From NCBI RefSeq assembly GCF_009914755.1, contig NC_060935.1: 64,000 nucleotides of DNA, one strand, 5' to 3'. This stretch comes from the human T2T-CHM13v2.0 reference genome, Homo sapiens. The position numbers were made by a program, and so were the translations under genes. Numbering within the stretch: the stretch's first letter is position 1; every line of letters starts with the position of its first letter. The notes under the pieces are model-generated. The model was given only the letters and a program-made list of their open reading frames with translations, did no database searches and was not told the DNA's origin. Shown here piece after piece: positions 1-64,000 of the stretch.

Positions 1-216
1 GTCTACCATCCACCCACCCACCTATCCACCCATCCACCCACCCATCCATCCACCCAACCATCCACCATCCATCCATCCATCCATCCATCCACCATCCATC
101 TACCATCCACCCTCCCATCCATCCACGCATCCACCCATCCATCCATCCATCCATCCACCATCCACCCACCATCCACCCATTTATCCATCCATTCTCCCTC
201 CCTCCATTCACCACCC
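1..216. repeat. (CCAT/CCAC)n simple repeat in a MUC2 intron
   Basis: Runs of CCATCCAT and CCACCCAT seen directly. Confidence 0.95.
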
Positions 217-630
217 ATTGGTCATATGATACTCTGTCTAGAAGCTCTGACATGACATCTTGGCCACCTCTGTGCTGCCCATGCCTCCTACCTGTGGTAG
301 CAGCCATGTGGATGATTCCTTAGCTAAATTCTGTACAAACCTGAGAGGCCTGAGTGGAGAATTTGCCACGTGCCAAGCCCCTGCTTGTCGATGCTGGTGA
401 GCAGGTAATGGCTTTGTGATATCAGTGAATGAGCAGCTACTGTCCTATCCCAGAACCTGCCTGGTGTGCTCAGAAGTGAGGAGGGACATGGTTTTCCCCC
501 AGGATCCCTCAGCACTCTGCTCAGGGTGGCTGTTTCTCCCCGCTGACCACAGCTGCAGCTCCGGGGCTGTGGTGAGGTGGGGCCTGCCTGGTGCCACCTG
601 TCCTCTCTACTCACCCTTCTTTCCCTGCAG

Positions 631-808
631 TTTGGGGAGCACTTCGAGTTCGACTGCAAGAACTGTGTCTGCCTGGAGGGTGGAAGTGGCATCATCTGCC
701 AACCCAAGAGGTGCAGCCAGAAGCCCGTTACCCACTGCGTGGAAGACGGCACCTACCTCGCCACGGAGGTCAACCCTGCCGACACCTGCTGCAACATTAC
801 CGTCTGCA
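631..808 (+). CDS. MUC2: MUC2 coding exon (FGEHFEFDCKNCVC...CCNITVC), VWC-like region
   Basis: ttccctgcAG acceptor and GTAAGG donor; Cys-rich translation matches the recalled MUC2 C-terminus; 178 nt, ends phase 1. Confidence 0.95.
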
Positions 809-1194
809 GTAAGGCCATCCCCTGGGGCCCATGCCACCTCTCAGGGGTGCACACATCCCTGTAGGCTGGGCTGCCTGCTGTCCCCTCCTTGGCAAGTGAG
901 GAAACAGCTGGCTTGGGGGCCTCTGCTGTGCCCCTTGAGAGGGCTTGGGAGGGGGCCGCTGGGCCCAGTCTAGGCATCCCTGCTGCAGGGCCTGACCTGG
1001 GTGGGGAGGGGACCCTTGGAGGTGCTGGAGGCCCGACCCTGTGCAGTGGCCCCGGGGGCTTTGCCTGGGAGGAGCCACCCTCACGGCCGCGTGCGCACCC
1101 TGTCTTCAGAGTGCAACACCAGCCTGTGCAGTGGCCCCGGGGGCTTGGCCTGGGAGGAGCCACCCTCACGGCCGCGTGCACACCCTGTCTTCAG

Positions 1195-1299
1195 AGTGCA
1201 ACACCAGCCTGTGCAAAGAGAAGCCCTCCGTGTGCCCGCTGGGATTCGAAGTGAAGAGCAAGATGGTGCCTGGAAGGTGCTGTCCTTTCTACTGGTGTG
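1195..1299 (+). CDS. MUC2: MUC2 coding exon (KCNTSLCKEKPSVCPLGFEVKSKMVPGRCCPFYWC)
   Basis: ctgtcttcAG at 1193-1194 and GTAAGC donor; only this downstream acceptor copy keeps the frame. Confidence 0.93.
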
Positions 1300-1548
1300 G
1301 TAAGCAGGGCTGGTGGGCAGGGCAGGGAGGAGGCTGCCGCCCGGGGTGGGGTGGCTGTAAGGGGGTTGGCTCCCTCCTGGGGGTCTCAGATTCTGGGGAC
1401 ACAGATGGCTGTACGCTTGGCTGATGCACCCACCCCAGCCCTGAGCGCTCGCTCCATCCACTGGGTGTGCACCGGGAGTGGGGGTCTGGCCAGGTGGCCG
1501 CCCCGGGGCAGTCTCCAACGAACGGCCTTCTCCGTTCTTTCTCCCAAG

Positions 1549-1589
1549 AGTCCAAGGGGGTGTGTGTTCACGGGAATGCTGAGTACCAG
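1549..1589 (+). CDS. MUC2: MUC2 coding exon (ESKGVCVHGNAEYQ)
   Basis: ttctcccaAG acceptor and GTGAGC donor; 41 nt, phase-consistent. Confidence 0.93.
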
Positions 1590-1717
1590 GTGAGCCCTGG
1601 GCTGGGTGAGAGGGAGGAGGGGAGGAGGTCGGCTGCAGCGTGGGGGTCCTGGCAGGCTGTTGGGCTGGCTGGGATGCTGGAGAGGCCCCTGCCTCATGTC
1701 TCTCCCTGTGCCCGAAG

Positions 1718-1840
1718 CCCGGTTCTTCAGTTTATTCCTCCAAGTGCCAGGACTGCGTGTGCACGGACAAGGTGGACAACAACACCCTGCTCAACGTCAT
1801 CGCCTGCACCCACGTGCCCTGCAACACCTCCTGCAGCCCT
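1718..1840 (+). CDS. MUC2: MUC2 coding exon (PGSSVYSSKCQDCVC...CNTSCSP)
   Basis: cccgaAG acceptor and GTAAGC donor; 123 nt, phase 0/0. Confidence 0.93.
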
Positions 1841-2092
1841 GTAAGCGGCCACCCTCCTCCTTCAGCCTGCCCTTTTCCCTCCTCCCAGACAAGCACCCGG
1901 GCCCATGTCTGCATCGTGACCCTTTCTTTCCTCCTTTCAACGCCAACCTGTCCCTGTCCCCACCTCTCCATCCTGACACCTGCCCAGCCTGGGGCCTCCT
2001 CCAGGTGGGGGGGTCTCGGCAGCCCTGCAGGCTTTGTGTGGTGTGGGGTACAGCCTGGGAGTTCAGTTGCAGTGGCGTGTCTATGTGCGCAG

Positions 2093-2191
2093 GGCTTCGA
2101 ACTCATGGAGGCCCCCGGGGAGTGCTGTAAGAAGTGTGAACAGACGCACTGTATCATCAAACGGCCCGACAACCAGCACGTCATCCTGAAG
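2093..2191 (+). CDS. MUC2: MUC2 coding exon (GFELMEAPGECCKKCEQTHCIIKRPDNQHVILK)
   Basis: gcgcAG acceptor and GTAGGT donor; 99 nt. Confidence 0.95.
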
Positions 2192-2309
2192 GTAGGTGTG
2201 CACTGCCGGCCCCGACGCGGCCGGGTTGCTTGAGCCCAGGGCAAGGCGCGGGCCACCCAGGATCCCCCAGCTGAGTCCTCCCAGTCCTGGGCGCAGCTGT
2301 GATGGGCGC

Positions 2310-2655
2310 CCTGGGGCTGCCATGACAAATGAGCAGGCGTCTTCAGGGCAGAAAGGGATTCTCCTGGTTCTGCGGCCCAGAAATCCATAGAGCAAAGGGC
2401 CTCAGGGCTGTGCTCCCTCGGAGGCGCTAGGCAAGGACCTTTCCCAGCCTCTGGTCACTCTAGGTGCCCCTTGGCTGTGACCACGAGGTTTCCTTCCCTG
2501 TGTCTGCCTCTCCTCTCCCTTTTAAGGATTTAGGCACCCCAAGCAGGATGATCTCATCTTAGGATCCTTCACTTAATGACACCTTCAAAGACCCCCTTTC
2601 CAAGGCAGGTCACATTCATAGATTCAGAGTTAGAACACAGACAGACCTTTGAGGG
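2310..2655 (-). mobile_element. MLT1-type (MaLR) LTR remnant in a MUC2 intron
   Basis: GGGCTGCCATGACAAAT...GATGATCTCATCTTAGGATCCTT...AAAGACCCCCTTTCCAA...GGTCACATTCA resembles antisense MLT1 consensus. Confidence 0.65.
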
Positions 2656-2825
2656 TTGTGTGGGCTCCAGGCTGGTGCCTGATGTGGGGCCCCGCCCATG
2701 TCACTTGTCCTGTGGCCCTGGGCCTCACCAGGAAGCCTCCCCGGCCAGGTGTCTCCAGGGTGTCTTCCTGGCCGGGCTGGGGCTGGGCCTGCTGCCCTCC
2801 CTCACCAGAGCTCCCTGCCCCACAG

Positions 2826-2954
2826 CCCGGGGACTTCAAGAGCGACCCGAAGAACAACTGCACATTCTTCAGCTGCGTGAAGATCCACAACCAGCTCATC
2901 TCGTCCGTCTCCAACATCACCTGCCCCAACTTTGATGCCAGCATTTGCATCCCG
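2826..2954 (+). CDS. MUC2: MUC2 coding exon (PGDFKSDPKNNCTFFSC...DASICIP)
   Basis: ccccacAG acceptor and GTGAGT donor; 129 nt. Confidence 0.95.
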
Positions 2955-3191
2955 GTGAGTTGGCCACCTGGGGCCTGGCTGTGTGTACTCTGCCGGGAGT
3001 GGGGGTGCCTGGTGTTCTGGGGGGCTGGGGCCCCAGTGCTGCGACAGTGACCTCGGGCCTGGTCTGAGCTGCCGCAGGAGGCTTTGCCTGGGGCTTTCTG
3101 CAGCAGCTACCCCCGCCCACGGCATCGTGGGAAGGTGCTCTCATCCCCAGGAATGTCCGGGGGTCCCGGGCTCATTCTCCTTTCCCTCTAG

Positions 3192-3231
3192 GGCTCCATC
3201 ACATTCATGCCCAATGGATGCTGCAAGACCT
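3192..3231 (+). CDS. MUC2: MUC2 coding exon (GSITFMPNGCCKT)
   Basis: ttccctctAG acceptor and GTGAGT donor; 40 nt. Confidence 0.93.
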
Positions 3232-3445
3232 GTGAGTACAGGGCACAGCCTGGGGGGTAGGCAGGGTGGGGGCACAAGGGCTGGTGCCCTCAGCCCCGCC
3301 TGGGGTGGCTGGAGGCTGGACAACGGCCTCTGGGTGGGCAGTGAGGGCTGGGGGCTGAGGCCGAGCCTGGGGAGGGGACGCAGCGAGGGAGAGCCTCCTC
3401 GAAGATGTGGAGGCCCTGCCCTGAGCCGCTGCCCGCTCTCCCCAG

Positions 3446-3572
3446 GCACCCCTCGCAATGAGACCAGGGTGCCCTGCTCCACCGTCCCCGTCACCACGGA
3501 GGTTTCGTACGCCGGCTGCACCAAGACCGTCCTCATGAATCATTGCTCCGGGTCCTGCGGGACATTTGTCAT
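3446..3572 (+). CDS. MUC2: MUC2 penultimate exon, start of cystine knot (CTPRNETRVPC...CSGSCGTFV)
   Basis: ctctccccAG acceptor and GTGAGT donor; CxGxC cystine-knot motif. Confidence 0.95.
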
Positions 3573-3680
3573 GTGAGTCCCAGGCTGGGAGTGTGCCTGG
3601 AGGGGGTGGTGGAGACCCCAGGGAGGCGAGAGGCCAGCGCTGGCCCCGGAAGGTCACCCCTCACTCCGCCCTCCCCCCAG

Positions 3681-3900
3681 GTACTCGGCCAAGGCCCAGG
3701 CCCTGGACCACAGCTGCTCCTGCTGCAAAGAGGAGAAAACCAGCCAGCGTGAGGTGGTCCTGAGCTGCCCCAATGGCGGCTCGCTGACACACACCTACAC
3801 CCACATCGAGAGCTGCCAGTGCCAGGACACCGTCTGCGGGCTCCCCACCGGCACCTCCCGCCGGGCCCGGCGCTCCCCTAGGCATCTGGGGAGCGGGTGA
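3681..3900 (+). CDS. MUC2: MUC2 last coding exon (YSAKAQALDHSCSCCKEE...CQCQDTVC...RRARRSPRHLGSG*)
   Basis: ccccccAG acceptor; CSCC and CQC knot motifs; TGA at 3898-3900. Confidence 0.96.
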
Positions 3901-4032
3901 GCGGGGTGGGCACAGCCCCCTTCACTGCCCTCGACAGCTTTACCTCCCCCGGACCCTCTGAGCCTCCTAAGCTCGGCTTCCTCTCTTCAGATATTTATTG
4001 TCTGAGTCTTTGTTCAGTCCTTGCTTTCCAAT

Positions 4033-4080
4033 AATAAACTCAGGGGGACATGCTGTACTGTGTGGTTTAGGTTGGTGCTG
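4033..4080 (+). terminator. MUC2: MUC2 polyadenylation signal with downstream GU-rich element
   Basis: AATAAA at 4033-4038 about 130 nt after the stop, followed by TGTACTGTGTGGTTTAGGTTGGTG. Confidence 0.85.
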
Positions 4081-4372
4081 CAGGGGTGCGGCTTGGCCAC
4101 TGTGCATGGCGGAGGCCACCAGGCTCTGCGTGCAGGACACGGGGGCACCACACACACGCCACGCGGTTGGCAAATCCCTTGTACCAAATGCAGAGGGGAC
4201 GTGGGGGCTGCCTGCCCTCCGCTCCCCATTCTCACCCTGGGCAAAACCCCCACGGGGCTGTCGAAATGTGGTCAGATTCCCTTGTAGGAATCCCCCGGCC
4301 CTGAATCTGTGAAAAGAGCCCTGGGTTCCTTCACAGCCATCTCACAGGCTTTCCACGGTTGGTGGGGCCTTT

Positions 4373-4403
4373 GTGTAGCCCCGAGGGTCAGGTGGCCCTG
4401 GGG

Positions 4404-4448
<45 letters not shown>

Positions 4449-5030
4449 CCCCGAGGGTCAGGTGGTACTGGGGAGAGTGTGTGCGTGTGTGTGTGTGTGT
4501 AGCCCCGAGGGTCAGGTGACCCTGGGGAGGTGATGTGTGTGTGTGTGTGTGTGTGTGTAGCCCCAAGGGTCAGGTGGCCCTGGGGAGGGTGTCTGTGTGT
4601 GTGTGTAGCCCCGAGGGTCAGGTGGCCCTGGGCAGAGGGTGTGTGTGTGTGTGTGTGAGTGCGTAGCCCCGGGGGTCGGGTGGCCCTGGGGAGGTGGTGT
4701 GTGTGTGTGTGCGTGTGTGCGTGCATGCACGTGTGAGAATTTGCTTTGCACACGTGTCTGCATGTGCCATGTGTATGTGATGTGTGTGCACGTGTGTGCG
4801 TGCATGTGCGTGTGAGCATTTGCTTGTGTGCACACGTGTCTGCATGTGCCATGTATGTGATGTGTGTGTGCACGTGTGTGTGTGCATGAGCGTGTGAGCA
4901 TTTGCTTGTGTGCACACGTGTCTGCATGTGCCGTGTGTATGTGATGTGTGTGCACGTGTGTGTGTGCATGAGCGTGCTAGCATTTGCTTGTGTGCACATG
5001 TGTCTGCATGTGCCATGTGTATGTGAGATG
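4373..5030. repeat. Compound VNTR: 6 units of GTAGCCCCGAGGGTCAGGTGGCCCTGGG..(TG)n, then about 4 units of an ~82-bp TG/CA-rich repeat
   Basis: Units start near 4376, 4445, 4500, 4557, 4605 and 4663; second array near 4738, 4816, 4898 and 4980. Confidence 0.9.
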
Positions 5031-5783
5031 CGCCTTGTCCTGGGTCTCTACACTGGGAAAATGGAGAAGGTCTTAGTCCTCAGGTCACTGTCAGCTCCTG
5101 CTGCCTAGTGACAAAAGGTGGCCAGGACCTGGTGGCCCCGTCAGGGCTTTGGGGAGCTGCCAGTCAGAGCCGCCAATACCTTCAAACCTGCAGAAGTTCT
5201 GGTTGGCTCTGCGGACCCAGCTGGACAAGGGGCACTGGCTGTGGACCCTGGGCACAGTGCCCACTCATGTTGGAGAGCTGAGCCCCTGACTTCTGGGTGG
5301 AGCCCATGGAGGCTGCTTGGCCCAGAGCAGGTGCCTGGTGTCTCCTGTCAAAGGCAGCAGGTGTGTGTGGGGAGGCCGAGGCCTCTAAGCACAGTGATCC
5401 AACCTCGAGCATCCTCTGAGGTCAAAGGGGAGGACATTTGTCCCCAGACTACAAGGCTGTGCCACACCCCTTACATGTGACGAAACCCTCAGGAGGGCAG
5501 ACACCTGGGCTGGGCTCCACACTTCCAAAGCCAGGGCACAACGGGTCCTCAGGGTGTGACAGGTCCTCAGGGCATGACGGATCCTCAGGTGTGATGGGTC
5601 CCCTGGGCGTGATGGGTCCTCAGGGTGCAACAGGTCCCACCTCCTGCTGTCCTGCCTCCCAAATAGTTGTACAGGCATGTGGCACCATGATTGGCTAATT
5701 TTTAAGAGCTTTTTGCTTTTTGTTCTTATCTTTCAAAACAATCCTTTGTTTTACTAAAGTAACAGGCACGTGATTTTTGCATA

Positions 5784-5912
5784 GTTTTGTTTGTTTTGCA
5801 GAGACAGGGTCTCACTATGTTGCCCAGGCTGGTCTCAAACTCCTTCCTGGGTTCAAGTGATCCTCCCACCTCAGCCACCCAAAGTACCAGGATTACAAGC
5901 ATGAGCCACTGA
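5784..5912 (-). mobile_element. FLAM / Alu left monomer
   Basis: GAGACAGGGTCTCACTATGTTGCCCAGGCTGGTCTCAAACTCC...GGATTACAAGCATGAGCCACTG. Confidence 0.85.
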
Positions 5913-6689
5913 TCTTGGCTCCTGGCAGGGGGCTGAGGCCACTGCCCTCCCCTAGCTGCCCTCCCCTAGCTGCCCTCTCCCCCATCTGACCCCAGGGAGG
6001 GCCGCGGTTGAGCAGCAACCCTGGGGTCTGAAGCCAGTTGGGACATCCCAGCTCATCAGCGCCACCCTGGGTCCTGGAACCCGCTCGGGCCTGGGGTCTT
6101 TCAACTGCCCCACTTGGCCCAGGACAGCCCCCCAAAGGACCTGCTCATCCCCTCTGGTGGCCCCAGGAGCCCACACTGTCTAGGCCTAGGGACCTCCTGG
6201 GCAGTCAGTTGGCCTGGGCCTGCCATGGAGCCCCTGAGGCCACCCTAGAGCCTCTGGCATAGCCACGTGGGGATTCTGGGTGCTTCAGAACTGGCCCTTC
6301 CATGAAGCTGTCAGCATGAACCCCAGAGCCATCCTTGGGTCATTTCGAGGGTGGCCTGTTTCTGGCCCACCCCCAAAACCTATCACATCTCTGCCTGGCT
6401 GTGACCCCTGGGCCCAGCAGTCCCTGCACAGGCCAGGAAATGGGCAGGGCGGGGTGGGGGCACTGCGGCCAGAGACCTGGTAAGGAAGAGGTGGTCAGGC
6501 TCCCTCCAGTTTCCTCATCTGTCTCCCAGCTTGCAGCTGCGAAGAGGGGCTTCCCCTGGTGATGCAGCGTGGACACGGGTACGGCTAGGCCCCTGCCTGC
6601 TCTTCCCTGCTGTGCCCTTTAAAGCAGAGGCTACCCGGGAAGCTCCAGGAGAGCATGAGCCCTGACCCCAGTCCTTCCCCAGACAGCCC

Positions 6690-6973
6690 TGCCCCTTCCC
6701 AGAGCAGGCCCCACCCCTTCCCTAGAGGAGGCCCCGCCCCTTCCCCAGAGCAGGCCCCACCCCTTCCCTAGAGGAGGCCCCGCCCCTTCCCCAGAGCAGG
6801 CCCCACCCCTTCCCTAGAGGAGGCCCCGCCCCTTCCCCAGAGCAGGCCCCACCCCTTCCCTAGAGGAGGCCCCACCCCTTCCCCAGAGCAGGCCCCACCC
6901 CTTCCCTAGAGGAGGCCCCGCCCCTTCCCCAGAGCAGGCCCCACCCCTTTCCTAGGACAGGCCCCGCCCCTTC
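6690..6973. repeat. 46-bp VNTR (dimer of two 23-bp variants), about 6 copies
   Basis: CCCCTTCCCCAGAGCAGGCCCCA alternates with CCCCTTCCCTAGAGGAGGCCCCG. Confidence 0.92.
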
Positions 6974-7509
6974 TGCCCACTCAGGATCTTCCTTTTGGGT
7001 TCTCTGTGTCCAGAACTCCAGTGCAGGTGTTGAGGGTGGGGAGGGAGCTGCCCCTTCAGGTGGAGGCAGGGTTGGTGCCAACGGAGGGGCAGGGAGACGC
7101 AGGGGCTCCCCCCAACCCCGTCCAGTCACGGTGCAGCCCCCGACTTTATCCCCAGTGCCCTCCTCTTCCTCGCATAACTCATGCCCCCAGCTGGGTCCTC
7201 CTGGGTCTCCCTAGGGGTGACTCGGGCCAGGGGCTACCTGTTTCCCCGGGCTCACCACAGTGGGCTAAGCCTACAGCAGAGGAGATAGGGAGCCCGCCAG
7301 CCAGGTGGGCAGCCGGCCACCCCCTCGGAGTAGCTGCACGGGTTGGGGTCAAGTTCTCGCATTCTCTGGAAGAAGCTGGCTGTTCTGTTCCCACGGCGGC
7401 CTCCCTGTTTCTGGGAGCAGACGGAAGGCCCCAGCGCGCACTCCTCCCTTCCGCCCAGGTGAGACTTGCTGTTGTTCCGTGGGCTGAAACAGGCCATGCG
7501 CCTGGCTGT

Positions 7510-8526
<1,017 letters not shown>

Positions 8527-8774
8527 TAGAAGGAAGCCGTCTTAACCTGTTTAGGAACATCTGCCCAGAAACTACAGCACACATCGAACCCCTCCGCTTG
8601 CTGGGACTTGAGAATCACTCCCACAGAAGCCAGCGGACACGGGAGATGTTGGCGATGGCTGTGCCTTCCCTCTATGGGGGTGCTGGAGGCTTCACCAAGT
8701 CCGTGAGACAAGAGCAAGAAGAAATGAAGACCAGCATTGGGAAACAAAACTGTCCTGATTTGTTTCATTTTAAC

Positions 8775-8902
8775 TTATTTTTTGTAGAGACAGGGTTTTG
8801 CTATGTTGCCCAGACTGGCCTTGAACTCCTGGGCTCAAGTGATCTGCCTGCCTTGACCTCCCAAAGTGCTGGGATTACAGGTGTAAGCCATTGTACCTGG
8901 CC
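8775..8902 (-). mobile_element. FLAM / Alu monomer
   Basis: GTAGAGACAGGGTTTTGCTATGTTGCCC...CCCAAAGTGCTGGGATTACAGG. Confidence 0.85.
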
Positions 8903-8944
8903 TTTATTTCATATAATGTGATTATCAAGATGTAAAAGCCAACT

Positions 8945-9307
<363 letters not shown>

Positions 9308-11105
9308 CTATTATTTGAACTAATGAGAGGGTTCAGTAATGTTGGAGACAAGGTTGATGAGGGAAAAAACAATAGCGTATGTTTACACCAGTAGAAACCA
9401 AGCTGAAATATAATAGAAAAATACTTCATTAACAGCAGCCTCAAAACCTACGAAGATACCTATGTAGAAAACGTCAGATGGAAGGTGTCCAGGCCACTAT
9501 AACATTGCAAAGGGCATAAAAGAAGACTTGACTGATGGAGACGTATGCCACGTTCATGAATGAAAAGTGTAAGTTTTGAAAAATGAGATTAATTTTAAAA
9601 AGTGAAAAACGAGGTCGATTCTCCGCAAACAGCCTTTCTCAATCCCAGCTGAGTTTTTCGTGGGATTTGGCCGGCTGGTCCAAAGGTCCACGTGGAAGGC
9701 CAGAGAGCCAAGCAGAGCTAAGTGAGTTTCAGAGAAGAATCACGTGGGACGCCTGCCTCTAAGACAGCGTGGCATTGGTGCCGGGATAGGCAAGTGGATG
9801 CCTGGAACAGCCCATGTGCTTACGATGATGCTTTGAGGTGGGTGGGTGCTCCACATCTACAAGGAAGGAGGGTTGTTCTCTGAGGGTGCTGGGCCGGGCT
9901 GTTCCCTGAGTGTGCTGGGCTGGGCTGTCCCCTGAGTGTGCTGGGCTGGGCTGTCCCCTGAGTGTGCTGGGCTGTCCCCTGAGTGTGCTAGGCCGGGGCT
10001 TCTCTACATGGGGAAAATTAGGTGCCTGTGTCACGCTCTAAACAAAAATAAAACACCAGGTAGATTAAACAACTCAGATGTGAAAAGCTAAACCTGAAAA
10101 CATTTAGAAGGAAAACAGGCATAATATTGATGACCTCAGGGTAGGAAAGGGTTTCTTAAGTCACTAAAGTCACAAGCCATCAAAGTAAAGAGAGACGCAT
10201 TTGACCACATTACATTTTAAAAACTGTGTTTGAAAAAAGACAACATAACTAAGTAAAAATACAAGCCAGGGAGTGGAAGGAGGTCATCTCTGTGCATCCG
10301 GCGCTGAGGCCGGAGTCCAGGAGATCTAGCGAACGTCATGGTCAGACAAGCAGCCCAGGGTTGAGGCGGGGGTCACACAGGAGGAGACGCGGACAGGCGG
10401 GGGTCACACAGGAGGAAACACGGACAACACAGGGAGTAGCCAGCAGGGAGGCTCGGCCACTGGGACCCCAGGAAGGGCGTGATAATCCTTGAGACCAGCT
10501 GAAGGTTCTCACACCTCCAGAGAGAACATGCTGGGGCGTTTAGGGGAGAGCGGTTGGTCAGGGCAGCCAAGCTGAGGACACAGTCCTGCTTCTGGGCACC
10601 CAGGGAGCTGCCCACCCGGGAGGATGGAGACTGGAAATGGCCTGCATGCTGGTCCACCAGGAACGGGCTGCTCCTCTGGGCATATTCATCCTCTGGATGG
10701 GGCCCAGCACTAAACCGGAACTGCCTGTCTTGACAAGGAGGCATCGCAAACCCAGCATTGAGCAGAAGGAATGAATCGCGGGTCTCTAATCCTGCACCCT
10801 GATGCTGTCCGTTTCTGTGAATGTGAAACAGGACCCTAATGCTGGACACTTACAAAAGTAGTAAAATTATAAAATATTTTGAGAGGCACTGGATTCAGGG
10901 TCACGGTTGCCTCTGGAGAGGGTTGGAGAGCAGGGAGGGGCACCCACTTCTGCCCGTGATGTTTATTCCTTGATGGAAAACACCTGAGCTAGAGTGGCAG
11001 GTCTGATATTAGTTACAGCTGACGGTGAGGAGGTAGTGGTCATGTCCATTCCATTACTCTGTTCTTCACAGGGTTTGAAATCATCCATAACAAAAAAGTC
11101 AGAGG

Positions 11106-11410
11106 GGCCGGGCACGGTGGCTCATGCCTGTAATCCCAGCACTTTGGGAGGCCGAAGCGGGTGGATCACCTGAGGCCAGGGGTTCGAGACCAGCCTGGCC
11201 AACATGGCAAAACCCCATCTCTACTAAAAATATAAAAATTAATTAGCTGGGCATGGTGGCACATGCCTGTAATCCCAGCTGCTCGGGAGGCTGAGGCAGA
11301 AGGATCACTTGAACCCAGGAGGCGGAGGCTGCAGTGAGCTGAGATTGCGCCACTGCTCTCCAGCTTTCATGACAGACTTTGTCTCCAAAAAAAAAAAAAG
11401 AAAAAAGAAA
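11106..11410 (+). mobile_element. Alu (AluS-type); a short Alu 5' fragment follows at about 11447-11517
   Basis: GGCCGGGCACGGTGGCTCATGCC...poly-A. Confidence 0.95.
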
Positions 11411-11942
11411 GATTTAGCACTATTCATTCATTTGAGGAAAAAAGTGGCCGGCGCTGTGGCTCACGCCTGTGATCCCAGCACTTTGGGAGGCTGAGGTGGG
11501 TAGATCATGAGGTCAGACCATGAGGTGGGATCAGAAGACCAATACCCCAGGGTTGGCTCCCTAAGACCAGCCTAAACTGGCAGCCCAGGGCTGAGGGCAC
11601 GGCCAGAGCTGGGGCCCTCGCCCACCCACCACCCACCTGCATGGGGAGGGGCCTTGGGGGTGACTGAGCGTGAGAGGGGCTGTGCGGAGGTGGCTGTGAT
11701 GGTCTCTGGTCCCGCCTCTGGGGCAGGTGGTGCTGACAGGGCAGGATTTGGGCAGCAGGAGTCAGGGGCTCCCAGGGAAGCCTGGAGAGGCTGAGCATGG
11801 GGTTGGACCTCAACAGGCACTTTTGGGAAATCTTGTTGGGGGCTGGGGCTGGTGGAGAAGAGTTGGGGTCCTCGTGGGAGGGCAAGGCAGGCCTGCTGGG
11901 GCTGGGTAGGGCTGGGGAGGGATGAGAAGGAAGAAGTGTTTC

Positions 11943-12370
11943 CTTTTGTTTTTTTAAATTATACTTTAAGTTTTAGGGTACATGTGCACAATGTGCAGGT
12001 TTGTTACCTATGTATAATGTGCCATGTTGGTGTGCTGCACCCATTAACTCGTCATTTGTATTAGGTGTTTCTCCTAATGCTATCCCTCCCCCCTCCCCCA
12101 CCCCACAACAGGCCCTGGTGTGTGATGTTCCCCTTCCTGTGTCCATGTGTTCTCATTGTTCAGTTCCCACCTATGAGTGAGAACATGCGGTGTTTGGTTT
12201 TTTCGTCCTTGCGATAGTTTGCTGAGAATGATGGTTTCCAGCTTCATCCATGTCCCTACAAAGGACATGAACTCATCATTTTTTTATGGCTGCATAGTAT
12301 TCCATGGTGTATATGTGCCACATTTTCTTAATCCAGTCTATCATTGTTGGACATTTGGGTTGGTTCCAAG
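11943..12370 (-). mobile_element. 5'-truncated L1PA (non-Ta, about L1PA3-4) 3' end with TSD AAGAAGTGTTTC
   Basis: TTATACTTTAAGTTTTAGGGTACATGTGCAC...TTGGTTCCAAG; direct repeats at 11931-11942 and 12371-12382. Confidence 0.93.
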
Positions 12371-13809
12371 AAGAAGTGTTTCTAGAAGGATCTTCCGGAG
12401 GCTGAGAGAAGGAGGGAGTGGGGAGGCTGGTGGGAACTGGGAGGGCAAGGGAAGGTGAGGCGTGGGGGCCAGAGACCCTGGAAGGGCTCCCCAAAGTGGA
12501 CAGAGTATCTGGAGACCCAGAAGGTGGAGAATACGGTGGGGCCCGGTGGGCTTCAGAGGGCCTGGGAGCTGGGTAGTAGGGGCCCCCCTCGAGCACTCGA
12601 GAAAGACCCCTCCATGCTGAGCTCTAGCCATTTATTCCAGTCCAGAGGTACGGGTCTTAGAGCACCCGAGGCCACTCCTGTCCCCAGGTCACTGTGGCTC
12701 CTGACCAGCCCTCAGGAGCCGAAGGGCAGGACCCCTCCCCGTACCCCATGTTGGGTGCTGACCAGCCACTGTGTGCGTCATTAGGTAGGGCTGAATTAAA
12801 ACCCCATAAATCTCATAAATAAATAAGGTGGCTGGGCCAGCCCTGTGTGCAAACACTCAGCATCGGTGTGGCCGCACCCGTTGCTGGGGGAGCCCGGGAC
12901 CCCCCTCCCCTCCTCGCCCTTGTCCCTGGTCCCTTGCTCTCCTCCCTCCTCCGGAATTCTAGCTCTTTCTCTCCAAACCAGGCGGTGACACCTCTGCGCT
13001 CCCAGTGTCCTTTTGAGGCTGAAGGGGGCGGCGTCCCACAGGGCGGGGGCCTGGCCTTGTCTGGGTCTGGGGGCTCAGGACTCTGGGGGCTGTTGCATCT
13101 CTGCTTGGACCCAGAGTGGGGTCTGTGCCACCCTGGATGGCGGCTCACAGAGGGCAGGGCTGTGGGGGACAGAACTTGGGCCGTGGAGAGGCCTCAAGAG
13201 GAGGTGAGCTTGGGGCATCTCCTGGGCCCATTACAGAGCATGAGGTTGTGTGCTGGGGGCGGCCGGGGCTGAGACTGCACCGTGGGGCAGCCAGGGCTGA
13301 GTCCATCACAGAGCATGAGGTTGGGCTGTGGGGGAGGCCGGGGGCGGCCCGGGCTGAGACTATGCGGTGGAGTGGGCTGAGGCTGCACCGTGCTCAGGGC
13401 TGGTTTAAGCTCTGGGTCCCTGTCTTGGATTCCGTCATCTTTGGAGGGGCCTCCTTTCCAGTTTGCAGGGGGCCCCATGGGTTCTGCTCTGCAGGGGCTG
13501 TGGGAATGGTAGGTGCCCGCCCTGAGCCTGGCTCGGCTGTGATTGAATTTGTTGTGTGGCAGCCGTGTGGGTTACATGAAGGGAGAGGCTGAGGACCCCA
13601 ACTCGAGGAAATTGCGATCTACGGCATCTATGCCAGATTTCAAGTCAGCGTGTGAAGAGGGTCCGGGGTGTCCGAGGGACCAACTGCAAACCCTCCCCAC
13701 AGGGACCCTTTGGTGCCCAGATGGGACCCTGGGCCTGTTTCCACCGGCCTGGGGCTGCAGCCTGGGCATGGCCAGGGGCAGAGCATCAGGAAGCCCTGGG
13801 AGATAGAGG

Positions 13810-13938
13810 GCTTGCCCAGGATGGGGTGCAGTGGTGGATCACAGCCCCCTGAAGCCTCCACCTGCTGGGCTCAAGTCACCCTCCCATCTCAGCCTCCCAA
13901 ATCTCCAGGATTACAGGCATGAGCCACTGCACCTGGCC
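13810..13938 (-). mobile_element. Degraded Alu-family monomer (FAM/FLAM-like)
   Basis: GGGCTCAAGTCACCCTCCCATCTCAGCCTCCC...GGATTACAGGCATGAGCCACTGCACCTGGCC. Confidence 0.75.
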
Positions 13939-16429
13939 ATGCTGCATTTTTCAATAGAGCAGAAATGTTTTTCTCAGCAGCAAACCACATTTCCAGTGCA
14001 ACGGGCTCCTGCAATCTCGGGGCCACTGCCAGCCCCGAGGCACTGACCCTCTGCCCTGCGTGTGCTGAGGAGAACGTGTGTCCCTCGCCTGACCCTGCAG
14101 AGCCCACATCCTGCAGGACCCCAGGTCCAGAGGACCCACGCTCTGCCACTCCCACCCCTGTCCCGGCCCCTCAGAGCCCCCCCATCACTGTGGTGCTTGC
14201 TGCTCTTGGAAAAGTGAGGAGGGTGCAGACGGCAGGGGCCATGTTCTCCTGGGAGGCCCCTCTTGGCTTCTGCTGGTCTGGCTGGAGGCAGGGGCTGTTT
14301 GGACCCGGACCCCACCGCTGACACCGCAATTTGACCCTGACCCTTTCTTGACCCTTCTATGGCTCCTGGCATTCTTGGAGGGGCCCAGGCAGTGCCCGGA
14401 TTCCTCACAGACCAGGCTGACCAGAGCCTTCCGCTAGGCACACCCGCAAACCTTTAACCTCGCTGTAGAGCCCTGGACCCTCCTGGCCTCTCGCTGCCTC
14501 ACCCTCACTCCTGCTCCTGCTCAGGCGTCTGGGGACAGAGCGTGTCCTTGAGGGTGTGGAGGCCAGCAAGGGCTGCACTGCCCTCCCCATGGGCTCTCGA
14601 CATGGGAGGGGCCCGGGAGACTTGGAAGGGGGTGGCCTGCAGGGATGGGCAGCCCTGGGGCGGTGGGAGGGTGGCGTGTGGCCGGCCACCTGCCAGGAGT
14701 GCTGATTGCGGCGGGTGGTAAACTGCGGGTGCCCCTTTGCGGTGCCCGGATACCTGGCGGGGAGCCCTGGGGGCTGCCCATGAACCAGTGCCCACTTTCC
14801 TGCCCCTGGCACGGGCTCGGCATGGGACCCAGTGCCCACTGCCCATTGCACGCCCCCCTCCTGCCCCAACGGCCGGCAGCACTAGTGGCCTGCTTGGCCT
14901 CACCTCGCTGTGCAGACGGGGGGTGCCTCAGGGCTGCCCAAAAATCCTGAGTCTGTGGCTCAGTGGAATCTCCAAACCACAGAGGCCAAAGAGGGCGGGG
15001 CCCCAGGAGGATGAGCCATGTTGTCAGGAGGGGCCAGTGCACAGAGGATGGCAGCCCCCTGGTCCCTGTCACGGAGTCCGCGCCCCTGCCTGTGCTGTCA
15101 CTGCCTGCTTGAGTCCCGGAGAGCCATTCACATCCGTGCCTTGCACCCGTGTCCTCCACACCCAGGCCGGGTCCTGGTGCACCCCGGGGTCCCGGAGAGC
15201 TGTTCACATCCGTGCCTTGCACCCGTGTCCTCCACTCCCAGGCCAGGTCCTCGTGTACCCCAGGGTTGGAGGGACAAGGAAGAAGGCGTTCACACTGTGA
15301 CCTCCCCTGGGGCTGCCAGGACTGGAGGGTCTTAGGCCTGGCTTGAGGACGGCCCCATCCCCACCCCGTCCTCCTGGGCCTTGCCAGCATCACTGGGTGG
15401 TCGTGGTGCCCCACTCCTGTGTGGGCCCAGAAGTGACCTACGAGTCCCACTCAGCGCGGCACCCTGGCAGCCTGGCATGGAAGGTTGTGGGTCAGGAGCG
15501 TCCCCTGCTGCCCTGGGAGCCCCCACCCGCCCAGGCTGGTGGCGGCTGCTCAGGGGTGACCTGCAGGCAGGACAAGAGCCGAGGCTGCAGGGCAGCCTGT
15601 GTGTTGTCTTTGAGAGTCGGTCAGAGCCGCCCCAGCTGCCCCAGCCTCCTCTACCTCCCTCTTGGCCCAGGCAGCAGCCTCGGCTGCAGAGACGTCTGGT
15701 CAACCCGAGGAGGGCCTGGGATGTGGCCTTGGTTGAGTCAACGTTTCCCTCTCTCCCCCGAGGGGCTGGCCTCTCCTCCCTGGGGCGTGTTCCCATGCTC
15801 CAGTCCAGATGAGCCGTGTCTGTTTTCCCAGGGAGACGAGAGAATATCTTTTCCTTTTCTTTGAATAAATGTGCCCATTGCTGGCACCTGTGCCAAGCGG
15901 TTCCCAGGCCCGAGAACCCTGCCAGGCTGTGGTCCTGACCGCCCCAGGGAACCTGGAAGTGCCTGCACCTGGAGCTGGGAGAGATCCTGGATTAGCCCCC
16001 GAGGGCAGGCACGCAATGCCGGGGTCAGCCAGGGGAAGCAGCTGTCCACAGCTCCACAGGCTGCATGCCAACCACGGCTGCATGGCTGGGACCTTCTCAC
16101 CCGCCAGGGCCTCTCCACCAAGCAGCGCCTGCCTGGCCACCCCTGGACAGCCCCTGGGTTGGTCAGCGGGCTCCAGGCAGGCCAGCAGGGTCTGCCCACA
16201 CCACCCAGTGAGCGCTCTTGGAGGGGATGGGGGGCCTGGCACACAGTCAGGCTCAATGAACATTTGGAGAAAGACAGAAGGAATGAAGGGTCCCCCCCCA
16301 CAGGCAGCTGGATGGGGGTCCGCTGTGGCCCAGCACCATGTGCCCAGCCCTCTCCCCCTGGCCACCGTGAGGCCACCTCTTCTGTGGTGGATGGCGGCCT
16401 GGGCTGTGAGCCCTGCGTCAGCCGTGGAC

Positions 16430-16878
16430 CCACCCTCCCTCTCTTTCCTTCCTCTCTCTCTATCTCTCTCCATCATTTCTCTCCCTCCCTCTTTCCTTCT
16501 CTTGCTTTCTTTCTCTTTTCCCTTCTCTTTTTTCTTTTTCTCTCCCTTGTACCCTCCCTCTTCCCTCCTTCCTCCTGATTCCCTCCTTCCTCCCTCTTCC
16601 CTCCTTCCTTCCTCTTCCCTCTCTCTCTCCCTCCTTCTTCCTTCCCCCTCCCCCTTCCTTCCTCCCTCCGTCTTTCCTTCCTTCCCTCCTTTTTCTCTCT
16701 CCCTCCCTCTGCCTCCTCTCTGTTTCTCTCACTCCCTCTGCCTCCTCTCTCTCTCTCTCTTCCTCCTCTCTCTGTCTCTCTCTCCCTCTGCCTCTTGTCT
16801 CTGTCTCTTTCCCTCCTTCTGCCTCCTCTCTCTGTCTCTCTCCCTCCCTCTGCCTCCTCTCTCTGTCTCTCCTTCCAT
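16430..16878. repeat. ~450-bp polypyrimidine (CT-rich) tract
   Basis: Almost only C/T on the + strand. Confidence 0.95.
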
Positions 16879-17844
16879 TAGTACATCACATGGGATGCAA
16901 TGCTGGCTGAAGGCATGTGGGACAATTTTTTAGACTGTCCTTTTTCTCAATCCCTCCATAACATTCAGGCCACAGAGGCTTTGGTCCTGTCCTTGCTGTG
17001 TCCAGCATCACCTGCAGTAAAATCCAGCCTCAGTCCCCCTTTAGGACATGCAGGGACAGAGCTCCGTGGAACCCCAGCATGACATGCTGTTCACCTCTTT
17101 AAGGCTGCACCTTTTCATACTGTTAAAATGGCAATCAGATTTCCAATGTATGAACTTTGAGGAATATATTCACACCATAACATGCCTCTCTGTCCTTTGG
17201 GCCTTCTCAGACCTGTTCCGTCCACCTAGTGCAGGTGCTGTCAGCTTCAGCCTCCTCCTCAGAGACCAGACATGTCCTACAATCTGGGGTCCCTTGTCTG
17301 GCCAGAGGGAGGGACGTCAGGATGGGACAGGTACTCCAAGAGTTCTGACTTAAACAGCCCAGGAGGTGGTTCCTTGGGGTGTGGAAAGAGAGCAGGGGTG
17401 GTTCAGGAGATAGCCCGTGGCTATTGGTCATGTGGGGTCTGAATTCAGGCTGCTCACATCTGGTTCTGCCCAAGACTTAGCTTCTCAACATCTGCACCAG
17501 GAATAGAGGACCCACCTGCCCCAGGGAGAGATGACTGACCTGCCCCAGGGCCAGAGGATGCACCTGCCTGAGGACAGAGGGGTGTGAGTCCTGCCCTCTG
17601 CTCATAGGCAACCCTGGAGCATGGGCTCAAGCCTTCTGAGACTTGGTGGGGGCATGGGATTTACTCCCAGGCAGGGCTCACCTGGACCAGGGCCCTCCAC
17701 TGCCCCTGGTGCTGAACTCAACCCCACCCCTGAATACTGCCGTGGGGTTGTCTATGAACATCTCCCCCAGCTCTCAGTGAGCTCCCTGAGGGCAAGACCT
17801 GTTCCAGCCCCATGAAGGCCCCATACATGTTGTGGAATGAATAA

Positions 17845-19405
17845 ATATGAGTGAATGAGTAAGTGAATATGAATATCAATAATACAGTTGAACATGTATG
17901 AATGAATGAAGAGAAATATGTGAATGTAGATGGATGGGAATGAATGGATGGGAATGAGTGGATGAGTGAGTGAACAGGAATGAGTGGATGGGAATGAGTG
18001 GATGGGACTGAATGGATGGGGATAAGTGAATAAGGATGAGGGGATGTGAATGTAGATGGATGGGAATGAGCACATGAATGAGTGAACAGGAATGCATGGA
18101 TGGGAATGAGTGGATGGGAATGTAGATGGATGGGAATGTAGATGGATGGGAACGAGTGGATGGGAATGAGTTGATGGGAATGAGTGGATGGGAACGAGTG
18201 GATGGAAACGAGTGAATGGGAATGTAGATGGATGGGAATGAGTGGATGGGAATGAGTGAATGGGAATGTAGATGGATGGGAATGAGTGGATGGGAACAAG
18301 TGAATGGGAATGTAGATGGATGGGAATGAGTGAATGGGAATGAGTGGATGGAAATGTAGATGGATGGGAATGAGTGGATGGGAATATAGATGGATAGGAA
18401 TGAGTGGATGGGAATGTAGATGGACGGGAATGAGTGGATGGGAATATAGATGGATGGGAATGAGCGGATGGGAATGTAGATGGATAGGAATGTAGACGGA
18501 TGGGAATGAGTGGATGGGAATGTAGATGGTTGGGAATGAATAGATGGGAATGAGTGGATGGGAATGTAGATGAATGGGAATGAGTGGATGGGAATGAGTG
18601 GATGGGAATGTAGATGGTTGGGAATGAATAGATGGGAATGAGTGGATGGGAATGTAGATGGATGGGAATGTAGATGGATGGGAATGAGTGGATGGGAATG
18701 TAGATGGATGGGAATGAGTGGATAGGAATGTAGATGGATGGGAATGTAGATGGATGGGAATGAGTGGATGGGAATGAGTGGATGGGAATGTAGAGGGATG
18801 GGAATGTAGATGGATGGGAATGAGTGGATGGGAATGTAGATGGATGGGAATGAGCGGATGGGAATGAGTGGATGGGAATGTAGATGGATGGGAATGAGTG
18901 GATGGGAATGTAGATGGATGGGAATGAGCGGATGGGAATGTAGGTGGATGGGAATGAGTGGATGGGAATGAGTGGATGGGAATGTAGATGGATGGGAATG
19001 AATAGATGGGAATGAGTGGATGGGAATGTAGATGGTTGGGAATGAGTGGATGGGAATGAGCGGATGGGAATGTAGATGGATGGGAATGAATAGATGGGAA
19101 TGAGTGGATGGGAATGAGTGGATGGGAATGTAGATGATTGGGAATGAATAGATGGGAATGAGTGGATGGGAATGTAGATGGTTGGGAATGAATAGATGGG
19201 AATGAGTGGATGGGAATGTAGATGGATGGGAATGAATAGATGGGAATGAGTGGATGGGAATGTAGATGGATGGGAATGAGTGGATGGGAATGTAGATGGA
19301 TGGGAATGAGCGGATGGGAATGTAGATGGATGGGAATGAGTGGATGGGAATGAGTGGATGGGAATGAGCGGATGCATGAATGAATGAAGATGACTCAATG
19401 AATGA
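17845..19405. repeat. ~1.5-kb GGATGGGAATG(AGT/TAGAT) minisatellite
   Basis: Interleaved 14-bp and 16-bp units, purine-rich + strand. Confidence 0.95.
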
Positions 19406-19794
19406 ACAAACAAACAACAGTCTCCCACAGTGGCCTGTGGTGTGAGCCCTGCTGCCAGCCATGGAAACTGAGGCAGAGAGGCTCCTGGCTCAGCCCTGCC
19501 CAGCCTGTCCAGCCCCTGTGATGTTGGACCCTCCGGTGCAGACCCACCAGTCATCTGCAGTGACGGGTGGCAGTGGACGTGGGCTGAGTCGCGGCGGACT
19601 GAGTCCTGGTGGCCACTGCTTGATTTCATTGCTGGGCAGTGCTCCCGTGCAGGGTGTATTTGTCCACTCCCCCTTGGGGTGCAGGGGCTGTGCCTTCGGT
19701 GCCTGTGGCTTCAGTGCCTGTGCCCGGGAGAGGGCTCATTCCCCATGTTGGCTCCTGTGGGCCCCTGAGCCCTAGTATTCAGTTCATTGGCTGC

Positions 19795-20125
19795 TGTGTG
19801 TCTACCGGGGCCGCCATAATGAATGCCCACAACAGGTGGCTTGAAAACATGGGAAATGTATCCTCTCACCGTTCAGGAGGCCAGAAGTCCCAGTTCTGGG
19901 AGGCAGAAGTGTTGATTCCCACTGGAGGCTTGGAGTACCTCTGACACACATACCCGGCCTTTCCCTATGGGGACACACATGGATGGTGGACGACACCACC
20001 CAGATCGTCCAAGAAGATTTCATCTGAGATCCACATTATACCTTCTGCCAGCAAGGCAGCCCTCCCAGGTCCCAGGGTTCAGGGTTTGGGCTTATCTTTT
20101 GGGGGCCACCCTAATCCTCCTATAG
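19795..20125 (-). mobile_element. MLT1-type LTR remnant
   Basis: GGTGGCTTGAAAACA...CCTCTCACCGTTCAGGAGGCCAGAAGTCC...TATCTTTTGGGGGCCAC. Confidence 0.6.
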
Positions 20126-21849
20126 TCCCAGAGGCCTGATGGGACACACAGCTCAGCCTAAATGGTCCCCTGGGACAGATGGACGGGCAGTCCAGCAGCC
20201 AGGCAGGATGGGAGGGAGGTCCACCCGTGCTGGAGAGCTCGGACCCCTGGGCCAGCCAGGGCCTGTGCGAGGCCCATGCACAGACAGGAGCTGCTTGGGA
20301 AGTCGTGGTCCTAACCCCTGATGCTGACACGCAACGTCTCCAGATGCCCTGGTGGTGGGGAGACATCAGTCCCTCCCAGCTGGTCAGCCTGCGGACTACT
20401 GAGCTGGACACCGTGAGGAGCCATCTGACTCGACGGAGGAAGCCCTCATGGGGGCGTGGGATGCTCTGGGGCCTCTGCACTGCCCCCACCCCCCGCACCC
20501 TGAAAACGACGTCTGTGTGTGGTGCAGCTAGCGTGGACCATGTCCCACGGAGGGCCCACCCCTACCAGGTCCGTCTTCTGGCATGGCCATGGCTGGGCCT
20601 TCCGCCTCACCCGCTCTGGGAGGGAGCCCTGGCCTGCGCTGGAACACTCGGCCTCCTCCGTGAGGGGGTTTGTGCTCGGACAACATGAAGGCAGACGGAT
20701 GCCTAGCACAGCTGGCTTGGTAAACAGAGAATGTGCCGTTTACTCCCACATCCGCAGAGTAAATCCCCACGGGCAGTGCGCCGGGTGCTGGGGACCGGCA
20801 GTCTCCACTTTGGGGAGAGGCAGAGCAACAACGGCTGACCCCAGGAGTTTGGAGCTGCACCCTGGTCTGTGTGCGTAAGGCTCCTTGGCTGCACCCCACG
20901 CTGGGTGAGGGCACTGGGCTGGAGATGGGACAGGTGGGCGACTGTCCCGGTGGCCCTCCAGCGCGGTCCCCAAACCGGGCCTTTCCCACCACCCGGGGAG
21001 GACGCTGCTTATGGCCAGGCATCTTGGGCAGCCCCAGTGCACAAAGTCAGGGCTCCTGGTGGCCCGGGCAGGCTCTGTGCATGGTGGGACCACCTTAGCC
21101 TTGCCTCTTGCAAAGCAGCGCCCAGCCCCCACCCTGCCCTCTTGTTGGCTTTTCTGGGAGGCCTGTGGGGGGCCTTTCCAGTGCCCTGGTGCCGCCCCTG
21201 AGCTCTGGGTCACTGCCCAGAGGCGTCTGAAGCAGACACCTGCCCCTGCCTCCCTGAGCCCACGCTACCCGCTCTGTATCCTATCTAGAACTTTCACGAG
21301 CCGACATTGTCCTGTGTGCCAGCTCACTGTCCCCACGGAACAGCCATGCCACGAGGGTGGGGTCCCTTTTGTTTGGGGGGCAGAGCTCAAGCTTTTGGAT
21401 CTGCTTCAAGCCCAGAGCCACCCGTCAGCTGAAATACTGAAAGGAGGAAGGGGTGAGAGGAGGAAGGACTACGGGGTGGACAGGGCTCTCAGCAGGCACC
21501 CCTGCCCCACTTCACAGCAGCCCTGCGGCCGGGGACGGACTTTGGCAGGGCTGGTGGCAGCTGGGTCAATCTGGGCTTTTGGGAGGCTCTGGTTCTGTGG
21601 ACCCTCTAGGGCTTGTCCCCCCGCCTGTGACCTGAGGTCTCCTGAGCTCTGCGTCTCAGTCTGCTCTCGAGTTAAATGGGGACAGTATCACATGCTACAG
21701 AAGGCCTGTGGCAAAACGCTGTCTGTAGAGACCCCAGCACAGCTGCAGCTCAGAAACAGCCACCGTTGTGAAGAAGATGCGTAAGAGTCAGTTGATCATG
21801 ACTACTAGCCTTTCCTTGAAGCCTGTGTGTACAGGTAAAACTGCTGTGT

Positions 21850-21851
<2 letters not shown>

Positions 21852-21908
<57 letters not shown>
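21852..21908. repeat. (CA)~28 microsatellite
   Basis: Uninterrupted CA run. Confidence 0.97.
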
Positions 21909-21910
<2 letters not shown>

Positions 21911-24900
21911 AAAGCACGCAGCCAACTGAGCCCAGGTCTGATGCTGTCTGTCCTGACTCTAGGACACACCCGGGTTCCTGACATTCACAGTGAACCTGTG
22001 AGCTCTGGAGCCAACGAGAGACGTTATTGGCCAACGCACTGCCCTGGGGCCGGGTCGCTGGGGGGACCCAGGTAGGAGGCAGGGCTGGGGGAGCAGAAAG
22101 GCAGGGATGGGGATGGACGTGGCTGATGCTGTGACCTCAGCCAGGACAGTCCCCGAGTGGAGGAGGAGGCTGGGCCCCCCTAAGGCCGCTCTTCCCCAGC
22201 CTCCTGCCCCCCGGCCCAGGTCTTATCACCCTCACCCAGCCCCGGCCTCCCCTCTCGACCCCCAATCTGTTCCCACCTCCGTTGGAGGAGGCTCCTGAGG
22301 TGGGTGCCCCTCTAGCCTGCCTGCCCCTGTCCAGGCCCTGAGGGCTCCAGAGGGGGGCCGAGGCCTGGGGGTCCCGACCTCCATGTGCCTCCCGTGTCCC
22401 CCGCTGCAGCCCCACACGCACCCCACTGTCCAGCCACACAGGCCGTCTGAGGCTGGGGGCCCAGAGGCAGACTGCCCCAGATATGTGGGCAGGGGTCAGC
22501 GGGGCTCTCAGGACACCAGCTGGGGGTGAGGGGAGCATGGAGGGAGCGTGGGACAGGCTGAGCTGCCGAGGGAGCCACCCTGGAGCTCTGGAGCCGGGAG
22601 GCCTTGGGAGACATCCCAGGCTGGGTTCTGTCCCCCGATGTGGCAGGCGTTGCACGCAGGCTCGCTGTGGCCTTGGGCGAGGTGGCTTTCTGGGGAGGGC
22701 AGTTCCCAGGGAAGGAGGGCCGAGCCCTCGGCAGCCAACACTCGGGTGGCTTGGGATGAAGGCCTCGGTCCTGGTGGGGCCTGGGCGACGCCCCCAGTGC
22801 CCACCACGCAGGCCTATGGTTGGTCACGGAGGTGGCCTTCTCCTCCTACCCACTGTCTCTACCTCAGCTTCCAGCAGGTGCCCAGTGCTCATGCCGGCCT
22901 CGAGCCTGGACTGGGGGCTGCACCTGCCCCAACACTCTCAATGTGTGGCTGGGGAATCTGAGGCCCAGAGGCACCCAGCCCATCCCCCCACAGAGCAGGC
23001 CTCAGACCTGCTGCCCTGCTGTCTGGCCGAGAGCACCACCCGGGGTGGAGCGGCCGGTGAGCTGAGCCCGGGTCATAAGCCAGGCAGGGGAGCAGGCTTC
23101 CTGGGATCCGCCGACCCCGTCCAGCTGCTGCAGGGCCCCATGCCTGCCACAGGATGCCCCTGAGCCTGGGGCATGGCTGCTGCCCTGCAGGGGAGGCCAT
23201 CTACTGGTGCAGCTGTCCTGCAGCTGGACATGGCTTTGAGATGACCACTGCAGGGTGGGGTGCAGGGAAAGGCCATCGAAACCTGAGACCCAACACAGGG
23301 GAAGGTGGGGAAGGCTGCGGGGCCCAGCTGCACAGCGGGCTGGGACGCAGAGCCAGCCTCCCACCCTGGGCCTGTCCCCTGATCTCCGCCCAGTGTGGAC
23401 TCCTTTTGGGCACAGCTGAGACCAACCCAGCAGGTAAGCGGATTAGCATGGTGCATGCCCCCAGGGTGCACAACTGGCTTTATCAGGGCCCGGATGTTGT
23501 CTCAGGTGGAGCTGGGCAGGCTTAGGTGAGGTGGGTGTTCCCAGGTCAGATACGCTCTGCCCAGCTCTCACCCCTCAGCCGGCGCAGGGCCAGGGGCCTG
23601 GATCAGGGGTTCGCTCCAGCTGCCTGCTATCTGGCTGCCCGTGGCGGGCTCGGGGCAAGGGTGTGCAGGAGAGCCGGGTCTTGGTGGCTTTGTGCTCCTA
23701 CCCTGGGTTTCAAAGGCGCTGCCTCCCTTGTTCCTTGTTCATTCACAAAATCCGTGAGCGCCCCAGCATGTGGGACACAGATGAAGGGGCCGGGGGAGGG
23801 TCTGCCACTGGGCCAGGGCACCGGGAGTGTCCCCACGTGCCATTCGGCCGAGTCCTTGGCAGGGGGAAGCCCTGCTCAGAAACGGAGAAACTGAGTCTTG
23901 GGACATTTGCTGTCTCGCTCACTGTCAGAGCCCCCTCCATCCCAAGACAGGCCTGGGCACCTGACAACCGTGCAGGACCGTGACATAAAATATGCCAGGA
24001 AATCGGGTGGAGGAAACTCAGACGTGAGGGAATCAGGCTGGCAGAGCCGGGTGGGGAGAGGGTGCTGGCACAGGCAGGGACGCTCTAGGTGCTGGTTTTA
24101 GGGGCAGGGCTGCCTGGGAAGCCACCTGAGATGAGAGGGAGAGAGGCCAGGGGGACTTGAAGAAGCCCAGGGTGCTGGGAGAACCTGGGGGCCAAGCAGA
24201 GGAGGTGCCTGGGGGCCGGGCCAGGTGGGCACAGACCCACAGCTACCCGGGCCCTCCTCATCTGCCCCACCCCAGAGCCCACCTGCATCCGCCACAGCTG
24301 GCCTGGCTTTCTGCCCGACACCTGCCAGGTCAGGGGGCCCCTGCTGGAAGCCACACCCCACTCTGCCCGCCTCCCACCTCCTCACTCCCCCCGCCTGAGC
24401 TCCTGCCAGCCCTCACGGCGCCCTCCTAACCTCCACTCATCAGAGCCCTGCCCTGTGCCCCAGACTCGGCTGGAGGCACCCCCAGGAAGCCCCTGTGGGA
24501 AGCAAGTCCTGGTGTCGGTCCTCACCCCACCCCTCAGGGAGCCACAGGCCCAGCTCCTGGGTGTGTCCCTCTGGGTGGGGGCCTGGGGTCACAGGCTGGC
24601 CTGGAGCCATGGAGACAGGGGAGCTGCCTGGCTGTGGGGGAAAGGCAAACACCCTTTTGTCTGTGGCCGCCTCTTCTGCTCGGGGAACTCTGGGGACAAA
24701 GCCGGTGGGCCAAGGAGCCCCCGCTGTCTAGACAGCCCTGCCCCACGAGGCAGGCAGGGGAGGGGGCGCCCTGAGCAAACAAGCAGGTACCAGGCGTCCT
24801 GAGACTGCGGGGCCAGGCCAGGGTGGGCAAGCGACGAGGCCCGCGGCAGTGGGAGGGGGCGCGGGATGCTGTCCTTAGGGACCCTGGGCCCCAGCCGGGG

Positions 24901-25774
24901 TTTCTCCCTGGTCTCTCTCCTTCCTTTCTGCTGGCCACCACCTCCAGGAAGCCAGCTGGACCTGACCCTGCCTCCTGAGGGCTCTAGGAACCCACCTCCC
25001 AGGTCCAGCCATGCACCAGCCTGTCCTCGTGACCCTCACTGGCCTCAGGGATCCCCCAGTAAGGGGGCAGCGGTGGGGACTCACCTGTGGGGCTTGAGTG
25101 AGCCATGCCCAAGACAAGAGGCAGAGCCAGGAGGTGCAGGTGACGCTATGGTCCCCAGCTGCGTGGCGGCTCTCTCCAGGTGTGTGGGCCTCCTGGTCCC
25201 TTCGTGGTGTCTGGTGTCACCACGCACAGCTCAGACCCCTGCTGCAGTCCCCAGGGATCCACAGCCGCACCTGCCCTTTCCTCTTGCTTCTCACTGCGCC
25301 CCAGCCCCCTGGCGGCTGCTCACCAGCCTTCATGTCCTCACTGACGCCTGCCCTGCACCGGGACCACCCTGTGTTCCCCAGCTGTGCCCAGACCTGATGG
25401 AAATTCTCAGCAGCCCAGGCCAGACCCACCTTCCCGCTCTCCTGCCAGCTCTGAACGTTGGGCCCCTGGCACTGTTATTCACATCTTACTCCATCAGTTC
25501 CCAGCCCAGCCCCAGCCCCTGCCCCTTCAGATGCAAACCCTGTGAGGGCCAGAGCCTCCCTGGTGTCCTCACCTTCCCACCCATACACTCAGCTCTCCAT
25601 TTATTCAGGATTAATTCAGCTGTTTGGGGAATAAAGATGTGAAAAAGTTACCATCTTTAACAATCCCCTTGACTGACTTCAGAATAGTGTTCCCTTTCAT
25701 CCCCTCTGTCCACCTGGGAATGCTTCTGATGCTGCCTGCATTATCAGGAGGGGAAGAGGCCCAGCCAGTCTGCA

Positions 25775-26391
<617 letters not shown>

Positions 26392-26869
26392 TAAAAAAGT
26401 TTCTCCTGAAAGGCAGAGAGAACACATAGTTTTATTTAAAAAATACATTAGAAACAAGTATATTTAGAAAATATATGCTTTTATTATTTATGAATTTAAA
26501 AAAACGACTCAATGAAACAAAAAGTGAAAGACGAATAAAAAAGGTAACAGACTGAGAGGAGAGAATCAGCCTGAGGCAGAGATGAGGGGGAACTAGATAA
26601 TGTAAAGAAACCACGATGGGAGAGTTAATATCTGTACTCAAAACAGTAAAACGGCAAGTAACAAAAAACACCATTTAAAATTGAGTAAGTAATGTGGAAG
26701 ACAATTAAAGTTCTTTGAGAATAGGAGGGAAAGAACAGAGAGATTAAACTGGTGTGAAAGGCTCCTTCAGTGTTTGGGGACTAGCTCATATCAGAATAAC
26801 ATGCTTGCCCTTCATAATCATAAACTCAAGATGAAATAGAAATGACAGCTGTTTTAAAGACTGGTGAGT

Positions 26870-27210
<341 letters not shown>

Positions 27211-27219
27211 CCACTGGTG

Positions 27220-30241
<3,022 letters not shown>

Positions 30242-30359
30242 TAATATTAATTCAAGATAGACTGATAAGGATGCATACTATAACTTTCAGAGAAACTACT
30301 AAAAATATAATGATATCTAGATAAAAAGCAAATAGAAGTATTAAAACTGAATATTGAAA

Positions 30360-31300
<941 letters not shown>

Positions 31301-31301
31301 T

Positions 31302-32131
31302 ACCATCATCCCTTGGCATCTGTTGGGGATTGGTTCCAGGACCTCCTGGAATACCTAGACAGTATTTGCATAAAAACTGTGCACACCGTCCTGTGTACAG
31401 TTGGCCCTTGAACAACATGGGGGCCAAGAGTGCCAGCCCCTCATGCAGGTGAAAATCCAAGTATAACTTTTGATTTCCCCCAAACTTAACTACTAATAGC
31501 CTCCTGTTGGCTGGAAACCTTACTAACAACATAAACAGTTGGTTAACACATATTTTGTCTGTTATATGTATCATAGACTGTATTCTTATAATAAAGTAAG
31601 CTAGAGGAAAGAAAATGTTATTATGAAAATCATAAGGAAGAGAAAATATATTGACTATGTATAAAGTGGAAGTGGGTCATCCCAAACGTCTTCATCCTGG
31701 TTGTCTTCTTGTTGAGTAGGCTGAGGAGGAGGAGAAGGAGGAGGAGGGGTTGGTTTCAAAGGTGGCAGAGGTGGAAGAGATGGAGGAGGTGGAAGGGGAG
31801 TCGGGAGAGGCAGGCATACTTGGTGCAACTTTCGTGGAAAAAACTCCATGCATAAGAGGACACACACAGTTACAACCCCTGTCATTCAAGGGTTGACTGC
31901 ACTGTAAGTCATCGCTGGATTACTCATAACACCAAAGACAACACCCACACACCCCTTCATTCCCGTGGATTCAGCGTGGAGCTCGGCTGTGTGACCTCAA
32001 CGTGTGACCTCAGTGGCAGATTCAGGTTTTGCTTTTTTGGAACATTGTGACTTTTTTTTTCCTGAATATTTTTGATCAGCCGTTGGTTGAGTCAACAGAT
32101 GCAGAAGCCACAGACATGCATGGCTGGCTGT
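31302..32131. mobile_element. MER2-like DNA transposon containing a nested Tigger2-family element (31398-31899)
   Basis: MER2-like start CCCTTGGCATCTGTTGGGGATTGGTTCCAGGACC; inner terminal inverted repeats CAGTTGGCCCTTGAA and TTCAAGGGTTGACTG, TA on the left flank. Confidence 0.75.
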
Positions 32132-32156
32132 ATTAACTTAAAATGAATTCATCTTA

Positions 32157-32529
<373 letters not shown>

Positions 32530-33778
32530 TTATTATGGGTAAATTATATCTCAACAAATTTTATTTCAAAAGAAAACAAGAATATCGATTCACTGAAAGG
32601 AAAGCAGGCAAAGAAGATCGAAGGAACAAAGAATGCATGGGTTACACATAAAGCAAAGTGCAAGACGGTGGGCTGAACTTGCCCTACCTGTAAAACAGCA
32701 ATATTGAAGCGATGATAAAATAAAACATGTCTGAGTCAAAGCAAGACTTCATTTATTCGGCTAGTTGAGAGTCTCTCACGTGTCATTCATCAAGGTGCAC
32801 AAAACCAGACAAGATCCTTCTTGTCAGTGGGATAAGAGTTTAGTGGGATCATAATATTTCAGTTGTATAATCTCATCAATCAATGGGTAACTGCAGAAGG
32901 GAACACATTTCTGTGGGGAAATTCAATACGGGGAGCTGAGCGGGGTGTAGGCAGGGGAGATGGCCTTGCACGGGGTGGCTGGGGGAGGCGGGGGGTGGCT
33001 GGGGGAGGGAGGGGGTAGCTGGGGGAGGCGGGGGTGGTGGGAGGAGGCGGGGTGCTCAGACAGAAGCAGCTGCAGGGAAGCCCTGGGGTGGGGGAACAGG
33101 CCCTGGAAAACTGCTAAGGCAATCAATTAGAAAGAATATTTCCCATGCATTTTTCCTGCAAACAGAAAGGACTGGAAGACATACATAAGCCCATCAAGAT
33201 ACAATCTCAGCAAAAAACCACAAAAGCGGCAGACAAAACCAAACCTCAAGAAAGGCAAAGTTGTACATTCAGAAGGTCTGGAATGACTGGGTTTAGGGGT
33301 CATCCCGGCCATTTGCTGCAATGGCTGCCACAGATTGCAAAGAGCACAGTCAATTCTTGGAGGAGGACAAGGGGAGGTGTCATGTTTACAATCCAGAGTG
33401 CACAGCCCAGAACTGAGACCTGGAAAGGAGGGGCCAGCAGGAGGAAGGGAAGGGGTAGTGACGTCTCTTCCACACGCACAAGCAAATCAGGGTCACTCAT
33501 AGAAACACAGATCCCAGGGTTAAAAGGATGACCTCTATAGTCATGAAAACAGAGTGAAGACCTGCAAGAGGAAACGGCAAAGGGAGCACAAACCCGGCTG
33601 CACAAGAACAGACCGGAGAAAGGTCAGGACTCTCAGGCCAGGGACTGAGGAGCCAGCGATAAGCCATGGCAGTAAAGGCTGACTGAATGCCCCTATGAAA
33701 AGGAGGCTGGAGATGGGGCTGAAAAGAAAAGAGCACGCCCACAGCCTCACTGCACGTTGTTTGAAAGAGACACAGCTA

Positions 33779-34278
<500 letters not shown>

Positions 34279-34299
34279 TCATTAAAAAACATAGTGCTG

Positions 34300-37200
34300 C
34301 TGCTCCCAGATGATGGCATAGCTCTTATTTTCCCTGTCTTCCTCCTAAGTACAAAGAAGAATCCTGAATATTAGACATGAAAGAAATGTAGGAAGGCTCC
34401 GGAAGGTGGAGAGGAGAGGGCAGACCAGTCGGGGACCTCGGGCCCCAGGAAAGACCCATTGCAAGTTCCCTGGGTTTTGCTTTTGCCTCATGGATCCCAG
34501 GCCTGGAGCTGGAGAAGCTGGCAGTGTGGACACTTCAACACATGTACACCAAAAAAAGGCCCCACCAGTCCCCGCCTCCTGGAGCCAGCGTGATCAGGAA
34601 AGTAGCTGCCCGGCAAAGCAGAAGGCTTTTAGGTGATAACTGCCCTGCTCCAGCTGGACACCACGGAAAACCTGCACTCCACTGGAGCAAAGTCTGGGCA
34701 GGGCTGGGCAGGGCTGGGCACCCACCCTGGTGGCTGGAATGAGGCGCCCCAGGTGGCCCCAGGGCTGGTGTCCAAGTGGGCACAGCAGGAGGCTGGGGTC
34801 ATCCCAGTGGGTGGTTCTGAACCGCTTTCTCTGTGACCAGTGATGGGGATGGTGGAGACCACACGGGGTTAGGGGGCTTGGATTTCCACCCCATCCCTGG
34901 TGTTGAAACACTCCTCCTCTTCCCCATGAGGAGTGTCAGAGGAGGCTGGGCCGAGAGTCATGACTTTGACCACTGCTCAGTGTAACAGGGCCCCCTCCAT
35001 CATGCCTGTGGAGGGAATGAGAGCAGCAACGAGGCGCCATGCCCCTCCCAGCCAGAAGGCATCGGTGAGGGCTCCACCCTGCCCGGCAGGCATGGACAAA
35101 ACCCCTGGGGTGTTAAGAGAGGGCCGGTGGGGAATGAGCACTTCCACACCACAAGCTGCCCCTTCCCTTCATTAATCTGTGCCAGAGGAAGTCAACGAGA
35201 AAGGTTTAAATAAGATCCAGAGTCTCGTAGCAATCTCCAAAATGCCCAGGTTTCAATAACAAATTGCTCATCATCCCAAGACCCAGGAAGATCTCAGACT
35301 GAATTCAAAAGGACAATCAGCAGAGGCTGACCCTGAGACAAAGAGGTGTTAGAATGATCTGGAAAGGGTTTTTGAGAAGCCCATAAAGTGCTTCATTTGT
35401 GAACAAATTGAAACCAATTTAAAAATAGAAAGTCTCAACAGATAATAGAAAATCCCAGCACAGAAACAGAACACACAAAGACGAACTGAATGGAAATGGT
35501 AGAACTGAAAATTACAATAATTGAAGAGATAAAAAACAAAAACAAGATTTCAATGAATGGGCTCAACACAGAGTAGAGGGAGAGTCCAGTGAGAGGAAGA
35601 AACAGTGAGCAGGGAGGTACAATAATAGACGTTATCAGACCCATCAGCGAAGAGAAAACAGACTGAACAGGATGAGAGAAACACACAGAGCCTCAGGAAC
35701 CATAGGGCTAGAACAAGAGACCCAGCATTCCAGGTGTTGGGGTCATGGGAGGAGAGAAAGAGGATGGGGATGGAAAAGAGCTCAAAGACCTAAGGTTGAA
35801 AACTCCCCAAACTTGCCAAAACACCCACAGATTCAAGAAGCTCGATGAACCCCTAACAGGATAAACCCAAGAAAATCCACAGCAAAACATCTCGTAGTCA
35901 AACTTTTGAAAACTATAAAAACAAAAAATTTTGGAAGTAGCAGGAGAGAAACAACATTTTACATATAAGGGAAAGACAGTTTGAGTAGCATTTGATTCCT
36001 CATCAGAAACCCCAAAGGCCAAAAAGAGCACAACATTTTTCAAATGCTGACAGAAAGGAACTGTCAGCCCAGAATGCTATATTCAGTGAAAGTATCCCCG
36101 AAGAAGGAAGAGGAAGTTAAGGCATTTTCAGATGAAGGAAAAGTAAGAGAAATTTCCACCAGAAGATGTACCCTGAAAGCTTCAAAATAGTTGAACCAAA
36201 TCTGATAAAACTGAAAGGAGAAATGCACCCATTTCTAATTATAGCTAGAGACATCAACACCCCTGTCTAAACAATTAATAGAACAACTAGGCAGAAAGTC
36301 AACAAAGATGTGGAAAAACTTAACACCATCAACCAACAGGACCAACATTTGTAGAGCTCCACCCAACCACAGAACACACATTCTTTTCAAATGTGCACGG
36401 AACACATTCCAGGAGAGGCCGTGTCCTGGGCCTGAACACAAACTTTAGCACATTTCACATACTGACATCACACTCCAGCATGTTCTCTGACAACAATGAC
36501 ATCAAATTAGAAATGAACAACAGAAAGTTAACAGGAAAATCTCCAAACATTCAGAAACTAGAGAACAGACCTCCAAATAATCTGTGGGCCAATGAGGAAG
36601 TCTCAAGGGAAGTTTTAAAAAACAACAACATTGAACTCAATGAAAACGAAAATGCAACATATCAAAAATTGAGGGACATAGCCAGGCATGGAGACATGCA
36701 ACTGGGGTCCCAGCTTCTCAGGAGGTTGAGGTGGGAGCATCACTAGAGGCTAGGAGTTTGAATCTAGCCTGGGCAACATAGCAAGACCCTATCTCTAAAA
36801 AATAAAAATAAAAAAATTGAGAGATACAGTCAAAGCAGTGCTGAGGGAAATTTGTAGCAGTAACAGAACACACTAGAAAAAAGGATGAGTCAAGTCAGTA
36901 ATCCATGCCACCCACTGAAGAAATGAGAAAAAGAAGCACAGGTTGCACACAGAGCAAACTGAAGGAAGGAAAGAGTAAAGACCTCAGTGAAACCGAAAGC
37001 AGGGAGACAGTGGCAGAAAGAAAAATACCAATAACACGGACAAGGCTCTAGCATTACAGCAAGAAACAAGAGCAAAGACACAAATGACCAAGGACAGGAC
37101 TAAAACAGGAGCAATCACTACAGACCCTGCAGATATCATGAGGGTGACAAGGGGCTGTGGCACACAACTCTGCACACAGAACTTTGGCACCTTAGATGAA

Positions 37201-38280
37201 ATATGCCAGTTCCTCAAAAAGCACAAGTGATCACAACTCAGCTAACACAAATAGATAACTGGGCAGCCCAATAAATGGTTGAGAACATTGAATTTATAAT
37301 TTTAAACTCCAAAAGAAGAAATTCCGGGCTCAGATGAGTTCAGCGGTGAATTCTGTAAAAACTTTAAAGAAGAATTAACACCAATCATACATAATTCTTC
37401 CAGAATGTAGAAGAGGAGGGCGTCTGTATGACCCAGATACTGAAATCATACAGGCAGGAGAAAAACAAAGCAAATCCAAACCAGAACTATGGACCAACAC
37501 CCCTCATGAAGATGGATACAGACTCTAACAAAATAACAGCAAAGAGAATTCAGTGCTATATGGAGCATTATCCATCTTAACCAAGAGGGATCTATTCCAG
37601 AAATGCAAGGTGGCCAGGTCAATATTTAAAAAATTAATGCAACCAGCCATATTAACAGGCCAAAGAAGAAAAATTGCACAAGCCTATCAATCAGAGCAGC
37701 AAAAACATTTGAAAAGACTCAACATTCATTCTTATAAATTCTCAAAAAATAAGAGTACAGGGAATTTCCTCAATGAGATAGAGAACAGCTACAAAAAAAG
37801 GAAACCAAAAAGCAAAAACCACTCCTGCTAACATTGTACCTAATGGTGAAGGCTGAGTTCTTCCTGTCTGACACTGGGAGCACGGTGAGGGTGTCCCCTC
37901 TCATCGCTCTTATTCAATGTACTGCTGGGAGTTCTGCCAGTGCAATAAAGCAAGAAAAGGAAATAAAAGGCAATTCGTTTGGAAGAAATAAAGCCGTCCC
38001 TATTTTTAAGTGACATGATTGTCTATATAGAAAATTCCAAAGATACTGAAATTAAAAAAAATCCAAGACTAATGTCTGTGCAGAAAGGTCAAAGGATACA
38101 GGATAAACACACAACAATGAATAGTATTTCTATTTAGTAGCAATGACCATGACTTCATCGACTTTAAAAATATACCACCATTCTCAATCACGCAAATAAC
38201 TTGAAACATGTAGGCGTAAATCTAACCAAACGTGGAGGACTTGTGTGCTTAAAACTACAAAACGCCGATGAAAGAAATCT
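34300..38280 (+). mobile_element. Second old L1 (L1M): 5' region, ORF1 and ORF2 remnants; includes a FLAM at about 36680-36815
   Basis: CAGATTCAAGAAGCTCGATGAACCCC (ORF1), ATGTTCTCTGACAACAATGACATCAAATTAGAAAT, TTCAATGTACTGCTGGGAGTTCTGCCAGTGCAATAAAGCAAG (ORF2); 5' boundary approximate. Confidence 0.85.
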
Positions 38281-38409
38281 TTCTTTTTTTTCATTTAGAA
38301 TCCATTTTTATTCCCACAAACAGTTCTGAAAAATATTAGAATTGGCAAATGGTTTACCATGAATGGAAAAAAAAAGCCCATTGATTTTCCTTTTTTCTTT
38401 TTTTTTGCT

Positions 38410-38832
38410 TAAATAATTTTATTATTTTTATTTTATTTTTCTATAAGTTACTGGGTTGTATTTGGGTATATGAGTAAGTTCTTTAGTGGTGATTTGTGAG
38501 ATTTTGGTGCACCCATTACCTGAGCAGTATACACTGCACCATATTTTTTGTCTTTTATCCCTCACCCCCTCCCACTCTTCCCCCCAAGTCCCCAAAGTCC
38601 ATTATATCATTCTTATGCCTTTGCATCCTCATAGCTTAGCTCCCACATATCAGTGAGAACATATGATGTTTGGTTTTCCATTCCTGAGTGACTTCACTTA
38701 GAATAATAGTCTCCAATCTCATCCAGGTCACTGCAAAAGCTGTTAATTCATTCCATTTTATGACTGAGTAGTATTCCATCAGATCTATATCTATATGTAT
38801 ATCTATACCTATATCTATATCTATATACCATC
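38410..38832 (-). mobile_element. L1PB-like 3' UTR fragment
   Basis: GTTCTTTAGTGGTGATTTGTGAGATTTTGGTGCACCCAT...CCCCAAAGTCCATTATATCATTCTTATGCC. Confidence 0.85.
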
Positions 38833-39488
38833 ACAGAGCAGGTAAACCTGTAGGGGTGCAAAACAGATATGTGGTGGCTGGAGACTGGGAGAGGGGACGG
38901 GGTTGGCTGTACAGGGCACGGGGGACCTTGTGGGGTGACCGAGCGACTGTCTCTGAGTGTGGTGATGGTTACCTGACTGTGTGTTCATCACAGCTCCCAG
39001 AACTGTAACCCTAACAGGAGTGGATCTTACTGTATGCAAATTATATCTTAATAAAAAATGAAAGATATATGTAAAGTTGATGTCGGAAAAAGTGCAGAGA
39101 AATTTTAAAAAGTTCAGTTATAGTATCTTACTCCATGACAGATAGAGTAGGCAAGAGGTGGAGAGAAGATTTGAATTATGTAATTAATAAGATTTATTTA
39201 CACATTTATTTCAAACTTTGTTCTCTAATACAGATAATACTCCTTCATCTTAGGCATCCATAGAATAGTTACAAAAATTAATCTTTTTTACATGTATTTT
39301 TTATTTTCAAGGTATAATTTGCATACAGTAAAATTCACTCTTGTTAGTGTGTAATTCTGTCCAATTTGTTGTCTACGGAATTGGCTGCAGTTTTCTCTGG
39401 GGCCTAATGTGAGATTAATTTTTGTGGCTATGGTCTCTAACAAAATACAACTGAAAATTGATAACAAACATGTGAATAAGACAAAAGA

Positions 39489-39928
<440 letters not shown>

Positions 39929-40119
39929 TCACTTTGCTCAAACCGTGTTTGCAGATCCAGGACCCCTTAAGAGATGTTACTTTGCATAAAGTGTTTGCCA
40001 CTTAGGTTTTCCCTAAGGGATGTTATGTGTTTAAGCTGCCATTAAGGTGCAGAGTGGTAAACCTGTTACAGTCACGTGTGGTCCGCAATTGCCACCAAGA
40101 CCATCCTGGCTGTGTGGAG

Positions 40120-40562
40120 CCGGGCTGCTGCCGTGGCAAAGGATCACAGCCCTGTGGCTGAGCACAGCACGCTCACGCCGTGCGGTCCGGGGGTGCCAAG
40201 TCTCCAGGGAGCTCGCAGGACTGCGTTCCTTCCAGAGGCTCCAGGGGAGGGTTCACGTCCTCGCCTCTTCCCGCTCTGGAGGCCGCGTCTCTTCCCCGGC
40301 GGACCGTCCTCTACCTGCAGAGCCATCGGGAGCCTCTGCTCTCCCCGACTGCCTCCCTCTCCTCCCGCTGTCTCTGTCTGCCTGACCTCTTTCTCTGACC
40401 CTCTTGCTTCTTTCACAAGAGCCCTTGTGGTTACTTCGGGCCCATCCAGATAATCCAGGACAACCTCCCCACCCAAGGCCCATTACTCTGTCCACCAGGT
40501 CCCTTCCCCCATGGCTCCAGGGTTTAGAATGCGGGCATCTCTGGGGCCATCATTCAGGCTAA
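40120..40562 (-). mobile_element. MLT1D-like LTR
   Basis: GGGCCCATCCAGATAATCCAGGACAACCTCCCCA, TTCCTTCCAGAGGCTCCAGGGGAG. Confidence 0.75.
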
Positions 40563-40569
40563 TGCTGTC

Positions 40570-41020
40570 AGTATATTAAAAACTGCATTTCTATATGCTA
40601 GCAACAAACTAGTAGAAAAGAGCATCAAAAAACTGCTACTGCCTAGAAATAAATTTAACAAAATGTCCCCATGACCTCTACACTAAAAACTGCAAAGAAT
40701 TGCAGAAATTCAAAAGGACCAAAATATGTGGAGATGTATTAATATAGTTGAAGACTCAATATTGTTAAAATGTCATTTTCCTCCAAACTGATCGGTAAAT
40801 TCAATCCCAATAAAAAATCCAGTTTTTTTTGGGTGGACATTGACAAGCGCCTTCTAAAATTTATACGGCCATGGAAAAGACCTGGGATAGCCATGACGAT
40901 CTTGACGAAGCAGAAAAAAACATTTCCAAGACTTAGAATGAAGCTCTTAGTCGAGACGGAGTGACATTGATATAAACTTAGACATTCAGATTAATGAGAC
41001 GAACTGAGAGCACAGAAATA
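40570..41020 (+). mobile_element. L1M ORF2 fragment
   Basis: GAAGACTCAATATTGTTAAAATGTCATTTTCCTCCAAACTGATC (RLNIVKMS). Confidence 0.8.
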
Positions 41021-41067
41021 GGCTGTCACCTGTACCGGGCAAACACACCGAGGAAAACCAAGAGTGC

Positions 41068-41106
<39 letters not shown>

Positions 41107-42216
41107 CACAGGGTTATGTGTCTGTATGTGTATGTATTTGTAGGCTTGTGTATGTGTTTCTGTGTTTGTGTGTTTGCAGGGTTCTATATGTGTTTGCATG
41201 TGTGTGTATGCAGGTTGTGAGTATGTGCTTGCGTGTTTGTGTGTTTGAATGGTTGCATGTGTTTGCATGTGCGTTTGCAGGGTTCTGTGTGTGTTTGCAC
41301 ATCTGCTTGTTTGCATGTGTGTTTGCAGGGTTGTGTCTCTGTTTGCATGTGTGTGTGTTTGTGTATGTATTTGCAGGGTTGTGTGTGTGTCTGTTTGCAT
41401 GTGTGTGTTTGCAGAGTTATGTATGTGTGTTTCCATGTTTGTGTGTTTGCAAGGTTCTGTGTGTGTTTGCATGTATGTGTATGCAGGTGTGTGTGGGCTT
41501 GTGTGTTTGCATGGTTGTGTGCGTGTTTGTGTGTGTGCTTGCATGTTGTGTGTGCTTTGTGTGTGTGCTTGCATGGTGTGTGTGCTTGATGTGTGTGTGC
41601 GCTTGTGTGTGTGTGTTTGCATGGTACGTGTGTGTGCTTGTGTGTGTGTTTGCATGGTATGTGTGTGTGCTTGCATTGTGTGTGTGTGCTTGCATTGTGT
41701 GTGTGTGCTTTGTGTGTGTGCTTACATGGTGTGTGTGTGCTTTGTGTGTGTGCTTACATGGTGTGTGTGTGTGTTTGCATGGTGTGTATGTGCGTGTGTG
41801 TGTGTTTGCATGGCATGTGTGTGTGCTTGTGTGTGTGTGCTTGCATGGTGTGTGTGTGCCTGTGTGTGTGTGCTTGCGTGGTGTGTGTGTGTTTGCATGG
41901 CGTGTGTGTGTGCTTGTGTGTGTGTGCTTGCATGGCGTGTGTGTGTTTGCATGGTGTGTGTGTGCTTGCATGGCGTGTGTGCTTGTGTGTGTGTGCTTGC
42001 ATGGTGTGCGTGTGTGTTTGCATGGTGTGTGTGCGCTTGTGTGTGTGTGTTTGCATGGTGTGTGTGTGTGCTTGCATGGTGTGTGTGTGCTTGTGTGTGT
42101 GTGTTTGCATGGAGTGTGTGTGTGTTTGCATGGTGTGTGTGTGTTTGCATGGTGTGTGTGCGCTTGTGTGTGTTGTTTGCATGGAGTGTGTGTGTGTTTG
42201 CATGGTGTGTGTGTGT
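41068..42216. repeat. ~1.15-kb (TG)n-rich array punctuated by TTTGCATG/CTTGCATG
   Basis: Seen directly. Confidence 0.95.
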
Positions 42217-43182
42217 GGACTGCTACTGCTGCCATGTCGCTGCAGTTCAATGGGTTTGTGCGTTGTGATCACACGGTCCTGCCCACAGAGCTGAATGGGC
42301 TATTGGGGTTTCCTTGGGTGAGTCCCAGGCTGTGTGTGGGGTGAGTGTGGGGCCTTTCTTGCACCGTTTAGCCTGGCACGCGTTGCCCTCTGTCTCTCTC
42401 CCAGGACCACATTCAGGTGCCAGGGCCTTTAATCCTGTGTCCCTTGTCCTACTTACTCCCTCTCCCCAGACTGTGGGACAGGCACCTGGGGCGCACTGTG
42501 GGGGCTCTGAGATGCAGGTGGGTGGGCCAGGCCTGCCGAGGGGAGGTGAGGCGAGCAGAGCCCTTTGAGGGTGATGGAGCTTGGCTGGCCCCATGGCCCG
42601 AACCCACCTGGCCTAGGGGCGTGGCTCAGAGCAGGTGCACACAGGGCTTATTCACCTGTGCATTCTTCAAACAGTCCAGGTGTGAGTGTGAGGCTGTGAA
42701 CACACCGGGGGTGTGTCTGCCAGGTGGGGCCCTGGACGGGGTGGCCCCCAGCACCTCTGGGTTTCCAGCCCCCAAAAGTGGGTGTCTCTGGGCCCACCTG
42801 CTCCTGGAGCTGGGCTCGCACTGGCCCTGGGAAGACAGCCTCCCCTGGGCATTTTGGGGACGCTGGGCCCAGCCCATGCCTCGTGGCTCAGCTTCCCTCA
42901 GCCAATACTTTCGAGACATGTATTTCGAGACATCCCTGGAGACATGGCCAGTATATTTGTATTTTATATGAACCCGGAAGGCTGGACCTGAAGAGGCCCC
43001 CTGGGTGAGGGGGCCAGGCTGAGCTCGAGTTCCCCAGGGCCTCCAGCAAGAAAGGCACCCAATGCCTCCTTACAGGAGGAGCAGGCGCATGTCCACAGAA
43101 GATCTGAAAAGACCCCATCAAAATATTCGTGGGTGTCTTCTCAAGACGAGGGGGGCAATTTTCGCTTTACATTTTGTTCCAA

Positions 43183-43690
43183 TTTTTTATTGTTGTAAAA
43201 AACACATAACATAAAGTTGACGTTTTTTGCCACTGCTGGGTGCACAGTGCAGTGCTGTTAGGACATTCACACTGCCGTGCGGCCCGCAGAGCCACCATCT
43301 CCAGAACATCTTCGTCTTGCAGAACTGAAGCTCTGTCTTGTTAAACACCAGGTCCCCACTCCCCGTGCCCAGCCCCTGCCCAGCCCTGGCGGCCACCATC
43401 TGCTTTCTGTGTGTGTGGATTTGGCGGCCCCAGCCGCTGGTGTAGTGGAACCACGTGGCGTTTGCCCTTCCGTGGATGGCTTGTCTCTCCAAGCCAATGT
43501 CCTTGGATCCGCCTACACTGCCGCCTATGCCAGGGCCTCCTTCCTTTTGGGGGCTGCTTGGTGCTCCCCGGCACAATGGGCCTCACCTTGTTTTCCCCCA
43601 GATTCGTGGACAGACACCAGGCTGCTTCCACCTCTTGGCTGTGGTCAACAAGACTGCTGACCCTGCTTTCAATTCTTTGTGATTTTGCAC
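43183..43690 (-). mobile_element. L1MB-like 3' UTR fragment
   Basis: AAAACACATAACATAAAGTTGAC...CCACCATCTCCAGAACATCTTCGTCTTGCAGAACTGAAGCTCTGT. Confidence 0.75.
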
Positions 43691-43723
43691 TGAGAAAAAT
43701 ACCTTTTAAATGCACGGTCAGAA

Positions 43724-43866
43724 TTTGGTGGACGACACCCCACCCTGCGTATGCATTTGGTGGACGCCCCACCCTGCGTATGCATTTGGTGGACGCCCCA
43801 CCCTGCGCATGCATTTGGTGGACGCCCCACCCTGCGTATGCATTTGGTGGATGACGCCCCACCCTG
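43724..43866. repeat. 29-bp VNTR TTTGGTGGACGCCCCACCCTGCGTATGCA, about 5 copies
   Basis: Period 29 (for example 43742 and 43771). Confidence 0.93.
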
Positions 43867-46800
43867 TGTTGATGCCCCTCTGTCCTCCCAGGGGTCAGAG
43901 GTGCTAACCTGTGCCCCAATGCCCTGGTTGGTCTGGGCCCCTGGAAACCACAGCGAGGGCAGCACGCTCTGGCTGGTCCTCTCCCCGAGGCCGACCCGGA
44001 TGGGGATCCATGGTGCACATGGCCTGGCAGGGCCCCCCATCAGGGAGGGGCAGCATGTGCACAGTGGAGCAGGGGGGCAGGGGACTAGCCGGCAGCATCC
44101 CCTGACTCTCATGGGCCTTTGGGGCTACCAAGGTCAGGGGAGGGGCCCAGGAAACTGGCTGGGCGATGGACTGAAGGGGATCTGGGGTCCACAGATCTGC
44201 CCCAGAATCTGTGATCCCCTGAGTCTCCAGCCCCAAATTACTCACAGGTGCATGTGCACTCAGGGGCCCTGCTGAAGGTGCCTGGGGTTCAGGAGATGTG
44301 AGGGCAATAGGGGAACCAGAGGCATGGGGGCCGAGGGGTGGGGGGAGGGGGATGAGGAGGCCGGGGCTCCCAGGAGCTTAACTGGACCCAGGCACAGGGG
44401 AGCCCCCAGCATGGAGCATCGCCACCCGCCCGCCCGCCCGGGAAGATGAAGATGGAAGCAGGTGCAGATGAACGGCTCTGCCACATGGGAGGCCCATGGA
44501 GCCGACAGCCACTCCTGGGGGTCAGTGTGGCCCTTGCTGTGGACACGGGTGCAAGGAACTGACGCTTTGGCCAGAACCGTGGGCCTTGGGGGCCAGAGCT
44601 CCAGTAGCCCAGGCCACATCTTGGGAGGAATTCTGTTTGTCCAGTGATTCAGAGAAAATAAATAAACGTAGGAAGGCTCCAGATCATGCAGCCCCGCCAC
44701 AAAATCAAATTTACTCTGCCCCCTCCCTGCCCAGAGGGCCCAGCAGGGTCTCAGCTCCCTCTGGGCAAGGGCCACCCAACCCCGCCATGGGTACGTCCGC
44801 CACAGCTCTCCCTCGGGCCCCCTGGTAAAGTCGGGAAGAAATTTAAGCCTCCTTCCTCCTTATTGTGTAAGTTCCTGGCTTGGTAAAAATCTGCCGCCGA
44901 AGCCTGCTCTTTCTGTCAACAGCCGCTGATAATTCATGTGTCAGTTTCCCAGTCCCACCCAGGGTGCCTCCCCTTCCAAAGCCGGAGCGTATCCTGGTCC
45001 CAGCGCTGAGAAACTCTATTGTCTTTCTGTGAAATCATTCTCCAATTCCCACACGAAGCCCTAATCAGGCTTCCTGATTCTGCCACGTCCCCCAGAACAT
45101 GGGCTGTCAGAGGCCCGGCCAGGGGCTGTCCTGGACCCCACGGCCCACCCCGGCCTTGGCGAGACTGAGGGTCACAGGTGCTAAGCTACCATCATTTTCT
45201 GAACCACCAGGCATGAGAGAGGCTATGTTCAGAGCATGGAAGTGGCAGAAATGGCAGAACATGGTGGCTCCACCCCGTTTTGTGGATGAGGACACAGGCA
45301 CTTTGCAGGCCCCCAGTGGTCCCAAGTCTAGGAGGAGGGTGGGGCGGGCTGGCACTGAGCTCACCTCTGGACCCAGCATGCCTGGGCACTGTGGAGATGC
45401 ATGGCTGGGTTCCTCCTAGGGGACCTAGCATGCCTGGACGCTGTGGGGGTGCATGGCTGGGTTCCTCCTAGGGCAGCAGGGCTCTGAGCAGCGGGCTTTA
45501 AATGAGCCATTTAACAGATGGTACAGGAGGGTAATGCACGGGCTCAGGGCCCCACAGCGGGAGCTGCTGGAGTCCTACGCCACCCCCCGCCTGGAAGGGA
45601 AGATGTCTGCTCCACAGAGCCCTGGGGTCCCCTGTGGGCAGGGTGTGTGGAGCTGCCCTCCCCTGGTCTCCCCAGGACAGACCCCCACCCTCCACCCCAG
45701 GTGCCTTAGGGTAGGCGTGGCCTCCCCAGGTCCTGCCAGCCAGAGCCAGGCTGACCCCAGCGGCCCTGCAGGTCACCTCCTAGGGGCTGTGCCCGGAAAC
45801 TGGGATGGAAGCGACAGGCTGGGGGCAGAGTGTGAGCCCAGCCCAGGGCTTGCGATGTTGAAACCAGTGCTTCCCTCCCCTGCTCACCTGGCCAGTAACC
45901 ACCGGGCTGGGGTGTCCTGGCTGGGCTCAGGCCGGGCTGGGGGCCTCTCCTGATGCTGCTGGAGGGCAGACTGGGCCAGGTGCCCCCAACAGTGTGCGCT
46001 CGGCCTGGTGGGGCTGAGAAACCTGGAACATACACACCTGTGGGGGTGTCTAAGGGGCTCCCAGGGAGTTCTGGGGGGTCCTGGGGAGCAGGACCCTCTT
46101 CACTCCCTCCTCCAGGGGAAGTGGCCCTGGGGCACCCCCGGCTGTTCCCCCAGCTCTGTGGGGCCGAAGCCATCCACAGGGGGCTTTCCCCACCGGATGT
46201 GGTGCGGGCCGTGGTTAATCTCACTTGAGTTAGTCACCCAGGACAAACAGCTAACCGACACAATTCCTCCCAAGTCCAGGGGGCCGGAGGCGGGGTCAGC
46301 ACCTGGCGGCAGGAGACAGTGCTGCCCTGGGATGTGGCCGGGCCTCCCTCCATTCCCAATCCTGTTGTCTCTGTGGCAATACCTGGCTGGGAGCTCCTAT
46401 CAGGCCCGTGACCCCCGCCCTTTCTCCAGTGCCCTCCTGTCTGCATTCACCTGTCAGATCCCGAGGAGAGAGGGGCACTGGCGGCCGCCCAGGACCAGAG
46501 CTGTGGGGCCTCCCGCACCAGAGTGCAGTGAAGGTTTGTGGGCTGCGGTCCCGGCGGAGCCCACGTGCCACCCCCATGCACAGCTTTCCTCCTGCACATC
46601 CCACAGAAGCAAAAGCTCCCACCTGCCCGGCACTGTCCCCGCCCTGGGGACCCTCCTGCAAACACTTTCCAGATGACAGGCAGCTGCTGGTCCCAGGCAC
46701 ACACCTTCCCTGAAGGTGCCTCTCACCTGAGGGTGCAGGTTCAAGTCAGGAGGGTGGACTCCTGCCCGGTGGGGTCATCACCCTTCTCAGGGGCTGAGGC

Positions 46801-47775
46801 AGGGTCTGCTTTAGGGGTTGCGCCTGCTTTTCAGACACCGGCCCCCAGGCCCCTGCTGCAGCCCCACCCGGACCGCATGCGCAGCCGTGCCCGCTAAGTG
46901 GTCGGCGCTGCGGGCAGGGTGGCCGGGGCATCAGGGTTCCGAGATGCAAGTGCTGGGCTTGGCTACCACGGGGGGTCGGGAGCTCACGGGGGAAGAGTGA
47001 TCCTGATTTTGAGGCCAAGTCGCTGGTCTTACACCTGTCCTGGCTGCCGGTCTCAGAGCTGACACCGGCCCCAGGCTGGGGGAAGGTATCCAGCCGGCCT
47101 GGCCAGGGCCCCTGCTGGGAGGCAGCAGGAGGAGTTATTGTGCTGGATGGGGGTTGGGAGCTGAGGGGACTGGAGATGGCATGGAGCCCTCCGGTGGGTG
47201 GGACTCCCGGGCATATGCTGAGAGCTTTAGGCCTCAGGGAGGGTTCCCAGGAGGCAGGTGGCTGCGCCACGGCTCGGCCAGCCCTGCCTGCACCCTCTGA
47301 GAGCCCCCAGCAAGGCTGCAGTGACCACCTCAGATTCCCCTCTGAGGCCTGTGGCGTGGCCGGGACCTCACTGCCCCTGGGGACACACAGAAAATGCCCA
47401 CAGAGCTCAGAAACAAGGCCCAGTGGGTTTTCTGGAAAGTTCTGGGTGTGTGGAGCCTGGGGCTGTAGGCTCTGGAACTGTAGGCACTGGCTTCAGGCCT
47501 CCTGAGGCCTCGGCCTGGTGGGGTTTTCATGGGACCAGGTGGTCAGCCCGTGGCCCATGCCCAGGGGTTTTGGGTGCCTGAGCCCAGGCCCCAAGAGGAA
47601 GCCCAGCACAGCCAGGGGTCACCAACACTGGTGGGGGGAAGTCACCCCAGCTGGACCCCAGCAGCGGCCCTGGGTGACGTCTGGCTGAGGGAGGAGAAAG
47701 CTGTGGCTGGGGCGGCAAGGCCTGGGTGGCCAGTTGGCCAGGTGCCCCGGGGCTTGGCCCAGCCTCAGACACGCA

Positions 47776-47888
47776 GGGGGCACTCCCCTCTGAGGGCCAC
47801 GCTGGTGACTCAGACTGTTCAGAGGTCACGGTATGGACTGGGCCAGTGACTCAGGCCTGTCCTCTGTTGGGGGCTGGACACTGACTCA
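47776..47888 (+). promoter_or_regulatory. MUC5AC: MUC5AC distal inducible element: NF-kB-like site plus three AP-1 sites (about -3.6 to -3.5 kb)
   Basis: GGGGGCACTCCCC at 47776-47788; TGACTCA at 47806, 47847 and 47882; position agrees with my recollection of reported distal cytokine/smoke-responsive elements. Confidence 0.75.
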
Positions 47889-48227
47889 CCCACTGCCTCC
47901 TGTCTATCTGAGGGCGTAAGGAGGGCAGGCCTTCAGGCACTCACATGCGGCCCTGGCCAGGGTCCCGGTCACACCTGCAGACCCTCAAGCCCTTCCCTAT
48001 GCCCCACTGACATAACCACCTGGCCCTGGGATCTGGTCCCACCGCGGGGCCCATTGTCCACTACCAGGACCCTCCTCTGCCTTCATCAGCACCAGGCGAC
48101 CTGGTGTCCACTCCTGGGCCAGGGCAGGGGAACCCTGGCTACACCTGGTCGAGTCAGACCTCCTGAAGCACCAGTGGCTGGGGTGGTCCACCCTAACCCT
48201 GTCAGCCGCTCAGCCTTAAATGTGATC

Positions 48228-49960
48228 ACTCGCTCAGTCAGTCGCCACCCACTCACTCACTCACCCACTCACTTATTCACTCACTCACCCACTCACTTAT
48301 TCACCCATTCACCCATTCACTCACCCATTCACTCACTCACTTATTCACTCACTCTCTCACTCATTCATTAATTCGCCCATTCACTCACACTTTCACTCAC
48401 TCACTTATTCACTCATACACTCATTCACTTATTTACTCACTCATTCACTCACTCATTAATTCACCCATTCACTCACTCACTTATTCACTCATAGACTCAT
48501 ACACTCACTCATTCACTCACGCATCCACTCATTCACTCACTCATTTACCCACTCATTCACTCATTCACTCACTCACTCATTTATTCACCCATTCACTCAC
48601 TCATTCATTCACTCACTCACTGACTCATTGACTCATTCCCTCACTCATTCACCCATTCACTTACTCATTCACTCACCCATTTATTCACTCACTCACTCAT
48701 TTACTCATTCATTCACCCATTCACTCACTCACTGACTCATTGACTCATTCACTCATTCACCCATTCACTTACTCACTCACTCATTTACTCACTCATTCAT
48801 TCATTGACTCATTAACTCATTCACTCTCTCATTCACTCACTCACTGACTCATTAACTCATTCACTCTCTCATGCATCCACTCATTCACTCACTCACTGAC
48901 TCACTCATTCACTCACTCATTGACTCACTCATTTGGTTATTCACTCATTCACTCACTCACTGACTCATTCACTCACTCATTCACTGCTCACTTATTCACT
49001 CTTTCACTATCTCTTTCATTCACATTCATTCATTAACTCAGTCACTCACTCATTCACTCTCACTCATTCACTTACTCATTTACTCATTCACTCATCTATT
49101 CATTCACTCATTCACTCACTCATTCATTCACCCATTCACTCATTCATTCACCCATTCACTCACTCACTTATTCACTCATAGACTCATACACTCACTCACT
49201 CATTGACTCACTCACTCATTCACTCATGCATCCACTCATTCACTCACTCATTTACTCACTCACTCACTCATCCACTCACTCACTCATTCATTCACCCATT
49301 CACTCAATCATTCATTCACTCACTCACTGACTCATTGACTCATTCCCTCACTCATTCACCCATTCACTTATTCATTCACTCACCCATTTATTCACTCACT
49401 CACTCATTTACTCATTCATTCACCCATTCACTCACTCATTCACTCACTCACTAACTCATTGACTCATTCACTCACTCATTCCCCCTTCACTTACTCACTA
49501 ACTTATTTACTCACTCATTCACTCACTCATTCATTGACTCATTAACTCATTCACTCTTTCACTCACTCACTGACTCATTCACTCATTCACTCACTCATTC
49601 ACTCACTCACCCACTCATTGACTCACTCATTCACTTATTCACTCATTCACTCACTCACTGACTCATTCACTCATTCACTGCTTGCTTATTCACTCTTTCA
49701 CTATCTCTCTCATTCACATTTATTCATTAACTCAGTCACTCACTCATTCACTCTCTCATTCACTTACTCATTTACTCACTCATTTACTCATTCACTCTCT
49801 CATTCACTTACTCATTTACTCACTCATTTACTCACTCACTCACCTGTTCACTCACTCGCTCACTCATTCACATTCATTTTAACTCACTCATTTACTCATA
49901 GACTCACTCATTTATCCACTTACTTATTCATTACCTCATTCATTCACTCACTCAATCATT
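48228..49960. repeat. MUC5AC upstream complex (TCAC/TCAT)n repeat, about 1.7 kb
   Basis: Nearly G-free + strand; ~0.7-kb higher-order duplication. Confidence 0.95.
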
Positions 49961-51137
49961 TTCCCTTTCCCCACACTCCTGCCACATGTGAAGTGCTCTT
50001 TCTCTAGGCACCTGGGCTAAGACAGGACATGGGGAGGGAAAGGCACAGAAATGGAGAAGTAGGCAATCATAAAGAGCTTGGGACGGGTCCCTAGAGAGCT
50101 GGAAGCAAGTGCTCAGAACAGCCTTGAGGCACCTCTTCGACCCTAACCCCTCTGCAGCAGGACAAAGGGCCCAGCCCAGCCTCTCCCTTTCCTGCCATTC
50201 CTCCCATGGGAGACCTTCTGGTTGGACGCTCCACATGGGCAGTGGAGCAGCCGACCTTGGCTGGGGAGTGTGTGGCTGCCTGGGAGGGAGAGTCTAGCCA
50301 CAGTGTCCAGCCACACACCTGTGGTCTGGGCAAGTGTTCATCACACAACAGCACCTTCTCAGCCAGAGCCCTTCAGGCCAAAGACTCACTGGGACCTTTC
50401 TGTGCTGGGACTGCTCGGACCAGTCAACAGCTTCCTGTCCAGAGGGTACTGAGCATTTCTGGATCTTGGTGGCCAGAGACCATCAAGTGACTTGAACTGG
50501 CCCTGCCCGCCTGGGGTCAGGAGACAGAAGCACAGGTGGACTCCTGGGCAATGCTGGGAGGGGGCTGCATGGTGAGGGAGGGGTTCTATCATTTGCCTGG
50601 AGGCTGCTGCCAGGAGCCCCTCTCCAGGGAGGGTGAGGCTGGCTGGCGCTACTTCAGTGGCAGCATGTGGCTGGCCTGAGGGACGCCTTGGCTCACTCAC
50701 TCCTCAATCACTCATTTACTCATTCATTCACTCACTCAATCATTTTTCCTTTCGCCACACTCCTGCCGCATGTGCTCTCTCTCTAGGCATCCGGGTAAGA
50801 CAAGACATGGGGAGTAAAAGGCACAGAAATGGAGAAATAGGTGACCATAAGGAGCTTTGGATGGGGCTGGGGCTGGCCTCTCCCTCCCAGGCAGCCACAC
50901 ATTCCCCAGCCAAGGTCGGCAGCTCCACTGCCCATGTGGAGGGTCCAACCAGGAGGTCGGCCATGGGAGGAATGGCAGGAAAGGGAAAGGCTGGGCTGGG
51001 CCCCCTGTCCTGCTGCAGAGGGATTAGTGTCAAAGAGGTGCCTTAAGGCTGTTCTGAGCACTCACTTCTGGGCACCAGGAACTCACAGGCTGCTGGGCAT
51101 GGCACGGTGCCCAGGGAGAGTCTAGGGTGGGGTATGT

Positions 51138-51370
51138 GGGGAGGACCCCTGCAGGCCAGGGCTTGGGGGGGCCCTCGGAAACTGGGCTCTACCCGGCAGA
51201 CACACCCATCTCCGCCTGCCACCGGCCGCTGGCCAGCCCGCAGTGAGCACCCACTGTTTACTTGGGTGAGGGGGAACCACAGGCCCCGCCCTGCCCACCC
51301 ACGTGAAGCACGGGGCTGGAGCCAGCTCTGGGGCTACAAAAAGCTCCTGCCACCTTGGGTCCCTCCTCAG
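51138..51370 (+). promoter_or_regulatory. MUC5AC: MUC5AC proximal promoter
   Basis: kB-like GGGGAGGACCCC at 51138, forkhead TGTTTAC at 51255, GC box CCCCGCCC at 51284, E-box/HRE CACGTG at 51300, TATA-like TACAAAAA at 51335; TSS inferred near 51365. Confidence 0.8.
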
Positions 51371-51412
51371 AGGCTGCTGAGGGACAGGGCACTCTTCCCC
51401 GCCGTCCACACA

Positions 51413-51485
51413 ATGAGTGTTGGCCGGAGGAAGCTGGCCCTGCTCTGGGCCCTGGCTCTCGCTCTGGCCTGCACCCGGCACACAG
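51413..51485 (+). CDS. MUC5AC: MUC5AC exon 1, signal peptide MSVGRRKLALLWALALALACTRHT
   Basis: ACAATGA start context; hydrophobic signal; GTACGG donor. Confidence 0.96.
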
Positions 51486-52749
51486 GTACGGCTTGGCCCC
51501 TGGCCGCTCTACTGGTCCTGGGTGGTGCGGTACTGAGTGGGCCTCAGGCAGCTCAGTCTTTGCCCTGGGTTCCGGGCAGGCTGCATGTGCCATGAACGGC
51601 TCCCAGCAGCATAGCCCCTGACTGTGGCCTGGCCACGAACGAGCAGTTTCCCCTTGTGGGGTTGGGAAGGGATCTCTGGGCTTCGCGGACCTCTGAGGCT
51701 GGGCCATTCCCTGAGGCAGGGAAGTAGGAGCTCAGATCTCGGGCTTTCCCTCCCGGCCCGGATCCCTGCACCTGTCCCCAGAAGCCGACAGCACCTGGCC
51801 CACAATATCTCCAGCTGCTCATGGCCCCTGCTGGGCCTGGTCGGGGCATCAGCCCCAGGCACCTGCCCTTGCACACCCCACACATGCCCAGTTCACCAGC
51901 TCACGTTCCCTGTCTGGGCCTCGATGGGGATCTCCTGCGGGGGGAGGTCTCAGCCTCTGAGCTGGGATGTGATGGTGAGGCCCACAAGGGAACTGTTTCA
52001 CCGCCCCCCTCAGGCTAAGAGGGTGATGGGGGAGGCTCCAGGTCCTGTGGTCTGGACTGCCCCTTGCTGGGCCAGCAGGTCCCTTCCTCTGCTTCTGAGG
52101 GACACCTGGGACCGGGTCTGCTGGTGACCATGTGCCCCCATGGGGTAATGCCGGGGTTTGGAGGGGGGTGGGTGCTCCTGGGCTCCTGGAACAGCAGGGC
52201 AGGGACCTCAGCACTGCCGAGACCGCCACATGGCCCACCCAGGTCCCTCGCCCAGCCCTGTCCCCAGCCTCTGGCCCTCTGCCAGGCAGTCTCAGAGCAA
52301 GAAGAACCCTCTCCCGGTGTCTCCGTGCCACCCTCCACTGTGGCCTAGTCGGACTCTGCCCCGCCGTCCCTCGTCTGTACCACCCTCATCTCAGAAGCAG
52401 GAATTCTGTCCCGGGGCTGCTCCCAGGAGAGGGCGGCGCTGGGGCTGGGGTCTGCGGGGGCTCAGAAGGTGGGGGCAGGCCTGGGCTGGGACTAGATAAG
52501 TGAGGCTCAGGCCGTCATCTCCGTCTCCCCCACGGGGCTTGCAGATGCTAACACCCCTCCGCCCACTGACGGATTTGATGCAGTGGGCCCCACTGGGGCC
52601 AGAGGGTGTGAGGGCGAGGGGGGTCTCCCAGCCTGGCCTGAGGACCCCTATGCCAGTTGCGGGAACTGGAAAGCTGGGGCTGGGGTGCAGGCGAATCACA
52701 GCTTTCCCTAAGACCCCTCTCTGCAGGTCCTGGGCTGGGCCGGGCGCCC

Positions 52750-53495
52750 CTCCCACCATGCTGGTGCTGTGCGGGGCTGTGCGGGGCTGTGCGGGGCTGG
52801 GGTCCAGTCCCACGATGATGGTGCTGGGCGGGGCTGTGCGGGGTTGTGTGGGGGGTCTGGTCCCCCCATGCTGGGGTGCTGTGCGGGGCTGTACGAGGCT
52901 GTGAGGGGCTGTGCGAGGCTGGGGTCTGGTCCCACCATGCTGGTTCTGTGCGGGGCTGTGTGGGGCTGTGTGGGGCTGTGTGGGGCTGTGCGGGGCTGGG
53001 GTCTGGTCCCACCATGCTGGCTCTGTGCAGGGCTGTGCGGGGCTGGCGTCTGGCCCCACCATGCTGGTTCTGTGCGGGGCTGTGTGGGGCTGTGTGGGGC
53101 TGTGCGGGGCTGGGGTCTGGTCCCACCATGCTGGCTCTGTGCAGGGCTGTGCGGGGCTGGGGTCTGGTCCCACCATGCTGGCTCTGTGCAGGGCTGTGCG
53201 GGGCTGGCGTCTGGCCCCACCATGCTGGTTCTGTGCGGGGCTGTGTGGGGCTGTGTGGGGCTGTGTGGGGCTGTGTGGGGCTGTGTGGGGCTGGGGCTGG
53301 TCCCACCATGCTGGCTCTGCGACGGGCTGTGCGGGGCTGTGTGGGGCTGGGGCTGGTCCCACCATGCTGGCTCTGTGCAGGGCTGTGCGGGGCTGGGGTC
53401 TGGTCCCACCATGCTGGCTCTGTGCAGGGCTGTGCGAGGCTGTGGTCTGGTCCCACTATGCTGGCTCTGTGCAGGGCTGTGCGGGGCTGGGCCGG
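52750..53495. repeat. MUC5AC intron 1 G-rich VNTR (~47-bp core plus variable 10-bp GGGGCTGTGY subunits)
   Basis: CCCACCATGCTGG recurs about 13 times. Confidence 0.95.
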
Positions 53496-54013
53496 GCTGA
53501 AATCTGGTGACATTCTGCACATTAGCACAGTCTCTATGGACCCTGAAGATCAGCCTCCTGCAGGGTCTGCTGCTTGTAGGGAGGCAGGGTCCTCCAGGTG
53601 GTCTTGGGGCCGACCCCTCCCATGCCTTTGACTGCTCCAGCCCCTCAGTGGGATCACTGTACTGGACAGGGGTCCCAAGCGTGGCAGCGTGGGGGCCAGG
53701 GCCTGGCACGCTTGGCAGTGAGTGGGAATGAATAGATAGGGATGCCAGATCGGGGCGAAGGGTCCTGACGCCACCTGCTCCATGGGGCCAGGCTGAGGAG
53801 ATGCTCCTGGAGGGTCTGGGCTCAGACTTCAGACTCACATGGACAGAGGCCTCCTAGGACCCCCCAACCCAGCACAGAGAGAGCCCTTGCCACGGGCCAC
53901 CCCCACGCACTGTGGCCTCCCGTCCCTCTGGTGTCCATGCTGCATCTGTGGCCGCAGCCTGAGCCCCCTCAGCCACCCTGCATCTGGGCTCAGCCCCCCT
54001 CCTCTTTCTGCAG

Positions 54014-54091
54014 GCCATGCCCAGGATGGCTCCTCCGAATCCAGCTACAAGCACCACCCTGCCCTCTCTCCTATCGCCCGGGGGCCCAGCG
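54014..54091 (+). CDS. MUC5AC: MUC5AC exon 2 (GHAQDGSSESSYKHHPALSPIARGPS)
   Basis: ttctgcAG and GTGAGT; 78 nt, phase 1/1. Confidence 0.93.
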
Positions 54092-54928
54092 GTGAGTCTG
54101 AGTGTCCGGCCCCCACCCTAAGCCTGTCAGATTCCACCCTCCACCGTGTGGCACGGCCCCTAGGGCCACTGGTCTTAGGGTGGCTCCCCAGCTGGCCACT
54201 GCTGAGGACCAAACCTGGGGGGACAGGAGGACACCCCCACATCCATGGCCCTGGTCGGTCACACTACCTGCCTCTCCTTGGGCCAGCCCCCTGCAGCGCT
54301 TAGGCTCTGAAGGAGCTGCAGGGCGGGGCAGATTTGCTGTGCCCATGTCCCGTGGGAGCCGGTCACCCTCCGGGGATCTGGAGCTGGGTCCTGCCTTGGT
54401 GTCCCCCCCGTTCACCTCCTGACGCTTCAGCAACACGGGCATCTCCCTTGGCGCCGGCCGTCCCCATGTGGCTCGTGCTAGCGGGAGCCCGTGGAGGCCC
54501 AGCAGCCCTGGCAGAGGCAGGGCAGGCAAGGGCAGCCAGGGCAGGGGGCTTCAGGCAAACTCTCAGATTGCATTTCTCCAAATCGGGCCAGACAGGCCTA
54601 ATCTCAGCACCTAAGAGATTGTCTTGAGCCGCTGATGCAGACTCAGGTTCTGAGGCCCATGGGCATGTGAGAGCTGGCAGCCCCTGGGGACTTCTTCCTG
54701 GTGACAGCCGGGAGGAATGAAAAAGTCACCGAACGCAGGGTGTGTGGTCACAAGTACACAACGTGCAGATGGTGGGTGGGTGGGAGGGGGCCCAACACGC
54801 AGCAGAATCCGGAGTTGGCTTCGGAGCCAGGAGCTGGGACCTGCTGACTCTGGAACGTCTCCTCTGGCTGCGGAGCCCCCGCCCCACGTGGGGCCGTGCG
54901 TGAATCCTACCAGCCCCTGTCTCCGCAG

Positions 54929-54988
54929 GGGTCCCGCTCCGTGGGGCGACTGTCTTCCCATCTCTGAGGACCATCCCTGTGGTACGAG
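54929..54988 (+). CDS. MUC5AC: MUC5AC exon 3 (GVPLRGATVFPSLRTIPVVR)
   Basis: ctccgcAG and GTGAGT; 60 nt. Confidence 0.92.
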
Positions 54989-55308
54989 GTGAGTGGAGCC
55001 CGGAGGCCTGGGTGGGGAAGGGTCATAGCTTTGCTGAGCTCCCCGCTCAGGCCTGGAGGTGCCGGGTGGAGAGAGGCCCCAGCTTTCCGGGTGAACACTG
55101 GGTGGGTATTGGAGCCAGAGGGCCCAGCATCTCCCTGCACACGTTTCTGGGACTTCCCAGATGCAGGAAGGACCCCTGGGTGCCCCGTCCAGGGCAGCAG
55201 CACCTCCTGCAGGACCCTGGGGAGGGGCAGGAGGTACAGGGCAGAGGCAGGGGGTGCAGGGCGAGGATGAGGGCGACGCCCCCAAACACCATGCTGCTTC
55301 CACCGCAG

Positions 55309-55570
55309 CCTCCAACCCGGCGCACAACGGGCGGGTGTGCAGCACCTGGGGCAGCTTCCACTACAAGACCTTCGACGGCGACGTCTTCCGCTTCCCCGGC
55401 CTCTGCAACTACGTGTTCTCCGAGCACTGCGGTGCCGCCTACGAGGATTTTAACATCCAGCTACGCCGCAGCCAGGAGTCAGCGGCCCCCACGCTGAGCA
55501 GGGTCCTCATGAAGGTGGATGGCGTGGTCATCCAGCTGACCAAGGGCTCCGTCCTGGTCAACGGCCACCC
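55309..55570 (+). CDS. MUC5AC: MUC5AC exon 4, VWD1 (ASNPAHNGRVCSTWGSFHYKTFDG...VNGHP)
   Basis: CSTWGxxHYKTFDG VWD motif; AG/GT boundaries. Confidence 0.96.
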
Positions 55571-55933
55571 GTGAGTCTGGGTTCTGGGATGGTGGGGGCC
55601 ACGCGGCGTGTGGGGTGGCATTTCCGGGTGGTTGCGGGGTTTCGCGGTCCTGGGAGGGATGTGGATTTCTCAGGAAGCCCCTGAGAGCAGAGCTGGACAT
55701 GGGCCCTCCCTCGTCCCCCGAGTGGCCCACCTGCCCCTCCTGGGATCCCCAGGCTCTTATTCTGCCCCTTCCTAGCTCCTCGTGACCCCCGAGCTCCAGA
55801 GGTCAATGTCCCCATCCCAGACGCGACTTCACGGTCACGATGACCGTGTCACATTTGCGACCGCAGGCATCTGCCCTGCCTGGGGTCTCTCCTCACTGCG
55901 CTCCCAGCCCCTCAGCCCTGCCTTCCTCCACAG

Positions 55934-56048
55934 GGTCCTGCTGCCCTTCAGCCAGTCTGGGGTCCTCATTCAGCAGAGCAGCAGCTACACCAAGGTGGAG
56001 GCCAGGCTGGGCCTTGTCCTCATGTGGAACCACGATGACAGCCTGCTG
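55934..56048 (+). CDS. MUC5AC: MUC5AC exon 5 (VLLPFSQSGV...WNHDDSLL)
   Basis: ctccacAG and GTGAGG; phase-consistent. Confidence 0.95.
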
Positions 56049-56356
56049 GTGAGGCTGGGTGGGGGTGTCCCGGTGTGCAACTCCAGCCCTCGAGGGCCGG
56101 CCTGCTCCCACAGCCTCTCCGGAGAGGGTAGAAGGTGCCCTGGGCCCAGTCAGGGTCAGACTCCACCCCACACAGCAGGCAAGAACAGGTGCCCAGACAC
56201 CAATGGTGTCCCGGGGTCTGTGCCCCCAGGATGGAGACTGCTTTCGGGGGTGTCTCTTCCGTGGGCCTCGGCCCCTCCTCGGAAATCTCAGGCTCGAGCC
56301 TCATCTGTCCATCTGCCCCTGGTGGGGATGGGTGTCTGATGTCTCTCCCTTTGCAG

Positions 56357-56447
56357 CTGGAGCTGGACACCAAATACGCCAACAAGACCTGTGGGCTCTG
56401 TGGGGACTTCAACGGGATGCCCGTGGTCAGCGAGCTCCTCTCCCACA
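56357..56447 (+). CDS. MUC5AC: MUC5AC exon 6 (LELDTKYANKTCGLCGDFNG...)
   Basis: TCGLCG motif; ttgcAG and GTAAGG. Confidence 0.96.
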
Positions 56448-57283
56448 GTAAGGCCCCACATCGCCCTCAGCCCCTTCCTCAGTGTCCCCTGGGGGCTCAG
56501 TGTTGTGTGCACACACACCCTCTGACACTCCGGGCACACACATGCACAGATACACGGATGCAGCTGCCCTCCCTCCTAGCACAGCACACACGTGCACACA
56601 CGCGATCCCGCAACGCCGGCCTGTCTCAGGAGTGCAGGCAGGGAGCAAATCGCCCATTGGGCCCCTTGCTCTGTGTGGCTGCTCTGGGTGGCGACCCCTG
56701 ACTGCACGCCCTCTCCTGAAATGACAGACCTGCCTCCTTCTTGGTCTTTGAGTCTCTGCCACCAGGCAGTGGCCTTGCAAATGTGACCTGCACCAGCCAA
56801 GGCCCCACTCCCTGCCTCCTCCTGCCAGGCCCATGAAGCCCCATACAAGCCCCGAGTACAGGGTGTCCCTCTGTGGGGAACTGAGTCTGCCTGGGTGTCC
56901 AGCAGCCCTTGGCAAGGCAGGCTCAGTGCTGGGTTGGCTGGGTTCTGTGGACTGGGAGGTGTTCAGGCTCCAGCCAGCCTGGCAGGAGGAGACCAGGGTC
57001 CTGGGTCAGTTGAGGCCTCAGCCGGCGGCACCCTGTGGCCCGGACACCAACCTCCTGGGCTGTTTCTCCCCATCATTCCAGACCCCCTGAGGGTCCCAGC
57101 AGCATGCATGGGGTGGCCAAGCGGGTGCAGTCAGGACAACTCAGGCATCCAGATGGGGCAGGAGCCACCGATGGCCCTTCTAACCCCACCCCAGGGACCC
57201 GGCCCTGGGGGCTCTGCTGCTCGGGTGCTGGGCTGACGGGTACCGGGACCTGCAGGCAGACCCCGCCTCTGTGCTTGCCGCAG

Positions 57284-57393
57284 ACACCAAGCTGACACCC
57301 ATGGAATTCGGGAACCTGCAGAAGATGGACGACCCCACGGAGCAGTGTCAGGACCCTGTCCCTGAACCCCCGAGGAACTGCTCCACTGGCTTT
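57284..57393 (+). CDS. MUC5AC: MUC5AC exon 7 (TKLTPMEFGNLQKMDDP...CSTGF)
   Basis: gccgcAG and GTAAGC. Confidence 0.94.
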
Positions 57394-57507
57394 GTAAGCC
57401 TTGGAGGGAACAGAGGGCCCAGCAGGTTGAGCAGGAGGGGTTGTGAGCCTGGGAACCGGTCCAGATCCCCCACCGAGGACTCAGACGGGCTGTGGCCTTT
57501 GTCCTAG

Positions 57508-57721
57508 GGCATCTGTGAGGAGCTCCTGCACGGCCAGCTGTTCTCTGGCTGCGTGGCCCTGGTGGACGTCGGCAGCTACCTGGAGGCTTGCAGGCAAGAC
57601 CTCTGCTTCTGTGAAGACACCGACCTGCTCAGCTGCGTCTGCCACACCCTTGCCGAGTACTCCCGGCAGTGCACCCATGCAGGGGGGTTGCCCCAGGACT
57701 GGCGGGGCCCTGACTTCTGCC
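57508..57721 (+). CDS. MUC5AC: MUC5AC exon 8, C8 domain (GICEELLHG...WRGPDFC)
   Basis: gtcctAG and GTGAGT; EYSRQC..WR motif. Confidence 0.95.
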
Positions 57722-57808
57722 GTGAGTGTCCCAGCCCCCTGTCCCCCAACCCCTTTGGCAGGGAGGGCAGGGGCAGGCAGACGTGAGCCCTCTCTCTGCC
57801 TCCCGCAG

Positions 57809-57934
57809 CCCAGAAGTGCCCCAACAACATGCAGTACCACGAGTGCCGCTCCCCCTGCGCAGACACCTGCTCCAACCAGGAGCACTCCCGGGCCTGTGAG
57901 GACCACTGTGTGGCCGGCTGCTTCTGCCCTGAGG
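57809..57934 (+). CDS. MUC5AC: MUC5AC exon 9, TIL domain (QKCPNNMQYHEC...GCFCPE)
   Basis: TIL cysteine spacing; AG/GT boundaries. Confidence 0.95.
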
Positions 57935-58034
57935 GTGAGGCTCCCCCGCCCCTGGGAAACACAGGTGCACCCCGACAACTAGGGGGCTGTGCTCCCATGG
58001 CCAAGCCTCGGAAGAAGGACCCCAGTCCTAGTGT

Positions 58035-58612
58035 CCCGGGCCCCTGAGGCTGACTGAGGCCCCTGTCCTGGGCCGCTGAGGCTGGCTGAGGATCCTGTCC
58101 TGGGCCCCCTGAGGCTGGCTGAGGCCCCTCTCCTGGGCCCCTAAGGCTGGTTGAGAATCCTGTCCTGAGCCTCCTGAGGCTGGCTGATGCCCCTGTCCCG
58201 GGCCCCTGAGGCTGGCTGAGGCCCCTGTCCTGGGCCCCTGAGGCTGGCTGAGGATCCTGTCCTGGGCCCCCTGAGGCTGGCTGATGCCCCTGTCCCGGGC
58301 CCCTGAGGCTGGCTGAGGATCCTGTCCTGAGCCCCCTGAGGCTGGCTGATGCCCCTGTCCCGGGCCCCTGAGGCTGGCTGAGGCCCCTGTCCCGGGCCCC
58401 TGAGGCTGGCTGAGGATCCTGTCCTGGGCCCCCTGAGGCTGGCTGAGGCCCCTGTCCTGGGCCCCTGAGGCTGGCTGAGGCCCCTGTCCTGGCCCCCTGA
58501 GGCTGGCTGAGGCCCCTGTCCCGGGCCCCTGAGGCTGGCTGATGCCCCTGTCCCGGGCCCCTGAGGCTGGCTGAGGCCCCCGTCCTGGGCCCCTGGAGCT
58601 GGCTGAGGCCCC
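58035..58612. repeat. MUC5AC intron 9 VNTR, 32-33-bp unit GGGCCCCTGAGGCTGGCTGAGGCCCCTGTCCY, about 17 copies
   Basis: Seen directly. Confidence 0.95.
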
Positions 58613-58703
58613 AGCTCGCTGTGGGGCCGCCATGTTGTTCCCCTGCAACGCCCACTGCGTGGACACAGCAGGCGCCCGTCATAGGCCTGCCTGACCCCTG
58701 CAG

Positions 58704-58821
58704 GGACGGTGCTTGACGACATCGGCCAGACCGGCTGTGTCCCTGTGTCAAAGTGTGCCTGCGTCTACAACGGGGCTGCCTATGCCCCAGGGGCCACCTA
58801 CTCCACAGACTGCACCAACTG
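58704..58821 (+). CDS. MUC5AC: MUC5AC exon 10 (GTVLDDIGQTGCVPVSKCAC...TDCTN)
   Basis: cctgcAG and GTAGGT; phase-consistent. Confidence 0.94.
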
Positions 58822-59022
58822 GTAGGTCCCAGCCCCCCTCCAGGCCCCCAGGATGTGCTATGGGACAGACCTGCTGGGGGTTGCAACCCAGGCCGGCAGG
58901 CTCCCTCGTCTGGGCTACGGTGTAGGCAGGCCTGGGGTGAGACCCGGTCAGCCTCCTGACGCGGAGGCTGGAGGCTGGTCTCCTGGGGCCGGCACCCACG
59001 TGGCACCATCTCTTGCTCTCAG

Positions 59023-59161
59023 CACCTGCTCCGGAGGCCGGTGGAGCTGCCAGGAGGTTCCATGCCCGGGTACCTGCTCTGTGCTTGGAGGTGCCCACTT
59101 CTCAACGTTTGACGGGAAGCAATACACGGTGCACGGCGACTGCAGCTATGTGCTGACCAAG
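59023..59161 (+). CDS. MUC5AC: MUC5AC exon 11, start of VWD2 (TCSGGRWSC...HFSTFDG...YVLTK)
   Basis: ctctcAG and GTACGG; TFDG motif. Confidence 0.95.
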
Positions 59162-59489
59162 GTACGGCCTGGCTGCCTGGGGTGCTCGCCGGACAGAGGG
59201 GGCCCATGGCCAGCCTCCCACAGGCTCCCCCAGCTTGGCTGCATGTCACTGCTGCCCCTGGGGTCACCCTTGGGGGTCCCCGATGTTGAGACCTCAAGGA
59301 AGCACTCCAGCTCCCCAGCGCTAGTCCTCACAGGGCCATGAAGGCTGCAGATCAGAGCCTCCAGCACCCACCCAGCATTGGGCCTCACCCAGCACTGGGC
59401 CCTCTGCACCTTGGGCTGTTTATTTAACAGACTTTACTCTTGAGAATAGTTTTAGGTTAACAAGGAAATTGAGCACAAAGTACTCCTGC

Positions 59490-60625
59490 CCCAACACACA
59501 GTGTCCCCACGATGAGACCCTGCACCAAACACACAGTCTCTCCCAGAGGAGACCCTGCACCCAACACACAGTCTCCCTATGGTGAGACCCTGCACCCAAC
59601 ACACAGTCTCCCCAAGATGAGACCCTGCACCCAACACACAGTCTCCCTATGGTGAGACCCTGCACCCAACATACAGTCTCTGCACGATGAGACCCTGCAC
59701 CCAACACACAGTCTCCCACGATGAGACCCTGCACCCAACACACAGTCTCCCTATGGTGAGACCCTGCACCCGACACACAGTCTCTCCACAATGAGACCCT
59801 GCACCCGACACACAGTCTCTGCACGATGAGAGCCTGCACCCAACACACAGTCTCCCACGATGAGACCCTACACCCAACACACAGTCTCTCCACGATGAGA
59901 CCCTGCACCCAACACACAGTCTCTCCACGATGAGACCCTGCACCCAACACACAGTCTCCCCAAGATGAGACCCTGCACCCGACACACAGTCTCTGCACGA
60001 TGAGACCCTGCACCCAACACACAGTCTCCCCAAGATGAGACCCTGCACCCAACACACAGTCTCCCCAAGATGAGACCCTGCACCCGACACACAGTCTCTG
60101 CACGATGAGACCCTGCACCCAACACACAGTCTCCCCAAGATGAGACCCTGCACCCAACACACAGTCTCCCCAAGATGAGACCCTGCACCCAACACACAGT
60201 CTCCCACGATGAGACCCTGCACCCAACACACAGTTTCTCCACGATGAGACCCTGCACCCAACACACAGTCTCCCCAAGATGAGACCCTGCACCCGACACA
60301 CAGTCTCCCCAAGATGAGACCCTGCACCCAACACACAGTCTCCCACGATGAGACCCTGCACCCAACACACAGTCTCCCTATGGTGAGACCCTGCACCCAA
60401 CACACAGTCTCTGCACGATGAGACCCTGCACCCAACACACAGTCTCCCCAAGATGAGACCCTGCACCCAACACACAGTCTCTCCCAGATGAGACTCTGCA
60501 CCCAACACAGTCTCCCCAAGATGAGACCTTGCACTCAACACATAGTCTCCCCCGATGAGACCCTGCACCCAACACACAGTCTCCCACAATGAGACCCTGC
60601 ACCCAATACACAGTTTCCCTATGAT
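59490..60625. repeat. MUC5AC intron 11 VNTR, ~35-bp unit GATGAGACCCTGCACCCAACACACAGTCTCCCCAA, about 32 copies, inside an antisense L1MC-like remnant (about 59420-60950)
   Basis: Units seen directly; left flank AGACTTTACTCTTGAGAATAGTTTTAGGTTAACAAGGAAATTGAGCACAAAGTAC resembles an L1MC 3' end. Confidence 0.93.
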
Positions 60626-61102
60626 GATACCCTGCGCTGGGGTGGAGGCTGCACTGGTACCCTCACCTCCCAGGTCATGGTTGACATCAGCGACCCTCGT
60701 GGTGGTGAAATTCCACGTTTAAGACAGATGTGCAGTGTCTTGTTCCTGCCAGGAAGTTTCACGCAGACAGCTCCACTGCCCTGAAACCCCTTGGAGCTCC
60801 TCACCCCTCTCTCGCCCAGCCCCTGGCAGCTGCTGGCATTTGCACCTTCTGAGTGCTGTCTTTCCCAGAGGGTCCTATAGTTGGCGTTGCAGAGTGTGGC
60901 CTCCTCAGGGTGCATGCAGATTTCTGTGTGTGCCTGGGTGTCCACACCTGGGGGCCTCCTAGCACACCTCCCTCTCGGGGACTGGGATGGTGGAGTGGGG
61001 TTTTCTAGTGAGGGAGAGGAGCACAGCCGGGTGGACTGGCAGGGCCAGGTGGGCTGGGCGTTGGATGGAGTGTGAGGACCCCTGGTGTGTCGTGTTCCGC
61101 AG

Positions 61103-61213
61103 CCCTGTGACAGCAGTGCCTTCACTGTACTGGCTGAGCTGCGCAGGTGCGGGCTGACGGACAGCGAGACCTGCCTGAAGAGCGTGACACTGAGCCTGGA
61201 TGGGGCGCAGACG
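61103..61213 (+). CDS. MUC5AC: MUC5AC exon 12 (PCDSSAFTVLAELRRCG...DGAQT)
   Basis: ttccgcAG and GTGAGT; 111 nt. Confidence 0.95.
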
Positions 61214-61708
61214 GTGAGTGGAGCCTGGCAGGGCAAACCCCGGGAAGAGGGAAGGGGCCTGTCTCTTCTGCAAGTCACCTCTGCCCAAGCCCTTCATCCC
61301 TGGCATGAACAGCGAGAGGCGGGGACCCTCTGGCAACACTGGCTGTGTCCATTACTTATGGGTCCACGTGACTGTCCCTAAAGGGAGAAGCTCAGGGCCG
61401 GGCCTCCCGGGCCGCCATACCTGACCCAAGGGGCCCCAGGAAGGAGGGACTGGGCGCACCTGCGGCCAGCATGGCTTCTCCACTGAAGTCAATTTATGTT
61501 TAGTTAATAACCTTGGTTTTCACTGAAGAATGAAAGGCATGGTCCTCGCAGAAAATTCAGAAAATCAGGCGAGCACAAGGCCACCTTGTAGGAGCCGCAG
61601 CTGGAGGGAAAGGCCTCCCAGGCACCTGCAGGCACATTTCACAGCCTCCGCGGGGCTGAGGTGCCGCAAGCCTGCCCCGCGCTCACACATCTGTCTGGCT
61701 GCCCTCAG

Positions 61709-61778
61709 GTGGTGGTGATCAAGGCCAGTGGGGAAGTGTTCCTGAACCAGATCTACACCCAGCTGCCCATCTCTGCAG
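61709..61778 (+). CDS. MUC5AC: MUC5AC exon 13 (VVVIKASGEVFLNQIYTQLPISA)
   Basis: ccctcAG and GTGAGG. Confidence 0.95.
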
Positions 61779-61867
61779 GTGAGGGCAGTGGCTTCTTCCC
61801 CACCCCGGGGCTGCCTGGGGTCCCGCCCCACAGCCCCCAGCAAAACCCTTGTCCTTTGTGTCCCCAG

Positions 61868-62005
61868 CCAACGTCACCATCTTCAGACCCTCAACCTTCT
61901 TCATCATCGCCCAGACCAGCCTGGGCCTGCAGCTGAACCTGCAGCTGGTGCCCACCATGCAGCTGTTCATGCAGCTGGCGCCCAAGCTCCGTGGGCAGAC
62001 CTGCG
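61868..62005 (+). CDS. MUC5AC: MUC5AC exon 14 (NVTIFRPSTFF...LRGQTC)
   Basis: tccccAG and GTAAGA. Confidence 0.95.
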
Positions 62006-62087
62006 GTAAGAGGGCTGCCTTCTGGGCTTGGAGCCCACCCACTCTGGCCAGGGCGCATGGTCCTCAACCTGCCTAACCCGCCCCCAG

Positions 62088-62252
62088 GTCTCTGTGGGAA
62101 CTTCAACAGCATCCAGGCCGATGACTTCCGGACCCTCAGTGGGGTGGTGGAGGCCACCGCTGCGGCCTTCTTCAACACCTTCAAGACCCAGGCCGCCTGC
62201 CCCAACATCAGGAACAGCTTCGAGGACCCCTGCTCTCTGAGCGTGGAGAATG
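62088..62252 (+). CDS. MUC5AC: MUC5AC exon 15 (GLCGNFNSIQADDF...DPCSLSVEN)
   Basis: CGLCGNFN completed across the junction; cccccAG and GTACGG. Confidence 0.95.
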
Positions 62253-62546
62253 GTACGGGTGTCCACGGCTCGCCTCTGTGCTGGCCGCCTGGCGCTGGTT
62301 CACCCGCTTCCATTTGGCACTGCAGGCAGCGAGGCTGGCCCTGCGTGTGCCTGTGAGCCGGGTGGGGTGGCTTACGAAGGGGCCCAAGGACAGGCTCATG
62401 GTGGGCGCCCACCCCAGCTTATGTGGAGCTTCAGGAATGTGGGGCATCTGCTTCAGGGTCAAAGAAAGGGTACAAGTCTCTGTTGGTCAACATCCGCCCT
62501 GACCGCCTACCCCTGCACAGGGTGGAGTGGTGGGGACGTGGGGAAT

Positions 62547-64000
62547 GGATTCACCCACTCACCCACCCGTTCACCCATTCACTCACTCACCCACTCACCC
62601 ACTCACCCACCTCACTCGCCGACTCAACCATTCACTCACCCATTCGCCCACTCACCTCACTCACTCACCCACTCACTCACTCACCTCACTCACTCACCCA
62701 CTCACTCACTCACCTCACTCACTCACCCATTCACCCATTCACTCACTCACCCACTCACCCACTCACCCACCTCACTCGCCGACTCAACCATTCACTCACC
62801 CATTCGCCCACTCACTCACCTCACTCACTCACCCACTCACTCACTCACCTCACTCACTCACCCATTCACCCATTCACTCACTCACCCACTCACCCACTCA
62901 CTCACCCATTCACCCATTCACCCACTCACTCACCTCACTCACTGACTCAACTATTCACTCACCCATTCGCTCACTCACTCACCTCACTCACTCGCCCACT
63001 CACCCACTCACGCTTTCACCCACTCACCTACTCACTCACCCACTCACCCATTCACCCACTCACTCACCCACTCACCGACTCACCCATTCACCCACTCACC
63101 CACTCACTCACCCACTCACCGACTCAACCATTCACTCACCCATTCACCCATTCACTCACTCGCCCACTCACCCACTCACCCATTCACCCACTCACCTACT
63201 CACTCACCCACTCACCCATTCACCCATTCACCCACTCACTCACCCACTCACCGACTCAACCATTCACTCACCCATTGCCCACTCACTCACCTCACTCACT
63301 CACCCACTCACTCACTCACCTCACTCACTCACCCACTCACCCATTCACCCATTCACTCACTCACCCACTCACCCATTCACCCATTCACTCACTCACCCAC
63401 TCACCCATTCACCCATTCACTCACTCACCCACTCACCCATTCACCCATTCACTCACTCACCCACTCACCCATTCACCCATTCACTCACTCACCCACTCAC
63501 CCACTCACTCACCCATTCACCCATTCACCCACTCACTCACCTCACTCACTGACTCAACCATTCACTCACCCATTTGCCCACTCACTCACCTCACTCACGC
63601 GCCCACTCACCCACTCACCCATTCACCCACTCACCTACTCACCCACTCACCCATTCACCCATTCACCCACTCACTCACCCACTCACCGACTCACCCATTC
63701 ACCCACTCACCCACTCACTCACCCACTCACCGACTCAACCATTCACTCACCCATTCACCCATTCACTCACTCGCCCACTCACCCACTCACCCACTCACCC
63801 ACTCACCTACTCACTCACTCACTCACCCATTCACCCACTCACCTACTCACTCACCCACTCACCCATTCACCCATTCACCCACTCACTCACCCACTCACCA
63901 ACTCACCCATTCACCCACTCACCCACTCACTCACCCACTCACTGACTCAACCATTCACTCACCCATTCACCCATTCACTCACTCGCCCACTCACCCACTC
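62547..64000. repeat. MUC5AC intron 15 (CACT/CACC/CATT)n complex repeat, runs past the window end
   Basis: Seen directly; a 160-bp block repeats at about 62608 and 62768. Confidence 0.95.

What the first reader, a model, noticed from the sequence alone, without database searches (positions are those of the whole stretch)
49930..51125. MUC5AC promoter built from a duplicated module with an internal ~190-bp inversion
Seen: block A (about 49930-50087) is repeated directly at about 50715-50865. Block B (50102-50292) reappears reverse-complemented at 50878-51068. The ORF track shows near-identical peptides on opposite strands (50109..50297 + and 50783..51061 -). Both modules end in GGAGAGTCTAG (50287 and 51115). 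The diverged inverted arms flank a 585-bp spacer and end about 300 bp from the TSS. Inference: duplication followed by inversion doubled the promoter motifs, and the arms could mediate spacer inversion or secondary structure.
Basis: partly seen in the sequence, partly recalled or inferred. Interest (0 to 1): 0.7.

Follow-up and report, generated by a model that had tools for sequence, protein, structure and literature searches.

The report
Old copy-paste insertion in MUC5AC promoter
The human MUC5AC mucin promoter holds two short stretches twice, one forwards and one backwards, likely left by a single DNA copying error in a primate ancestor, and the copy is probably an ordinary relic rather than a switch.

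Summary
The repeat is real. A (49928-50087) recurs directly at 50712-50865 (18 substitutions in 154 columns). B (50102-50303) recurs inverted at 50867-51068 (18 in 202), with a 563-bp spacer, ending 298 bp before the TSS. Each block has only these two copies in the genome searches, so it is not a transposon pair. A and B are equally diverged (Fisher p 0.48). An 8-mer of the neighbouring TCAC array flanks both ends of the second module (50694, 51059). The inferred age is about 25-55 million years. The shared GGAGAGTCTAG is not a module end. I found no sign that the arms are active: longest perfect run 26 bp, no homogenisation, and 13 Alu-like inverted pairs of similar geometry nearby. All five mapped promoter elements I could place lie outside the arms. 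One open point: both arms carry glucocorticoid half-sites, and a recalled repressive GRE falls in B'. Other primates and inversion alleles could not be checked. Not found in print in my searches. Low interest.

The parts
48226..49958 (+). TCAC array (the published MUC5AC upstream VNTR enhancer); its 3' tail is the inferred first template
   Evidence: PMC6449733, PMC4041751
49928..50087 (+). Block A, inferred template copy
50088..50101 (+). 14-bp linker between A and B, absent from the second module
50102..50303 (+). Block B, inferred template copy, left arm; GRE-like half-sites at 50115 and 50159
50304..50691 (+). Single-copy spacer S with the published NF-kB probe (50401-50422), c-Ets1 site (50428-50436) and CRE (50488-50495)
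50694..50701 (+). 8-mer CACTCACT, left flank of the inferred 365-bp insert
50692..50865 (+). A': TCAC tract (50692-50742) plus direct copy of A
50867..51068 (-). B': inverted copy of B, right arm; abuts A' with one base between; GRE-like half-sites at 51006 and 51050
51059..51066 (+). 8-mer CACTCACT, right flank (inferred target-site duplication / return microhomology)
51113..51125 (+). 13-mer identical to 50285-50297; no flanking homology; unexplained, possibly chance
51288..51302 (+). HCR-Gli core promoter element (published as essential), outside the duplicated blocks

Best explanation
The second module (about 50694-51058, 365 bp) is likely a templated insertion made in one replication or repair event in a primate ancestor, and it probably has no role as a hairpin or an inversion switch today. 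Inferred path: synthesis reached a short CACTCACT site then about 300 bp before the TSS and slipped to the same 8-mer in the tail of the TCAC array some 780 bp upstream. It copied the array tail and A forwards, switched strand at the far end of B and copied B backwards. It then returned to the original site through an imperfect 10-bp match, duplicating the 8-mer. The copies have since drifted apart by about 10%. Shown: the copies, their orientation, divergence and junction sequences. Inferred: direction of copying, single event, age, neutrality.
For: Only two copies of A and B in the genome by DNA, pattern and protein search, and no third copy by profile in 284 kb of 11p15.5. Equal divergence: 18 of 154 vs 18 of 202, Fisher p 0.48; without CpG sites 12 of 144 vs 13 of 192, p 0.68. 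CACTCACT at 50694 and 51059; the second is the only array-phase 8-mer outside TCAC tracts in 49960-51420; background 55 in 482,796 positions gives about 0.001-0.005 for a 10-40 nt window, post hoc; the 8-mer occurs 64 times in the array. The flanking 10-mers match at 9 of 10, and the reverse of B's first 10 nt matches the right flank at 8 of 10. No homogenisation: longest perfect run 26 bp vs 35.5 expected for random mismatches. NF-kB, c-Ets1, CRE, proximal NF-kB and HCR-Gli sites lie outside the arms. Reporters cut to -280 and -125 from the ATG, lacking both arms, are described as still active (PMC4148389).
Against: No outgroup sequence was available, so the empty site and the direction are untested. 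The A'-B' junction has at most 2-3 bp of microhomology. The two mismatches that create the right 8-mer (CA vs TG) could also be decay of one CpG. The 13-mer at 51113 is unexplained (shuffle P 0.006-0.016; 3 of 338 real chunks). Four of the five GRE half-sites in the region sit in the arms and are intact in both. The equal-age test has low power, and I saw only the text, not the figure values, of the reporter series.
Confidence: 0.6

Rival explanations
1. Same origin, but the insert was co-opted: B' brought glucocorticoid and other sites close to the TSS and moved the NF-kB/Ets/CRE block 365 bp away, changing regulation in simians.
For: TGTYCT half-sites at -360 and -316 in B', mirrored at -1207 and -1251 in B. 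From memory (Chen et al. 2006, not held), a functional repressive GRE5 lies at -369 to -351; that interval is in B' and contains the -360 half-site.
Against: The GRE5 coordinate is recalled and was not found in the library. Half-sites are common 6-mers. With 91% identity, intact motifs are expected without selection. Cross-mammal homology is reported only within about 200 bp of the ATG (PMC4148389).
Confidence: 0.15
2. Two steps: direct duplication of A-linker-B, then inversion of the B copy in place.
For: A stays next to B in both modules; the 13-mer at 51113 could be a leftover direct end.
Against: The linker is missing from module 2, the motif already has a counterpart inside B', 51069-51112 does not align to B (P 0.33), and the flanking 8-mer is not explained. 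Equal divergence does not separate the two models.
Confidence: 0.13
3. The arms are an active inverted repeat that flips the spacer in some people or folds back at a meaningful rate. A flip would move the NF-kB probe site from -965 to about -618 and the CRE from -878 to about -691.
For: Single-stranded fold -336 kcal/mol, z -22. At 91% it is the most similar of 14 inverted pairs of at least 190 bp with gap up to 1 kb in the sample. In yeast, divergent and distant Alu pairs still pair in long single-stranded DNA (PMC10164571).
Against: In double-stranded DNA that paper reports 15- and 58-fold lower rates at 94% and 86% identity and about 20-fold lower at a 200-bp spacer. Longest perfect run 26 bp, no conversion signal. 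13 Alu-like pairs of similar geometry in 284 kb. The word 'inversion' does not occur in the 206-haplotype MUC5AC paper or its three supplements, although its aim was VNTRs.
Confidence: 0.05
4. B encodes or once encoded a short peptide under constraint.
For: Excess of silent differences in one frame.
Against: P 0.046 after choosing among six frames, one of many tests run; the only ATG in B's frame (50235) leaves 21 codons; no Pfam match, no parent gene (best other hit E 1.3), no annotated transcript in the gene table.
Confidence: 0.03
5. B and B' are independent insertions of a transposon.
For: Most local inverted pairs here are repeats: 32 of 33 are high-copy. No Dfam or RepeatMasker library was available.
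Against: A family with copies 9% apart would give other hits; only two were found. A is duplicated with B. An ancient, decayed element inside the template is not excluded but would not change the origin.
Confidence: 0.02

Closest known systems
Local n-jumps / templated insertions (copy-and-paste; FoSTeS/MMBIR-type), as described in PMC7025897 (passages)
   Same: Local templates copied, low copy gain, clustered breakpoints, mix of inverted and direct junctions, short microhomology.
   Different: That paper describes somatic events in cancers; this one is germline, fixed or near fixed, under 400 bp, and about 10% decayed.
Short-range template switching and microinversions in ape genomes (PMC7954356 listing; PMC8755829 passages)
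   Same: Strand switch at short inverted microhomology leaves an inverted copy of nearby DNA.
   Different: Those definite microinversions are 17-33 nt and copy-neutral; here 202 bp is copied inverted together with a direct copy, with three junctions.
Long inverted repeats such as inverted Alu pairs (PMC10164571 passages)
   Same: Arms of 200-300 bp, 80-95% identity, spacer of hundreds of bases.
   Different: The arms are single-locus DNA made by duplication, not dispersed repeats; no instability shown.
MUC5AC upstream TCAC VNTR enhancer (PMC6449733 whole text; PMC4041751 and PMC11344006 passages)
   Same: Adjacent, and supplies the head of A'.
   Different: The VNTR varies in length and has reporter activity; the -1433 to -1 amplicon that holds B, S, A' and B' had one length in all lines tested, which does not test inversion.

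Membership tests
Local templated insertion (n-jump, FoSTeS/MMBIR-like) | Extra copies of nearby templates with both direct and inverted junctions | tested here: met
Local templated insertion (n-jump, FoSTeS/MMBIR-like) | Microhomology at junctions | tested here: inconclusive
   8-mer and 8-of-10 match at the outer two junctions (post hoc P about 0.001-0.005); at most 2-3 bp at the inner one
Local templated insertion (n-jump, FoSTeS/MMBIR-like) | All pieces of one age | tested here: inconclusive
   no difference, p 0.48 and 0.68, low power
Local templated insertion (n-jump, FoSTeS/MMBIR-like) | Empty site in an outgroup | not testable with these tools
   no related genomes held
Transposable element pair | Dispersed copies elsewhere in the genome | tested here: not met
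   2 matches only; none in 284 kb by profile; the DNA search skips very common words
Transposable element pair | Match to a Dfam/Repbase family | not testable with these tools
   no such library; the RepeatMasker figure of PMC6449733 is a picture
Cruciform-forming / recombinogenic inverted repeat | Very short spacer and near-perfect arms | tested here: not met
   563-bp spacer, 91%, longest run 26 bp against the ranges in PMC10164571
Cruciform-forming / recombinogenic inverted repeat | Arm homogenisation by conversion | tested here: not met
   arms no more alike than the direct pair; no long identical tract
Inversion polymorphism | Both orientations seen among haplotypes | not testable with these tools
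   one genome held; inversion catalogue paper not held; supplements of PMC13755911 hold no full call set in the places shown
Segmental duplication (at least 1 kb, at least 90%; definition recalled) | Length of 1 kb or more | tested here: not met
   365 bp
Duplicated cis-regulatory module | Tested elements present in both copies | tested here: inconclusive
   5 of 5 placed elements lie outside the arms; recalled GRE5 in B' could not be verified

The most novel reading that the evidence does not exclude
One replication slip in a simian ancestor, primed by the TCAC repeat, rewired MUC5AC: it placed a reversed copy of an upstream block 300-500 bp from the start site, created the proximal glucocorticoid-repression site there, and pushed the NF-kB/Ets/CREB block 365 bp away. 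Steroid control of airway mucin would then be partly primate-specific and poorly modelled in mice.
Probability: 0.12. Interest if true: 0.55.

Novelty: new member of a known kind. Interest (0 to 1): 0.24.

Why it matters
MUC5AC drives mucus plugging in asthma and marks gastric lineage, and its promoter is widely used in reporter, ChIP and primer work. Knowing that about a quarter of the proximal 1.45 kb is a second copy matters in practice: probes, primers, guides and short reads in A or B can hit two places, and single-site mutations may be masked by the mirror copy. As biology it is a tidy example of a germline templated insertion with readable junctions. It would matter more only if B' proves to carry a working steroid element or an inversion allele exists.

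Tried and rejected
Paralogy with the MUC5B or MUC2 promoters: highest z 2.6 among 24 block-strand comparisons, no real match. Homology between the spacer end and the DNA upstream of the array, expected if the duplication reached further: none, P 0.68. The 13-mer as a module end: rejected. Structured RNA: one Rfam match at E 0.74, far below its cut-off. Peptides: no Pfam family, no parent gene. PMC6365035 deletion series: its two cloning primers differ from the best window match at 8 of 25 and 5 of 20 bases, so its coordinates were not used. PMC5312001 ChIP data come from mouse lung, not used. A profile search of the whole genome was not available, so distant dispersed relatives stay open. Papers not held: PMC9563103, PMC2644199, PMC3989721, PMC3547101. 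Supplements that could not be read and may bear on repeat annotation, conservation or inversion lists: PMC6449733 figure, PMC8755829, PMC4148389 (none held).

Full report
Observation. The repeats are as described, with slightly longer arms. A (49928-50087) recurs directly at 50712-50865 and B (50102-50303) recurs reverse-complemented at 50867-51068, 202 nt with 18 mismatches and no gaps, spacer 563 nt. The order is TCAC array, A, 14-bp linker, B, unique spacer S (388 bp), TCAC tract plus A', reversed B', proximal promoter, TSS at 51366 (TSS from the supplied gene table). The matching peptides follow from the ungapped inverted copy.

Copy number. DNA searches of the window's genome gave 2 matches for B, 2 for A and 1 for S. 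A 35-nt pattern with up to 3 mismatches gave the same 2 places and 0 for its control. The translated frame found the 2 arms and nothing else below E 1.3. Profiles of A and B over 284 kb of the region found no third copy (best other E 0.87). The MUC5B and MUC2 promoters show no match. The DNA search warns that it skips very common words, and no repeat library was available, so an ancient decayed element inside the template is not excluded. In the same 284 kb (243,774 bases after masking tandem repeats), 33 inverted pairs of at least 80 bp lie within 3 kb; 32 are high-copy, Alu-like by their sequence, and B/B' is the only low-copy one. It is locally unusual in origin but not in geometry: 13 of the 14 pairs of at least 190 bp with gaps up to 1 kb are such repeats, at 70-87% identity.

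Age. Substitutions are 18 of 154 in A and 18 of 202 in B (Fisher p 0.48). Pooled 36 of 356 gives a corrected distance of 0.109 (0.076-0.152), or 27-54 million years for rates of 2.0 to 1.0 x 10^-9 per site per year, outer range 19-76 (rates recalled). Non-CpG divergence, 25 of 336 (7.4%), sits in the lower quartile of 399 local Alu-like pairs (median 9.7%; 399 of 400 sampled kept). A simian or catarrhine ancestor is the inference. It fits reports that the array is shared by human, chimpanzee, rhesus and baboon but not mouse, horse, cat or dog (PMC6449733, whole text; the group's earlier paper also lists cetaceans).

Junctions and mechanism. A' abuts B' with one base between, and the linker is missing. 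The 8-mer CACTCACT stands at 50694 and again at 51059, exactly at the two ends of module 2. The second is the only array-phase 8-mer outside TCAC tracts in 49960-51420; such 8-mers occur 55 times in 482,796 background positions and this one 64 times in the array. The flanking 10-mers match at 9 of 10, and the reverse of B's first 10 bases matches the right one at 8 of 10. The simplest reading is one insertion of 365 bp with three template switches: from a short CACTCACT site into the array tail, from the end of A to the far end of B on the other strand, and back to the original site. This gives a direction (module 1 template, module 2 copy) and a testable empty site. The test was post hoc, the inner junction shows at most 2-3 bp of microhomology, and CpG decay could also give the two bases that complete the right 8-mer.

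Do the arms act? A single strand folds back strongly, which only restates the repeat. The longest perfect run is 26 bp, below the 35.5 expected from random placement, so there is no trace of conversion. In yeast, Alu pairs lose 15- to 58-fold activity at 94-86% identity and about 20-fold at a 200-bp spacer, although they still pair in long single-stranded DNA (PMC10164571, passages). The 206-haplotype study does not use the word inversion in text or supplements (PMC11344006, passages and supplement search); the mucin pangenome preprint discusses inversion at MUC4/MUC20 in the passages shown (PMC13345508, 12 of 29 places). Neither was built to test this spot.

Do the copies regulate? Placed on the window, the NF-kB probe (-965 to -944), c-Ets1 (-938 to -930) and CRE (-878 to -871) lie in S, and the second NF-kB region (-237 to -203) and HCR-Gli (51288-51302) lie in the proximal promoter (PMC3891072 and PMC3282431, passages). 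Reporters lacking both arms are described as active down to -125 from the ATG, cross-mammal homology is reported within about 200 bp, and the authors name only HCR-Gli and -4010 to -1433 as regulatory (PMC4148389, parts 1-3 of 6 and passages; figure values not seen). Against neutrality: four of five GRE half-sites in the region are in the arms, and a functional GRE5 recalled at -369 to -351 falls on the B' half-site; the source papers were not held. A silent-change excess in one frame (10 of 17 codons, best-of-six P 0.046) has no other support.

Known kind and novelty. The structure works like a local n-jump, a copy-and-paste rearrangement with mixed junctions (PMC7025897, passages), here small, old and germline. 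'MUC5AC promoter' with 'inverted repeat' gave 0 papers; a six-term search on MUC5AC inversion gave 6, none on this spot by title and abstract start or by the passages read in two of them; searches listed nothing on it. The library lacks most subscription papers, including the original promoter cloning work. Verdict: real, likely undescribed, a new member of a known kind, probably inert; interest 0.24.

Noticed in passing
window 50606-50675 vs 58032-58612: The tail of the spacer aligns without gaps at about 69% to the 32-bp intronic VNTR of MUC5AC (score 26 vs 12.5 +/- 1.6; 0 of 300 shuffles, 0 of 298 real chunks). Possibly an older local copy; a genome search with this stretch found only itself.
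   Followed up: partly
window 48226-49958 and 62551-64000: The TCAC array occurs both upstream and in an intron of MUC5AC at about 74% identity; both VNTRs are described in PMC11344006.
   Followed up: partly
window 50103-50303 (+) and 50867-51067 (-): 10 of 17 changed codons between the arms are silent in one frame (P 0.009 single frame, 0.046 best of six). Unexplained, likely chance.
   Followed up: yes
window 51068-51076 and 51106-51114: A 9-bp inverted repeat brackets the 46 bp between the end of B' and the 13-mer (read); chance level not tested.
   Followed up: no
PMC6365035, promoter cloning primers: Neither primer matches the window (best 8 of 25 and 5 of 20 mismatches), so its 'human' deletion coordinates should be checked.
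   Followed up: partly
L015 317-414/2221-2319; L004 5858-5943/7104-7189; L021 3817-4034: Other two-copy local direct duplications of 86-113 bp at 89-93% identity in 11p15.5: small local copies are not rare here.
   Followed up: no
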